Of a stretch of 64,000 nucleotides of DNA, positions 1 through 64,000 are shown piece after piece. Both the position numbers and the translations under genes were made by a program. The notes beneath the pieces are model-generated. The model worked only from the letters and a program-made list of their open reading frames with translations. It was not told the DNA's origin and searched no databases. Source of the DNA: Candidatus Shapirobacteria bacterium. Its GTDB lineage: Bacteria > Patescibacteriota > Microgenomatia > UBA12405. The stretch spans positions 364,791 through 428,790 of the forward strand of contig JBAZTV010000001.1 of assembly GCA_041661765.1 (NCBI GenBank), written 5' to 3'. The stretch's first letter is position 1. Each line of letters begins with the position of its first letter.

Positions 1-2361
1 CGATTTGAAAGAATGGTCAAAGAAAGAATGAGCTTAATTTCCACTAAAGAAAAACCAGCTCCATCCCAAATGATCAATCCTCAACCATTAATTTCAGCTC
101 TCAACACTTTTTTCCGATCAAATCAACTTTCTGCTATTTTAGACCAAACCAATCCATTATCAGAACTCGATTTATTACGAAGAGTTACAGTTGTTGGTGT
201 TGGTGGTTTAACCAGAGAACGTGCTGCTTTCTCTATCCGTGACGTTCACAGTTCTCAATATGGTCGTATTTGTACCGTTCGTTCCCCAGAAGGTCCAAAT
301 ATTGGTTTAGTTACTTATCTAGCCCTCTACTCTCAAGTAAATAGATATGGCTTTTTAGAAGCTCCTTTCAGAAAATTAGAAAAAATAAAAGGTGGTTATA
401 CCATCTCTAAAGATTTTATTTATATTGATGCTGAAGATGAATATGAAAAGAAAATCACTCACTTAGATATTAAATTCGACGAGAATTTTATTACAAAACA
501 AGAATGGGTACCAATTCGCTACCAAGGAGAATTTATTGAAGGCCCAATCGAACAAGTCGAATATATCGATTTAGTTCCAAATCAAATCGTTGGTGCTTCT
601 GCTTCATTAATTCCCTTTGTTGACCATGATGATGCTACTCGTGCCCTTATGGGTTCCCACATGCAGACCCAAGCAGTTCCATTAATTTCTCCAGAATCTC
701 CTTACGTTGGTACTGGTATGGAATCTACTGTTACTACTTCAATGAGAAGAACAGTTTTAGCCAAACATTCAGGTAAAGTTACTTTTGTCGATGGTAGTAA
801 AATTGTTGTTGCTCTCGATAAAAAAGCCACTGAACCAGGTTGTGAAGCTAGTGAAATTAGTGAAGACGGCAAGATTGAGACTTATCATTTAACAAAATTT
901 TTAAGAACCTCACCATATGGTACTTGCTACAACCAAAAAGTTATTGTCAATATGGGTGATGTTATTAAAGAAGGTGATTTATTAATCGATGGACCATCAA
1001 CCGATGGTGGTGAATTATCAATTGGTCGAAATCTTTTAGTTGCTTACGCTTCCATTGATGGTTTATCTTACGAAGATTCCTTCTTAATTTCCGATCGTAT
1101 TGTTAAAGATGATGTTTTAACTAATATTCAAATTTACGAATACTCAGCTCAAGTCGTTGAAACTAAATTAGGTTCTGAAGAATTAACAAAAGACATTCCT
1201 AATGTTTCCGAAAACGAATTAGCCAAATTAACTGAAGACGGCATTGTTATGATTGGTGCCACTGTCGGTCCAAACGATATTTTGGTCGGTAAAGTTGAAC
1301 CTCGTGGAGAAAAAGAATTATCTGCCGAAGAAAGACTTTTACGTGCTATTTTTGGTGAAAAAGCTCGTGAAGTTAAAGACACTTCTCTTCGTGTTGCCAA
1401 TGGTGAAGGTGGCGTTGTTATTAAAGTTGATATTTTAGATAAAGACAGCGGTGATGAATTAGATCCAGGTGTTAATAAAGTTGTTAAAGTGTATGTCGCT
1501 CAAATCCGTCGTATTCAAGAAGGTGATAAGATTGCTGGACGACATGGAAACAAAGGTTGTATCTGTCGTATCATGCCACAATATGACATGCCTCGACTTG
1601 CCGATGGTACTCCTGTCGACATGGTTATGTCTCCACTTTCCGTTGTTGCCCGTATGAATTTAGGTCAGATTTTAGAAGTTGCCCTAGGTTACGCTGGTTA
1701 CAAGCTTGGTAAAAAATATGCCGTTCCAGTTTTTGAAAAATATTCAGAAGAGGAAATTGGTGAAGAGCTCAAAAAAGCCGGTCTTTCTACTACACTTAAA
1801 ACTCAACTTTACGATGGTCGAACTGGTGAAGCTTATGATCAAGAATCAGTTGTTGGTGTTGGTTACATCATTAAGCTTGTTCACATGGTCGACGACAAAG
1901 TTCATGCTCGTTCTACAGGACCTTACTCACTCGTCACTCAACAACCACTCGGCGGTAAAGCCAGAATGGGAGGTCAGCGATTAGGAGAAATGGAAGTTTG
2001 GGCTCTTGAAGCACATCGTGCTGCTCATACACTTCAGGAAATGTTGACTATTAAATCTGATGATATCGAAGGTCGTACTCACGCCTTCCAAGCTATTATC
2101 AAAGGTCAGCCAATTCCCGAACCAGCCATTCCAGAATCTTTCAAAGTTTTAACCAAAGAGTTAGCTGGTTTAGCTCTCGATATTTCTCCAGTTGGTGTCA
2201 GAGAAACCGATGAAATTATTGAAGAAGAAACTTCAATTCCAGTTGAAATTAATGCAAAAGATATCGAACCAGAAATTCCAATAGATATTGATGCTGAAAT
2301 AGAAGGTTTAACAATTGCCGATGATTCGGCCCAATTAGATGATTCAAAGGAGGATAAATAA
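1..2361 (+). CDS. rpoB: DNA-directed RNA polymerase subunit beta, C-terminal ~780 aa; frame 1 is open from nt 1, so the 5' end lies upstream of the window
   Basis: Translation contains the conserved beta-subunit stretch GQRLGEMEVWALEAHRAAHTLQEMLTIKSDD. The stop overlaps the rpoC start (ATAATG). Confidence 0.95.
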   Translation, partial: RFERMVKERMSLISTKEKPAPSQMINPQPLISALNTFFRSNQLSAILDQTNPLSELDLLRRVTVVGVGGLTRERAAFSIRDVHSSQYGRICTVRSPEGPNIGLVTYLALYSQVNRYGFLEAPFRKLEKIKGGYTISKDFIYIDAEDEYEKKITHLDIKFDENFITKQEWVPIRYQGEFIEGPIEQVEYIDLVPNQIVGASASLIPFVDHDDATRALMGSHMQTQAVPLISPESPYVGTGMESTVTTSMRRTVLAKHSGKVTFVDGSKIVVALDKKATEPGCEASEISEDGKIETYHLTKFLRTSPYGTCYNQKVIVNMGDVIKEGDLLIDGPSTDGGELSIGRNLLVAYASIDGLSYEDSFLISDRIVKDDVLTNIQIYEYSAQVVETKLGSEELTKDIPNVSENELAKLTEDGIVMIGATVGPNDILVGKVEPRGEKELSAEERLLRAIFGEKAREVKDTSLRVANGEGGVVIKVDILDKDSGDELDPGVNKVVKVYVAQIRRIQEGDKIAGRHGNKGCICRIMPQYDMPRLADGTPVDMVMSPLSVVARMNLGQILEVALGYAGYKLGKKYAVPVFEKYSEEEIGEELKKAGLSTTLKTQLYDGRTGEAYDQESVVGVGYIIKLVHMVDDKVHARSTGPYSLVTQQPLGGKARMGGQRLGEMEVWALEAHRAAHTLQEMLTIKSDDIEGRTHAFQAIIKGQPIPEPAIPESFKVLTKELAGLALDISPVGVRETDEIIEEETSIPVEINAKDIEPEIPIDIDAEIEGLTIADDSAQLDDSKEDK

Positions 2362-5300
2362 TGTTTAAATTCAAAAGTATGATCGATTTTTCGGGACTTC
2401 AAATTAAATTAGCTTCTCCAGAAGAAATTTTATCTTGGTCCACTGGTGAAGTTATTAAACCAGAAACTATTAATTATCGAAGCTGGCGCCCAGAGAAAGA
2501 TGGTCTTTTTTGTGAAAAAATCTTTGGACCAAGTCGAGATTATGAATGTTACTGTGGTAAATACAAAAAAATCCGATTTAAGGGTGTAGTTTGTGATCGT
2601 TGCGGTGTTGAAGTCACCACTTCCAAAATCCGTCGCGAAAGAATGGGTCATATCACTTTAGCCGCTCCTGTCACTCATCTTTGGTATCTTCGCAATACTC
2701 CATCTCCAATTGGTGTCATTCTCGATGTTCCTCAAAAAGATTTAGAATCAGTCGTTTATTTCACTAAATATTTAGTCACTTCTGTTGACGATTCAAGAAG
2801 AAAAGAGGCTTTAGAAAATTTAACTAATTACTCCACTAAAAGAATTGATCAAATCAACGTTGACACTAAAACTGCCATTGATACTAAAACTGAAGAAACT
2901 GAAAAAGAAAAAAAGGAACTTAAGACTAAAATTAAGAACAAAGACCAACTTTTTATTGCCCAAGAAGAGCGTGATATTAGATTAAAGCAGGATGTTCAAA
3001 AACTTGAAAACAAAGCTTTATCTGAAAAAAATCGAATCGAAGGGTTAATGAAATATTTGGAAGAAAAAATTCAAAGTCTTCAAGTCTTAACCACTATTTC
3101 CGATGAAGAGAGCTTTTATTTGTCACAATTTAAGGCGGATATTTTCTTCACCGCCAAAATGGGTGCTGAAGCTCTTTATGAAGTTTTGAAACAAATTGAC
3201 ATGGTCGAAACCGTCAAAAACCTCAAAAAAGAATTAAATAAGACCAGCTCTAAATTAAAGAAAAAGAAAATCATGTATAAAATCCGTATTTTAAACGGCA
3301 TGATTGAAAATAAAATTAATCCAGAATGGACAGTACTTACTCAAGTTCCAGTTATTCCACCAGATTTACGTCCAATGGTCCAATTAACTGGTGGTCGTTT
3401 TGCCACTTCTGATTTAAATGATTTATATCGTCGTTTAATCAATCGAAACAATCGTCTTAAAAAATTATTGAAACTTGGTGCTCCAGAAATCATTTTACGA
3501 AATGAAAAAAGAATGCTCCAAGAATCAGTTGATATTTTAATTGATGCCCAAAAGAGTTCCAAAAACAAAAGAAAAAGCACTAAGCGCGTTCCTCGATCAC
3601 TATCGGATCTTTTACGCGGTAAGAAAGGTCGTTTCCGACGCAATTTGCTTGGTAAACGTGTCGATTATTCTGGTCGTTCGGTTATCGTTGTTGGTCCAGA
3701 ATTAAAATTGAATCAAGTCGGTCTTCCAAAAGAAATTGCTCTTGAAATATACCGACCTTTTGTTCTTCGTGAACTTATGTCCACTGGTATTGCTCCAAAC
3801 ATTAAGAGTGCAAAAAATTTAATAGATCATCGAATTAATGAGGTTTATGACATTTTAGAAGAAGTCACTAAAGACAGTTATGTCTTATTAAATCGTGCTC
3901 CAACTTTACATAAACTTTCAATTCAGGCTTTCAAACCAATTTTAGTCGATGGATTAGCAATTCGTTTACATCCATGTGTCTGTAAAGCTTTCAATGCTGA
4001 TTTTGATGGAGATCAAATGGGTGTTCATTTACCATTATCCGTTGCCTCTCAAAGAGAAGCCAAGAGATTAATGTTGCCATCCCATAATTTATTGAAACCA
4101 TCCGATGGTAATCCCGTTTCTGTTCCAACTCAAGAAATGGCCGTTGGTTGTTATTACATCACCTCAGTCCAATCTGCCGATTTAGAAAAAGAACAAGCCT
4201 CTGGCTTGGAAGGTTTATCAATTTTTGCTGATGAAGCTGAAGTTGAATTAGCCTATGAATCAAAAAAAATCGGATTAAGAGAATTAGTTGTTGTTAAAAT
4301 TAATGGCAATTTAACCAAAACCACCTATGGTCGTATTTGGTTCAATCAAATACTTCCAAAGCAGTTCTCATTTTTAAATGAAGCTATGGCTGGTTCTAAA
4401 TCAGTTAACGATTTGATTGTTAAGTCACTTGAAATTGCTGGTCGTTTAAAAACCGTTAAATTAATCGATTCCCTTAAAGACATTGGTTTTAAAGGTTTTA
4501 CTCTTTCCGGTCTTTCTCTATCGATGTCTGACTGTGGTTATCTACCTGAAAAAGAAAAACTCATTTCTCAGGCTAATAAATTAGTCGTCGAAATTGAAGA
4601 AAACTACAAAAACGGTTTAATCAGTAATGATGAAAAACAACGACTTTCTCAAGCAATTTGGATGGAAAAAACTCAAGAAATTGCCGAAAAAACTTGGGCT
4701 ACTCTAGATATTGATTCTCCAATCCGTATTATTTCTGCCGCTGGTATTAAACGTGCATCTAAAGATCAAATCAAACAGCTTTCTGGTATGAGAGGTTTAA
4801 TGGTTGATCCAACCGGAAAAATCGTTCAACTTCCCACCAAATCCAATTTTCGAGAAGGTCTTTCAGTTTTTGAATACGTCACTGGTGCAAGAGGAACTCG
4901 TAAGGGTTTAGCCGATACAGCTTTGAAAACTGCCGATGCTGGTTATTTAACCCGTCGATTAGTTGATGCTGCTCATATCGCCATTATTAAAATGGATGAT
5001 TGTGGTACTGATCAATTTATTACCATCGATTCCAATGAAAAAGGTCGAGAAAGATATTTCTTCCGCCGAATTTTAGGTCGAGTCTTAGCCGCCGACATCA
5101 TTGATTCCAAGACCAAAAAAGTTTTAATTGAAAAGGGGACTTTATTAAACAACGACGAAGTTGCTTTAATTGAGAAAAATGAAATCACCACTGTCGATAT
5201 TCGCTCCCCATTAACTTGTCATGCTGAAACTGGTTTGTGTCAAAAATGTTACGGTTGGGATCTCTCCACTCGAAAATTAGTTCAAGTGGGTGTTCCAGTT

Positions 5301-6095
5301 GGTGTTATTGCTGCTCAATCTATTGGTGAACCAGGAACTCAATTAACTCTCCGAACAAAACACACCGGTGGTGTTGTTGGTGTCGACGTTACTCAAGGTT
5401 TACCACGTGTTCAGGAATTATTTGAAATCAGAATGCCAAAACTTCCTTCACCTTTAGCTGAAATTAGTGGTAAATTAAAAATTAAAGAAACTATTGATGG
5501 CTACGAAATCAAGCTTACCGGTAAAGATGAAAATAAAAATGCAAAAACTATTACCTATATTTTGCCTTTAAATATTACTCTTCTTGTCGCCGATGGTGAT
5601 TTAGTTGCTCAAGGAACACAACTTTGTTCTGGTTCTCTTGACGTTCGAGAAATTATGGAAGTTAAGGGTATTGAGGCTGCTCAAAGATATTTAATCAACA
5701 GCATCCAAGGTGTTTACGAATCCCAGGGAATTGGCATTCATGATAAACATTTAGAAGTCATGGTTAAGGAAATGAGTGACAAAATTAAGATTGAAGATCC
5801 AGGTGATACTACTTTCCTTTATGGTCAAACCACAACTACTGCCGTTTTCCATGCAGCTAATGATAAAGCCAAAGCTAATAATAATGGTAAACCTGCTATT
5901 GGTAAAAAAGTTTTACTTGGCTTAATCAATTCTGCTTTAACTACTGGTTCTTGGTTATCTGCTGCTTCATTCCAACAAACTACCAGTGTTTTAACCGAAG
6001 CCTCCTTACTCGCTGAAGTCGACGGCTTGATTGGTCTTAAAGAAAATGTTATTATCGGACGATTGATACCCGTCAGCAAAAATCAAACAATATAA
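2361..6095 (+). CDS. rpoC: DNA-directed RNA polymerase subunit beta' (1244 aa)
   Basis: N-terminal Zn-finger CYCGKYKK...CDRCGVEV, catalytic NADFDGDQM motif and beta' C-terminal conserved blocks. Lies directly after rpoB. Confidence 0.95.
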
Positions 6096-6100
6096 AAAAT

Positions 6101-6523
6101 ATGCCAACATTTAATCAACTAATAAAAACTGGTCGAAAAAAGAGAGTCCAAAAACTCAGAACAGTTGCTCTTCGTAATGGTTTTAATACCATTACGAATC
6201 GACCCACACTCAGTATAAATCCAATTAAAAAAGGTGTGGTTATTTCTGTTAAAACCATGACTCCTAAAAAACCACATTCGGCTTTGCGAAAAATTGCTAA
6301 AATAAAACTTAGTAATCATGCTTCCGTTACTGCTTACATTCCAGGTGTTGGTCATAATTTGGCTGAACACAGTATCGTTAGTATTAGAGGTGGTAGAGTT
6401 AGAGATTTACCTGGTGTTCGTTATCGTATTATTCGTGGTAAATACGATGCGGGTGCTGTTGTTGGTCGCATGCAATCACGTAGTAAATACGGTGCCAAAA
6501 AAGCTGTTGCCAAAGCCGCCTAA
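6101..6523 (+). CDS. rpsL: 30S ribosomal protein S12
   Basis: [14 protein letters not shown]... with conserved PKKPNSALRK-like block. Confidence 0.93.
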
Positions 6524-6553
6524 TTATTACTAAAATTTAAATTTAAAAAAAAT

Positions 6554-7036
6554 ATGTCCAGAAAAGGAATCAATAAAACAAGAGAAGTACTTCCAGATAC
6601 TATCTACAGCAATGTTACCGTCAGTAAAATAATTAATGCTTGTATGAGAGACGGCAAGAGAACTGCTGCTGAAAAGCAGGTTTACGATGCTCTCGATTTA
6701 ATTAAAAAAGAATTTCCAAAAGAAGAAGTTCTTGACGTATTAGACCGAGCTTTAGAAAACATCAGACCAAAAATTGAAGTTAAACCTCGTCGAATTGGTG
6801 GAGCTGTTTATCAAGTGCCAACTCCAGTTCGTGGTAATCGTCAAAATTCATTAGCTCTTCGCTGGCTCATCAAATTTGCCCGTGCCAAGGCTAATAAACA
6901 ATATCATTCCTTTGCTCAAAAATTAGTTGCTGAACTATTATCTGCTCTCAATAACGAAGGCGCTGCCGTCAATAAAAGAGTTGAAGTCGAAAAAATGGCT
7001 GATGCAAATAAAGCATTTGCCCATCTTCGCTGGTAA
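6554..7036 (+). CDS. rpsG: 30S ribosomal protein S7
   Basis: S7 family sequence (…RALENIRPKIEVKPRRIGGAVYQVP…) directly after rpsL. Confidence 0.92.
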   Translation: MSRKGINKTREVLPDTIYSNVTVSKIINACMRDGKRTAAEKQVYDALDLIKKEFPKEEVLDVLDRALENIRPKIEVKPRRIGGAVYQVPTPVRGNRQNSLALRWLIKFARAKANKQYHSFAQKLVAELLSALNNEGAAVNKRVEVEKMADANKAFAHLRW

Positions 7037-7060
7037 GAAAATTTTTTAAAATTTTAAAAC

Positions 7061-7086
7061 GCCCCGCCCCGGGGCGTTTTTTGTTA
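7061..7086 (+). terminator. Rho-independent terminator after rpsG
   Basis: ACGCCCC-GCCCC-GGGGCGT hairpin (7-bp GC stem) followed by TTTTTTG. Confidence 0.8.
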
Positions 7087-7096
7087 TACTTTATAC

Positions 7097-8548
7097 ATGT
7101 CGTTATTTTCCAAACCAAAACTTATCATTTGGCCTAAAACCAAAATTGTCGAGCTTTATATCGATCGTAAAGAAAACAATACTCTCAGTTTCGATTTAAA
7201 CCTTTGGCAAAAATGCAATGACAAAGATCTTGAAGCTCTAAGTCTGTATTTCCGACAAAATAAGTTTAGTTCAATTTCCGTTTTAGTACCTGACGATATT
7301 GTCTTCACTAAATCTTTCACTTATGATTCAAAAATTGACAACATTGATAAAAAAGAAGTCATTAGTTTAGCCACTAATTTAGTTAATTTTCCTATCGATC
7401 CAGACGCTATTGAATATAAATTAACCCAAATTGCCGACAAAACCATTATCCAGGCTTTTATTTATGACAAACCAAAGTTAGATCAACTCAAATCAAATTT
7501 AAATATCATCGGTATTGGTGTAAATAAATTTACTTCCGTTTCCACTGCCATTTCCAATACAATTTCTTCAATCTATAAACAAGAATTTTTCCTTATTTAT
7601 CCGTTAAACGATCAAGAATACACACTTTTACTTTCAAAAAATAACTCAGTCTATTTAACAGTAAATATTAAAGGACCAAGTCTCGACATTCAAAAGGTTG
7701 TTAATTATTCGACCTTTTATTTTTCTAACGTTACCAAAAAAATTTACATTCCCGAAGGTCGTGATTTAGAAATTATAACTACCACCGAAATGGACAAAAC
7801 CTTCTACGACGAAGCCCAAATTGCCCAAAGTCTTTCTAAAGCTTCAAATTTACCCCTACCAGTTTTAGGTGAAATGACTAGTTCAGTTTCAATTAATACT
7901 GATATAATAAATTCACCAAATAATATTAGTTCATCATCAACAAAAATGGAAAATAAAAAAAGAAATATCTTACCTATAATCGCAGTTTTTATCTTTACAG
8001 CCGCTATCGCTTCGGTTGGGATGTGGTTTATTTTAAACAAAAATTCTAGTGAAATTGCAAGTCCCACCAGCACTAGTGAAGAAACTTCTCAAACCACTGT
8101 CGCTCCAACTGCAACCGCTACCCCAAAGCCCACCATTGCCGAAATTGACAAAGATATTAAGATCCAAATCTTGAACGCTACCGAAATTAACGGTCAAGCC
8201 GCTACCCTCAAGGCTAAACTAATTGCCCTTGGTTTTGAAAATATAAATGTTGGTAATGCTAAAGCCACTGCCACTGAAAATTCAATCCAAGTTAAATCTG
8301 CCAGTACTTCGGCATATTTTGAATCAAAATTAGATACAGATTTCCCTGCCACCTATACCACCGATCTTAAATCAACTTCGACTTACGATGCTGTATTTAC
8401 CATTGGTACCGATTTAAGTTCTATGTCATCTTCAACTACTTCTACAGCCAGCGATGAGGAGACAACTCCAACTGTGACTAAAGCTGCAACCAAGTCTACA
8501 ACTCCAACTGTGACTAAAGCTGCAACCAAGTCCGCCACCACAGAATAA
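7097..8548 (+). CDS. Membrane-anchored hypothetical protein with a LytR_C-like extracellular domain and Ser/Thr/Pro-rich linkers
   Basis: Large cytoplasmic N-domain, a single TM helix (ILPIIAVFIFTAAIASVGMWFIL) and a T/S/P-rich linker. The block IQILNATEINGQAATLKAKLIALGFENINVGNAKAT resembles the LytR_C (LytR cell-envelope C-terminal) domain. Confidence 0.55.
   Translation: MSLFSKPKLIIWPKTKIVELYIDRKENNTLSFDLNLWQKCNDKDLEALSLYFRQNKFSSISVLVPDDIVFTKSFTYDSKIDNIDKKEVISLATNLVNFPIDPDAIEYKLTQIADKTIIQAFIYDKPKLDQLKSNLNIIGIGVNKFTSVSTAISNTISSIYKQEFFLIYPLNDQEYTLLLSKNNSVYLTVNIKGPSLDIQKVVNYSTFYFSNVTKKIYIPEGRDLEIITTTEMDKTFYDEAQIAQSLSKASNLPLPVLGEMTSSVSINTDIINSPNNISSSSTKMENKKRNILPIIAVFIFTAAIASVGMWFILNKNSSEIASPTSTSEETSQTTVAPTATATPKPTIAEIDKDIKIQILNATEINGQAATLKAKLIALGFENINVGNAKATATENSIQVKSASTSAYFESKLDTDFPATYTTDLKSTSTYDAVFTIGTDLSSMSSSTTSTASDEETTPTVTKAATKSTTPTVTKAATKSATTE
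8462..8533 (+). repeat. Perfect 2 x 36-nt tandem direct repeat inside the 3' end of the LytR_C-protein gene, encoding TTPTVTKAATKS twice
   Basis: acaactccaactgtgactaaagctgcaaccaagtc occurs twice in tandem, seen directly. Confidence 0.9.
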
Positions 8549-8566
8549 TAAAATTGTAATTCAAAG

Positions 8567-8596
8567 ATGGCCTCTTTCTGGAGGCCATTTTTTTTA
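8567..8596 (+). terminator. Rho-independent terminator
   Basis: ATGGCCTC-tttctg-GAGGCCAT hairpin followed by TTTTTTTT. Confidence 0.8.
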
Positions 8597-8601
8597 AATT
8601 T

Positions 8602-8630
8602 TTGATAAAAATTACAAAAAGTGGTAAAAT
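8602..8630 (+). promoter_or_regulatory. Sigma70-like promoter (TTGATA-17-TAAAAT) driving the Cys-rich small-protein gene, with a ~125-nt leader
   Basis: Near-consensus -35 and -10 hexamers with 17-nt spacing. The leader contains an 8-bp inverted repeat tttcttac...gtaagaaa (8676-8744) ending at the RBS AAGGAAG. Confidence 0.5.
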
Positions 8631-8756
8631 AGCCGACAATACCAATAAAAGTACTTTTAAAATTAATTACATTTCTTACTGTTTTAATAAAACCATTGCG
8701 GTTTTAACACATTAATCAGTAAAACAATAAACGGTGTAAGAAAGGAAGAATTTTGT

Positions 8757-9110
8757 TTGAGTAAACTAAGCATTGAAGAGAGTTCAACATTAATTATCGA
8801 TTTTTTTTCAAAAGAAGGTATTAAACTTTTAGCCAATAATGGGGTTAAAAAACCAATACTTGAAGTCGACTCAATTTACTGTCTTGAGTTCAATCGAGAA
8901 CATATTGGTTGTTTTTTATTCAGGTTTCCCAATATCCCAATTATTATCACCTGTTGTTATAAAAACAAAGAAGAGTCTATCAATAACAATAGAATAGTTA
9001 AAAAATTAGTTGGTAATTTCACAAGGAAAAGTAATCAACTAATGATAATAGAAGAGGGAAACATCTTTTGTGATGACTGTAATATTATAGAATTTGCCTG
9101 CCAAGCATAA
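8757..9110 (+). CDS. Hypothetical Cys-rich small protein (117 aa, TTG start, 9 Cys including CC and C-x2-C pairs)
   Basis: ORF with RBS AAGGAAG 7 nt upstream of TTG, own promoter and own terminator. No recognisable family. Confidence 0.5.
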   Translation: MSKLSIEESSTLIIDFFSKEGIKLLANNGVKKPILEVDSIYCLEFNREHIGCFLFRFPNIPIIITCCYKNKEESINNNRIVKKLVGNFTRKSNQLMIIEEGNIFCDDCNIIEFACQA

Positions 9111-9153
9111 TTTTTAGGTCGCTTCGATCTCATTTGTCCGAAGCGACCTAAAA
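9111..9153. terminator. Bidirectional terminator hairpin
   Basis: TTTTT-AGGTCGCTTCG-(12-nt loop)-CGAAGCGACCT-AAAA: 11-bp perfect stem flanked by a T-run on the left and an A-run on the right. Confidence 0.65.
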
Positions 9154-9290
9154 CTCTCCTTTCTTATGCCAACCACTCTAAATCAGTAAGAAATTTAATT
9201 AATTGCAAGAAAAAACCCCAAAAAGATAAAAATGACCGAGGTCAAAATTAAATTAAAAGGGTTGAAGAAAGACTTATGGTTTATTTTGGT

Positions 9291-9515
9291 TTAACCGTGG
9301 AGGTAAAATTTAAGATTTTTGATAAAAGAAGTAAAGGCACCTAGCACTACGTGATGATCTACAGACATTACTCCATAAACACACAGAATAACGAAAATAA
9401 CTAAAAGAGGTTGTGCAATTATCCAACAATTATCTTGAACATGTGTTTTTCTACCGAAGTGCCTTTCTACGTTACTCATACCATCGTAGTCATACCTACT
9501 TTTCCATCCAGCCAT
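9291..9515 (-). CDS. Hypothetical small membrane protein (74 aa from ATG 9515; the track ORF extends to 9563)
   Basis: Strong RBS AAGGAGGAAAAGATT-ATG, favouring the MAGWKS start. One predicted TM helix (IIAQPLLVIFVILCVYGVMSV). Confidence 0.5.
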   Translation of the reverse strand: MAGWKSRYDYDGMSNVERHFGRKTHVQDNCWIIAQPLLVIFVILCVYGVMSVDHHVVLGAFTSFIKNLKFYLHG

Positions 9516-9599
9516 AATCTTTTCCTCCTTTTTCAATAAGCAATTTATTGAGAAATCAGCCAAAACAAACCATAAGTTTTCAAAGTTCTTTCTGAGGGG

Positions 9600-9627
9600 A
9601 TTATCCCATATAATATTGAAAAGTCAA
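9600..9627 (-). promoter_or_regulatory. Sigma70-like promoter on the minus strand (TTGACT-16-GATAAT) for the small membrane protein
   Basis: Reverse complement of 9600-9627 reads ttgacttttcaatattatatgggataat. Confidence 0.45.
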
Positions 9628-9660
9628 CAAAATATATTAGAACCTTTTCGGTTATAGGAT

Positions 9661-9720
9661 AAAAATACCCCGAAGAAAAATAAATAATGCTTTCGCACTA
9701 ATTATTCCCTTCGGGGTTTT
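9661..9720. terminator. Hairpin terminator downstream of the NUDIX gene (minus strand); flanking A/T runs make it potentially bidirectional
   Basis: CCCCGAAG...CTTCGGGG 8-bp GC stem with a ~33-nt loop, with AAAAATA on one side and TTTT on the other. Confidence 0.5.
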
Positions 9721-9740
9721 CAAATTTGTTGAATTTCTTT

Positions 9741-10430
9741 CTAGATGAGTTTTTTTTGCCAGGCAGCCAGTGTTTTTGCAAAAGCTGTTACAGCAATACC
9801 ATCATTTGTATTTGCAATGGCTTCCAGGACCGGAACAAAAACCAGTTTTGATAATCTTTCAATTTCTGGAGTATCTCCAGTAGGGAGGCAAATTTTACCA
9901 TCAAGTGTTTGCAATTTTTTCCAATCAACTGGAAGCGCAAAAAATGTCTGAGGCCAATTATCATCAATTTCCTTCAACCAAAAAGCACGGTTACACGTAG
10001 CAACACCAATTTTAACCATTTTGTCAACATAAATTCCAGCTTCTTCCAATGCTGCTCTTTTTGCTGCATCTTCCGGGGTTTCATTTCCAAGTCCAAAGCC
10101 GCCAGGAGGAGTAAATAGTAATTCACCGTCATTGACCAGTAATCTTCTTTCATAACCGCCGGCCACAAATAGTTCTCCATCAGGAGAAACAGTATAAGGA
10201 ACCATAACAGCGCCACCTTTTTCCCAAAACGCCCATTGACCATAAAGTCCATTAAATCCAATAGTTAAGTTTCCAAATTTGGAATTCAACTTGGCATACC
10301 GGACATCATCAATAGAAACAATGCTTCCTGACACTTGGTTGCCATTTTCGTCGAGTATAGTTGCTTTACCGACAAAATCACTAAAATTCCATCCTAAATC
10401 TTTACCTTCTGGTACGGTTGTTAATTCCAT
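9741..10430 (-). CDS. NUDIX hydrolase (probable ADP-ribose / nucleoside-diphosphate-sugar pyrophosphatase type)
   Basis: Nudix box GGFGLGNETPEDAAKRAALEEAG matches G-x5-E-x7-R-E-U-x-E-E-x-G-U. Start is taken at the internal MELTTV (RBS GAAGGAAATAGAA-ATG); the track ORF extends to 10511. GC content is clearly above local background. Confidence 0.7.
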   Translation of the reverse strand: MELTTVPEGKDLGWNFSDFVGKATILDENGNQVSGSIVSIDDVRYAKLNSKFGNLTIGFNGLYGQWAFWEKGGAVMVPYTVSPDGELFVAGGYERRLLVNDGELLFTPPGGFGLGNETPEDAAKRAALEEAGIYVDKMVKIGVATCNRAFWLKEIDDNWPQTFFALPVDWKKLQTLDGKICLPTGDTPEIERLSKLVFVPVLEAIANTNDGIAVTAFAKTLAAWQKKLI

Positions 10431-10461
10431 TTCTATTTCCTTCTTTCTCCACTTTTCATCC

Positions 10462-21617: not shown

Positions 21618-22794
21618 TCATTTTAATTAATTTTTTTGCCTCTTTTACAGCAAAATTAATACCCCTATCTTCCGGATAAATTTGAGAAAAATTTAATCGA
21701 TATAACTTTTCATTAACTTTATAATTTGGAATTTTATAATTTTTTGTAACAATATGCTGGGCATTTTTAAATTTAAAAATCTTTTTTTCTAAAACCCGAT
21801 TTTCATCAAATTCTGGTTTAATTTTTTTTAAATAATCAAAAAATTCTTTTTCAATTTCTTTATCCGAAATTTTAAAATATCGATGGTCTTGTGGGACATA
21901 AGTTCCCAAATAATAAACATTTTTACCATTATATCCGCCGTTTTTTAATAGATTGTTATGTTGAACCATCACTAAAAAAGGGGATTTCAAATCATTAATA
22001 TTATGCCAATAAAATTCACTAAGACTCTGATCTGAAGAAAAAACCAAATCTACCGCTCCAATATAATCAACTCCCTCAGCTGGCCGTGTATCAATCACCA
22101 AATCAAAATCAGAAATCGCCCTGTCAAGGGAGATGTCCGCAGGACAGAGGGTTTGTACCTTTAAATTTTTAGCTAATTTTTTAATAATTAAACCAAACCC
22201 TCCATCAATATAACCTAAAACCTCTTCTCCTTTTTCATTAATTGATCCACCCCTAGTATGAATTCTAGCCCAAAGCCAAGCCATTGAAACTTTTTCGTAA
22301 TATTCATGGAACTTTCCTTTTAATAAAGGTTTCCAAATCACTTCATAAGCCCTTCTTCCAGCCCATTTTTCCATCCATTTCGCAGCTGTAACATCTTCAT
22401 ATTTCTTCCAATCTCCATCAAATTTAAGCCACAAATAAACCAAACCTAATCTAAATTTATCGACTAATCCCAATTCTCCAAATTTTAATAAATCAATTGC
22501 GCCTAAAAATGGGTACATTTTACCGTTATAATAAAGTCCAATCGAACTTTTATACCATTTTAATTTTTCTTTCAAACCCAATTCTTCAATTAAATTAATT
22601 ATTTCTTTATCAGTTTTAAAAATATGATGATAAACTTTTTCCAAACTTTCCCCTCCAATTTTAAAATCCGACAATAACCCGCCCATTTCTTTTTCTTTTT
22701 CAAAAATAGTTACATCATATCCTTTTTTAAATAACTCATATCCGGCAGTCAAACCGCCGATTCCTGCCCCAATAATCGCTACTTTTTTTTTCAT
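21598..22794 (-). CDS. FAD/NAD(P)-binding oxidoreductase (amine-oxidase / phytoene-desaturase-like; UDP-galactopyranose-mutase-like HHIFKT motif possible)
   Basis: N-terminal KVAIIGAGIGGLTAGYEL...IFEK...MGG dinucleotide-binding fold. Confidence 0.6.
   Translation of the reverse strand: MKKKVAIIGAGIGGLTAGYELFKKGYDVTIFEKEKEMGGLLSDFKIGGESLEKVYHHIFKTDKEIINLIEELGLKEKLKWYKSSIGLYYNGKMYPFLGAIDLLKFGELGLVDKFRLGLVYLWLKFDGDWKKYEDVTAAKWMEKWAGRRAYEVIWKPLLKGKFHEYYEKVSMAWLWARIHTRGGSINEKGEEVLGYIDGGFGLIIKKLAKNLKVQTLCPADISLDRAISDFDLVIDTRPAEGVDYIGAVDLVFSSDQSLSEFYWHNINDLKSPFLVMVQHNNLLKNGGYNGKNVYYLGTYVPQDHRYFKISDKEIEKEFFDYLKKIKPEFDENRVLEKKIFKFKNAQHIVTKNYKIPNYKVNEKLYRLNFSQIYPEDRGINFAVKEAKKLIKMIEDENK
22119..22155. 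repeat. Second copy of the CCCTGTCAAGGGAG two-hairpin GC-rich element, in frame inside the oxidoreductase CDS
   Basis: CCCTGTCAAGGGAG-ATGTCCGCAGGACA-GAGGGTTTG has the same architecture as 11713-11765; it encodes ...CPADISLDRAIS... Confidence 0.45.
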
Positions 22795-22865
22795 AAATTA
22801 TGGTATCATAATCCCATCCGCTGTTGCTTGAATGCAACGGTTTTTATTATCATTTATCATAAATA

Positions 22866-24968
22866 ATGGCTGAACAAATCAAACTTACTAAAAATCGTAA
22901 CGTAACTATGGATAAAGTCCGAAACATTGGAATTATCGCTCATATTGATGGTGGCAAAACTACTACTACTGAAAGAATTTTATTTTATACCGGTAAAATC
23001 CACAAAATTGGTTCTGTTGACGAAGGTTCAACTACTACCGATTCCATGACTCAAGAAAAAGAACGTGGTATTACTATTCAATCTGCTTGTATTACTACTT
23101 ATTGGAAAGATTATCGTCTAAATATTATCGATACCCCCGGACACGTCGATTTTACCGCCGAAGTGGAAAGATCGCTTCGTGTTTTAGACGGAGCTATTAT
23201 GATTTTTGATGCTAATGCTGGTGTTCAAGCTCAATCAGAAACTGTTTGGCGACAAGCCGACAAATATGGTGTTCCTCGAATTACTTTTGTTAATAAAATG
23301 GATAAAATAGGTGCCTCTTTTCAAGGTACTTTAAATAGTATTACCGAAAAACTTCATGCTCCAATTTGCCCTGTTGTTATACCTGTTGGTGAAGAACATG
23401 ACCACATTGGTGTTGTTGATTTGATGAATATGGAAATGATTGTTTACGATAAGGATGAAGAAGGTTTAGAATTTACCCGAAAACCAGTCACCGATGAATA
23501 TAAAGAAAAAGCTATCAAAGCCCGAGCCGAAATGGTTGAAAAAATTGCTAGTGAAGATGAAATTTTAATGGAAAAATTTTTAAACGATGAAGAAATTTCC
23601 ATCCCAGAATTAAAAGCTGCTCTCAGAAAAGCCACTATCGACAAAAAACTGTTCCCAGTTTATTGTGGCGCTGCATGGAGAAATAAAGGTATTCACCCTA
23701 TTTTAGACGGTATTATTGACTATCTTCCGTCCCCATTAGATCTTCCTCCAATCGAAGGTTATAATCCAGAAAATAATGATCCTATCTTCAGAAAACCTCT
23801 CAAAACAGAACCATTATCAGCTCTTCTTTTTAAAGTTCAATCAGATCCACATGTTGGAACTTTATCCTATGTTAGGGTATATTCTGGTACTTTAAAAGCC
23901 GGTTCTGAAGTTTACAACACAACCAAAGGTAAAAGCGAACGTATTGGTCGTTTACTTTTAATGCACGCTGACAAAAGAGAAGGTCTTGAAGAAGGTTTTG
24001 CTGGTGAAATTGTTGCCTGCATTGGTTTAAAAGAATCTACCACTGGCGACACTCTTTGCGATTCCAACAACATCATTTCTTTATCTCCAATTCAATTTGC
24101 TGAACCAGTTATTTCTTTATCCATTGAGCCAGCCACTGCCGATGATCAAGAAAAAATGGGTGCTGCTCTTAATCGTTTAGCTATCGAAGATCCAACTTTT
24201 AGAGTTACCTACAATCATGAAACTGGCCAAACTATTGTTGCTGGTATGGGTGAACTTTATCTTGAAATCATTGTTGATCGTTTAAAAAGAGAATTTGGTG
24301 TCAATGTTAAAACCGGTGCTCCCCAAGTCGCTTATCGTGAAACTATTTCCGGAAATGCCGAAGGTGAGGGTAAATACATTCATCAATCCGGTGGTCATGG
24401 CCAATACGGTCATTGTAAAATTAAAGTTGAACCTAAAGAAAGAGGGGAAGGCTACGAATTTGTCAATGCTGTCAAAGGTGGAGCTATTCCAGCCAATTTT
24501 ATTCCTGCCATTGAAAAAGGTGTTAAAGAAACTCTCCAAAAAGGTATTATCGCTGGATTCCCAGCCACTGACATTAAGGTCACCGTCTACGACGGAACCT
24601 ATCACGAAGTCGATTCTTCCGAAATGGCCTTTAAATTAGCTGGAGCATATGCCATTAAAGATGCCTTTGCTGCCGCTAAACCTTTAATTGTCGAACCAAT
24701 CATGAAATTTGAAGTTAATATCCCTTCTGAATTTTTAGGAACCGTCATCGGTGATCTTTCTTCTCGTCGCGGTCAAATCAACGGAACCGAAGATAGTCAC
24801 GGTTTCACCACCATTCATGCTTTCGTTCCATTAGAAGCCATCAGTGGTTATGCCACAACCATTCGCAGTTTAACCCAGGGTCGTGGATCTTTTTACATGG
24901 AACCATGCCGTTACGATCCAGTTCCACGTGAAATTCAAGAAAAACTAACCACAAAAACCAACGGTTAA
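22866..24968 (+). CDS. fusA: Elongation factor G
   Basis: G-domain motifs AHIDGGKTT, DTPGHVDF and NKMD, plus full EF-G domain architecture (700 aa). Confidence 0.95.
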   Translation: MAEQIKLTKNRNVTMDKVRNIGIIAHIDGGKTTTTERILFYTGKIHKIGSVDEGSTTTDSMTQEKERGITIQSACITTYWKDYRLNIIDTPGHVDFTAEVERSLRVLDGAIMIFDANAGVQAQSETVWRQADKYGVPRITFVNKMDKIGASFQGTLNSITEKLHAPICPVVIPVGEEHDHIGVVDLMNMEMIVYDKDEEGLEFTRKPVTDEYKEKAIKARAEMVEKIASEDEILMEKFLNDEEISIPELKAALRKATIDKKLFPVYCGAAWRNKGIHPILDGIIDYLPSPLDLPPIEGYNPENNDPIFRKPLKTEPLSALLFKVQSDPHVGTLSYVRVYSGTLKAGSEVYNTTKGKSERIGRLLLMHADKREGLEEGFAGEIVACIGLKESTTGDTLCDSNNIISLSPIQFAEPVISLSIEPATADDQEKMGAALNRLAIEDPTFRVTYNHETGQTIVAGMGELYLEIIVDRLKREFGVNVKTGAPQVAYRETISGNAEGEGKYIHQSGGHGQYGHCKIKVEPKERGEGYEFVNAVKGGAIPANFIPAIEKGVKETLQKGIIAGFPATDIKVTVYDGTYHEVDSSEMAFKLAGAYAIKDAFAAAKPLIVEPIMKFEVNIPSEFLGTVIGDLSSRRGQINGTEDSHGFTTIHAFVPLEAISGYATTIRSLTQGRGSFYMEPCRYDPVPREIQEKLTTKTNG

Positions 24969-24993
24969 TAAAAATCTTAACCAGTCATCAAAT

Positions 24994-25018
24994 ACTCCCG
25001 ATTTTCGGGAGTATTTTT
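24994..25018 (+). terminator. Rho-independent terminator after fusA
   Basis: ACTCCCG-attttc-GGGAGT hairpin followed by ATTTTTAT. Confidence 0.8.
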
Positions 25019-25054
25019 ATGTTAATATAAAAATATAAAATAATTCAAAATTTA

Positions 25055-25330
25055 ATGAGCGAAATAATCAAAAATACTTATCGTGGTTATGAAATAGAAT
25101 TTATTAGAAGAATAGATCAAAAAACAGCTACTCCAGATTCTCGCATTGCCTTTGATGACGGTATACCAACTTCACAATTAAACAGAGAAAATTTATTTGA
25201 TATAGTTTCTAACACTGTTTGTCCTGGGACATATTCCTATTTTTGTAAAACTATTAATGACCAAAAAGAAACCAGAATAGCATTAGAAGTAGTTGAAGGT
25301 CCTTCTTTAAGAAAAAATAAACATTTGTAA
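25055..25330 (+). CDS. Hypothetical protein (91 aa)
   Basis: ORF between the fusA terminator and the RAYT gene; no recognisable family. Confidence 0.4.
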   Translation: MSEIIKNTYRGYEIEFIRRIDQKTATPDSRIAFDDGIPTSQLNRENLFDIVSNTVCPGTYSYFCKTINDQKETRIALEVVEGPSLRKNKHL

Positions 25331-25359
25331 AATAAATCACAAAATATATAATTTATTTT

Positions 25360-25995
25360 GTGCCACTCGAAAAATTTCCATTCAAAATAGAAAAACAATT
25401 TCGATTAAAAAATTGGGATTATTCATCATCCGGTTTTTATTTCATTACAATTTGTACACATGATCATACAAGTTATTTTGGCAAAATAATAAATAATAAT
25501 ATTGAATTAAATCAAATCGGAAAAATTGCATTTCAAGATTGGATAAATATTCCAAATCATTTTCAAAATATTATATTGGACGAATTTATCATTATGCCAA
25601 ATCATGTGCACGGAATATTAATAATTAATAATATAAACATGTGTAGGAACGCGCCGTGGCGCGTTCATTCAAACAATGATTTAACCATTCATTCAAACAA
25701 CAATAAAATTATTCATCCAATCAATAATTTCACAAATAATAATTTTAATATAAACAAGAACGCGCCACGGCGCGTTCCTACAGGGATTGAACCATTAATA
25801 CCAAATTCAATTTCATCAATTATTAATCATTTTAAAGGGAACATAACCAAATTTTGTAAAAACAACAATTTAAATTTCAAATGGCAACCAAAATTCCATG
25901 ACCGCGTTATTCGGTCCGAAAAAGAATATTACATCAGAAGGCAATACATTAAAAACAATCCTAAAAATTGGGGAAAAACAATCCCATCTTCTTGA
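25360..25995 (+). CDS. REP-associated tyrosine transposase (RAYT / TnpA_REP, IS200-like Y1 HUH family), GTG start
   Basis: N-terminal WDYSSSGFYFITICT beta-strand, HUH motif IIMPNHVHGIL, and a C-terminus KWQPKFHDRVIRSEKEYYIRRQYIKNNPKNWG closely paralleling E. coli RayT (WQPRFWEHAIRNTKDYRHHVDYIYINPVKHGW). Confidence 0.75.
   Translation: MPLEKFPFKIEKQFRLKNWDYSSSGFYFITICTHDHTSYFGKIINNNIELNQIGKIAFQDWINIPNHFQNIILDEFIIMPNHVHGILIINNINMCRNAPWRVHSNNDLTIHSNNNKIIHPINNFTNNNFNINKNAPRRVPTGIEPLIPNSISSIINHFKGNITKFCKNNNLNFKWQPKFHDRVIRSEKEYYIRRQYIKNNPKNWGKTIPSS
25643..25781. repeat. REPIN-like pair inside RAYT copy 1: GTAGGAACGCGCCGTGGCGCGTTC (25643-25666) and its exact reverse complement (25758-25781), separated by an AT-rich Asn-coding spacer
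   Basis: Exact 24-nt inverted copies, each itself palindromic, with the GTAG head conserved in REP elements. Confidence 0.8.
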
Positions 25996-26020
25996 CTTTT
26001 CCCAATTTATATCCTATAAT
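25992..26020 (+). promoter_or_regulatory. Consensus sigma70-like promoter TTGACT-17-TATAAT
   Basis: Seen directly; drives the downstream hypothetical gene through the inverted-repeat leader. Confidence 0.55.
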
Positions 26021-26089
26021 AACCAAAATTTATACAATTTCCCAAGCAGAAATTAATATAGATAGTACTTTTAAAACTAGGTTGTAATA

Positions 26090-26142
26090 TTGATGAACGG
26101 AAACATGGTTCAAAATTTTTGTGCCATCTTTCCGTTCATCAA
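26090..26142. promoter_or_regulatory. Inverted repeat TTGATGAACGGAAA-N25-TTTCCGTTCATCAA in the 5' leader of the 26175 gene
   Basis: Perfect 14-nt arms; same core and spacer length as the element at 10462-10513. Confidence 0.5.
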
Positions 26143-26174
26143 GGATGAATGAGATTTTGAAAGAAGGTAATTTT

Positions 26175-26864
26175 ATGTCCAAAATTGACAATACATTTAG
26201 TAAATTAGTAGAGGATGTAGAAAAAAAAGATCCAGAAATCACTCAAATGGAAAATCTTTTTGTGATGAAAAGATTGGAATCAGCATACCCACATGCCTTT
26301 TTAAAATTTGAAAAAGGTGATAGTAATGAATATTGCTTGGTTCTAAATTGTGGAAAACACAACAAAAAAATAATCGGTAAATTCGGAATCGTTAACCTGA
26401 CAATAGATGAATATGGTCCGGTTGTCAGCGAATATTCGTTTGACATAACTCCGATCATAAGAAATCTATTTGAAGGAAAGGAACCACTTGAAAGATTAAT
26501 AGGAGTGACTATTAAACAAGAGTATATTAATGTTTATATCAAAAATATTGAAGAAAAGATAAAGGAGTTAAGTAATGGTTGGGGCATATCTAATTATGAT
26601 TATCCTGAAAATTGGAGTGAATACTATTACTTAATAAACAGAAAAAATTATATTTTAGAATCCATCAAAAAAGACGAAAAAATATTTGTAAAATGTTCAG
26701 CCAAGAAATATGATATTAACCGTATAAATATTTTTTGTACTCGTAGTTTTAAGGAAGAATTAGATTTTGCTGAAAATCACAGCCCGCTCAAAACATGCGA
26801 AATCCTTTTGGATACACTAACCAAACCTTCCAAAAAATTCCGTCTATTTTCCAGAATAACCTAA
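26175..26864 (+). CDS. Hypothetical protein (229 aa from MSKIDN; the track ORF starts at 26121)
   Basis: RBS GAAGGTAATTTT-ATG favours the 26175 start; no recognisable family. Confidence 0.45.
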   Translation: MSKIDNTFSKLVEDVEKKDPEITQMENLFVMKRLESAYPHAFLKFEKGDSNEYCLVLNCGKHNKKIIGKFGIVNLTIDEYGPVVSEYSFDITPIIRNLFEGKEPLERLIGVTIKQEYINVYIKNIEEKIKELSNGWGISNYDYPENWSEYYYLINRKNYILESIKKDEKIFVKCSAKKYDINRINIFCTRSFKEELDFAENHSPLKTCEILLDTLTKPSKKFRLFSRIT

Positions 26865-26877
26865 ATTATTCAAATTT

Positions 26878-26946
26878 CCCGGTACAGAACACTCATTTTG
26901 CGTCATACGCTTTATGAACTTCTTGTGCCGGGTATTTTTTTGCCAA
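26878..26946 (+). terminator. Candidate terminator: CCCGGTACA...TGTGCCGGG stem with a large loop followed by TATTTTTTTG
   Basis: 8/9-bp inverted repeat plus T-run; atypical loop length. Confidence 0.35.
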
Positions 26947-26964
26947 AATTTCCAATTTATTCAT

Positions 26965-26992
26965 GTAGAGACGTAGTGCGCTACGTCTCTAC
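26965..26992. repeat. REP-like 28-nt palindrome GTAGAGACGTAGTGCGCTACGTCTCTAC (GTAG head), intergenic
   Basis: Perfect palindrome; same arms (GTAGAGACG...CGTCTCTAC) as the copy inside miaA at 56139-56166. Confidence 0.75.
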
Positions 26993-27113
26993 TACGGGTA
27001 ATCAAAATCAACATTATCAAATTAAATTTTATATTTTTTTTATGTTAAACTTTTACTTAACTCTATTTAGATAAATTTTTCTAAAAAGGCATTAAATTGC
27101 TTCGTTTTGTATA

Positions 27114-27142
27114 TTGCAAAGCCTTAGTCTAGCTGTTACAAT
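27114..27142 (+). promoter_or_regulatory. Strong sigma70-like promoter TTGCAA-17-TACAAT upstream of tuf
   Basis: Seen directly, ~75 nt upstream of the tuf RBS AAAGGAGAA. Confidence 0.55.
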
Positions 27143-27218
27143 CTAAAAGCATTTTAATCTAAAATTATTAATTCAATTTCGTCTTAAAGAAGACAACAAA
27201 TTAAAAAAGGAGAAAACA

Positions 27219-28391
27219 ATGGCAGAAACTTATAAAAGAGATAAACCACACGTTAATGTCGGTACTATTGGTCACGTCGATCATGGTAAAACCACTCTAA
27301 CCGCCGCTATTTCAGCAATTCAAGGTGGTGGAAAATCCTACGCAGATATCGCCAAAGGCGGTACCGTTCGTGATGCTTCCAAAATCGTTACTATTGCTAT
27401 TTCTCATATTGAATACGAAACCGATAAAAGACATTATGCCCATATCGATTGTCCAGGACACGCTGATTACGTCAAAAACATGATCACTGGTGCTGCTCAA
27501 ATGGATGGAGCCATTCTCGTCGTTTCTGCACCAGACGGTCCAATGCCACAAACTCGTGAACACGTTTTGTTGGCTAATCAAGTTAATGTTCCTAAATTAG
27601 TTGTTTTCTTAAATAAATGTGACCTCGTCACTGATCCTGAATTCTTAGATTTGGTCGAAATGGAAGTCCGTGATTTATTAACTAAGTACGGTTTCCCAGG
27701 TGATGAAACTCCAATTATTAGAGGTTCCGCTCTTAAAGCTCTCAATGGTGACCCAGAAGGTGTTGAATCTATTAAAAAATTAATGGATGCTTTAGATACT
27801 TATATCGATGAACCTGTTCGTGAATTAGATAAGCCTTTCTTAATGCCAGTTGAAGATGTTTTCTCAATCAAAGGTCGAGGAACCGTTGCTACCGGTAGAA
27901 TTGAAAAAGGTATTATTAAAATTAACGATGAAATCGAAATCGTTGGTTTACGAGACACTCGAAAAGCCATTGTTACTGGTGTTGAAATGTTCCACAAACT
28001 ACTTGATCAAGGTCAAGCCGGTGATAACGTTGGATTATTGCTTCGTGGAGTTGAAAAAAATGACATCGAAAGGGGTCAAGTTTTAGCTAAACCAGGTTCA
28101 ATCCAGCCACACACTGAATTCAAAGCTGAAGTTCTTTTACTTAAAAAAGAAGAAGGTGGACGTCACACTCCAATCTTCAGTGGTTATCGTCCACAAGTTT
28201 TCATCAGAACTACTGATGTAACTGGTGATCTTACTCTACCAGAAGGTACTGAAATGGTCATGCCAGGCGACAACACTAACGTTGTTATTAAATTAATCAA
28301 ACCTGTTGCTATGCAACCTGGCCAAAGATTTGCTATCCGAGAAGGTGGCTTAACTGTTGGTGCCGGTGCTATCACAGAAATTATTAAATAA
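27219..28391 (+). CDS. tuf: Elongation factor Tu
   Basis: [18 protein letters not shown] and NKCD motifs. Confidence 0.96.
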
Positions 28392-28395
28392 ATTT

Positions 28396-28707
28396 ATGAC
28401 CAAAGGTAACCACATTAGAATTCGATTAAAATCCTTCGATCATCGTATCATCGATGAAGCAGCCATTAAAATCGTCGAGACTGTGGTTACCGCTGGTGCT
28501 CAGGTACAAGGACCAATTCCTTTACCAACTGAGAAAAAAACCATTGTTGTTCTAACTAGTCCTCATACCGATAAAAACGCTCGTGAGCATTTCCAAATTC
28601 TCACCCATAAGCGTCTAATCGATATTTCGAATACCAGTCTTCGAACTGTAGATAGCCTTCAACATTTAGATTTACCATCAGGAGTGGAAATAGAAGTTAA
28701 AATGTAA
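28396..28707 (+). CDS. rpsJ: 30S ribosomal protein S10
   Basis: [18 protein letters not shown]...; true start MTKGN at 28396, while the track ORF extends upstream into tuf. Confidence 0.92.
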
Positions 28708-28709
28708 TT

Positions 28710-29327
28710 ATGATTTCAGGATTTCTTGTTAAAAAATGTCAAATGACCAGTGTCTTTACTGAAGACGGCAAAAGAATTGCCGTTACTAAATGTGTTGCCA
28801 AACCTTTAGTTGTCACTCAAATTAAAAACCAAAACAAAGATGGTTACCAAGCTGTTCAAGTTGCCTATGGTCAACGAAAAAGACTCGACCAATCCACTTC
28901 CGTAAAATTAAACAAACTAAAAATTGAAGGCACACCAAAAGGTTTTCAAGAATTCTTTTTAACCTCCGATCAAATCCCTGAAGTTGGCAGTAATATTTCT
29001 ATTGATACTATTTTTACTGTCGGTGAAAAAGTTGATATTACTGGTATTTCCAAAGGTCGTGGATTTGCTGGTGTTATCAAAAGACATGGTTTCAGAAAGC
29101 AACCACTTTTAGGTGCTTCTGATCGTGTTCGACATCCTGGTTCAATCGGTGCTCAAACTCCAGGTAAAGTTGTTAAAGGTAAAAAAATGCCAGGACATAT
29201 GGGAAATGTTAATAAAACCGTTGAAAACTTAAAAATCGTTGCCATCAATACCGAAAATAATGAAATATTAATTAGTGGTTCTTTTCCTGGGCACTTTAAC
29301 TCTTGGATCACCATTACTAAAGTCTAA
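28710..29327 (+). CDS. rplC: 50S ribosomal protein L3
   Basis: L3 family; position after S10. Confidence 0.9.
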   Translation: MISGFLVKKCQMTSVFTEDGKRIAVTKCVAKPLVVTQIKNQNKDGYQAVQVAYGQRKRLDQSTSVKLNKLKIEGTPKGFQEFFLTSDQIPEVGSNISIDTIFTVGEKVDITGISKGRGFAGVIKRHGFRKQPLLGASDRVRHPGSIGAQTPGKVVKGKKMPGHMGNVNKTVENLKIVAINTENNEILISGSFPGHFNSWITITKV

Positions 29328-29329
29328 TT

Positions 29330-29965
29330 ATGAAAACTCAAATTTATAATATCAAAGCAGAAAAAGTTGGAGAAATTGCCCTACCAAAGGAAGTTTTTGA
29401 TGCCAAAGTTTCTGAAAAATTAGTCGCTCAAGCCATTCGTGTTTATTTAGCCAATCAAAGATCTTCGTATGCCAAAGCAAAAACAAGATCAGAAGTCGCT
29501 GGAACACGACAAAAAGTTTGGGCTCAAAAAGGTACTGGTCGCGCTCGTCACGGTAACAAAACTGCCCCAATTTTTGTCGGTGGTGGTAGTGCTATGGGTC
29601 CAGATGGTCAACAAAACTATAAGCTTAAATTAAGTAAAAAAATGAAGGTGGTTGCCATTAATTCTATTTTAACTAAATTTGCTCAAGATAAAAAAATAAT
29701 TATCATCGATTCTTTTAAAGAATTAACTCCAAAAACTAAAGAGGGAATTAAATTACTCACTGGACTTAAAGCCTCAAATGAAGTATTATCAAAAAGTTCG
29801 AAAGTTGGGATAATTACATCACAAACCCTTCAAAACGTAAAAAGGGCTTTTGGAAATCTTCCCAAAACAAATCTTTTGTCCCTTAAATCTTTAAATGTCT
29901 ATAATCTTTCTAATCAAAATTTTTTGATTCTAAGTCAAGACACTCTAGACATTTTTTCTAAATAA
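29330..29965 (+). CDS. rplD: 50S ribosomal protein L4
   Basis: KGTGRARHG motif. Confidence 0.9.
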   Translation: MKTQIYNIKAEKVGEIALPKEVFDAKVSEKLVAQAIRVYLANQRSSYAKAKTRSEVAGTRQKVWAQKGTGRARHGNKTAPIFVGGGSAMGPDGQQNYKLKLSKKMKVVAINSILTKFAQDKKIIIIDSFKELTPKTKEGIKLLTGLKASNEVLSKSSKVGIITSQTLQNVKRAFGNLPKTNLLSLKSLNVYNLSNQNFLILSQDTLDIFSK

Positions 29966-29967
29966 AT

Positions 29968-30264
29968 ATGAAAACCAATTTAATAGTTTTAAAACCAGCT
30001 TTTACTGAAAAGACCTTAGTTCAACAAGAAAAAGGTAAATATACCTTTTGGGTCAAAAAAGACGCCACTAAAGGTCAAATTCAGTCTTCTTTTAAAACCG
30101 TTTTTGGCATCAAACCACTCAATATCAACACTGTCTTAGTCAAAGGTAAAACTAAAACTGATTGGAAAAAAAGATTACCAATCAAAAAACCTGATCTTAA
30201 AAAAGCCATTATTACTGTTGATAAAGATATTAAAATCGAATTATTAAATATCAAAACCAAATAA
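29968..30264 (+). CDS. rplW: 50S ribosomal protein L23
   Basis: L23 family; position. Confidence 0.88.
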   Translation: MKTNLIVLKPAFTEKTLVQQEKGKYTFWVKKDATKGQIQSSFKTVFGIKPLNINTVLVKGKTKTDWKKRLPIKKPDLKKAIITVDKDIKIELLNIKTK

Positions 30265-30267
30265 TTT

Positions 30268-31014
30268 ATGACCAGAATTAAAGCTTTATTAACTATCAAG
30301 AAAAAAACCAGCGGTCGAGATTCCCAAGGTCATGTCTCCATCCGACATCGCGGTGGTGAGCAAAAACGTTTTTTAAGAGAAATTGATTGGCGTAGAGATA
30401 AAATTGATATCAAAGCTAAAGTTGTTTCTATTGAATATGATCCAGGTCGAACCGCCGACATTGCTCTTTTAGTTTATGAAGATGGAGCTAAATCTTTTAT
30501 TCTAGCCTCTACCGGTTTAAAAGTTGGTGATACCGTCGTTTCTTCAGAAAACGCTCCTATTAAAGAAGGTAATTGCCTACCTCTTAAAAACATCCCAGTT
30601 GGCGTTCCAATTCATTGTTTATCCTTCATCGTTAACAAAGGCGCTCAAGTAGTTAAAAGTGCTGGTAATGCTGCTTATGTTCAAAGCATCGACGGCAAAA
30701 AAGCCACCATTAAATTACCATCGGGTGAAATTAGAATTTTTAATGCCGAATCAAAAGCCACTATTGGTCAAGTCGGAAATTCAGAACATTCAACTCAAAA
30801 ATTAACCAAAGCTGGTCAAAAACGTCTTCGAGGTATTCGTCCCACCGTTAGAGGTGTGGCTCAAAATCCTCATTCCCATCCACATGGTGGTGGTGAAGGT
30901 CGAAGCTCTATTGGTATGCATCCAAAAACACCTTGGGGTAAACCTGCATTCAAGAGAACCAGAAAACACAAAAAAGCATCTAATAAGTTAATTATTCAAA
31001 GAAGAAAGAAGTAA
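30268..31014 (+). CDS. rplB: 50S ribosomal protein L2 (N-terminally short, 248 aa)
   Basis: SGRDSQGHVSIRHRGGEQKR...GVAQNPHSHPHGGGEG conserved core. Confidence 0.9.
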   Translation: MTRIKALLTIKKKTSGRDSQGHVSIRHRGGEQKRFLREIDWRRDKIDIKAKVVSIEYDPGRTADIALLVYEDGAKSFILASTGLKVGDTVVSSENAPIKEGNCLPLKNIPVGVPIHCLSFIVNKGAQVVKSAGNAAYVQSIDGKKATIKLPSGEIRIFNAESKATIGQVGNSEHSTQKLTKAGQKRLRGIRPTVRGVAQNPHSHPHGGGEGRSSIGMHPKTPWGKPAFKRTRKHKKASNKLIIQRRKK

Positions 31015-31017
31015 TCT

Positions 31018-31290
31018 ATGTCCAGAAGTTCTAAAAAAGGTCCATACATCGATCCAAAGCTACTTGAAAAAATAACTAAAGGCGGTACTGAGGCTATAAA
31101 AACTTGGGCCAGAAGAAGCCAGATTTCTCCTGAATTCATCGGGAAAAATTTTGAAGTTCACAATGGTAAAAAATTTATTAATGTCTATGTCACTGAAGAT
31201 ATGGTTGGTCATCGCTTAGGCGAATTTGCCGCTACTAGAACCTTCAAAGGTCATGGACGTATTGTTAAAAGAGTTATCGCAAAGACGTAA
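31018..31290 (+). CDS. rpsS: 30S ribosomal protein S19
   Basis: [11 protein letters not shown]...VGHRLGEFA. Confidence 0.92.
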
Positions 31291-31293
31291 ACT

Positions 31294-31803
31294 ATGGCTC
31301 AAGAAATTAAAAAAACTAATACAAAAGCTAAAATTGTCGAAACTAAAGTCACTAAAACTAAAGTTTCAAAAATTAAAGAAGCTGTAGTCAAAGCAGTTTC
31401 ACCAGTCATTAAAACTCCTAAAGTTGAAAAATCAACCACTGCGTCCGCCTCTGGTGGAAATGTGGCCAAATATCTCAACAAAAATCTTATGATTTCTCCT
31501 CGAAAATTAAGACTTTTAGTTAATAATATTAGAAAAATGACTCCAGTCGAAGCTTTAGCCAGACTAAAATTTACTAATACGAAAGCCGCTCGTATCACCA
31601 TTAAAGCTCTTCAAAATGTCATTGCCGATGCTAAAAACAATTTCAATCTCGATGAAAATTCTTTAAAATTCGATCTCCTTAAAGTTGACGAAGCCTTAAA
31701 AATCAAGAGAATGGATAAATCCCATGGTTCTCGATTTGCTCGCGGTCTTATTCAAAAAAGGCACAGTCGACTAGTTATACATGTTAAAGGTAATCAAAAG
31801 TAA
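31294..31803 (+). CDS. rplV: 50S ribosomal protein L22 with a ~55-aa Lys/Thr/Val-rich N-terminal extension
   Basis: L22 core from AKYLNKNLMISPRKLRLLVNNIRKM onward. Confidence 0.88.
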   Translation: MAQEIKKTNTKAKIVETKVTKTKVSKIKEAVVKAVSPVIKTPKVEKSTTASASGGNVAKYLNKNLMISPRKLRLLVNNIRKMTPVEALARLKFTNTKAARITIKALQNVIADAKNNFNLDENSLKFDLLKVDEALKIKRMDKSHGSRFARGLIQKRHSRLVIHVKGNQK

Positions 31804-31805
31804 TT

Positions 31806-32447
31806 ATGGGTCAAAAAATTAATCCAATTGGTTTTAGGTTAGAGACTGTCAAAAACAGTCCTCAATGGCAATCATCTTGGTATGCCAATGCCAAAAAATA
31901 TAGTATCTATCTTTTAGAAGACAAAAATATTAGAGATTTTGTCCAAAAGAAATTTAATTCTGCCGGCATCGTTTCTGTAAAAATCGAGCGATCTGTTAAA
32001 AAAATTAAATTAATTTTAGTTGTTTCCCGACCAGGTTTAGTCATTGGTCGTGGCGGTAAGGAATTAGAAACTATCAAAAAAGAAGTTCAAAGATTACTTT
32101 TTAAAGCCAGTGGTAAACAGGGTGTTGAAATCCAAGTTGAAGAATTCAAACATGTCGATCTTTCTGCCAAATTAGTTGCCGAAAAAATTGCTTTCCAGTT
32201 AACCAAAAGAATGCCATATCGACGAATCGTCTTATCAGCCATGGAAAAATCAATTTCTTCAGGTGCAAAAGGTATCAAAATTGTTCTTTCTGGACGTATT
32301 AATGGTGCTGAAATCGGTCGCCGAGAAAAATTTTCCCAAGGTACCGTTCCACTTAGTACTATTCGTTCTCATATTGACTATCATGAATGTCCATCGCTAA
32401 CCAGATCTGGTTACATTGGCGTCAAAGTTTATTTATGTTTAGGCTAA
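31806..32447 (+). CDS. rpsC: 30S ribosomal protein S3
   Basis: MGQKINPIGFRL N-terminus, KH domain. Confidence 0.92.
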   Translation: MGQKINPIGFRLETVKNSPQWQSSWYANAKKYSIYLLEDKNIRDFVQKKFNSAGIVSVKIERSVKKIKLILVVSRPGLVIGRGGKELETIKKEVQRLLFKASGKQGVEIQVEEFKHVDLSAKLVAEKIAFQLTKRMPYRRIVLSAMEKSISSGAKGIKIVLSGRINGAEIGRREKFSQGTVPLSTIRSHIDYHECPSLTRSGYIGVKVYLCLG

Positions 32448-32453
32448 ACCATT

Positions 32454-32855
32454 ATGTTACAACCAAGTCGAACCAAATATCGAAAACAATTTAGAGGTAA
32501 AATGAGAGGATTATCTAAAGGTAACTTAGTTGCTTTTGGCGAGTATGGTCTCAAATCTCTTGATTGTAGTTGGATTACTGCCAATCAATTAGAGTCCGCT
32601 CGTCGTGCTATCGCTCATGCCACCAAAAGAAATGGTCGTATTTGGATCAGAATTTTTCCAGACAAACCTATAACTGAAAAAGGTACTGGTACTATGGGCG
32701 CTGGAAAAGGCGATGTCAAAGGTTACGTTGCTGTTATTAAACCAGGTCGAATCATGTTTGAAGTTTCCGGTATTACCGAAACTGAAGCCAAAGAAGCTTT
32801 AAAATTAGCCGCAGCTAAATTACCAGTTAAATGCAAAATCGTTAATCGAAAATAG
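32454..32855 (+). CDS. rplP: 50S ribosomal protein L16
   Basis: [19 protein letters not shown]. Confidence 0.92.
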
Positions 32856-32866
32856 GGGTAGATTTT

Positions 32867-33076
32867 ATGAAAAAAACTGATAAAATTTCCTACAGACAAA
32901 AAAGCACCGAAGAACTATCAAAGAATCTTTTAGATCTTCGTAAAAAGTTTATTGAAGCCAAAGCCAAATCGGCCACTGGCAATCAAAAAGACACTTCTGT
33001 CTTCTCAAAAATTAAATACGAGATTGCTTTAATCTCGACTCTTATTCAAGAAAAAAAACATGATAAAGAAAATTAA
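32867..33076 (+). CDS. rpmC: 50S ribosomal protein L29
   Basis: Small helical protein; position between L16 and S17. Confidence 0.8.
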   Translation: MKKTDKISYRQKSTEELSKNLLDLRKKFIEAKAKSATGNQKDTSVFSKIKYEIALISTLIQEKKHDKEN

Positions 33077-33320
33077 TACTAATGGTAAAACATTCGAAGG
33101 TAGCGTCATTTCAGATAAAATGACCAACACTATCGTCGTTTCTCTTGAATATACCCGTCGACATCCTCTTTATAAAAAAATTATCAAAAAACATAAAAAT
33201 ATTTATGCCGAAAACAATTTATCAGCCAAAATAGGGGATAAAGTTAAAGTTCGAGAAACTCGACCTTTAAGTAAACTTAAAAGATTTACCACTTTAGCCA
33301 TTACTAAAAAGTCTATCTAA
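33060..33320 (+). CDS. rpsQ: 30S ribosomal protein S17
   Basis: GSVISDKMTNTIVVSLEYTRRHPLYKK. Confidence 0.9.
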   Translation: MIKKINTNGKTFEGSVISDKMTNTIVVSLEYTRRHPLYKKIIKKHKNIYAENNLSAKIGDKVKVRETRPLSKLKRFTTLAITKKSI

Positions 33321-33322
33321 TT

Positions 33323-33694
33323 ATGTCTGTCCAATTAAGAAGTATTATTAAACCAGCAGATAATTGTGGAGCTAAATCCGTCCAGGTTATCCACGTCTAC
33401 AAAGGCCATTTCCATAAGAAAGGCACCATTGGCGACACTGTCTTAGCTGTTGTTAAAACTGCCATTCCAAATGGTTTAGTTAAGAAAAAAGAAAAAGTTA
33501 AAATGGTTATCGTTCGCACCAGAAAAGAATTTGGTCGAGTCGATGGCTCTTACATTCGCTTTAATGACAACGCTGGTGTTATAATCGATTCTCAAAATAA
33601 TCCACGAGGTACCAGAATCTTTGGACCAATCGCTCGTGAAATTAAAGATTTAGGTTTTAATAAAATTGCCTCCATGGCTAAAGAGGTTTACTAA
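33323..33694 (+). CDS. rplN: 50S ribosomal protein L14
   Basis: MSVQLRSIIKPADNCGAK. Confidence 0.92.
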   Translation: MSVQLRSIIKPADNCGAKSVQVIHVYKGHFHKKGTIGDTVLAVVKTAIPNGLVKKKEKVKMVIVRTRKEFGRVDGSYIRFNDNAGVIIDSQNNPRGTRIFGPIAREIKDLGFNKIASMAKEVY

Positions 33695-33696
33695 CT

Positions 33697-34023
33697 ATGA
33701 AAATATTAAAAGGCGACACCGTCAAAATTTTAATTGGAAAAGACAAGGGTCGTGAAGGTCTCATTGTCAAAACCATGCCCAAAAAAGATAAAGTTGTTAT
33801 CCAGGGTATGAATTTATATAAAAAATGTATTAAACCTAGCCAAGGCAAACCAGGTTCTATTGTTACAAAAGAAAGAGCCATGACTGTTTCTAAAGTCGCT
33901 GTAATCTGTCCAAGCTGTAAAAAAGTCATCCGAGTTGCTTATCAAATCGATAAATCAGGTGAAAAATCTAGAATTTGCCGTAAATGTAAATCTATGTTAA
34001 ATTCACCAGTCATTAAAAAATAA
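33697..34023 (+). CDS. rplX: 50S ribosomal protein L24 with a C-terminal C-x2-C...C-x2-C zinc-ribbon extension
   Basis: KOW motif ILKGDTVKILIGKDKGREG, then CPSCKK...CRKCK. Confidence 0.88.
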   Translation: MKILKGDTVKILIGKDKGREGLIVKTMPKKDKVVIQGMNLYKKCIKPSQGKPGSIVTKERAMTVSKVAVICPSCKKVIRVAYQIDKSGEKSRICRKCKSMLNSPVIKK

Positions 34024-34025
34024 CT

Positions 34026-34571
34026 ATGTTAAAAACAATCATCGAAACCACTATTAAAGAAAATTTAATCAAAGCCACTTCAAAAGATCGTAATGTTTTT
34101 TCTTTACCAAAATTAAAAAAAGTAGTCATTAATTATCGTGTTTCTGATGCTCGTGAAAGCCAAGAATCCTTGATCGCTGCCACCGAAGAATTAGTTGCCA
34201 TTACTGGTCAAAAACCAAAGCTTTGTAAAGCAAAAAAAGCTGTTTCTGCTTTTAAACTTAGAGAAAACGACCCCTTAGCCCTAAAAGTTACCCTTCGAGG
34301 AGCCAGAATGTACGATTTTATCGAAAAATTATTTAATTTAGTTTTACCTAGACTTCGTGATTTTAAAGGTTTACCTGAAACTGCTTTCGATTCTGAAGGT
34401 AATTATAATATGACAATCAAAGATCAAACCTTTTTTCCAGAAATTAATCTTGATAAAATTAATAAAATTCGACCAGTGCAGATCACCATGAATATTAATG
34501 CCTCTTCAAAAGAGGAAGCAAAAATGTTATTATCAGCCTTAGGTTTTCCTTTTACCAAAAAAATAAAATAA
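34026..34571 (+). CDS. rplE: 50S ribosomal protein L5
   Basis: L5 family; position. Confidence 0.9.
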   Translation: MLKTIIETTIKENLIKATSKDRNVFSLPKLKKVVINYRVSDARESQESLIAATEELVAITGQKPKLCKAKKAVSAFKLRENDPLALKVTLRGARMYDFIEKLFNLVLPRLRDFKGLPETAFDSEGNYNMTIKDQTFFPEINLDKINKIRPVQITMNINASSKEEAKMLLSALGFPFTKKIK

Positions 34572-34574
34572 ATT

Positions 34575-34760
34575 ATGGCTACCTTAGCAAAAATTGTCAG
34601 AGAAGACAAAAAATTAAAATACAGCTGCCGACATCATAACCGATGTCACATTTGTGGTCGACCTCATGGTTTTATTCGTTTATTTGGCATCTGCCGACTT
34701 TGCTTTCGCAAATTAGCTCATGCTGGAATGCTTCCTGGTGTTAAAAAAGCCAGTTGGTAA
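34575..34760 (+). CDS. rpsN: 30S ribosomal protein S14 type Z (zinc-binding)
   Basis: 61 aa with [15 protein letters not shown]...CRLCFR. Confidence 0.9.
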
Positions 34761-34767
34761 TAAAAAT

Positions 34768-35157
34768 ATGCATCAATCAACATCAATCGATTTTATAATT
34801 AGAATTAAAAATGGCTACAAAGCTGGCCGAAAAACTATTCTGGCTCCAGCTTCCAATTTTTGTGTTGCCATCGCCGAATTATTAAAGAAAACTGGATTTA
34901 TTACCGATTTTTCAATTGCCGGTGATGTCAAAAAAGAAATGACCATTAAATTAGCTTATAAAAATAACGAACCTCGCGTTAGTGACGTTTCTTTATTTTC
35001 TAAGCCTGGTCGTCGCATCTACGAAAAAAATTCTTCCCTTCCTTGGGGTAAAAACCCCAAGTCATTAATCATTGTTTCCACTTCCAGCGGAGTTATGTCT
35101 CAAAAAGAGGCTAAAGTCAAAGGTCTTGGTGGAGAAATTATTGCCGAAATCTGGTAA
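34768..35157 (+). CDS. rpsH: 30S ribosomal protein S8
   Basis: S8 family; true start MHQSTSID at 34768, while the track ORF starts upstream at 34720. Confidence 0.88.
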   Translation: MHQSTSIDFIIRIKNGYKAGRKTILAPASNFCVAIAELLKKTGFITDFSIAGDVKKEMTIKLAYKNNEPRVSDVSLFSKPGRRIYEKNSSLPWGKNPKSLIIVSTSSGVMSQKEAKVKGLGGEIIAEIW

Positions 35158-35163
35158 ACCATT

Positions 35164-35703
35164 ATGTCAAGAATAGGTAAACAATTAATAGATATTCCAA
35201 CCGGAGTCATTGTCGTTGTTAATTCCAATGAGGTTACCGTTACTGGTCCAAAAGGTGAATTAAAATTAAACATTGCTCCAAAAATTAACGTCGAAGTCAA
35301 AGACAATCAAGTTTTTGTCACTCGCGTTTCTGAAGATAAAAAAACCAAAGCTAATCATGGCACCACCCGAGCTCATATCAATAATATGATTCAAGGTGTA
35401 GTCGAACCATGGAAAAAAGAAATGGAAATCAAAGGTACTGGTTACAAAGCCATTTTAATGGGTAATAAAGTCAGACTTAATGTTGGCTACATTCATCCAG
35501 TCGACATCGAAGCTCCAGTCGGCATTACTTTTCAAGTTCCAGAAGACACTAAAATTATAATCACTGGTTGTAATAAAACTGTTGTCGGTCAAATTGCCAG
35601 TAATATTCGCAAAGTCAGAAAGCCAGAACCATACAAGGGTAAAGGTATTAGATATGCTAATGAATTTATAAAACTTAAAGCTGGTAAAAAAGCTAAAGCC
35701 TAA
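35164..35703 (+). CDS. rplF: 50S ribosomal protein L6
   Basis: MSRIGKQLIDIPTGV. Confidence 0.9.
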   Translation: MSRIGKQLIDIPTGVIVVVNSNEVTVTGPKGELKLNIAPKINVEVKDNQVFVTRVSEDKKTKANHGTTRAHINNMIQGVVEPWKKEMEIKGTGYKAILMGNKVRLNVGYIHPVDIEAPVGITFQVPEDTKIIITGCNKTVVGQIASNIRKVRKPEPYKGKGIRYANEFIKLKAGKKAKA

Positions 35704-35710
35704 AAATAAT

Positions 35711-36055
35711 ATGATTATACACAATCCAAAACAAAGAAGACAAAATCGAGTTAGAGCTAAATTAGCCCTAAATTCAGGTGTTCCTCGATTAACAGTTTTT
35801 AGGAGCAATCAGCATCTTTGGGCTCAAATCATTGATGATAAACATGGTCGAACTTTAGTTTCAACTTCTACCAAATCATTAAAATTAGATAAAGGCACTA
35901 AAACCGAAAAAGCCATTGCTGTTGGTGAGCAAATTGCCATTCTAGCTCAAGAAAAAAATATTTCCAAAGTTAGATTTGATCGTGGACTTTATCGTTATCA
36001 TGGTCGTGTTAAAGCTCTTGCCGATGGAGCTCGTTCTAAAGGTTTAAACTTTTAA
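35711..36055 (+). CDS. rplR: 50S ribosomal protein L18
   Basis: L18 family; position. Confidence 0.88.
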   Translation: MIIHNPKQRRQNRVRAKLALNSGVPRLTVFRSNQHLWAQIIDDKHGRTLVSTSTKSLKLDKGTKTEKAIAVGEQIAILAQEKNISKVRFDRGLYRYHGRVKALADGARSKGLNF

Positions 36056-36059
36056 TAAT

Positions 36060-36527
36060 ATGGATAATAATCAAAGATATCAAAAATACGAAAAACCAAT
36101 CAGTGAATTTACTGATAAAGTTGTTCAAATTAAAAGAGTTTCCAAAAAAACCAAAGGTGGAAATCAAATCCATTTCACCGCCTTAGTTGTTTCTGGTGAT
36201 AAAAAAAACCGAGTTGGTGTTGGTTTAGGTAAAGCTAAATCAGTTGCTGATGCCATTCAAAAAGGTATTAAAAAAGCTCAAAAAGGTCTAATCACTATTC
36301 CTATTATTGATGGCACCATTTCTGGTTCTATCACTTTAAAATTCAAAGGAGCAGTCGTTTTAATCAGACCTGGTAAAAAAGGAAGTGGCCTTATTGCTGG
36401 TGGTCCTGTTCGAGCCGTTGTTGAATTAGCTGGCATTCAAGATATCGTCAGTAAAATCATTGGTTCTAAAAATAAATCAATTAATGTTTGGGCTGCTTTA
36501 AAAGCTCTTTCTACCCTTAAAAAATAA
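36060..36527 (+). CDS. rpsE: 30S ribosomal protein S5
   Basis: S5 dsRBD plus C-domain; position. rplO follows directly, so no L30 gene is present. Confidence 0.9.
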   Translation: MDNNQRYQKYEKPISEFTDKVVQIKRVSKKTKGGNQIHFTALVVSGDKKNRVGVGLGKAKSVADAIQKGIKKAQKGLITIPIIDGTISGSITLKFKGAVVLIRPGKKGSGLIAGGPVRAVVELAGIQDIVSKIIGSKNKSINVWAALKALSTLKK

Positions 36528-36528
36528 T

Positions 36529-36978
36529 ATGGAAATTTTAACTAAATTAACTAAAATAACTACCAAATCAGCTCGTCGCATTGGTCGAGGTATTGGTTCT
36601 GGAACCGGTGGTCACACTGTTGGTCGTGGTGCAAAAGGTCGCAACGCTCGAGGTAAGACTGCTTTAACTTTTGCTGGCACCAAAATTAAAAAATCATGGA
36701 TTAAAAGACTTCCATTTTTAAGAGGTAAACATCGTCTTCAAAATAGAAAAAATATTATTAATATCAATCTAACTCAAATTGATAAATGGTTTAAAGCCGA
36801 TGAAGTTGTTGATACAGCTTCGATTTCCAAAAAATCTAAAATAACTTTAAAAAAATTACATGCTGGTTTTAAAATTTTAGCTACTGGTGATATCACCAAA
36901 GCTTTAACGGTAAAAGGTCTCGCTCTTTCCCAAGTTGCTAAAAACAAAATTATTGCAGCAGGTGGTAATATAGAGTAA
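36529..36978 (+). CDS. rplO: 50S ribosomal protein L15
   Basis: Gly/Arg-rich N-terminus GRGIGSGTGGHTVGRGAKG. Confidence 0.9.
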   Translation: MEILTKLTKITTKSARRIGRGIGSGTGGHTVGRGAKGRNARGKTALTFAGTKIKKSWIKRLPFLRGKHRLQNRKNIININLTQIDKWFKADEVVDTASISKKSKITLKKLHAGFKILATGDITKALTVKGLALSQVAKNKIIAAGGNIE

Positions 36979-38258
36979 TGAATCTGATAGTTAAGTCACT
37001 TCTCTTATATTATGAGGGTCTAAAAACTCCTATTTTTAGGAAAAAATTTACCATTACTATTTTGCTTTTGGTTTTTTTTCGTCTTATTGCCCACATTCCA
37101 GTTCCTGGTGTTAACTTAGTTCTTTTAAAACAGTTTTTTTCTCAAAATCAACTCTTATCTTTATTAGATATTTTTTCCGGTGGAACTTTGGCCAATTTTT
37201 CTATCGCCGCTTTAGGTTTAAATCCATACATCAATGCTTCAGTTATGATGCAGCTTTTAGCGTTAGTTGTTCCTCAACTTGAAGAACTTCGTAAAGAAGG
37301 TGAATACGGCCGAGCCAAAATTAATCAGTATACTCGTATTGCTACCATTCCTTTCGCTATCATCAATGGTATTGGTATGATTACTATTTTAAAATCTCAA
37401 AACATTATCACCGATTTCTCACCTCTAACTCTTATTGGCATGGTTTGTAGCATGTTGGCTGGCACCATGATTATGATTTTTTTAGGTGAAATGATCAATC
37501 TCTACGGAGTTGGTAATGGTATCTCAATGCTTATCTTTGCTGGTATTATTTGTCGATTGCCGATTATGTTTTTTCAAACAATGACTACCACGGATTTTTC
37601 AAATCCTCAAAACACTTTAAATATTTTTATGTTGGCTGTAATGGCCTTAGCACTAGTTTTTTGTATCGTTCTAGTTGAAGAAGCCATTCTTCGTGTTCCT
37701 ATAAACTATGCCAAACGTGGCCAATCAACCTATCTTCCCATAAAAGTCAACACCGCTGGTGTTATGCCCATTATTTTTGCTGTTTCCCTTGCCACTATTC
37801 CTTCATTATTAGGCCAATTTTTAGGTAAAGTTCCAAATCATTTTATTGCAAGCACTGCCGTTGCTTTTGGTAATCTCTTTGCCACTGATGGTTACGCATA
37901 TATGGTTTTTTACTTTTTATTAGTCATGGGTTTCACTTTTTTCTACACTTCAGTTATTTTCAAACCCAAAGACATTGCCGACGAATTAAGAAAATCTGGT
38001 GGTTTCATCCCTGGGATTCGTCCTGGTATTTCTACCGAAAAGCGTCTTAAATTTTTAATAAACAGAGTTATTGTTGTCGGTTCAGTATTTCTAGGGTTAA
38101 TTGCTGTCTCTCCTTCTATTGTTCAAAAAATGACTGGTATTACTACTATTACCATTGGTGGAACCAGTGTTCTTATCGTTGTTGCTGTTATTATCGAATT
38201 AACTCGAAAATTAGAAAATGTCGTTCAAGCCCAAAACTACGACAAACTTTCTTATTAA
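36978..38258 (+). CDS. secY: Preprotein translocase subunit SecY
   Basis: 10-TM SecY family; position after rplO. Confidence 0.92.
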   Translation: MNLIVKSLLLYYEGLKTPIFRKKFTITILLLVFFRLIAHIPVPGVNLVLLKQFFSQNQLLSLLDIFSGGTLANFSIAALGLNPYINASVMMQLLALVVPQLEELRKEGEYGRAKINQYTRIATIPFAIINGIGMITILKSQNIITDFSPLTLIGMVCSMLAGTMIMIFLGEMINLYGVGNGISMLIFAGIICRLPIMFFQTMTTTDFSNPQNTLNIFMLAVMALALVFCIVLVEEAILRVPINYAKRGQSTYLPIKVNTAGVMPIIFAVSLATIPSLLGQFLGKVPNHFIASTAVAFGNLFATDGYAYMVFYFLLVMGFTFFYTSVIFKPKDIADELRKSGGFIPGIRPGISTEKRLKFLINRVIVVGSVFLGLIAVSPSIVQKMTGITTITIGGTSVLIVVAVIIELTRKLENVVQAQNYDKLSY

Positions 38259-38278
38259 TATTTAATTTTAATTAAAAG

Positions 38279-38866
38279 ATGTCTTTAAATTTATTCATAA
38301 TTGGTCCATCAGGCTGTGGTAAATCCACTCAAGCCAAATTAATCGCTCAAAAGTACAACCTTACTCATTTATCTATGGGTCAGCTTCTTCGTGATGAAAT
38401 TGCTGCTGCTTCCGAAATTGGCCTAAAAGCCAAATCAATAGTTGATTCTGGAAATTTAGTCCCAGATGAAATTGCTTTTACTGTTTTAACTAATAATTTG
38501 ACTAAAATTAATTATCAAAATTTTATTATCGACGGTTTTCCTCGAATTTTAACTCAAGGTCAATTTATTGAAAACTTTTTATCTAACAAAAACCAACCTT
38601 TAGATCAAATCATTAATTTAGATGTTACTTTTGAGGAAATTCAAACCCGTCGTGATAAACTAGGTGATTCCTTTCAAGACCAAAGTCGTACCGATTCCAC
38701 CCCCGAAGCCATCGCCGCTCGCCAAAAATTTTACGACAAAAACAATGATTTAATAATGGATTATTTTCAGTCCAAAAATCTTTTATTCCGAACCGATGGT
38801 AATCGTCCCATCGAGCCAATTTTTAAAGATATCTGTCAAAAAATTAATAGTTTATCCCAAATTTAA
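38279..38866 (+). CDS. adk: Adenylate kinase (short-LID type)
   Basis: P-loop GPSGCGKST and GFPR motif. Confidence 0.88.
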   Translation: MSLNLFIIGPSGCGKSTQAKLIAQKYNLTHLSMGQLLRDEIAAASEIGLKAKSIVDSGNLVPDEIAFTVLTNNLTKINYQNFIIDGFPRILTQGQFIENFLSNKNQPLDQIINLDVTFEEIQTRRDKLGDSFQDQSRTDSTPEAIAARQKFYDKNNDLIMDYFQSKNLLFRTDGNRPIEPIFKDICQKINSLSQI

Positions 38867-38873
38867 TTTCTTA

Positions 38874-39077
38874 ATGAAAGAACCAACTGTTAGAGGTCAA
38901 GTAACTGAAATCTTGCCTAATTCCTTATTTAGAGTTAAACTCGAGGGTGGCAATGAAATTATTGCTCATCTGGCTGGAAAACTTCGAATGCACCACATTC
39001 GAGTTATGACTGGAGATAATGTTTCTTTAGTCCTCAGTCCAGAAGGAGAAAAAGGTAGAATTGTCTACCGAATATAA
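38874..39077 (+). CDS. infA: Translation initiation factor IF-1
   Basis: MKEPTVRGQVTEILPNSLFRVKLEGGNEIIAHLAGKLR; the track ORF starts upstream at 38796. Confidence 0.9.
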   Translation: MKEPTVRGQVTEILPNSLFRVKLEGGNEIIAHLAGKLRMHHIRVMTGDNVSLVLSPEGEKGRIVYRI

Positions 39078-39134
39078 ATTAAACTTACTCTTTGATATTG
39101 TTGCCGTTTTAGGTTACAATATCCAAGTTCCTAT

Positions 39135-39248
39135 ATGAAAGTAAAATCTAGTATTAAATGTCGATGTAAAAACTGTAAAATAGTTCTCCGCAGGGGAGCT
39201 CGACGTGTTATTTGTTCTACAAAAAGACATACCCAAAGACAGGGTTAA
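39135..39248 (+). CDS. rpmJ: 50S ribosomal protein L36 (37 aa; under the ORF-track length cutoff)
   Basis: Manual translation gives [37 protein letters not shown], the zinc-ribbon L36 pattern, between infA and rpsM. Confidence 0.85.
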
Positions 39249-39256
39249 TTTAAAAT

Positions 39257-39676
39257 ATGAGAATTGTTGGTGTTGAAATTCCAGATAATGAAAGAGCCGA
39301 GATTGGTTTAACTCGTTTTTTTGGCATTGGCAGAACCAATGTTAAAGAATTGGCAAAAAAAGCCAAAATTGATTTAGATACTAGAATTAAAGATCTTTCT
39401 CGTGACGATGTTGCTAGTTTAATGAAAGCTCTTGAATCATTTAAAGTCGAAGGTGATCTTAAAAAAGAAATCAGAGAAAGCATTGATCGTTTAAAAGCCA
39501 TCAGAGCTTATCGTGGTATTCGTCATATTGTTAGTCTTCCAGTACGCGGTCAACGAACTAAAACTAATTCTCGCACAAGAAAAGGTAAGAAAAAGACTGT
39601 TGGTTCATTAACTAAAGAAGCTTGGGCAAAAATTGAAGCCCAACAAAAAGCTGCTAGTAATAACAGTAATAAATAA
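39257..39676 (+). CDS. rpsM: 30S ribosomal protein S13
   Basis: MRIVGVEIPDNERAEIGLTRFFGIG. Confidence 0.92.
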   Translation: MRIVGVEIPDNERAEIGLTRFFGIGRTNVKELAKKAKIDLDTRIKDLSRDDVASLMKALESFKVEGDLKKEIRESIDRLKAIRAYRGIRHIVSLPVRGQRTKTNSRTRKGKKKTVGSLTKEAWAKIEAQQKAASNNSNK

Positions 39677-39687
39677 TTAATTCAAAA

Positions 39688-40098
39688 ATGGCAGAAAAAA
39701 ATATTAAAAACAAAAGCACTACCGCTAATAAAAAGAAAACTTTTAAAAATATTGCTGAAGGCCGACTTTATATCCAGTCAACTTTTAATAACACTATTGT
39801 TACTGTTACTGACAGCAAAGGCAAAGCCCTTACTTGGTCTAGTGCTGGAAATTGTGGTTTTAAAGGAGCTAGGAAATCCACTCCTTTTGCCGCTACTACT
39901 GCTATTGAAAAGACTTTAGAAGAGGCAAAAAAACATGGCGTTAAAAAATTAGCAGTTTATTTGAAAGGTCCAGGCTCAGGTCGAGATGCTGCTCTCAGAT
40001 ATCTCCGAACTAAAAGAGATTTTGATATCGACATGATCTCTGATGTCACCCCAGTCCCTCACAATGGCCCACGACCTCCAAAACAAAGAAGAGTTTAA
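39688..40098 (+). CDS. rpsK: 30S ribosomal protein S11
   Basis: S11 family; position. Confidence 0.92.
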   Translation: MAEKNIKNKSTTANKKKTFKNIAEGRLYIQSTFNNTIVTVTDSKGKALTWSSAGNCGFKGARKSTPFAATTAIEKTLEEAKKHGVKKLAVYLKGPGSGRDAALRYLRTKRDFDIDMISDVTPVPHNGPRPPKQRRV

Positions 40099-40107
40099 TT
40101 AAAAAAT

Positions 40108-40740
40108 ATGTCAAGAATTACTTTAAACACCAAATGTCGACTCTGTCGAGCTGCTGGTTCCAAACTTTATTTAAAAGGAGTTCGCTGTAACTCTTCAAAA
40201 TGTCCTATCGAAAAGAAAGGTGCAGTCAAGCCAGGCATGCATGGTGCTAAAGGTGGCAGTAAGCCAACTGATTACGGTATTCAGCTTCGTGCCAAACAAA
40301 AAGCTAAAAGAATTTATGGTGTACAGGAAACGCAATTCAAAAATTATTATCTCAAAGCCAAAAAACTTAAAGGTTTAGTCGGTGACAATTTAATAATTCT
40401 TCTCGAAAAAAGATTAGACAATGTCCTTTATCAAGCTGGTTTAGTTTTATCCCGTTCTCTTTCCAAACAATTAATCAGTCATGGACATGTTTTAATTAAT
40501 GATAAAAAATTAGATATTGCCTCTTATGAAACCAAAATCGGTGATATTATCAGTTTTGATAATAAAACTGTTTCTTTCTATAAAGAAAATGTCCCCGCCG
40601 CGGAAAGCGATTTCAAAGCCCCTCAATGGCTTGATTTAAACAAAAAGAACTTTACTGTTAAAGTCATTTCCCTCCCAATTAGGGAAGAAATTGGCAATGA
40701 CATTGATGTCAATTTAATAATTGAATATTATTCAAGATAA
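40108..40740 (+). CDS. rpsD: 30S ribosomal protein S4 (Zn-ribbon form)
   Basis: CRLCRAAGSKLYLKGVRCNSSKCP. Confidence 0.9.
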   Translation: MSRITLNTKCRLCRAAGSKLYLKGVRCNSSKCPIEKKGAVKPGMHGAKGGSKPTDYGIQLRAKQKAKRIYGVQETQFKNYYLKAKKLKGLVGDNLIILLEKRLDNVLYQAGLVLSRSLSKQLISHGHVLINDKKLDIASYETKIGDIISFDNKTVSFYKENVPAAESDFKAPQWLDLNKKNFTVKVISLPIREEIGNDIDVNLIIEYYSR

Positions 40741-40755
40741 TAAAAAGGAGCTTCT

Positions 40756-41673
40756 ATGATTGAAACAAACAAATTTAATATTAAGACCGTAAAATCAGAC
40801 GATAAATACGGTAAGTTCGAACTTAGTCCATTAGTTGGTGGCTTCGGTCACACTCTTGGTAACAGTTTACGTAGAGTTTTACTGATCACTGTTCCAGGTG
40901 CTGCTATTACTAGAATCAGAATCGATGGTGCTAATCATCTTTTTACTACCCTTCCAGGCGTTAAAGAAGATTTAGTTGAAGTTTCTTTAAATCTTAAAAA
41001 AATTAAATTTAACTACAATAAAAACGAGCCAATCGTTTTAACTCTCGAAAAGAAAGGTCCTGGTATTATTACTGCTGGTGATATTACTGATTCTGATTTA
41101 TGTAAAGTTGCCAATCCAGAACAAGTTATTGCCACTCTTTCCGATAACAAATCATCTTTCAAAATGTCTTTAACAGTCGAAAGGGGAGTTGGCTATACCT
41201 TAGCTAAAGAACAAAAAACAGATATTGTTGGTGAAATTATTCTCGACGCTGCTTTTACTCCAGTTATCAAAACCAATTACATGGTCGAACCAACTCGTTT
41301 AGGTAAAAAATCCAACTACGACAAATTAACTATGGAAATTTGGACTGATGGTTCAATTGATCCTCTCGTCGCCCTTAAATTAGCTGCTAAAGATTTAATT
41401 AATTCTTTCAGTCAAATCGCTGATCCAAAAGAATTTGAAGAAGAGGTTATAACCCTTTTAGCTTCCCCCGCCTCCCATGGTAGCGACATTTCTGTCGAAG
41501 AAATAGAACTTCCTTTAAGAGTTACTAATGCCCTTAAAAAAGCTGGTTATCCAACCATCGATGCTTTAATCAAAGCTGGTCGTTTAGATGTCAGTAAAGC
41601 TAAAAATGTCGGTGAAAAATCATTAAAGGTTATCGATGCCTGGCTCAAAGAAAGAGGCTTCACTTGGAAATAA
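40756..41673 (+). CDS. rpoA: DNA-directed RNA polymerase subunit alpha
   Basis: Alpha N-terminal domain (…GFGHTLGNSLRRVLL…) plus C-terminal domain. Confidence 0.92.
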   Translation: MIETNKFNIKTVKSDDKYGKFELSPLVGGFGHTLGNSLRRVLLITVPGAAITRIRIDGANHLFTTLPGVKEDLVEVSLNLKKIKFNYNKNEPIVLTLEKKGPGIITAGDITDSDLCKVANPEQVIATLSDNKSSFKMSLTVERGVGYTLAKEQKTDIVGEIILDAAFTPVIKTNYMVEPTRLGKKSNYDKLTMEIWTDGSIDPLVALKLAAKDLINSFSQIADPKEFEEEVITLLASPASHGSDISVEEIELPLRVTNALKKAGYPTIDALIKAGRLDVSKAKNVGEKSLKVIDAWLKERGFTWK

Positions 41674-41676
41674 ATT

Positions 41677-42135
41677 ATGAAACATCGTATTGCTGGAAAA
41701 AAATTAGGCCGAAATTTCAACGAAAGAAAATCATTACTTAAATCTTTAACTAGATCTATGTTTACTCATGGTGCCATTGAAACTACTGATGCTAAAGTGA
41801 AAGCTGTTGTTCCTATGGTTGAAAAATTAGCTAATATTATTATTACTAAAGAAGAATTAACTGCCAAAAGAGAATTATTTAAAGTTCTCCAAGACCAACA
41901 TTGGGTCAATCGTGTTGTCGTTAATTTTAAATCAGTTTTTGGTGATCAAAAATCAAATTTCACCACCATCCAAAAAATCAAACGTCGTTTTGGTGATGAT
42001 GCTTTAATTGTCAAATTCAGTTTTGTTAAACCCGTCAATTTTAAGCCTGAAATCAAAGAAGAGATTAAAAAAACTGTTATTAAAAAAGAAAAAACAATAA
42101 AAAAAGTTAAAGCAGTCAAAAAGGAGTCAAAATAA
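41677..42135 (+). CDS. rplQ: 50S ribosomal protein L17
   Basis: MKHRIAGKKLGRN. Confidence 0.9.
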   Translation: MKHRIAGKKLGRNFNERKSLLKSLTRSMFTHGAIETTDAKVKAVVPMVEKLANIIITKEELTAKRELFKVLQDQHWVNRVVVNFKSVFGDQKSNFTTIQKIKRRFGDDALIVKFSFVKPVNFKPEIKEEIKKTVIKKEKTIKKVKAVKKESK

Positions 42136-42551
42136 TGAAAACCACAGTTTTAAAAGGTAGTAATGTTGAAAGAAGTTGGCATTTAGTCGATATTAAGGGT
42201 AAAACTCTAGGTCGCATTTGTACTGAAATAGCCGAACTTTTAATAGGCAAAGACAAACCAGCTTTTTCCTATCATCGAGATGATGGTGATTATGTTGTTG
42301 CTATTAATGCCGCTGATATTATTACCACCGGTCGTAAATTAAAACAAAAAATTTATTACCATCACACAGCTTGGTCGGGTCATTTAAAAGAACTTACTCT
42401 CGGCGAACTTATGAGAAAAGATTCTCGTAAAGTTATAGAACATGGTGTTTATGGTATGTTGCCAAAAAATAAATTAAGAGATGTTAGAATGACTCGTTTA
42501 AAAATTTTTGTTGGCACTGACCACAAATACACTGAAAAATTTACTAAATAA
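42135..42551 (+). CDS. rplM: 50S ribosomal protein L13
   Basis: L13 family; position. Confidence 0.9.
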   Translation: MKTTVLKGSNVERSWHLVDIKGKTLGRICTEIAELLIGKDKPAFSYHRDDGDYVVAINAADIITTGRKLKQKIYYHHTAWSGHLKELTLGELMRKDSRKVIEHGVYGMLPKNKLRDVRMTRLKIFVGTDHKYTEKFTK

Positions 42552-42555
42552 AACT

Positions 42556-42969
42556 ATGGCAACAAAAAAAACTACTTCAAATACTTATACCTATGCAATT
42601 GGCAGAAGAAAAGCTGCTGTTGCTACTGTTAAATTATTTTCTGGAAAAGGTGAATCTACTATTAACAAAATTGCTATAGAAAAATATTTTCCCAGTAAAA
42701 CATCTAAAATTGCCTACGACAGACCCTTCTTAATTACCGATAATGTTGGTAAGTATTATTTTGAGGCCAGATTAATCGGTGGCGGTAAGGGTGGTCAAGT
42801 TGAGGCCCTTAGCTTAGCTCTTTGTCGTGCTTTGGTTAAAATAAATGAAGCCTTCAAACCTATTATTAAACCAACTGGTTTATTAACTGTTGACTCTCGT
42901 GTTAAAGAAAGAAGAATGGTTGGTACTGGTGGTAAAGCTCGTCGCCAAAAGCAATCTCCAAAGCGTTAA
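42556..42969 (+). CDS. rpsI: 30S ribosomal protein S9
   Basis: C-terminal GGKARRQKQSPKR; true start MATKK at 42556, while the track ORF starts at 42508. Confidence 0.9.
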   Translation: MATKKTTSNTYTYAIGRRKAAVATVKLFSGKGESTINKIAIEKYFPSKTSKIAYDRPFLITDNVGKYYFEARLIGGGKGGQVEALSLALCRALVKINEAFKPIIKPTGLLTVDSRVKERRMVGTGGKARRQKQSPKR

Positions 42970-42988
42970 CAATATTTTTGTTTTTATT

Positions 42989-43017
42989 GTAGGGGACAGG
43001 CATGCCTGTCCCTTTTC
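42989..43017 (+). terminator. Rho-independent terminator after rpsI, formed by a GTAG-headed REP-like palindrome
   Basis: GTAGGGGACAGG-CATG-CCTGTCCC followed by TTTTCGG. Confidence 0.8.
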
Positions 43018-43116
43018 GGTTTAAAATGGTTTTAGGCCAAAAAAAAGCGGTTGAAATATAAACTACCCGAAGGTAAATTTAGTCATTCAACCGCCATCCT
43101 TTAAATTTTAATTTTT

Positions 43117-43485
43117 TTAGTTTTCTAGTTCGATCCTAATATTGTTTCTTCTATTAATCAATTCACCTTCTCTACAATAACCTCTTTTGTCACATGTTTT
43201 TTCATAAAAACATTTATTACAAGAGTTAGGGTTAGATAAATTAATTTTCATCAACATTTTATATAATTCGATTTTATTTTTTTTAGATGCTTCTTCTGTT
43301 ATATTAAAACCATATCGTTTTTTGTCTAGTAATTCAATAATTTTTCGATTTACGTTTTCACTGTGATTAAATGTATTAATTAACCTCCAAAACATCAAAG
43401 AACACCTGCTCTGTAAAAAAGGCCACAAAAAAAATGCCCAAAATACCAAAAAAATCAAAGAAACACCAAAATTAGTCAACTTAGT
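43117..43485 (-). CDS. Hypothetical membrane-anchored Cys-rich protein (start MTKLTN; RBS GGAGG)
   Basis: N-terminal TM helix and a C-terminal CNKCFYEKTCDKRGYC four-Cys cluster; the track ORF extends to 43503. Confidence 0.45.
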   Translation of the reverse strand, partial: TKLTNFGVSLIFLVFWAFFLWPFLQSRCSLMFWRLINTFNHSENVNRKIIELLDKKRYGFNITEEASKKNKIELYKMLMKINLSNPNSCNKCFYEKTCDKRGYCREGELINRRNNIRIELEN

Positions 43486-43678
43486 CATTTCGAAAACCTC
43501 CATTCATTTAAAGGTACTTTTTATATTAAAAAGACTTTTTCAAGCGCTAGGCTTAAATTTATCTTCTAATTAAAATTAAATTATTATAAATAATTATAAT
43601 AACGACCCATAATATCAAAATTATGTCATTTTGTCAACATTAACACCTCGGTGGGGTTTTTGTTTATAATCAACTCAT

Positions 43679-44407
43679 ATGTCATTTTTACAAGCTATAA
43701 TTCTCAGTTTTATTCAAGGCATTGCCGAATTTTTGCCAATTTCTTCTTCAGGTCATCTCAATTTAGCTCAATATTTTTTTAAAATTGAACCATCATTAAC
43801 TTTAGATATTTTCCTCAACACCGCTACTTTTTTATCAGTTCTTTTTTTCTTTCGAAAACAATTAAAATATTTTTTTACCAATCTAAAATTTATTATCGTT
43901 GCTTCAATTCCAGCCGCCTTGGTTGGCATTTTATTCAAAGACCAAGTTGATTCCATTTTTGCCAACATTCATCTTTTACCATTTTTCTTCATTTTAGGTT
44001 CAATTTTTGTTTTTTCAACCAAATTTTTTGGCTCAAAAGACGAAAAATTAAATTATAAAAAAGCCATCATTATCGGAATTTTTCAAGCCATCGCCATTTT
44101 ACCCGGAGTTTCTCGCGCTGGTGCCACTATTTTTACTGGTTTATTATTAGGACTCGCCCCAATTCAAGCCTTCAATTTTTCCTTTTGTCTTTTTATTCCA
44201 GCCTCTTTTGGCGCCCTTCTTTTAGGTGCCAAAGATTTATCTACTTCCGGAATTTTGAGCCCAGAATATTTATTGGCATTTATAATTACTTTCTTTGTTG
44301 GTATTTTTGCCCTCGGTGTTCTTAAAAAAGTTTTAATCGGTTACAAATTTTGGATCTTTGGAATTTACACTTTTATACTAGCTATCATCACTTTTTTCAT
44401 TCTTTAA
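43679..44407 (+). CDS. uppP: Undecaprenyl-diphosphatase (BacA/UppP)
   Basis: FIQGIAEFLPISSSGHL N-terminal signature; multi-TM. Confidence 0.85.
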   Translation: MSFLQAIILSFIQGIAEFLPISSSGHLNLAQYFFKIEPSLTLDIFLNTATFLSVLFFFRKQLKYFFTNLKFIIVASIPAALVGILFKDQVDSIFANIHLLPFFFILGSIFVFSTKFFGSKDEKLNYKKAIIIGIFQAIAILPGVSRAGATIFTGLLLGLAPIQAFNFSFCLFIPASFGALLLGAKDLSTSGILSPEYLLAFIITFFVGIFALGVLKKVLIGYKFWIFGIYTFILAIITFFIL

Positions 44408-44424
44408 CGTTATAATGTCATTAT

Positions 44425-45186
44425 ATGATCAAAAAAGATTTTAAAGCCCGTGAACTCTTAAAAAAAAGTCTAGTTTTATATAAAAAAAATTTTTTAACTT
44501 TATTTATCATTGCACTTGCGCCATTATTTTTCTCTATTTTTTTATCATTAATAACTAATTCATACTCGTCATCCGTTTTAAGTTGGTTTTCTAATCTAAT
44601 TGAAGGAAAAAATATTAGTTTTAATATTTTAAGTCTTTCAACATCGATTTTAATCGTTCTATTAGTTTTCATTATTAATTCCGTCATTGCTAGCTGGGGA
44701 GAATTAGCCCTGTTAAATACAGTAAAAAATCAAGAAAGAAATATCTCAGAAGTTTGTAAACAAACTTGGAAAAAAATAATTCCGTTCTGGTTGTTATCTA
44801 TAATTTATTATTCAATCAGCTCACTTGGAACAATCTTATTAATAATTCCAGGGATTTTATTCATAATTTGGTTTAGTCTTTGTTTTTGGATTTTTGTTGA
44901 TCAAGACATTAGAGGTTTTGATGCCTTAAAACTTAGTCGTAAATATATGAAAGGAAATGTCTCCTATTTTCTTAAAAAATGGCTTTATCTATTAATTCCA
45001 TACATAATCCTTTCAATCTTTTTAGAAATTATTTTAAAAACAACCAATTCATCTGATTTTATTAGTAGTTTAATAGATAATATTTTCGCTGCTTTAATAG
45101 GACCAATTTTCACAATCTATAGTTATTTTATCTACCAAAAAATTAAATCAACTAAAATTAAAACTATCAAACACGAGAAGAATTAA
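44425..45186 (+). CDS. Hypothetical polytopic membrane protein
   Basis: About 6 TM segments; no family recognised. Confidence 0.45.
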   Translation: MIKKDFKARELLKKSLVLYKKNFLTLFIIALAPLFFSIFLSLITNSYSSSVLSWFSNLIEGKNISFNILSLSTSILIVLLVFIINSVIASWGELALLNTVKNQERNISEVCKQTWKKIIPFWLLSIIYYSISSLGTILLIIPGILFIIWFSLCFWIFVDQDIRGFDALKLSRKYMKGNVSYFLKKWLYLLIPYIILSIFLEIILKTTNSSDFISSLIDNIFAALIGPIFTIYSYFIYQKIKSTKIKTIKHEKN

Positions 45187-45437
45187 CATTCCCCAGTCTT
45201 TCCACCTAATCTATCAATCACCATTTTCTTTAAATTTTCCGACGCCACTTTAATAACTCTTCTTTTTTTGACTTTTTGTTTTCTATTTTGAGTCTCAACT
45301 TCAATTTTGAAAACCAATTCTTGTTCAATTTTATTTTCTATATCCATAATTATTTTTAACAGTCTCCCTTTCATCAAAGGGATAAACGGCGAAGCCGAGA
45401 GGGATTTTAATATTGTCCGCTCATATAATTTTTCCAA
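45183..45437 (-). CDS. Doubtful small ORF downstream of the exonuclease gene; its 5' end overlaps the exonuclease 3' end
   Basis: No convincing RBS for any of three possible starts. Confidence 0.2.
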   Translation of the reverse strand: MEKLYERTILKSLSASPFIPLMKGRLLKIIMDIENKIEQELVFKIEVETQNRKQKVKKRRVIKVASENLKKMVIDRLGGKTGEC

Positions 45438-46363
45438 ATTAAATATAATTCAGTTGTCGCCATAGCATCTCTGGCTACGTAATCAGCAATTTTATTAAAT
45501 TCACCAGCATTATATAAAGGAGAAACATCACCTCCATGTACTCCTTTTGCTTTTGGATTTTCAATATTAAAAGCTTTACATAACATTTCCAATTGAAAAC
45601 TGCGACCATTTTGTCGAATTTTATTAGCCAAATCAATTGATTTTTCTGATCCCCATTTTTTAATTTCAAATGGCATTTTTACTCGATTAATTCCCGATCT
45701 AATCATTAAATAAGGAAAATCAAAACCATCACCATTATAAGTCACAAATTGTTCATATTTTTGTGTAATACTCCAAAATTCTTCCAATAATTCTTTTTCT
45801 GTAGTAAATATTTTATAATTAAAATTAGCTTTTTCTGGCACAATTTCTTTACTCGACAAACTCAAAACAAATCCGGTTTTATTATTAATATCATACGCCC
45901 CAATAGCACAAACCATTCCAAAAATAGAATATATTGCCGTTTTTCCTTTAGCTTTTTCTTTATCTGTTTCAACTCTTTCCAAATTATTTAATAAATAATC
46001 TTGTTCAATCTCATCTAGTTCTTCAAAATTCTTCCCCAAAGTTTCAATATCAAAAACCAAGGTTGGTATAGAAGGGGAATAATCATCAACATCCTCATTT
46101 GTCACGATCTGACAGCTATCAATTATTATTCCCATCTTTCCATTATATTCTTGAGTCTTTCCATTTAATTCAATTACTTTCCCAACTTCAAAATTACATT
46201 GAGGGATATTATTATTCCAAATTTTAGCTTCAATTTTTCCATCTTTATTATTTAATTCCAAAACATAAAAATTGTCTCCGTTTTTAGTTTGTTTAATTTC
46301 TTGATTGCTCACCAAAAAATGTCTATCTCTTATTAATTCATTTGTTTCAAATTTAATTGCCAT
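45407..46363 (-). CDS. 3'-5' exonuclease of the PolB-exonuclease-like (RNase H fold) family with an N-terminal OB-fold-like domain
   Basis: Exo I VFDIETLG, Exo II YNGDGFDFPYL, Exo III YVARDAMATTELY. Confidence 0.6.
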   Translation of the reverse strand: MAIKFETNELIRDRHFLVSNQEIKQTKNGDNFYVLELNNKDGKIEAKIWNNNIPQCNFEVGKVIELNGKTQEYNGKMGIIIDSCQIVTNEDVDDYSPSIPTLVFDIETLGKNFEELDEIEQDYLLNNLERVETDKEKAKGKTAIYSIFGMVCAIGAYDINNKTGFVLSLSSKEIVPEKANFNYKIFTTEKELLEEFWSITQKYEQFVTYNGDGFDFPYLMIRSGINRVKMPFEIKKWGSEKSIDLANKIRQNGRSFQLEMLCKAFNIENPKAKGVHGGDVSPLYNAGEFNKIADYVARDAMATTELYLIWKNYMSGQY

Positions 46364-46416
46364 ACATTAAATTATAGCTCAATAATATAATATATGTATC
46401 AAATATATACGCAAAC

Positions 46417-46444
46417 TTGACACTAATAATAAAAATGTTACAAT
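46417..46444 (+). promoter_or_regulatory. Consensus sigma70-like promoter TTGACA-16-TACAAT for ppa
   Basis: Seen directly, 10 nt upstream of the ppa ATG. Confidence 0.5.
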
Positions 46445-46454
46445 CTTTTTTAAT

Positions 46455-47018
46455 ATGAACCAACTCATAACCATTGGTAATGAATCTCCGAAAATAGTTA
46501 ATGCTATTATTGAGATTGTTAAACAAACATCAAATAAATATGAATACGATGAAGAGCTAGACATCATCAAATTAGACCGTGTTTTACATTCACCAATGTT
46601 TTATCCAGTTGATTATGGTTTCATTCCAGAAACCCGTTCTAAAGATGGAGATCACTTAGATGTCATGGTTTTAACAAATTCTCCTGTTTTTACTGGCTGT
46701 CTTCTAGAAGTTCGTCCAGTCGGAGTTTTGATTATGTCTGATGAGGCGGGTGAAGATGAAAAAATATTAGCTGTTCCTTTGAAAAATCCCACATACAATG
46801 AAATTAAAAAATTATCAGATGTACCAGAACACTCCTTGAAAGAATTGGTTCACTTTTTTACTGAATATAAAAGATTAGAAAGTAATAAAAACGTTACCAT
46901 TAAGGGTTGGCTTGGGCAAAAAGAAGCCTACGACATTATCAGAGAATCTGCTAAAGCTTACGAAGACGAACAAAAACAAAAAGAGATTGAAATGACCAAA
47001 TCTTCTCCAAAAGGTTAA
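46455..47018 (+). CDS. ppa: Inorganic pyrophosphatase (family I)
   Basis: DYGFIPETRSKDGDHLDVMVL signature. Confidence 0.88.
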   Translation: MNQLITIGNESPKIVNAIIEIVKQTSNKYEYDEELDIIKLDRVLHSPMFYPVDYGFIPETRSKDGDHLDVMVLTNSPVFTGCLLEVRPVGVLIMSDEAGEDEKILAVPLKNPTYNEIKKLSDVPEHSLKELVHFFTEYKRLESNKNVTIKGWLGQKEAYDIIRESAKAYEDEQKQKEIEMTKSSPKG

Positions 47019-47524
47019 ACATTTTGTTCCTCACAAACCAACTCAGTTTGTAATTTTCTATAATCAATTATTGTTAAGATTCCTGTTGCTAGGTCAAAAA
47101 ACATCAACATTAAATATAATGGTTCCCATCCGCTGAAAAATTTAAATAACAATAATATTACCAAAGTAAACCATGTATATATTGCCAAAGGATATGCCCA
47201 TAATTTTCTCTTTAAAAGCATAATTGACAAGAAAGTTTTTATTAATCCATGAACCAATAAATAAACCATTCCAAAATTAATTCCTGGGCTTATATTTTGT
47301 GTTATTTCTACTAATTTATTGGCCAAAAAATCATTTGGATCTTGAGTCAATTCATGTTCAGTTATTTTTAAAATAAATTGCACTAACTTATCTGTCTTGG
47401 CTGAATATACCAACAAAGCCCCACCCAGTATTTCAAATACTCCTTCCAAACCTTTAAAAAAAACGATGATTTCAAACAATTTACCTAAAATTTCTTCTTT
47501 TTTTATTTTTTTCATCTTTGTCAC
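47015..47524 (-). CDS. Hypothetical membrane protein (DUF2127-like)
   Basis: Four hydrophobic segments; weak resemblance only. Confidence 0.4.
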   Translation of the reverse strand: MTKMKKIKKEEILGKLFEIIVFFKGLEGVFEILGGALLVYSAKTDKLVQFILKITEHELTQDPNDFLANKLVEITQNISPGINFGMVYLLVHGLIKTFLSIMLLKRKLWAYPLAIYTWFTLVILLLFKFFSGWEPLYLMLMFFDLATGILTIIDYRKLQTELVCEEQNV

Positions 47525-47572
47525 TACCGAACCTCTTACTGCTATTGTAAGAAAATAGCAGTCTAATTACTA

Positions 47573-48115
47573 TTAATAGCTTGAAGAGAACAATATCCCT
47601 GTCAAATTAACCGCGAGAGTTTGTTCATTAAAATGTAATCCAATCTCCGTTAATTTAACTCCCCTCGGTTCAAGTTGGGAAGCCAACACTGAACCTAAAG
47701 ATTGATTTGGGTCTTTTAGTGTTTCTCTGGCTTTCCCTTCAATATTAACTGCTTTCAAAGCTAATTTTGCCGCAAAATCCGCTTCTTGTTGTATATATAA
47801 TTCATCAAGTTTTATGCGGTTTAGTTCAGTGCTATTACCTAAAATTAAATTGACATTAATTGTCGCTTGAATAGGTTTTTCTACTTTTACATTACCATTT
47901 ACTATACCCTTAGCCTCTTCGATTTTTACATTCATAACGGGAACCGATGCTTTTATAACTTCTTGACCCTGTACTAAATCAACTATTACACCAGACATAA
48001 TACTAGACAATTCCTGGGCTGTAATTTCCCGCTGATATCCGCCTGTTTCTTTTATTGCTTGTGCTGCCTCATCAAAAAGGGGCATTTCAATAATTATTTT
48101 ATGTCTTTCCAACAT
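47573..48115 (-). CDS. Hypothetical protein (180 aa; possible SPFH/band-7-like C-terminal fold)
   Basis: ORF with a charged helical C-terminus; no firm family. Confidence 0.35.
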   Translation of the reverse strand: MLERHKIIIEMPLFDEAAQAIKETGGYQREITAQELSSIMSGVIVDLVQGQEVIKASVPVMNVKIEEAKGIVNGNVKVEKPIQATINVNLILGNSTELNRIKLDELYIQQEADFAAKLALKAVNIEGKARETLKDPNQSLGSVLASQLEPRGVKLTEIGLHFNEQTLAVNLTGILFSSSY

Positions 48116-48179
48116 ATTTACATTTTATGTAGATCTTATAATTTCATCCAATAAAAATTAAGAGTGACTTAAAAAAATG

Positions 48180-48253
48180 TCGGGGATACAGGATTCGAAC
48201 CTGCAACCTCATGCACCCCATGCATGCACGCTAGCCAATTGCGCCAATCCCCG
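48180..48253 (-). tRNA. tRNA-Pro (anticodon GGG), 74 nt, CCA not encoded
   Basis: Manual fold gives acceptor stem CGGGGAU/AUCCCCG, D-arm GCGC...GCGU, anticodon arm CAUGC-AUGGGGU-GCAUG (U33, GGG, G37) and T-arm GCAGG-UUCGAAU-CCUGU. Confidence 0.8.
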
Positions 48254-48393
48254 TTCTGCAAAGCAATATTATTTTATCAAATTTTTAATTAATTAAATCT
48301 ACTTTGGGTTTTATTCGGTTTTGCTTATTGACTTGATACATTTCTTTTTGATATCACTATTATTGTAAAGTTAATTTTATTAATAAAAACAAA

Positions 48394-49488
48394 ATGTACA
48401 AAAAGAAAGCAAAAAAAGAAGTTCAAAAAGGTTCTCCAGTTGGTGGTAATCAAAGCCAAAAAAATGAAGCTATTCGTATTGCCATGGAACAAATAACTAA
48501 GGCTTATGGTGATGGTGCTATTATGAAAATGGGCGAAAAACAGGCAGATATGTCTATTGAGGTTGTTCCAACCGGCTGTCTTCCTTTAGATATTGCTCTT
48601 GGTGTTGGTGGTCTACCTCGTGGTCGGGTTACGGAAATTTTTGGACCGGAAGCTTCTGGAAAAACCACTCTTTGTCTTCATGTTATTGCTGAAGCTCAAA
48701 AAATAGGGGGCACTGCCGCTTTTATCGATGTTGAACATGCCCTCGATCCCAGTCGTGCTGCTGCTATCGGTGTCAATCTCGACAGTCTTTTAATTTCTCA
48801 GCCAGACAATGGTGAACAGGCCCTTGAAATTGTTGAAACTCTTGTCCGCTCCAACGCTGTTGATGTTGTTGTTCTCGATTCAGTTGCCGCCCTTGTTCCA
48901 AGAGCCGAAATTGAAGGCGAAATGGGAGACTCAATGATGGGTGTTCAAGCTCGTCTAATGTCTCAAGCCCTTCGAAAACTAACTGGTGCCATTTCTAAAT
49001 CAAAAACCATTGTCATTTTTACCAATCAAATTCGCCAAAAGATCGGTGTTATGTTTGGCAACCCAGAAACCACTCCTGGCGGTTTAGCTCTCAAATTTTA
49101 TGCCTCAGTTAGAATTGATCTTCGCAAAATTGCTAACATTAAAACTGCCTCCGGTGAATCAATCGGTTCCCAACATCGTGCTCGAATCATTAAAAACAAA
49201 GTTGCTCCGCCATTCAGAGAAGCTGAATTCGACATCATGAACACTGAAGGTATTTCTATTTTTGGTAGTTTAGTCGATTTAGCTGTTCAACACGGACTAA
49301 TCACTAAAGCTGGTGCCTTCTTTAAAGTTGATGGTCAAAACATTCAAGGCCGTGAAGGTACAAAAAAACATCTTAAGGAAAATCCAAAATTAACTAAAGA
49401 GCTTAAAGATCAAATTTGGAAAAAAGTTAAAGAAAATACCCAATCAGTTAAACTTGAGCGTCCTACAGACGCCCCAGTCGAAGAATAA
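48394..49488 (+). CDS. recA: Recombinase RecA (with ~17-aa basic N-terminal extension)
   Basis: Walker [10 protein letters not shown] and RecA L1/L2 loop regions. Confidence 0.95.
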
Positions 49489-50138
49489 TGCAAATCATCA
49501 GTATTAAAGTCAGTCGAATTCCCAACCGAGTTTGGTTGACTTTTTCTGATCATTCTTTCATTCCGTTTTTTATCGACGATGTCGTCAAATTATCTTTATT
49601 AAAAAATCAGGAAATTAATGAATCAAAATTAGAATTAATTACAAAAACCGCTTTACAGTTTGTTGGTCGCGAATACGCTCTTCGTCAAATTGCCATTTCT
49701 CCCAAAACAGAAAAAATTATCAATCAAAAACTTAAATTATTTTTCCAAAAAACAGTTTTCAAATACAAAATAAACACTAATAATTTAAACCTGAGTGACA
49801 TTAATCAACAAATAGTCAAATATTTAAAAGATAAAAAACTTTTAAATGACCAGGATTTTATTAATTATTTCATCAAAAGAAATCATAAAAAATCCCGCCA
49901 GCAGATAATTTATTCTCTTCAGCAATTTGGTGTCGATTCAAGTTTTTTATCTTCAATTAACTTCATCCAAGAAAATGATATTAATAAAATAAAAAATTTA
50001 TTAAATAAAAAAAATATCGACAAATCAAAATTAACCGATTTTAACGAAAAAAATAAAATTAAAGCTTCTTTATATCGTCGTGGTTTCAATATTTCAGATA
50101 TAAATACTGCATTTGACGATTGGCTTAATTTTAGATAA
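49488..50138 (+). CDS. recX: Probable RecX-family regulator
   Basis: Directly downstream of and overlapping recA; repeated helical modules (…LLNDQDFINYFIKRNHKKSRQQIIYSLQQFGV…). Confidence 0.5.
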   Translation: MQIISIKVSRIPNRVWLTFSDHSFIPFFIDDVVKLSLLKNQEINESKLELITKTALQFVGREYALRQIAISPKTEKIINQKLKLFFQKTVFKYKINTNNLNLSDINQQIVKYLKDKKLLNDQDFINYFIKRNHKKSRQQIIYSLQQFGVDSSFLSSINFIQENDINKIKNLLNKKNIDKSKLTDFNEKNKIKASLYRRGFNISDINTAFDDWLNFR

Positions 50139-50291
50139 AATACAACAATTAGTTTTTAAATTATTATAATTTTAACTTTTTATTCTAAAGCACCCAAATA
50201 TGTTACTCAAATTAGTCAAAAAATCGACTCGTTGTTAACTTAAGCCATTTTTCCGTGGTGTGTTTTGCTGTAAAAAGTATCTGGAGGTCAT

Positions 50292-51869
50292 ATGTTAGAT
50301 GTATTTTTATCGAGAGTTAAGGGTTTGTTTTCTACCCCCAAGTCTGGAGATGTTAAAGTTTCCAAAACACCTATTATTAAAAAAGAAATCAAAAAAGAAG
50401 TTATAAAAAAGGAAGAAGAAAAAGATAACAATCGGGTAGTTTTTTCTCCAACCAAGACAGAAGCATCAGCTCCTATTGTAAGTCCGGTTATTAATACAGC
50501 CCAAATTGATGCCGCTTTGCAGAATGCCAAAAAAATTGAAACCGAAGCTAAGGCAAAAGAAGCTGAAGTTTTTCAAAGATTATCATCTCTTGATGAAAAA
50601 GAGAGATATTTAATTCAAAAAGAAAGATCCCTCGACGCTCAAACTGTCGAAATTAAAACCAAATTGGCCAGCATCGACGATGTCTATCGTAAACAGATGG
50701 ATAAATTAGAAACTATTTCTGGTCTCGATGTTGAAAAAGCTAAAAAATTAGTAATGAGCAGTACTGAAAAGAGAATGTCTACTTGGGTAGCTAAAAAAAT
50801 CGAAGAAGCTCGCGACGAAATTAAACAAAAAGAAGAAGAAATTACCAAAGAGGTGATTATTGATAATATCCGTCATGGTCTTACTGATTATGTTGCCGAA
50901 TATACAGTTTCCACCATTTCTCTTCCTGATGAAAAAATTAAAGGAAAAATTATTGGTCGCGAAGGTCGTAACATCCGCGCTTTTGAAAAGGCCACTGGTG
51001 TCGAAATCGAATTAGATGAAACCAACGACATTCGTATTTCTTCTTTTGACTCTACTCGTCGTGAAATTGCCCGTCTTTCTTTGGAAAAATTAATCAAAGA
51101 TGGTCGCATCCAACCACTTAAAATAGAACAAATTGTAGCTCAAACCAGAGCCGATATGGACAGAATTCTTCTAAACGAAGGTAAAAAAATCACCCAAGAA
51201 GTTGGTGTTTTCAATTTACCTATCGACTTAATTAAAGAAATCGGTAAATATAAATTCAGATTTTCTTATGGTCAAAATTTAGCTAAACACACCATTGAAG
51301 CCACTAAAATTGCCACCGCCATTGCCTATGAATTAAAAGCCAATGTTAATACCGTCCGACTAGGTGCCCTTCTTCATGATATTGGTAAAGTCATTACCGA
51401 CCAAGAAGGAACACATGTTGACCTAGGTGTTGATTTATTAAGAAAATTTAGAGTTTCTGAAGATATTATTAGTTGTGTCGCTGAACATCACGAAGATAAA
51501 GAATTTTCATCAGTTGAATCAGTCATTGTTTATATTGGTGATGCTGCTTCTGGTGCAAGGCCTGGTGCTCGTTATGAAGTCCATGAAGAATATTTAAAGA
51601 GAATGAAAAACATTGAAGAAGTTGCTATGGGTTTCTCTGGTGTCACCAGTGTTGCTGCTTATCAAGCTGGTCGTGAAGTTGTTGTTATTGTCGAACCTAC
51701 CCAAGTTTCTGATACAGAAGCTCAAGTCCTTAGTCAAAATATTGCCGAAAAACTCGAAGAAGAAGCAAAGTGGGCTGGTCAAATAAAAGTCACCGTTATT
51801 AGAGAAGTTAGAACTAGTAGTATTATTGTGGGCAATAAAATCAACAAAAATGCGGTAAAAAACGAATAA
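50292..51869 (+). CDS. rny: Ribonuclease Y
   Basis: N-terminal coiled coil, KH domain (GKIIGREGRNIRAFEKATGV) and HD domain (LLHDIGK...HH). Confidence 0.85.
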   Translation: MLDVFLSRVKGLFSTPKSGDVKVSKTPIIKKEIKKEVIKKEEEKDNNRVVFSPTKTEASAPIVSPVINTAQIDAALQNAKKIETEAKAKEAEVFQRLSSLDEKERYLIQKERSLDAQTVEIKTKLASIDDVYRKQMDKLETISGLDVEKAKKLVMSSTEKRMSTWVAKKIEEARDEIKQKEEEITKEVIIDNIRHGLTDYVAEYTVSTISLPDEKIKGKIIGREGRNIRAFEKATGVEIELDETNDIRISSFDSTRREIARLSLEKLIKDGRIQPLKIEQIVAQTRADMDRILLNEGKKITQEVGVFNLPIDLIKEIGKYKFRFSYGQNLAKHTIEATKIATAIAYELKANVNTVRLGALLHDIGKVITDQEGTHVDLGVDLLRKFRVSEDIISCVAEHHEDKEFSSVESVIVYIGDAASGARPGARYEVHEEYLKRMKNIEEVAMGFSGVTSVAAYQAGREVVVIVEPTQVSDTEAQVLSQNIAEKLEEEAKWAGQIKVTVIREVRTSSIIVGNKINKNAVKNE

Positions 51870-51876
51870 CTTCTAT

Positions 51877-51904
51877 TGCAAATTATTAATAATAATTTAA
51901 AATT
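51877..51904 (+). promoter_or_regulatory. Sigma70-like promoter TTGCAA-16-TAAAAT upstream of hup
   Basis: Seen directly. Confidence 0.4.
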
Positions 51905-51934
51905 AAGAGGAATTATTAATTATTAAAAAAATAA

Positions 51935-52207
51935 ATGACCAAAAAAGATTTAATCGAATCAGTCTCTCAAAAAGCTAAGCTTAGTAAAAAAGCTGCCAAG
52001 CAAGCAGTTGAAAGTTTTCTTTCTGAAATAATGAAAGGATTAGCAAATGGTGAAACAGTCAAACTTTCTGGATTTGGAACTTTCAAAACCAAAATGTTTA
52101 AAGCAAAAACCATTAAAGCTATTGGAACCAAAGAATCCAAAAAAATAGTTGCCCGCCGAATGCCTCGATACATTCCCGGAACCAAGATCAAAAAAATGGT
52201 CAAATAA
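51935..52207 (+). CDS. hup: HU family DNA-binding protein
   Basis: MTKKDLIESVSQKAKLSKKAAKQAVESFL...GFGTFK...R.PRYIPG. Confidence 0.88.
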   Translation: MTKKDLIESVSQKAKLSKKAAKQAVESFLSEIMKGLANGETVKLSGFGTFKTKMFKAKTIKAIGTKESKKIVARRMPRYIPGTKIKKMVK

Positions 52208-52228
52208 TTTCTCTTTTGAAATTTTTAA

Positions 52229-52258
52229 AATCCCCTCGAATTTCGGGGGGATTTTTGT
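52229..52258 (+). terminator. Rho-independent terminator after hup
   Basis: ATCCCCTCGAA-t-TTCGGGGGGAT followed by TTTTGTTT. Confidence 0.75.
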
Positions 52259-52978
52259 TTGATACAATGCATTATGCGAAATTTAGATTTAAAAGAAATT
52301 GAAAATAAGATTATTCAAGGAATTAGAAGTTATGTCGGCACTAAAAATGTCTTTATTGGAATTTCTGGTGGAGTTGATTCTGCCGTTACGGCCTTTTTAT
52401 GTGTCAAAGCCTTGGGTCGCAAAAGAGTTTTTGGTGTTCTAATGCCATATGGTCGACAAAAAGATATCAGTGATTCTATTGCGGTAGTTAATCAATTAAA
52501 TATTAAATATTTTCAAAAAGATATTAAATCAATCGTTGATCAATATAAAATTGCTGACAATAAATTTACTATTGCCAATATTATGGCTCGAGTGCGTATG
52601 ACCATCCTTTATGCCTATACCAATAATAAAAATGGTTTAGTTGTGGGCACTACTAATAAGTCTGAAATGGCCGTTGGTTATTTTACAAAATTTGGCGACG
52701 GTGGTTGTGATTTCGAACCAATTGCCAATCTTTATAAAACAGAAATTTTTAAAATAGCCAAATTGTTAAATGTTCCTAAAAATATTATTACCAAAGAACC
52801 AACTGCTGGTCTTTGGGATAACCAAACCGACGAAAAAGAACTTGGTTTTACTTATGTTGATTTAGATAATTTTTTACAAGGTGTACACGTAAATTCTGAA
52901 GTTGAATCAAAAATAAAAGAATTAATTGAAATATCAGAACACAAGCGTTGTTTACCGCCCACAGTTTTAATTGATTAA
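52259..52978 (+). CDS. nadE: NH3-dependent NAD+ synthetase
   Basis: PP-loop GISGGVDSAV. Confidence 0.85.
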   Translation: MIQCIMRNLDLKEIENKIIQGIRSYVGTKNVFIGISGGVDSAVTAFLCVKALGRKRVFGVLMPYGRQKDISDSIAVVNQLNIKYFQKDIKSIVDQYKIADNKFTIANIMARVRMTILYAYTNNKNGLVVGTTNKSEMAVGYFTKFGDGGCDFEPIANLYKTEIFKIAKLLNVPKNIITKEPTAGLWDNQTDEKELGFTYVDLDNFLQGVHVNSEVESKIKELIEISEHKRCLPPTVLID

Positions 52979-53473
52979 ATGAAAACAGAATGTGAATTTG
53001 GTCTAGTTATCGGTCGTTTTCAACCACCATGTATTCATCACCTTCAATTTTTAGACGAGGTTATTAATTCTGGTATTAAAAAATTATTAATTGGAGTTGG
53101 TGAATCGAAAGTTTTAGATTCTTTTAATTTTTTAACTGGAGATGAGGTTAAATCACTTTTAATTTCCAACTTAGACAAATTAAATTTTCCCTATGAAATT
53201 ATAATTATTCCCGATATTAATAATCCTCCCAAATACGCCGATCATGTCAAAAAATATTTTTCTCAAATCAATGAAAATAATACCTGTTTATTTACAGAAA
53301 ATACCTACACATCCGATTGTTTTATAAATTATAGACATCATTTTAAAGTTATTAAACCAACTATTTTACCCACCCGCGCCACCGAAATCAGACAAATGAT
53401 TATTAATAACAATTCCGCTTGGCAAAAACTAGTTCCTAAAAACGTTATCGAATTTATTAAAAATAAAAAATAA
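52979..53473 (+). CDS. Nicotinamide/nicotinate-mononucleotide adenylyltransferase (archaeal NadM-like cytidylyltransferase fold)
   Basis: GRFQPPCIHH matches the (H/T)xGH nucleotidyltransferase motif GRFQPxHxGH. Confidence 0.6.
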   Translation: MKTECEFGLVIGRFQPPCIHHLQFLDEVINSGIKKLLIGVGESKVLDSFNFLTGDEVKSLLISNLDKLNFPYEIIIIPDINNPPKYADHVKKYFSQINENNTCLFTENTYTSDCFINYRHHFKVIKPTILPTRATEIRQMIINNNSAWQKLVPKNVIEFIKNKK

Positions 53474-53499
53474 ATCTTATTTATTGATAAAATACACTC

Positions 53500-54570
53500 A
53501 TGAAATTATCAATCGGCATCGTCGGTCTCCCAAACGTTGGCAAATCAACTCTTTTTAATGCATTACTCGGCAAGCAAGTTGCTGATGCCAGCAATTATCC
53601 TTTTTGCACCATCGATCCAAATGTTGGTGTAGTCGAAGTCCCCGACGAAAAATTACCCGTTCTTGCAGAAATTGTTAAAACCAATAAAATTGTTCCCGCC
53701 ATTGTCGAATTTGTCGACATTGCCGGCTTGGTCAAAGGTGCCTCGCAAGGTGAAGGTCTCGGTAATAAATTCCTTACCAATATTCGTGACTGTGATGCTA
53801 TCTGCCATGTCGTTCGTGCCTTTTCCGATACAAACATTATTAAAGAGGGTTCCGTTGATCCACAAGGCGATTTTGAAGTCATTTGTGCCGAACTAATTAT
53901 TAAAGATTTAGAAACCATTGATAAATATATTGGCGTCAGTAAAAATAATTTAAAGGAAAGTAAAACTAAAAAATTTACCATAGCTGAAAAATTAAAATCA
54001 GAGTTAGAAAAGGGGATTTTAACCGTCAACTTAAATTTGAATGATGAAGAAAGAGAATTAGTCAAAGAATTTTTCTTACTAACCGCCAAACCATATTTTA
54101 TTGTCGCCAATGTTGATGAAGACACTTATCAAAATATTAAAGATTGGAAAATAAATTTAGATAATTTTGAAACAGTCGTTCCTGTTTGTGCAAAAGTAGA
54201 ATTTGATTTAACCGAATTAAGTCCAATCGAAAAAAGAGATTATTTAAGAGAATTAGGTGTTCAACAATCTGGGCTCGAGCGAGTCATTCAAAAAGCCTAT
54301 AACACTCTCGGTCTTCAATCTTATTACACTGCCGGTGTCAAAGAGGCGAGAGCTTGGACTATTTACAAAGGAAGCACCGCTCCCAAAGCCGCTGCCGCCA
54401 TTCACACCGATTTTGAAAAAGGTTTTATTATGGCCGAAGTTGTTTCTTATCAGGATTTTGTCCAATATAAAGGCTTATTAGGTGCCAAAGAAGCTGGCAA
54501 ACTTCGTCATGAAGGTCGTGAATACACCATGCGCCCCGACGATGTAGTTGAATTTAGAATAAACGCCTAA
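53500..54570 (+). CDS. ychF: Ribosome-binding ATPase YchF
   Basis: GIVGLPNVGKSTLFNAL plus C-terminal TGS domain. Confidence 0.9.
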   Translation: MKLSIGIVGLPNVGKSTLFNALLGKQVADASNYPFCTIDPNVGVVEVPDEKLPVLAEIVKTNKIVPAIVEFVDIAGLVKGASQGEGLGNKFLTNIRDCDAICHVVRAFSDTNIIKEGSVDPQGDFEVICAELIIKDLETIDKYIGVSKNNLKESKTKKFTIAEKLKSELEKGILTVNLNLNDEERELVKEFFLLTAKPYFIVANVDEDTYQNIKDWKINLDNFETVVPVCAKVEFDLTELSPIEKRDYLRELGVQQSGLERVIQKAYNTLGLQSYYTAGVKEARAWTIYKGSTAPKAAAAIHTDFEKGFIMAEVVSYQDFVQYKGLLGAKEAGKLRHEGREYTMRPDDVVEFRINA

Positions 54571-54608
54571 AATGTATTAATTATCACAATATGATTTAAA
54601 ATCATTAT

Positions 54609-55391
54609 GTGAAGTTTGAAAAATTTCCATTTAAATTAGAAAAACAGTTTCGATTAAGAAATTGGGATTACTCATCGTCTGGTTTCTATTTTGTCACGAT
54701 TTGTACCAAAGATCGGTTAAAAATTTTAGGTTCTGTTGTTGTAGGAACGGACCTTTGTGTCCGTTCCTCTGAAAATAATAATGTCCGTTCATTAAAAAAT
54801 AATTTAAATAACGAAACCAATTCCTCTGAAAATATCAACAATAATCATTCATTTAACAACAACATTTGTTCATCAGAAAATAATTTAATCTGTTCCTTCA
54901 AAAATAATTTAAATATTCACCAAGAAATTAAACTAAACATTTATAAAAACATTAATCAAAATATCAGTCGAAATATTCATCAAAACAATAATATTAATTT
55001 ATCCGATTTTGGAAAATCATGCCATCGTATTTGGTCAAATATTCCCAAAAAATTTAAAAATGTAATTTTAGATGATTTTATTATCATGCCTGATCATATT
55101 CATGGAATTATTTGTATTAAAAATGATTATCAGGAACGGACACAAAGGTCCGTTCCTACAGAGTTTGGAAATGTTGGTTTATTGGGTCAAATAATTAGAT
55201 GGTTTAAAACCATATCCACGAATGAATATGTAAATGGTGTTAAAAAATATAATTGGCCAAAATTTAATAAACAAATTTGGCAATCTCGTTTCAATGATCG
55301 TATTATTCGGTCAGAAAAAGAATTTTATATCAAGAAAATATATATTAAAAATAATCCTAAAAATTGGGGTAAAGACAAAGAGAATGTATAA
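54609..55391 (+). CDS. REP-associated tyrosine transposase (RAYT) paralog 2 with a ~120-aa Asn-rich low-complexity insertion, GTG start
   Basis: Same N-terminus (EKFPFKLEKQFRLRNWDYSSSGFYFVTICT), HUH (IIMPDHIHGII) and C-terminus (WQSRFNDRIIRSEKEFYIKKIYIKNNPKNWG) as copy 1. Confidence 0.7.
   Translation: MKFEKFPFKLEKQFRLRNWDYSSSGFYFVTICTKDRLKILGSVVVGTDLCVRSSENNNVRSLKNNLNNETNSSENINNNHSFNNNICSSENNLICSFKNNLNIHQEIKLNIYKNINQNISRNIHQNNNINLSDFGKSCHRIWSNIPKKFKNVILDDFIIMPDHIHGIICIKNDYQERTQRSVPTEFGNVGLLGQIIRWFKTISTNEYVNGVKKYNWPKFNKQIWQSRFNDRIIRSEKEFYIKKIYIKNNPKNWGKDKENV
54741..55159. repeat. Inverted REP pair inside RAYT copy 2: GTAGGAACGGACCTTTGTGTCCGTTCCT (54741-54768) and its exact reverse complement (55132-55159)
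   Basis: Exact 28-nt inverted copies with GTAG head; a partial third copy (TGTCCGTTCATT) lies at ~54782. Confidence 0.8.
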
Positions 55392-55400
55392 TAAACCATT

Positions 55401-56336
55401 ATGAAAAAAATCATCATCATTTCTGGTCCAACCGCCACCGGTAAAACCGATTTAGCGTCGAAATTGGCAAAAAAATATAACGGAGAATTAGTTTCTACTG
55501 ATTCTTGCCAAATTTATAAAGGTCTCGACATTGGTACCGGTAAAGATCAGCCATGCGAAACTCCAATTCATTTGATTGATTTAATTAATCCTGATCAAAA
55601 ATTTTCTGTTGCTCAATTTCAACAAGCCGGACTAGAGATTATCAACAAACTTCATTCCCAAAATAAATTACCAATTTTAGTTGGCTGTAGTGGTTTTTAT
55701 TTAGATTCGTTAATTAATTCAAGATATGACACTTTTTCCATTAAACCAAATAAAATTTGGAGGATTATTTCCAAAAAATTACCAGTCAAAACATTACAAA
55801 AGATTTATAAATTTTTAGATTCTCAAAATTTTTCCAAATTAAACAATTCCGATATTAACAATCATTATCGTTTAACCCGCAAAATCGAAATCAAATTATT
55901 TGTAGGGGCGGACCCTCGTGTCCGCCCTCAAAAAGCAGAGGGTTTCGACATCCTCCATATCTCTCTCATCGCTCCTCTCGATCTTCTTTACGGTCGCATC
56001 GATCAACGAGTCCAAAAAAGAATAGATATGGGATTCTTAGATGAAATAAAAAATTTATTGAAAAAATATTCTTGGAAAGATCCCGGTCTTCAAATCGGAG
56101 CTTACCAATGCTTAAAACCATATTTTGAAAAACAAAATGTAGAGACGCCATGCGTGGCGTCTCTACTAAACACCTGTCTTCAAAAATGGAAATACGCCGA
56201 ACACAGCGACGCTCGTCGCCAAAGCACTTATTTAAAATCAAGATATAAAGAAAAGGCTCAATTTTTTGACATTACTTCCTCAAATTTTAAAAATAAAATT
56301 TTTAAAATAATTTCCAAATGGTACAATGAATCATGA
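55401..56336 (+). CDS. miaA: tRNA dimethylallyltransferase
   Basis: P-loop ISGPTATGKTDLA and DSCQIYKGLDIGT(G)K. Confidence 0.85.
   Translation: MKKIIIISGPTATGKTDLASKLAKKYNGELVSTDSCQIYKGLDIGTGKDQPCETPIHLIDLINPDQKFSVAQFQQAGLEIINKLHSQNKLPILVGCSGFYLDSLINSRYDTFSIKPNKIWRIISKKLPVKTLQKIYKFLDSQNFSKLNNSDINNHYRLTRKIEIKLFVGADPRVRPQKAEGFDILHISLIAPLDLLYGRIDQRVQKRIDMGFLDEIKNLLKKYSWKDPGLQIGAYQCLKPYFEKQNVETPCVASLLNTCLQKWKYAEHSDARRQSTYLKSRYKEKAQFFDITSSNFKNKIFKIISKWYNES
55902..55927. repeat. REP-like GTAG-headed palindrome GTAGGGGCGGACCCTCGTGTCCGCCC, in frame inside miaA
   Basis: GGCGGAC...GTCCGCC stem; encodes VGADPRVRP. Same GTAGGGG head as the rpsI terminator element. Confidence 0.6.
56139..56166. repeat. 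REP-like 28-nt palindrome GTAGAGACGCCATGCGTGGCGTCTCTAC, in frame inside miaA
   Basis: Perfect palindrome with the same arms as 26965-26992; encodes VETPCVASLL. Confidence 0.75.
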
Positions 56337-57322
56337 AAGTTAGAAAAATAGAAATTTCTCCCAAAACCATTGTTTTTACAGTCTTTTTTTTATTGGCCTT
56401 GGTTTTCTTTTGGCAAATAAGAAGTATCCTCATTATGGTCTTTATCAGTTTTGTTTTAATGCATGCCCTTGATCCATTAGTTAATCGTCTCGAGAGAATA
56501 AAACTTCCTAGACTAATCGCTATTTTAATTGTCTACTTTTTAGTCTTTGGTGTTATTTCTTTTAGTATTGCCGGTATAATTCCAATTTTAATTGAACAAA
56601 CAACTGGATTGATCAATAGTTTGCCCAAAATTACTCAAAATATAAAAATTTTTAATGAAAATAGTTTTTTCAATGAAAACAATATTGATCTAACTTCTCA
56701 ATTTAAAATTATTGAAACCATCCCTTCAAGTCTCACCCAAATAGTTTTTTCAATTGTTTCCAATGTTTTTTCTGCCCTAATCATTTTAGTAATTACTTTT
56801 TATCTCCTTTTGGAAAAGAAAAATTTTCCAAAATATGGTGATAATTTTTTTGGGGAAAAAGGTAAAACAAAATTTTTAAAAATAATGGATAATTTAGAAA
56901 CAAGTCTTGGCAGTTGGGTTAGTGCTGAGCTTCTTTTAATGAGCATCATTGGTATTATTTCGTATCTTGGTTACCTAACCCTAGGATTAAAATATGCCGT
57001 TCCATTGGCTATTATTGCAGGTCTATTAGAAGCTGTTCCAAATATCGGTCCAATTATTGCCACTGTTCTTGCTGGTTTAGTTGGATTAACTGTTTCACCA
57101 CTAATTGCTCTTTTCACTGTCATTTTTGGGATTTTAGTTCAACAATTAGAAAACACTTTTATAGTTCCCAAAATTATGAGAAAAACAGTTGGCTTGAACC
57201 CATTGGTGACTATTATTTTAATTGCGTCAGGCGGTCAAATCGCTGGAATGGGTGGTGCATTATTAGCCATACCACTTTTCTTAACTGCCCAGGCTATAGT
57301 AAGAGGATTATCAAAAGATTAA
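56333..57322 (+). CDS. AI-2E family transporter (UPF0118/PerM-like)
   Basis: 8-TM topology with the family-typical N-terminal arrangement. Confidence 0.65.
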   Translation: MKVRKIEISPKTIVFTVFFLLALVFFWQIRSILIMVFISFVLMHALDPLVNRLERIKLPRLIAILIVYFLVFGVISFSIAGIIPILIEQTTGLINSLPKITQNIKIFNENSFFNENNIDLTSQFKIIETIPSSLTQIVFSIVSNVFSALIILVITFYLLLEKKNFPKYGDNFFGEKGKTKFLKIMDNLETSLGSWVSAELLLMSIIGIISYLGYLTLGLKYAVPLAIIAGLLEAVPNIGPIIATVLAGLVGLTVSPLIALFTVIFGILVQQLENTFIVPKIMRKTVGLNPLVTIILIASGGQIAGMGGALLAIPLFLTAQAIVRGLSKD

Positions 57323-57331
57323 AAATAAAAA

Positions 57332-57590
57332 AAATCCTAAAGACATTGATAAGCCGGATTTTGTTTAGAGGCCATCAATCTATTCTCTCTACCTGAAACT
57401 CTCAAAAGCTAGATATTAACGTTTCATCTTGAGATTTCCACCAGAAGGATGCTCGTTTCATATTTCTCGTCTCTGTAGCATTGCCCCTCGATCACTCGAG
57501 ACTCTATTTTTTTAAGTTCTGCGCTTTTTGTGGTCCGGACTTTCCTCTCCGATTAATCGGAGTAAAGCCTCTCAATCTCTTTAGGATTAT
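57332..57590 (-). ncRNA. rnpB: RNase P RNA (bacterial, unusually compact at ~260 nt)
   Basis: Minus-strand reading gives P1 CCUAAAGA...UCUUUAGG, P2/P3 AGAGGC-CUCCGAUUAAUCGGAG, the universally conserved P4 strand AGGAAAGUCCGGAC, a UGCUACAGAGACGAGAAA core and the 3' P4 strand ACAAAAUCCGGCUUAUC. Confidence 0.7.
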
Positions 57591-57670
57591 TAATTATAGC
57601 CGTAAATTTCTCAAAAAACAAATACCCCCTCCGATTCCGGAGAGGGTAATAATTCGAATCTGTATCTTAT

Positions 57671-57847
57671 TTATTTTAATAAAGCTGCGTCAGCGGCTGA
57701 TAAGATTTTAAACATTTTGGTTCCAGTTTCAGGATCCATAGTTTGAGCTGCTGGTCGACCGTTTTTCAACATAACTTTTTCAACCTTACTTACATCGATC
57801 TCAACAGATTTACGTGATTTTACATTATAAAATTTAATTGTTGGCAT
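57671..57847 (-). CDS. Small hypothetical protein (58 aa; under the ORF-track cutoff) with a very strong RBS
   Basis: AAGGGAGGTGAAGATTA-ATG, then MPTIKFYNVKSRKSVEIDVSKVEKVMLKNGRPAAQTMDPETGTKMFKILSAADAALLK; sits immediately upstream of rnpB on the same strand. Confidence 0.5.
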   Translation of the reverse strand: MPTIKFYNVKSRKSVEIDVSKVEKVMLKNGRPAAQTMDPETGTKMFKILSAADAALLK

Positions 57848-58038
57848 TAATCTTCACCTCCCTTAAAAATAATAATTTTTAATAACCATATTTAAGATAA
57901 TAAATTACTATTATCGTCGCGATCAAAATCAAACTCAACACTAAACTTCTTAATAAATCTTTTTTAATATATTTATTTTCGCTCATTTTGTATTTCTATC
58001 GCCAGTATAGCATATTGTTTTGCTACAATTAGTAATCG

Positions 58039-58389
58039 ATGTCGTTCTTAATATATTTAATATTAACAGTCAATTTACTATGGTTAGGCTACCTAACTTA
58101 CATAGTTTATATTAAAAATAATTCTAAAAATAAAGCTTTAGATTTGAGTAACTTAGATAATAACCTAAAAATAGGCATTACTAGATTTAATCCGTTCGAC
58201 GATGTTGGTGGAGATCAAAGCTTTATTTTAACTATTTTAGATAAAAATAATTCTGGAGCCATCATCACCTCGCTTCATAATCGAGATATAACTCGAATTT
58301 ATGCTAAGCCTATTCAAAACGGAATTGGTGAAAATATCACTTTGTCAAAGGAAGAAAAATCCGCTATAGTTAAAACTATTAAAAATTAA
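58039..58389 (+). CDS. Hypothetical membrane-anchored protein
   Basis: N-terminal TM helix; no family. Confidence 0.4.
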   Translation: MSFLIYLILTVNLLWLGYLTYIVYIKNNSKNKALDLSNLDNNLKIGITRFNPFDDVGGDQSFILTILDKNNSGAIITSLHNRDITRIYAKPIQNGIGENITLSKEEKSAIVKTIKN

Positions 58390-58396
58390 TTTTTAA

Positions 58397-64000: not shown

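Follow-up and report, generated by a model that had tools for sequence, protein, structure and literature searches.

The hallmark of TnpA_Y1 subclass 2.4 is a RAYT gene that holds REPs in-frame (Quentin, Siguier, Chandler and Fichant, 2018, BMC Genomics 19:475, PMC6006769), and REPs that lie within their own RAYT gene were thus already described in 2018 for this RAYT subfamily. Proteins of this subclass have a highly variable insertion between beta3 and alphaC that is built of short DNA repeats, 'double-foot' GTAG...CTAC REPs are also found, and in a structural model, for which the example was from Calothrix PCC 7507, the variable region extends from the periphery and should hardly affect activity (PMC6006769). 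With REPs that are perfect palindromes, the bases of the loop are essential determinants in vitro (Corneloup et al., 2021, PMC8266576), and cleavage in vitro takes place at a CT that adjoins the REP (PMC8266576). In-frame REPs in other genes were catalogued by Di Nocera et al. (2013; PMC3733652).

The gene considered here, RAYT paralog 2, is the single long ORF of its region (54609..55391, + strand) in a window, the whole stretch of DNA that was analysed, of 64 kb from a contig of at least 445 kb. The features of this gene, and of the other RAYT gene of the window (copy 1) that serves as its comparator, are as follows.

54609..55391, + strand: RAYT paralog 2, a TnpA_REP-like Y1 HUH endonuclease; ORF of 260 aa with a GTG start, stop codon included
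54741..54768, + strand: REP-L, GTAG-footed hairpin GTAGGAACGGACCTTTGTGTCCGTTCCT with a 10-bp stem and the 6-nt loop CTTTGT, in-frame in the beta1-alphaA loop
54769..54980, + strand: Asn-rich tract, a decayed minisatellite of ~24-nt units, each opening with a remnant of the REP-L 3' arm, GTCCGTTCCTCTGAAAATA (from TRF and direct repeats)
54981..55131, + strand: conserved core between the hairpins (alphaA, beta2 and beta3 with HUH), which aligns with copy 1 and all homologs
55095-55103, + strand: HUH motif H163-I-H165, with H163 and H165 invariant in 30 sequences
55132..55159, - strand: REP-R, the exact 28-nt reverse complement of REP-L, in-frame in the beta3-alphaC loop
55341..55343, + strand: codon of Tyr245, the predicted catalytic residue, in the YIKNNP motif (N249 also invariant), from the alignment
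25360..25995, + strand: RAYT paralog 1 (copy 1), 211 aa, with both REPs past HUH
25643..25668, + strand: left REP of copy 1, GTAGGAACGCGCCGTGGCGCGTTC
25756..25781, - strand: right REP of copy 1, identical hairpin but on the bottom strand, separated by 87 nt from the left REP

An earlier note, made from the letters of this DNA, had called the gene a RAYT paralog and named a profile search as a possible ground for refuting this. Such a search fails for the native protein, which scores 10.4 bits against Pfam PF01797 (Y1_Tnp) and so falls under the gathering cut-off of 23, and it succeeds for the 166-aa core from which REP-L, the tract and REP-R have been taken out, with 24.3 bits against the same cut-off in a match that spans profile positions 8-121, nearly the whole profile. 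The best-scoring NCBIfam family for both paralogs is REP_Tyr_transpos (NF047646), at 42.8 bits (E 4.7e-11) for paralog 2 and 39.8 bits (E 3.9e-10) for copy 1, each below the curated 80-bit cut-off. An AlphaFold (AF2) model, with 30 homologs as input, gives a pLDDT of 84-94 for the core and of 92-94 for its alphaA-beta2-beta3 segment, and values below 50 for the parts that are Asn-rich or encoded by the hairpins (residues 44-90 and 176-183); the loops hosting REP-L (beta1-alphaA) and REP-R (beta3-alphaC) are thus modelled with low confidence. When this model was compared with the PDB by Foldseek, the best 30 matches were all Y1 transposases (ISDra2, IS608, IS200 and 4er8), with a TMt of 0.59 for 4er8_A, the structure of TnpA_REP bound to REP. 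A search of the PDB by sequence was uninformative, giving spurious HMGB1 matches and 4er8 at a phmmer E of 0.43, and a scan of 54400-56400 against Rfam yielded nothing relevant. The assignment to the Y1/RAYT type stands on the insert-free core, on the best NCBIfam match and on the structural matches. An alignment of 30 homologs shows no variation at H163 and H165, which form the HUH motif, or at Y245 and N249, and both HUH and the predicted catalytic Tyr are intact. The protein ends 10 residues past YIKNNP and is without a conserved C-terminal extension.

The locus resembles subclass 2.4 in several respects. GTAG-footed REPs lie within a tnpA_REP ORF whose frame is unbroken, there is no C-terminal extension domain, 'double-foot' GTAG...CTAC REPs are found nearby, the spread over many phyla is patchy, and a Calothrix relative (L192) is among the matches. 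Assignment to the subclass 2.4 type is indirect, as it rests on these REPs-in-ORF features and the Calothrix relative. The repeat-containing insertion between beta3 and alphaC is present in copy 1, with about 45 aa between its two REPs, whereas paralog 2 has only the 9-aa segment encoded by REP-R at this site. Paralog 2 differs further in that its left REP and a large repeat insert lie upstream of HUH, between beta1 and alphaA, while the published insertions are 'generally between HuH and Y', and the catalytic segment of paralog 2 consequently lies between its two hairpins. Another difference is at the stem base, which is A-T/G-C/G-C here compared to three G-C pairs in subclass 2.4, and the host is a member of the CPR (Shapirobacteria-like), while the main text of the subclass 2.4 paper (PMC6006769) is without the terms 'Microgenomates' and 'Parcubacteria'.

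Other described systems are more distant. TnpA_REP of E. coli and its REPtron (Ton-Hoang et al., 2012; Messing et al., 2012, PDB 4ER8) have in common with this locus the Y1 HUH fold with HUH and Tyr motifs, a GTAG at the foot of the hairpin and an enzyme that is cognate to its REP and co-evolves with it (Corneloup et al., 2021, PMC8266576). The sequence similarity between the two enzymes is nevertheless very low, as seen from the phmmer E value given above, and the E. coli REPs are gene-flanking, imperfect (bulged) and present in hundreds of copies, whereas those described here are perfect palindromes within an ORF, with no dispersed copies seen. The REPIN-RAYT systems (Bertels and Rainey, 2011, PMC3116915; Bertels et al., 2017, PMC5581495) similarly combine a pair of inverted REPs with a RAYT that is inherited vertically and makes no copies of itself, but a REPIN is a short, multi-copy, non-coding doublet, and here the spacer codes for the catalytic segment of the enzyme and no second copy of the unit is present in the sequence seen. 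Intragenic GTAG/CGTC REPs and the Rickettsia palindromic elements (PMC3733652) likewise show that in-frame palindromes are tolerated as extra peptide segments; the genes that host them have no relation to the mobilizing enzyme, whereas here the RAYT is its own host and different phyla show the same insertion sites. The IS200/IS605 TnpA enzymes (IS608, ISDra2) are the best structural matches and have the same recognition of ssDNA hairpins and the same HUH/Tyr chemistry, but their hairpins share one strand and mark the ends of a mobile, multi-copy element, with the transposase ORF lying apart from them.

The exact inverted pair of 28-mers reported in the earlier note is confirmed. A search of the 64-kb window for GTAGGAACGGACCTTTGTGTCCGTTCCT at <=3 mismatches gives 2 matches, compared to 0 in 100 shuffles, and the two copies are 363 nt apart as exact 28-bp inverted repeats around the catalytic segment, with H163-I-H165 placed between them by alignment as well as by coordinates, again as the note had stated. 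Each copy has 10-bp stem arms (AGGAACGGAC/GTCCGTTCCT), a 6-nt loop and a 5' GTAG foot, and each 28-mer folds as ssDNA at -10.5 kcal/mol (z = -5.7 and -6.2). Since REP-L and REP-R are each a hairpin with a 5' GTAG foot, they represent one oriented element that occurs once per strand, with the feet outwards. At the protein level REP-L reads as VGTDLCVRSS (residues 45-54, from beta1 to alphaA) and REP-R as (Q)ERTQRSVPT, where ERTQRSVPT is residues 176-184, directly past the HUH strand and before alphaC. A CT adjoins REP-L directly on its 3' side. The spacing of the hairpins corresponds to 121 codons, of which ~45 are conserved (alphaA-beta2-beta3 with HUH).

The two paralogs each carry their own REP variant as an inverted pair, GTAGGAACGCGCCGTGGCGCGTTC in copy 1 and GTAGGAACGGACCTTTGTGTCCGTTCCT in paralog 2, as had been proposed; the two variants have the GTAGGAACG foot in common and differ in the core. 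Copy 1's own variant is also retained by its clade (P0027, P0028). Synonymous divergence between the paralogs is saturated (dS 1.25-2.5) in the N-terminal, middle and C-terminal segments, from which it follows that they have had no recent exchange of sequence, and by this measure the paralogs are old. A recent gene conversion or exchange of cassettes between them was considered and rejected on the same ground, that dS is saturated in every segment. Segment-wise identities between the paralogs are discordant and too weak to interpret.

A protein search gave 330 relatives, the closest of which are from Candidatus Shapirobacteria and other Microgenomates, and a scan of species-representative genomes gave >556 in many phyla, including the Calothrix homolog L192. 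More than 20 homologs at 40-75% identity retain 'VGTD..CV.S' before HUH and 'E[RQ]T..SVPT' after the HUH segment, and two (P0010, P0013) have the same two hairpins with both of them past HUH. The locus L199 is a syntenic ortholog, with the order ychF-RAYT-miaA-AI-2E transporter as in the window. Compared with L199 the core has a dN/dS of 0.08 at a dS of 0.88, and the core of paralog 2 is under strong purifying selection; this low ratio in a syntenic ortholog indicates that the gene is functional and vertically inherited. The neighbouring miaA gene likewise carries in-frame palindromic repeats.

The distribution of the hairpins was assessed in 84 homolog genes, made up of 80 loci from the species-representative scan, L005 and L008, and the two genes of the window. 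Hairpins with a GT[AG]G foot occur at 2.47 per kb inside these genes and at 0.16 per kb outside them, and so are 15 times denser inside. The arrangement of paralog 2, with a + hairpin before HUH and a - hairpin after it, is present in 11 genes (Shapirobacteria, Chitinophagaceae and Clostridia), which include L005, L008, L119 and L120 in the Shapirobacteria clade, and the same bracketing is seen with unrelated REPs in Chitinophagaceae (L124), Clostridia/Bacillota (L129, L130, L136, L186) and Eubacteriales (L171). Other homolog genes have both hairpins past HUH or a single 'double-foot' palindrome. Where the internal pair consists of separate hairpins, the orientation is '+ then -' in 23 cases and reversed in 1. 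The internal REP is the same as the REPs that flank the gene in L119, L120 and L200, and the same as REPs kilobases away in L129, L138, L191 and L198, and this identity with flanking and dispersed REPs in relatives indicates that the internal hairpins are genuine cognate REPs.

We consider it likely that ORF 54609-55391 is a functional, vertically inherited TnpA_REP-like RAYT of the subclass 2.4 type that carries its own REPs in-frame. The hairpins would then be the putative cognate ssDNA that this enzyme binds or uses as substrate, and the inserts would be passengers tolerated in two permissive loops and not a mobile cassette. The features expected of a domesticated enzyme, namely a fixed position, vertical inheritance and purifying selection, are seen here in the synteny with L199 and in the dN/dS of the core, and the most likely mechanism is that a functional, domesticated Y1 endonuclease tolerates the REPs, while slippage of repeats, or aberrant cleavage with rejoining, beside REP-L would give rise to the disordered Asn-rich linker. 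That nearly all pairs are oriented '+ then -' (23:1) is not explained by simple passive tolerance.

The stretch rich in Asn derives from a minisatellite with a 24-nt unit that was seeded on the 3' arm of REP-L, expanded and drifted towards AT. The tandem arrays found by TRF are a 24-nt unit, TGTCCGTTC.TCTGAAAATAATAA, in two copies at 54758-54803 and a second time at 54867-54912, followed by one of 12 nt in 4.9 copies at 54935-54993; the 24-nt unit opens with the 3' arm of REP-L, and TTCCTCTGAAAATA occurs as a direct repeat at 54764 and 54821 with a copy of 86% identity at 54869. An Asn-rich insertion of ~120 aa built of short direct repeats had been claimed for this gene, and the repeats are borne out by TRF while the size is not: the low-complexity insert, REP-L included, is ~80 aa (residues 45-124, 240 nt) with 31% Asn and a tract GC of 0.21, and ~120 is the spacing of the hairpins. 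Against L199 the tract has a dN five times that of the core, with large indels, and L199 has at the same place a shorter and different array (24 nt x3). Asn/Ser-rich tandem repeats of varying length are also found beside the left hairpin of relatives (VCSSPSKH x3 in P0018 and SSESNINY x3 in P0003), and the comparison with related genomes that the note had called for thus gave counterparts of differing length and sequence in L199, P0018 and P0003. The minisatellite may have been born when repeats slipped, or when the DNA was aberrantly cleaved and rejoined at the CT just past the REP-L hairpin.

Neither REP variant was found elsewhere in the 64-kb window, and in 181 kb from 8 related loci, at <=3 substitutions, every copy of the REP of paralog 2 was in the gene or within about 110 nt of it. 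A scan for the stem in a metagenome collection that lacks the source contig, with the pattern GGAACGGAC-N6-GTCCGTTCC, gave 118 matches, of which only L005 and L008 are relevant; most of them are a dispersed REP of high-GC soil bacteria that has the same stem and lies on contigs without a gene of the RAYT-2 type. The 410-kb contig that carries L005 had only one stem match in this metagenome-wide scan. It is conceivable, although we regard it as unlikely, that in this CPR clade the only cognate REPs of the RAYT are those within its own ORF or no more than about 110 nt from it, so that enzyme and REPs would form a closed system that acts on itself, in which self-cleavage with rejoining or repair at the CT would generate the minisatellite, and this activity, or conversion that it drives, would keep the hairpins on the two strands identical around the catalytic segment. 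If true, this would be a self-contained RAYT-REP system, and the strict outward-facing orientation of the hairpins would also be explained.

The pattern of substitution in the hairpins distinguishes between structures that might be under selection. In 23 internal pairs there are 27 compensatory stem changes compared to 11 one-sided ones, and 5 of the latter are from a single locus with two different REPs. The hairpins are conserved far above synonymous sites and compensatory stem changes keep each hairpin, and as the differences are mostly compensatory within the individual hairpin, each is preserved as a local structure. The two hairpins of a gene are related in another way. In the 8 clade-A genes with DNA available the left loop is the same as the right loop in 7/8, with 7 distinct loops among the genes, and left-right differences total 7 compared to 22.8 under random pairing (permutation p about 1e-4). 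The sole difference in the 28-mer between the window and L199, which are separated by a dS of 0.88, is a loop of CTTTGT compared to CCTTGT, and it is mirrored in both hairpins. By these comparisons the left and right hairpins evolve in concert, and the proposal of RAYT-REP co-evolution is upheld in that loops match within genes and differ between them, as the mirrored substitution in L199 also illustrates. Such concerted evolution fits the recognition of both hairpins by one enzyme, and gene conversion could give the same pattern; left-right identity may accordingly be upheld by gene conversion and/or by a single enzyme that reads both stem and loop, as demonstrated in vitro with perfectly palindromic REPs (Corneloup et al., 2021).

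The 28-mers might instead pair with each other in the mRNA, giving a duplex of ~30 bp around the HUH part that would be a target of RNase III or a block to translation and would keep RAYT expression low. The MFE fold of 54700-55200 is exactly this long-range duplex, at -99.7 kcal/mol (z = -4.1), and the HUH-bracketing pairs are identical in the window and in L008, L120, L124, L199 and L200. On the other hand, the compensatory changes within hairpins (27 vs 11) break left-right complementarity, for example in L005, L130, L131 and L137, local hairpins would form first during transcription, and close doublets are never identical. Selection for the long-range left-right duplex is disfavoured by these within-hairpin changes, from which the duplex appears not to be what is conserved, and we consider autoregulation at the RNA level to be improbable.

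The earlier note had also raised the possibility of REPIN-like mobility, in which the segment bounded by the inverted REPs would be a non-autonomous element that moves as a unit and happens by chance to be in a RAYT gene. REP-L and REP-R are indeed two identical REPs in inverted orientation, as in a REPIN, and nearly all internal pairs follow the '+ then -' rule. A REPIN is in addition a short non-coding doublet repeated in the genome, and this is not what is found here, as the interval codes for the HUH core and has no second copy in the 64 kb of the window, nor any copy beyond about 110 nt from the gene in the 181 kb of related loci. Some 45 codons of the interval are the conserved HUH core that aligns with copy 1 and all homologs, so that the interval is not an inserted unit, and the hairpins keep their positions in >20 homologs as well as in L199. 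These results do not support a mobile intragenic unit; this reading is already largely refuted and is in our view very unlikely.

An invertible cassette is hard to sustain, and we give it little credence. Recombination between the 28-mers would flip the HUH segment and act as an on/off switch for the enzyme, and exact inverted repeats of 28 bp that lie 363 nt apart around a catalytic segment are the kind of arrangement that this needs; yet the segments are collinear on one strand in 84/84 homolog genes, the flipped state would destroy the ORF, and homologous recombination would have only a short repeat of 28 bp to act on. The idea of an inversion was rejected, with no flipped variant among the 84 homolog genes. 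That a mis-join produced the low-complexity tract and the inverted repeats is barely credible, as repeat-bounded low-complexity sequence is error-prone but the reading frame is unbroken across the whole region, the same architecture is present in independent assemblies from other samples (L199, L005, L008, L119, L120, L200/L201 and L202/L203) and the protein cluster P0001 is on 2 contigs, although an exact look-up of P0001 gave no record; an error is a real risk only for how long the minisatellite is.

Paralog 2, as a probable RAYT of the subclass 2.4 type with its own REPs in-frame, extends a little-known published oddity to the small genomes of the CPR. To what was described for this subfamily it adds a second recurrent insertion site, upstream of HUH, such that the pair brackets the catalytic segment; a quantified left-right co-variation of hairpins whose stems are each kept by compensatory changes; the arm of a REP as the seed of a coding minisatellite and thereby the origin of the Asn-rich linker; and an apparent confinement of the REP of paralog 2 to the gene and its immediate flanks. 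While the overall picture is unchanged, these additions bear on the role that RAYTs have for their hosts and on the co-evolution of the enzyme with its hairpins.

Most GTAG-footed hairpins of the window lie close to a RAYT gene (five of the six loci are within ~1 kb of one), and they include hairpins inside the neighboring gene miaA and in the surroundings of RAYT-1, the first of the two RAYT paralogs. The features concerned are as follows.

26090-26142: imperfect palindrome, arms of 26 nt that are 88% complementary, with 1 nt between the arms
26965-26992: double-foot REP GTAGAGACGTAGTGCGCTACGTCTCTAC, intergenic, ~970 nt downstream of RAYT-1
42989-43014: GTAG-footed hairpin GTAGGGGACAGGCATGCCTGTCCCTTTT, directly 3' of rpsI (42508..42969) and followed by a T run
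55401..56336: miaA, with two GTAG hairpins inside it, both in-frame
55902-55927: in-frame hairpin GTAGGGGCGGACCCTCGTGTCCGCCC of the GTAG type in miaA
56139-56166: in-frame double-foot REP GTAGAGACGCCATGCGTGGCGTCTCTAC in miaA

The double-foot REP of miaA is located ~750 nt downstream of RAYT-2, the second paralog, and differs in sequence from the REP within that gene; it is of one type with the intergenic double-foot REP near RAYT-1, GTAGAGACG...CGTCTCTAC. It amounts to eight extra codons (VETPCVAS), and because these are missing from the syntenic ortholog at L199, the locus that shares the gene order ychF-RAYT-miaA-AI-2E, the element is, as judged from this comparison, an insertion specific to the lineage. 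Located ~100 nt past the stop codon of RAYT-1, the imperfect palindrome at 26090-26142 shares sequence with the beginning of the ORF that follows. Given the T run that comes next, the hairpin after rpsI resembles an intrinsic terminator more than a REP. Base composition is unusual at 20001-22000 and 44001-46000, where GC is 0.26 and 0.28, respectively, versus ~0.34 elsewhere, and where the GC skew is strongly negative.

A dispersed REP, GT[GA]GGAACGGACGCATTCGTCCGTTCC, is present in high-GC soil-metagenome contigs (L001-L118; GC 0.55-0.70). Its 9-bp stem is exactly identical to that of the RAYT-2 hairpin. A RAYT-2-type gene was not detected at the hairpins of these contigs, and only L081 has a weak match (E 1e-4), ~1 kb from its hairpin.

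Among the RAYT homologs from species-representative genomes (L119-L198) and the window, 23 genes carry two separate internal REPs in the order plus then minus, their GTAG feet pointing outward, and one gene carries them in the reverse order. REP pairs that bracket the catalytic HUH motif (141-363 nt apart) are frequently identical; close internal doublets (23-47 nt spacer) never are, perhaps because perfect palindromes so close together are unstable.

Identities compared segment by segment in alignment A1, in which the segments are short, are discordant among the RAYT-2 protein P0001 and its homologs P0010, P0013, P0014, and P0027. P0001 is closer to the RAYT-1 clade than to P0014 in its HUH segment (57% versus 38% identity) but closer to P0014 than to RAYT-1 in its C-terminal segment (74% versus 45%), and P0010 and P0013 combine a RAYT-1-like N-terminal organization with a RAYT-2-like C-terminus. 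There is no recent conversion between the RAYT paralogs within this genome, and the discordant segments may reflect old recombination at REP sites.
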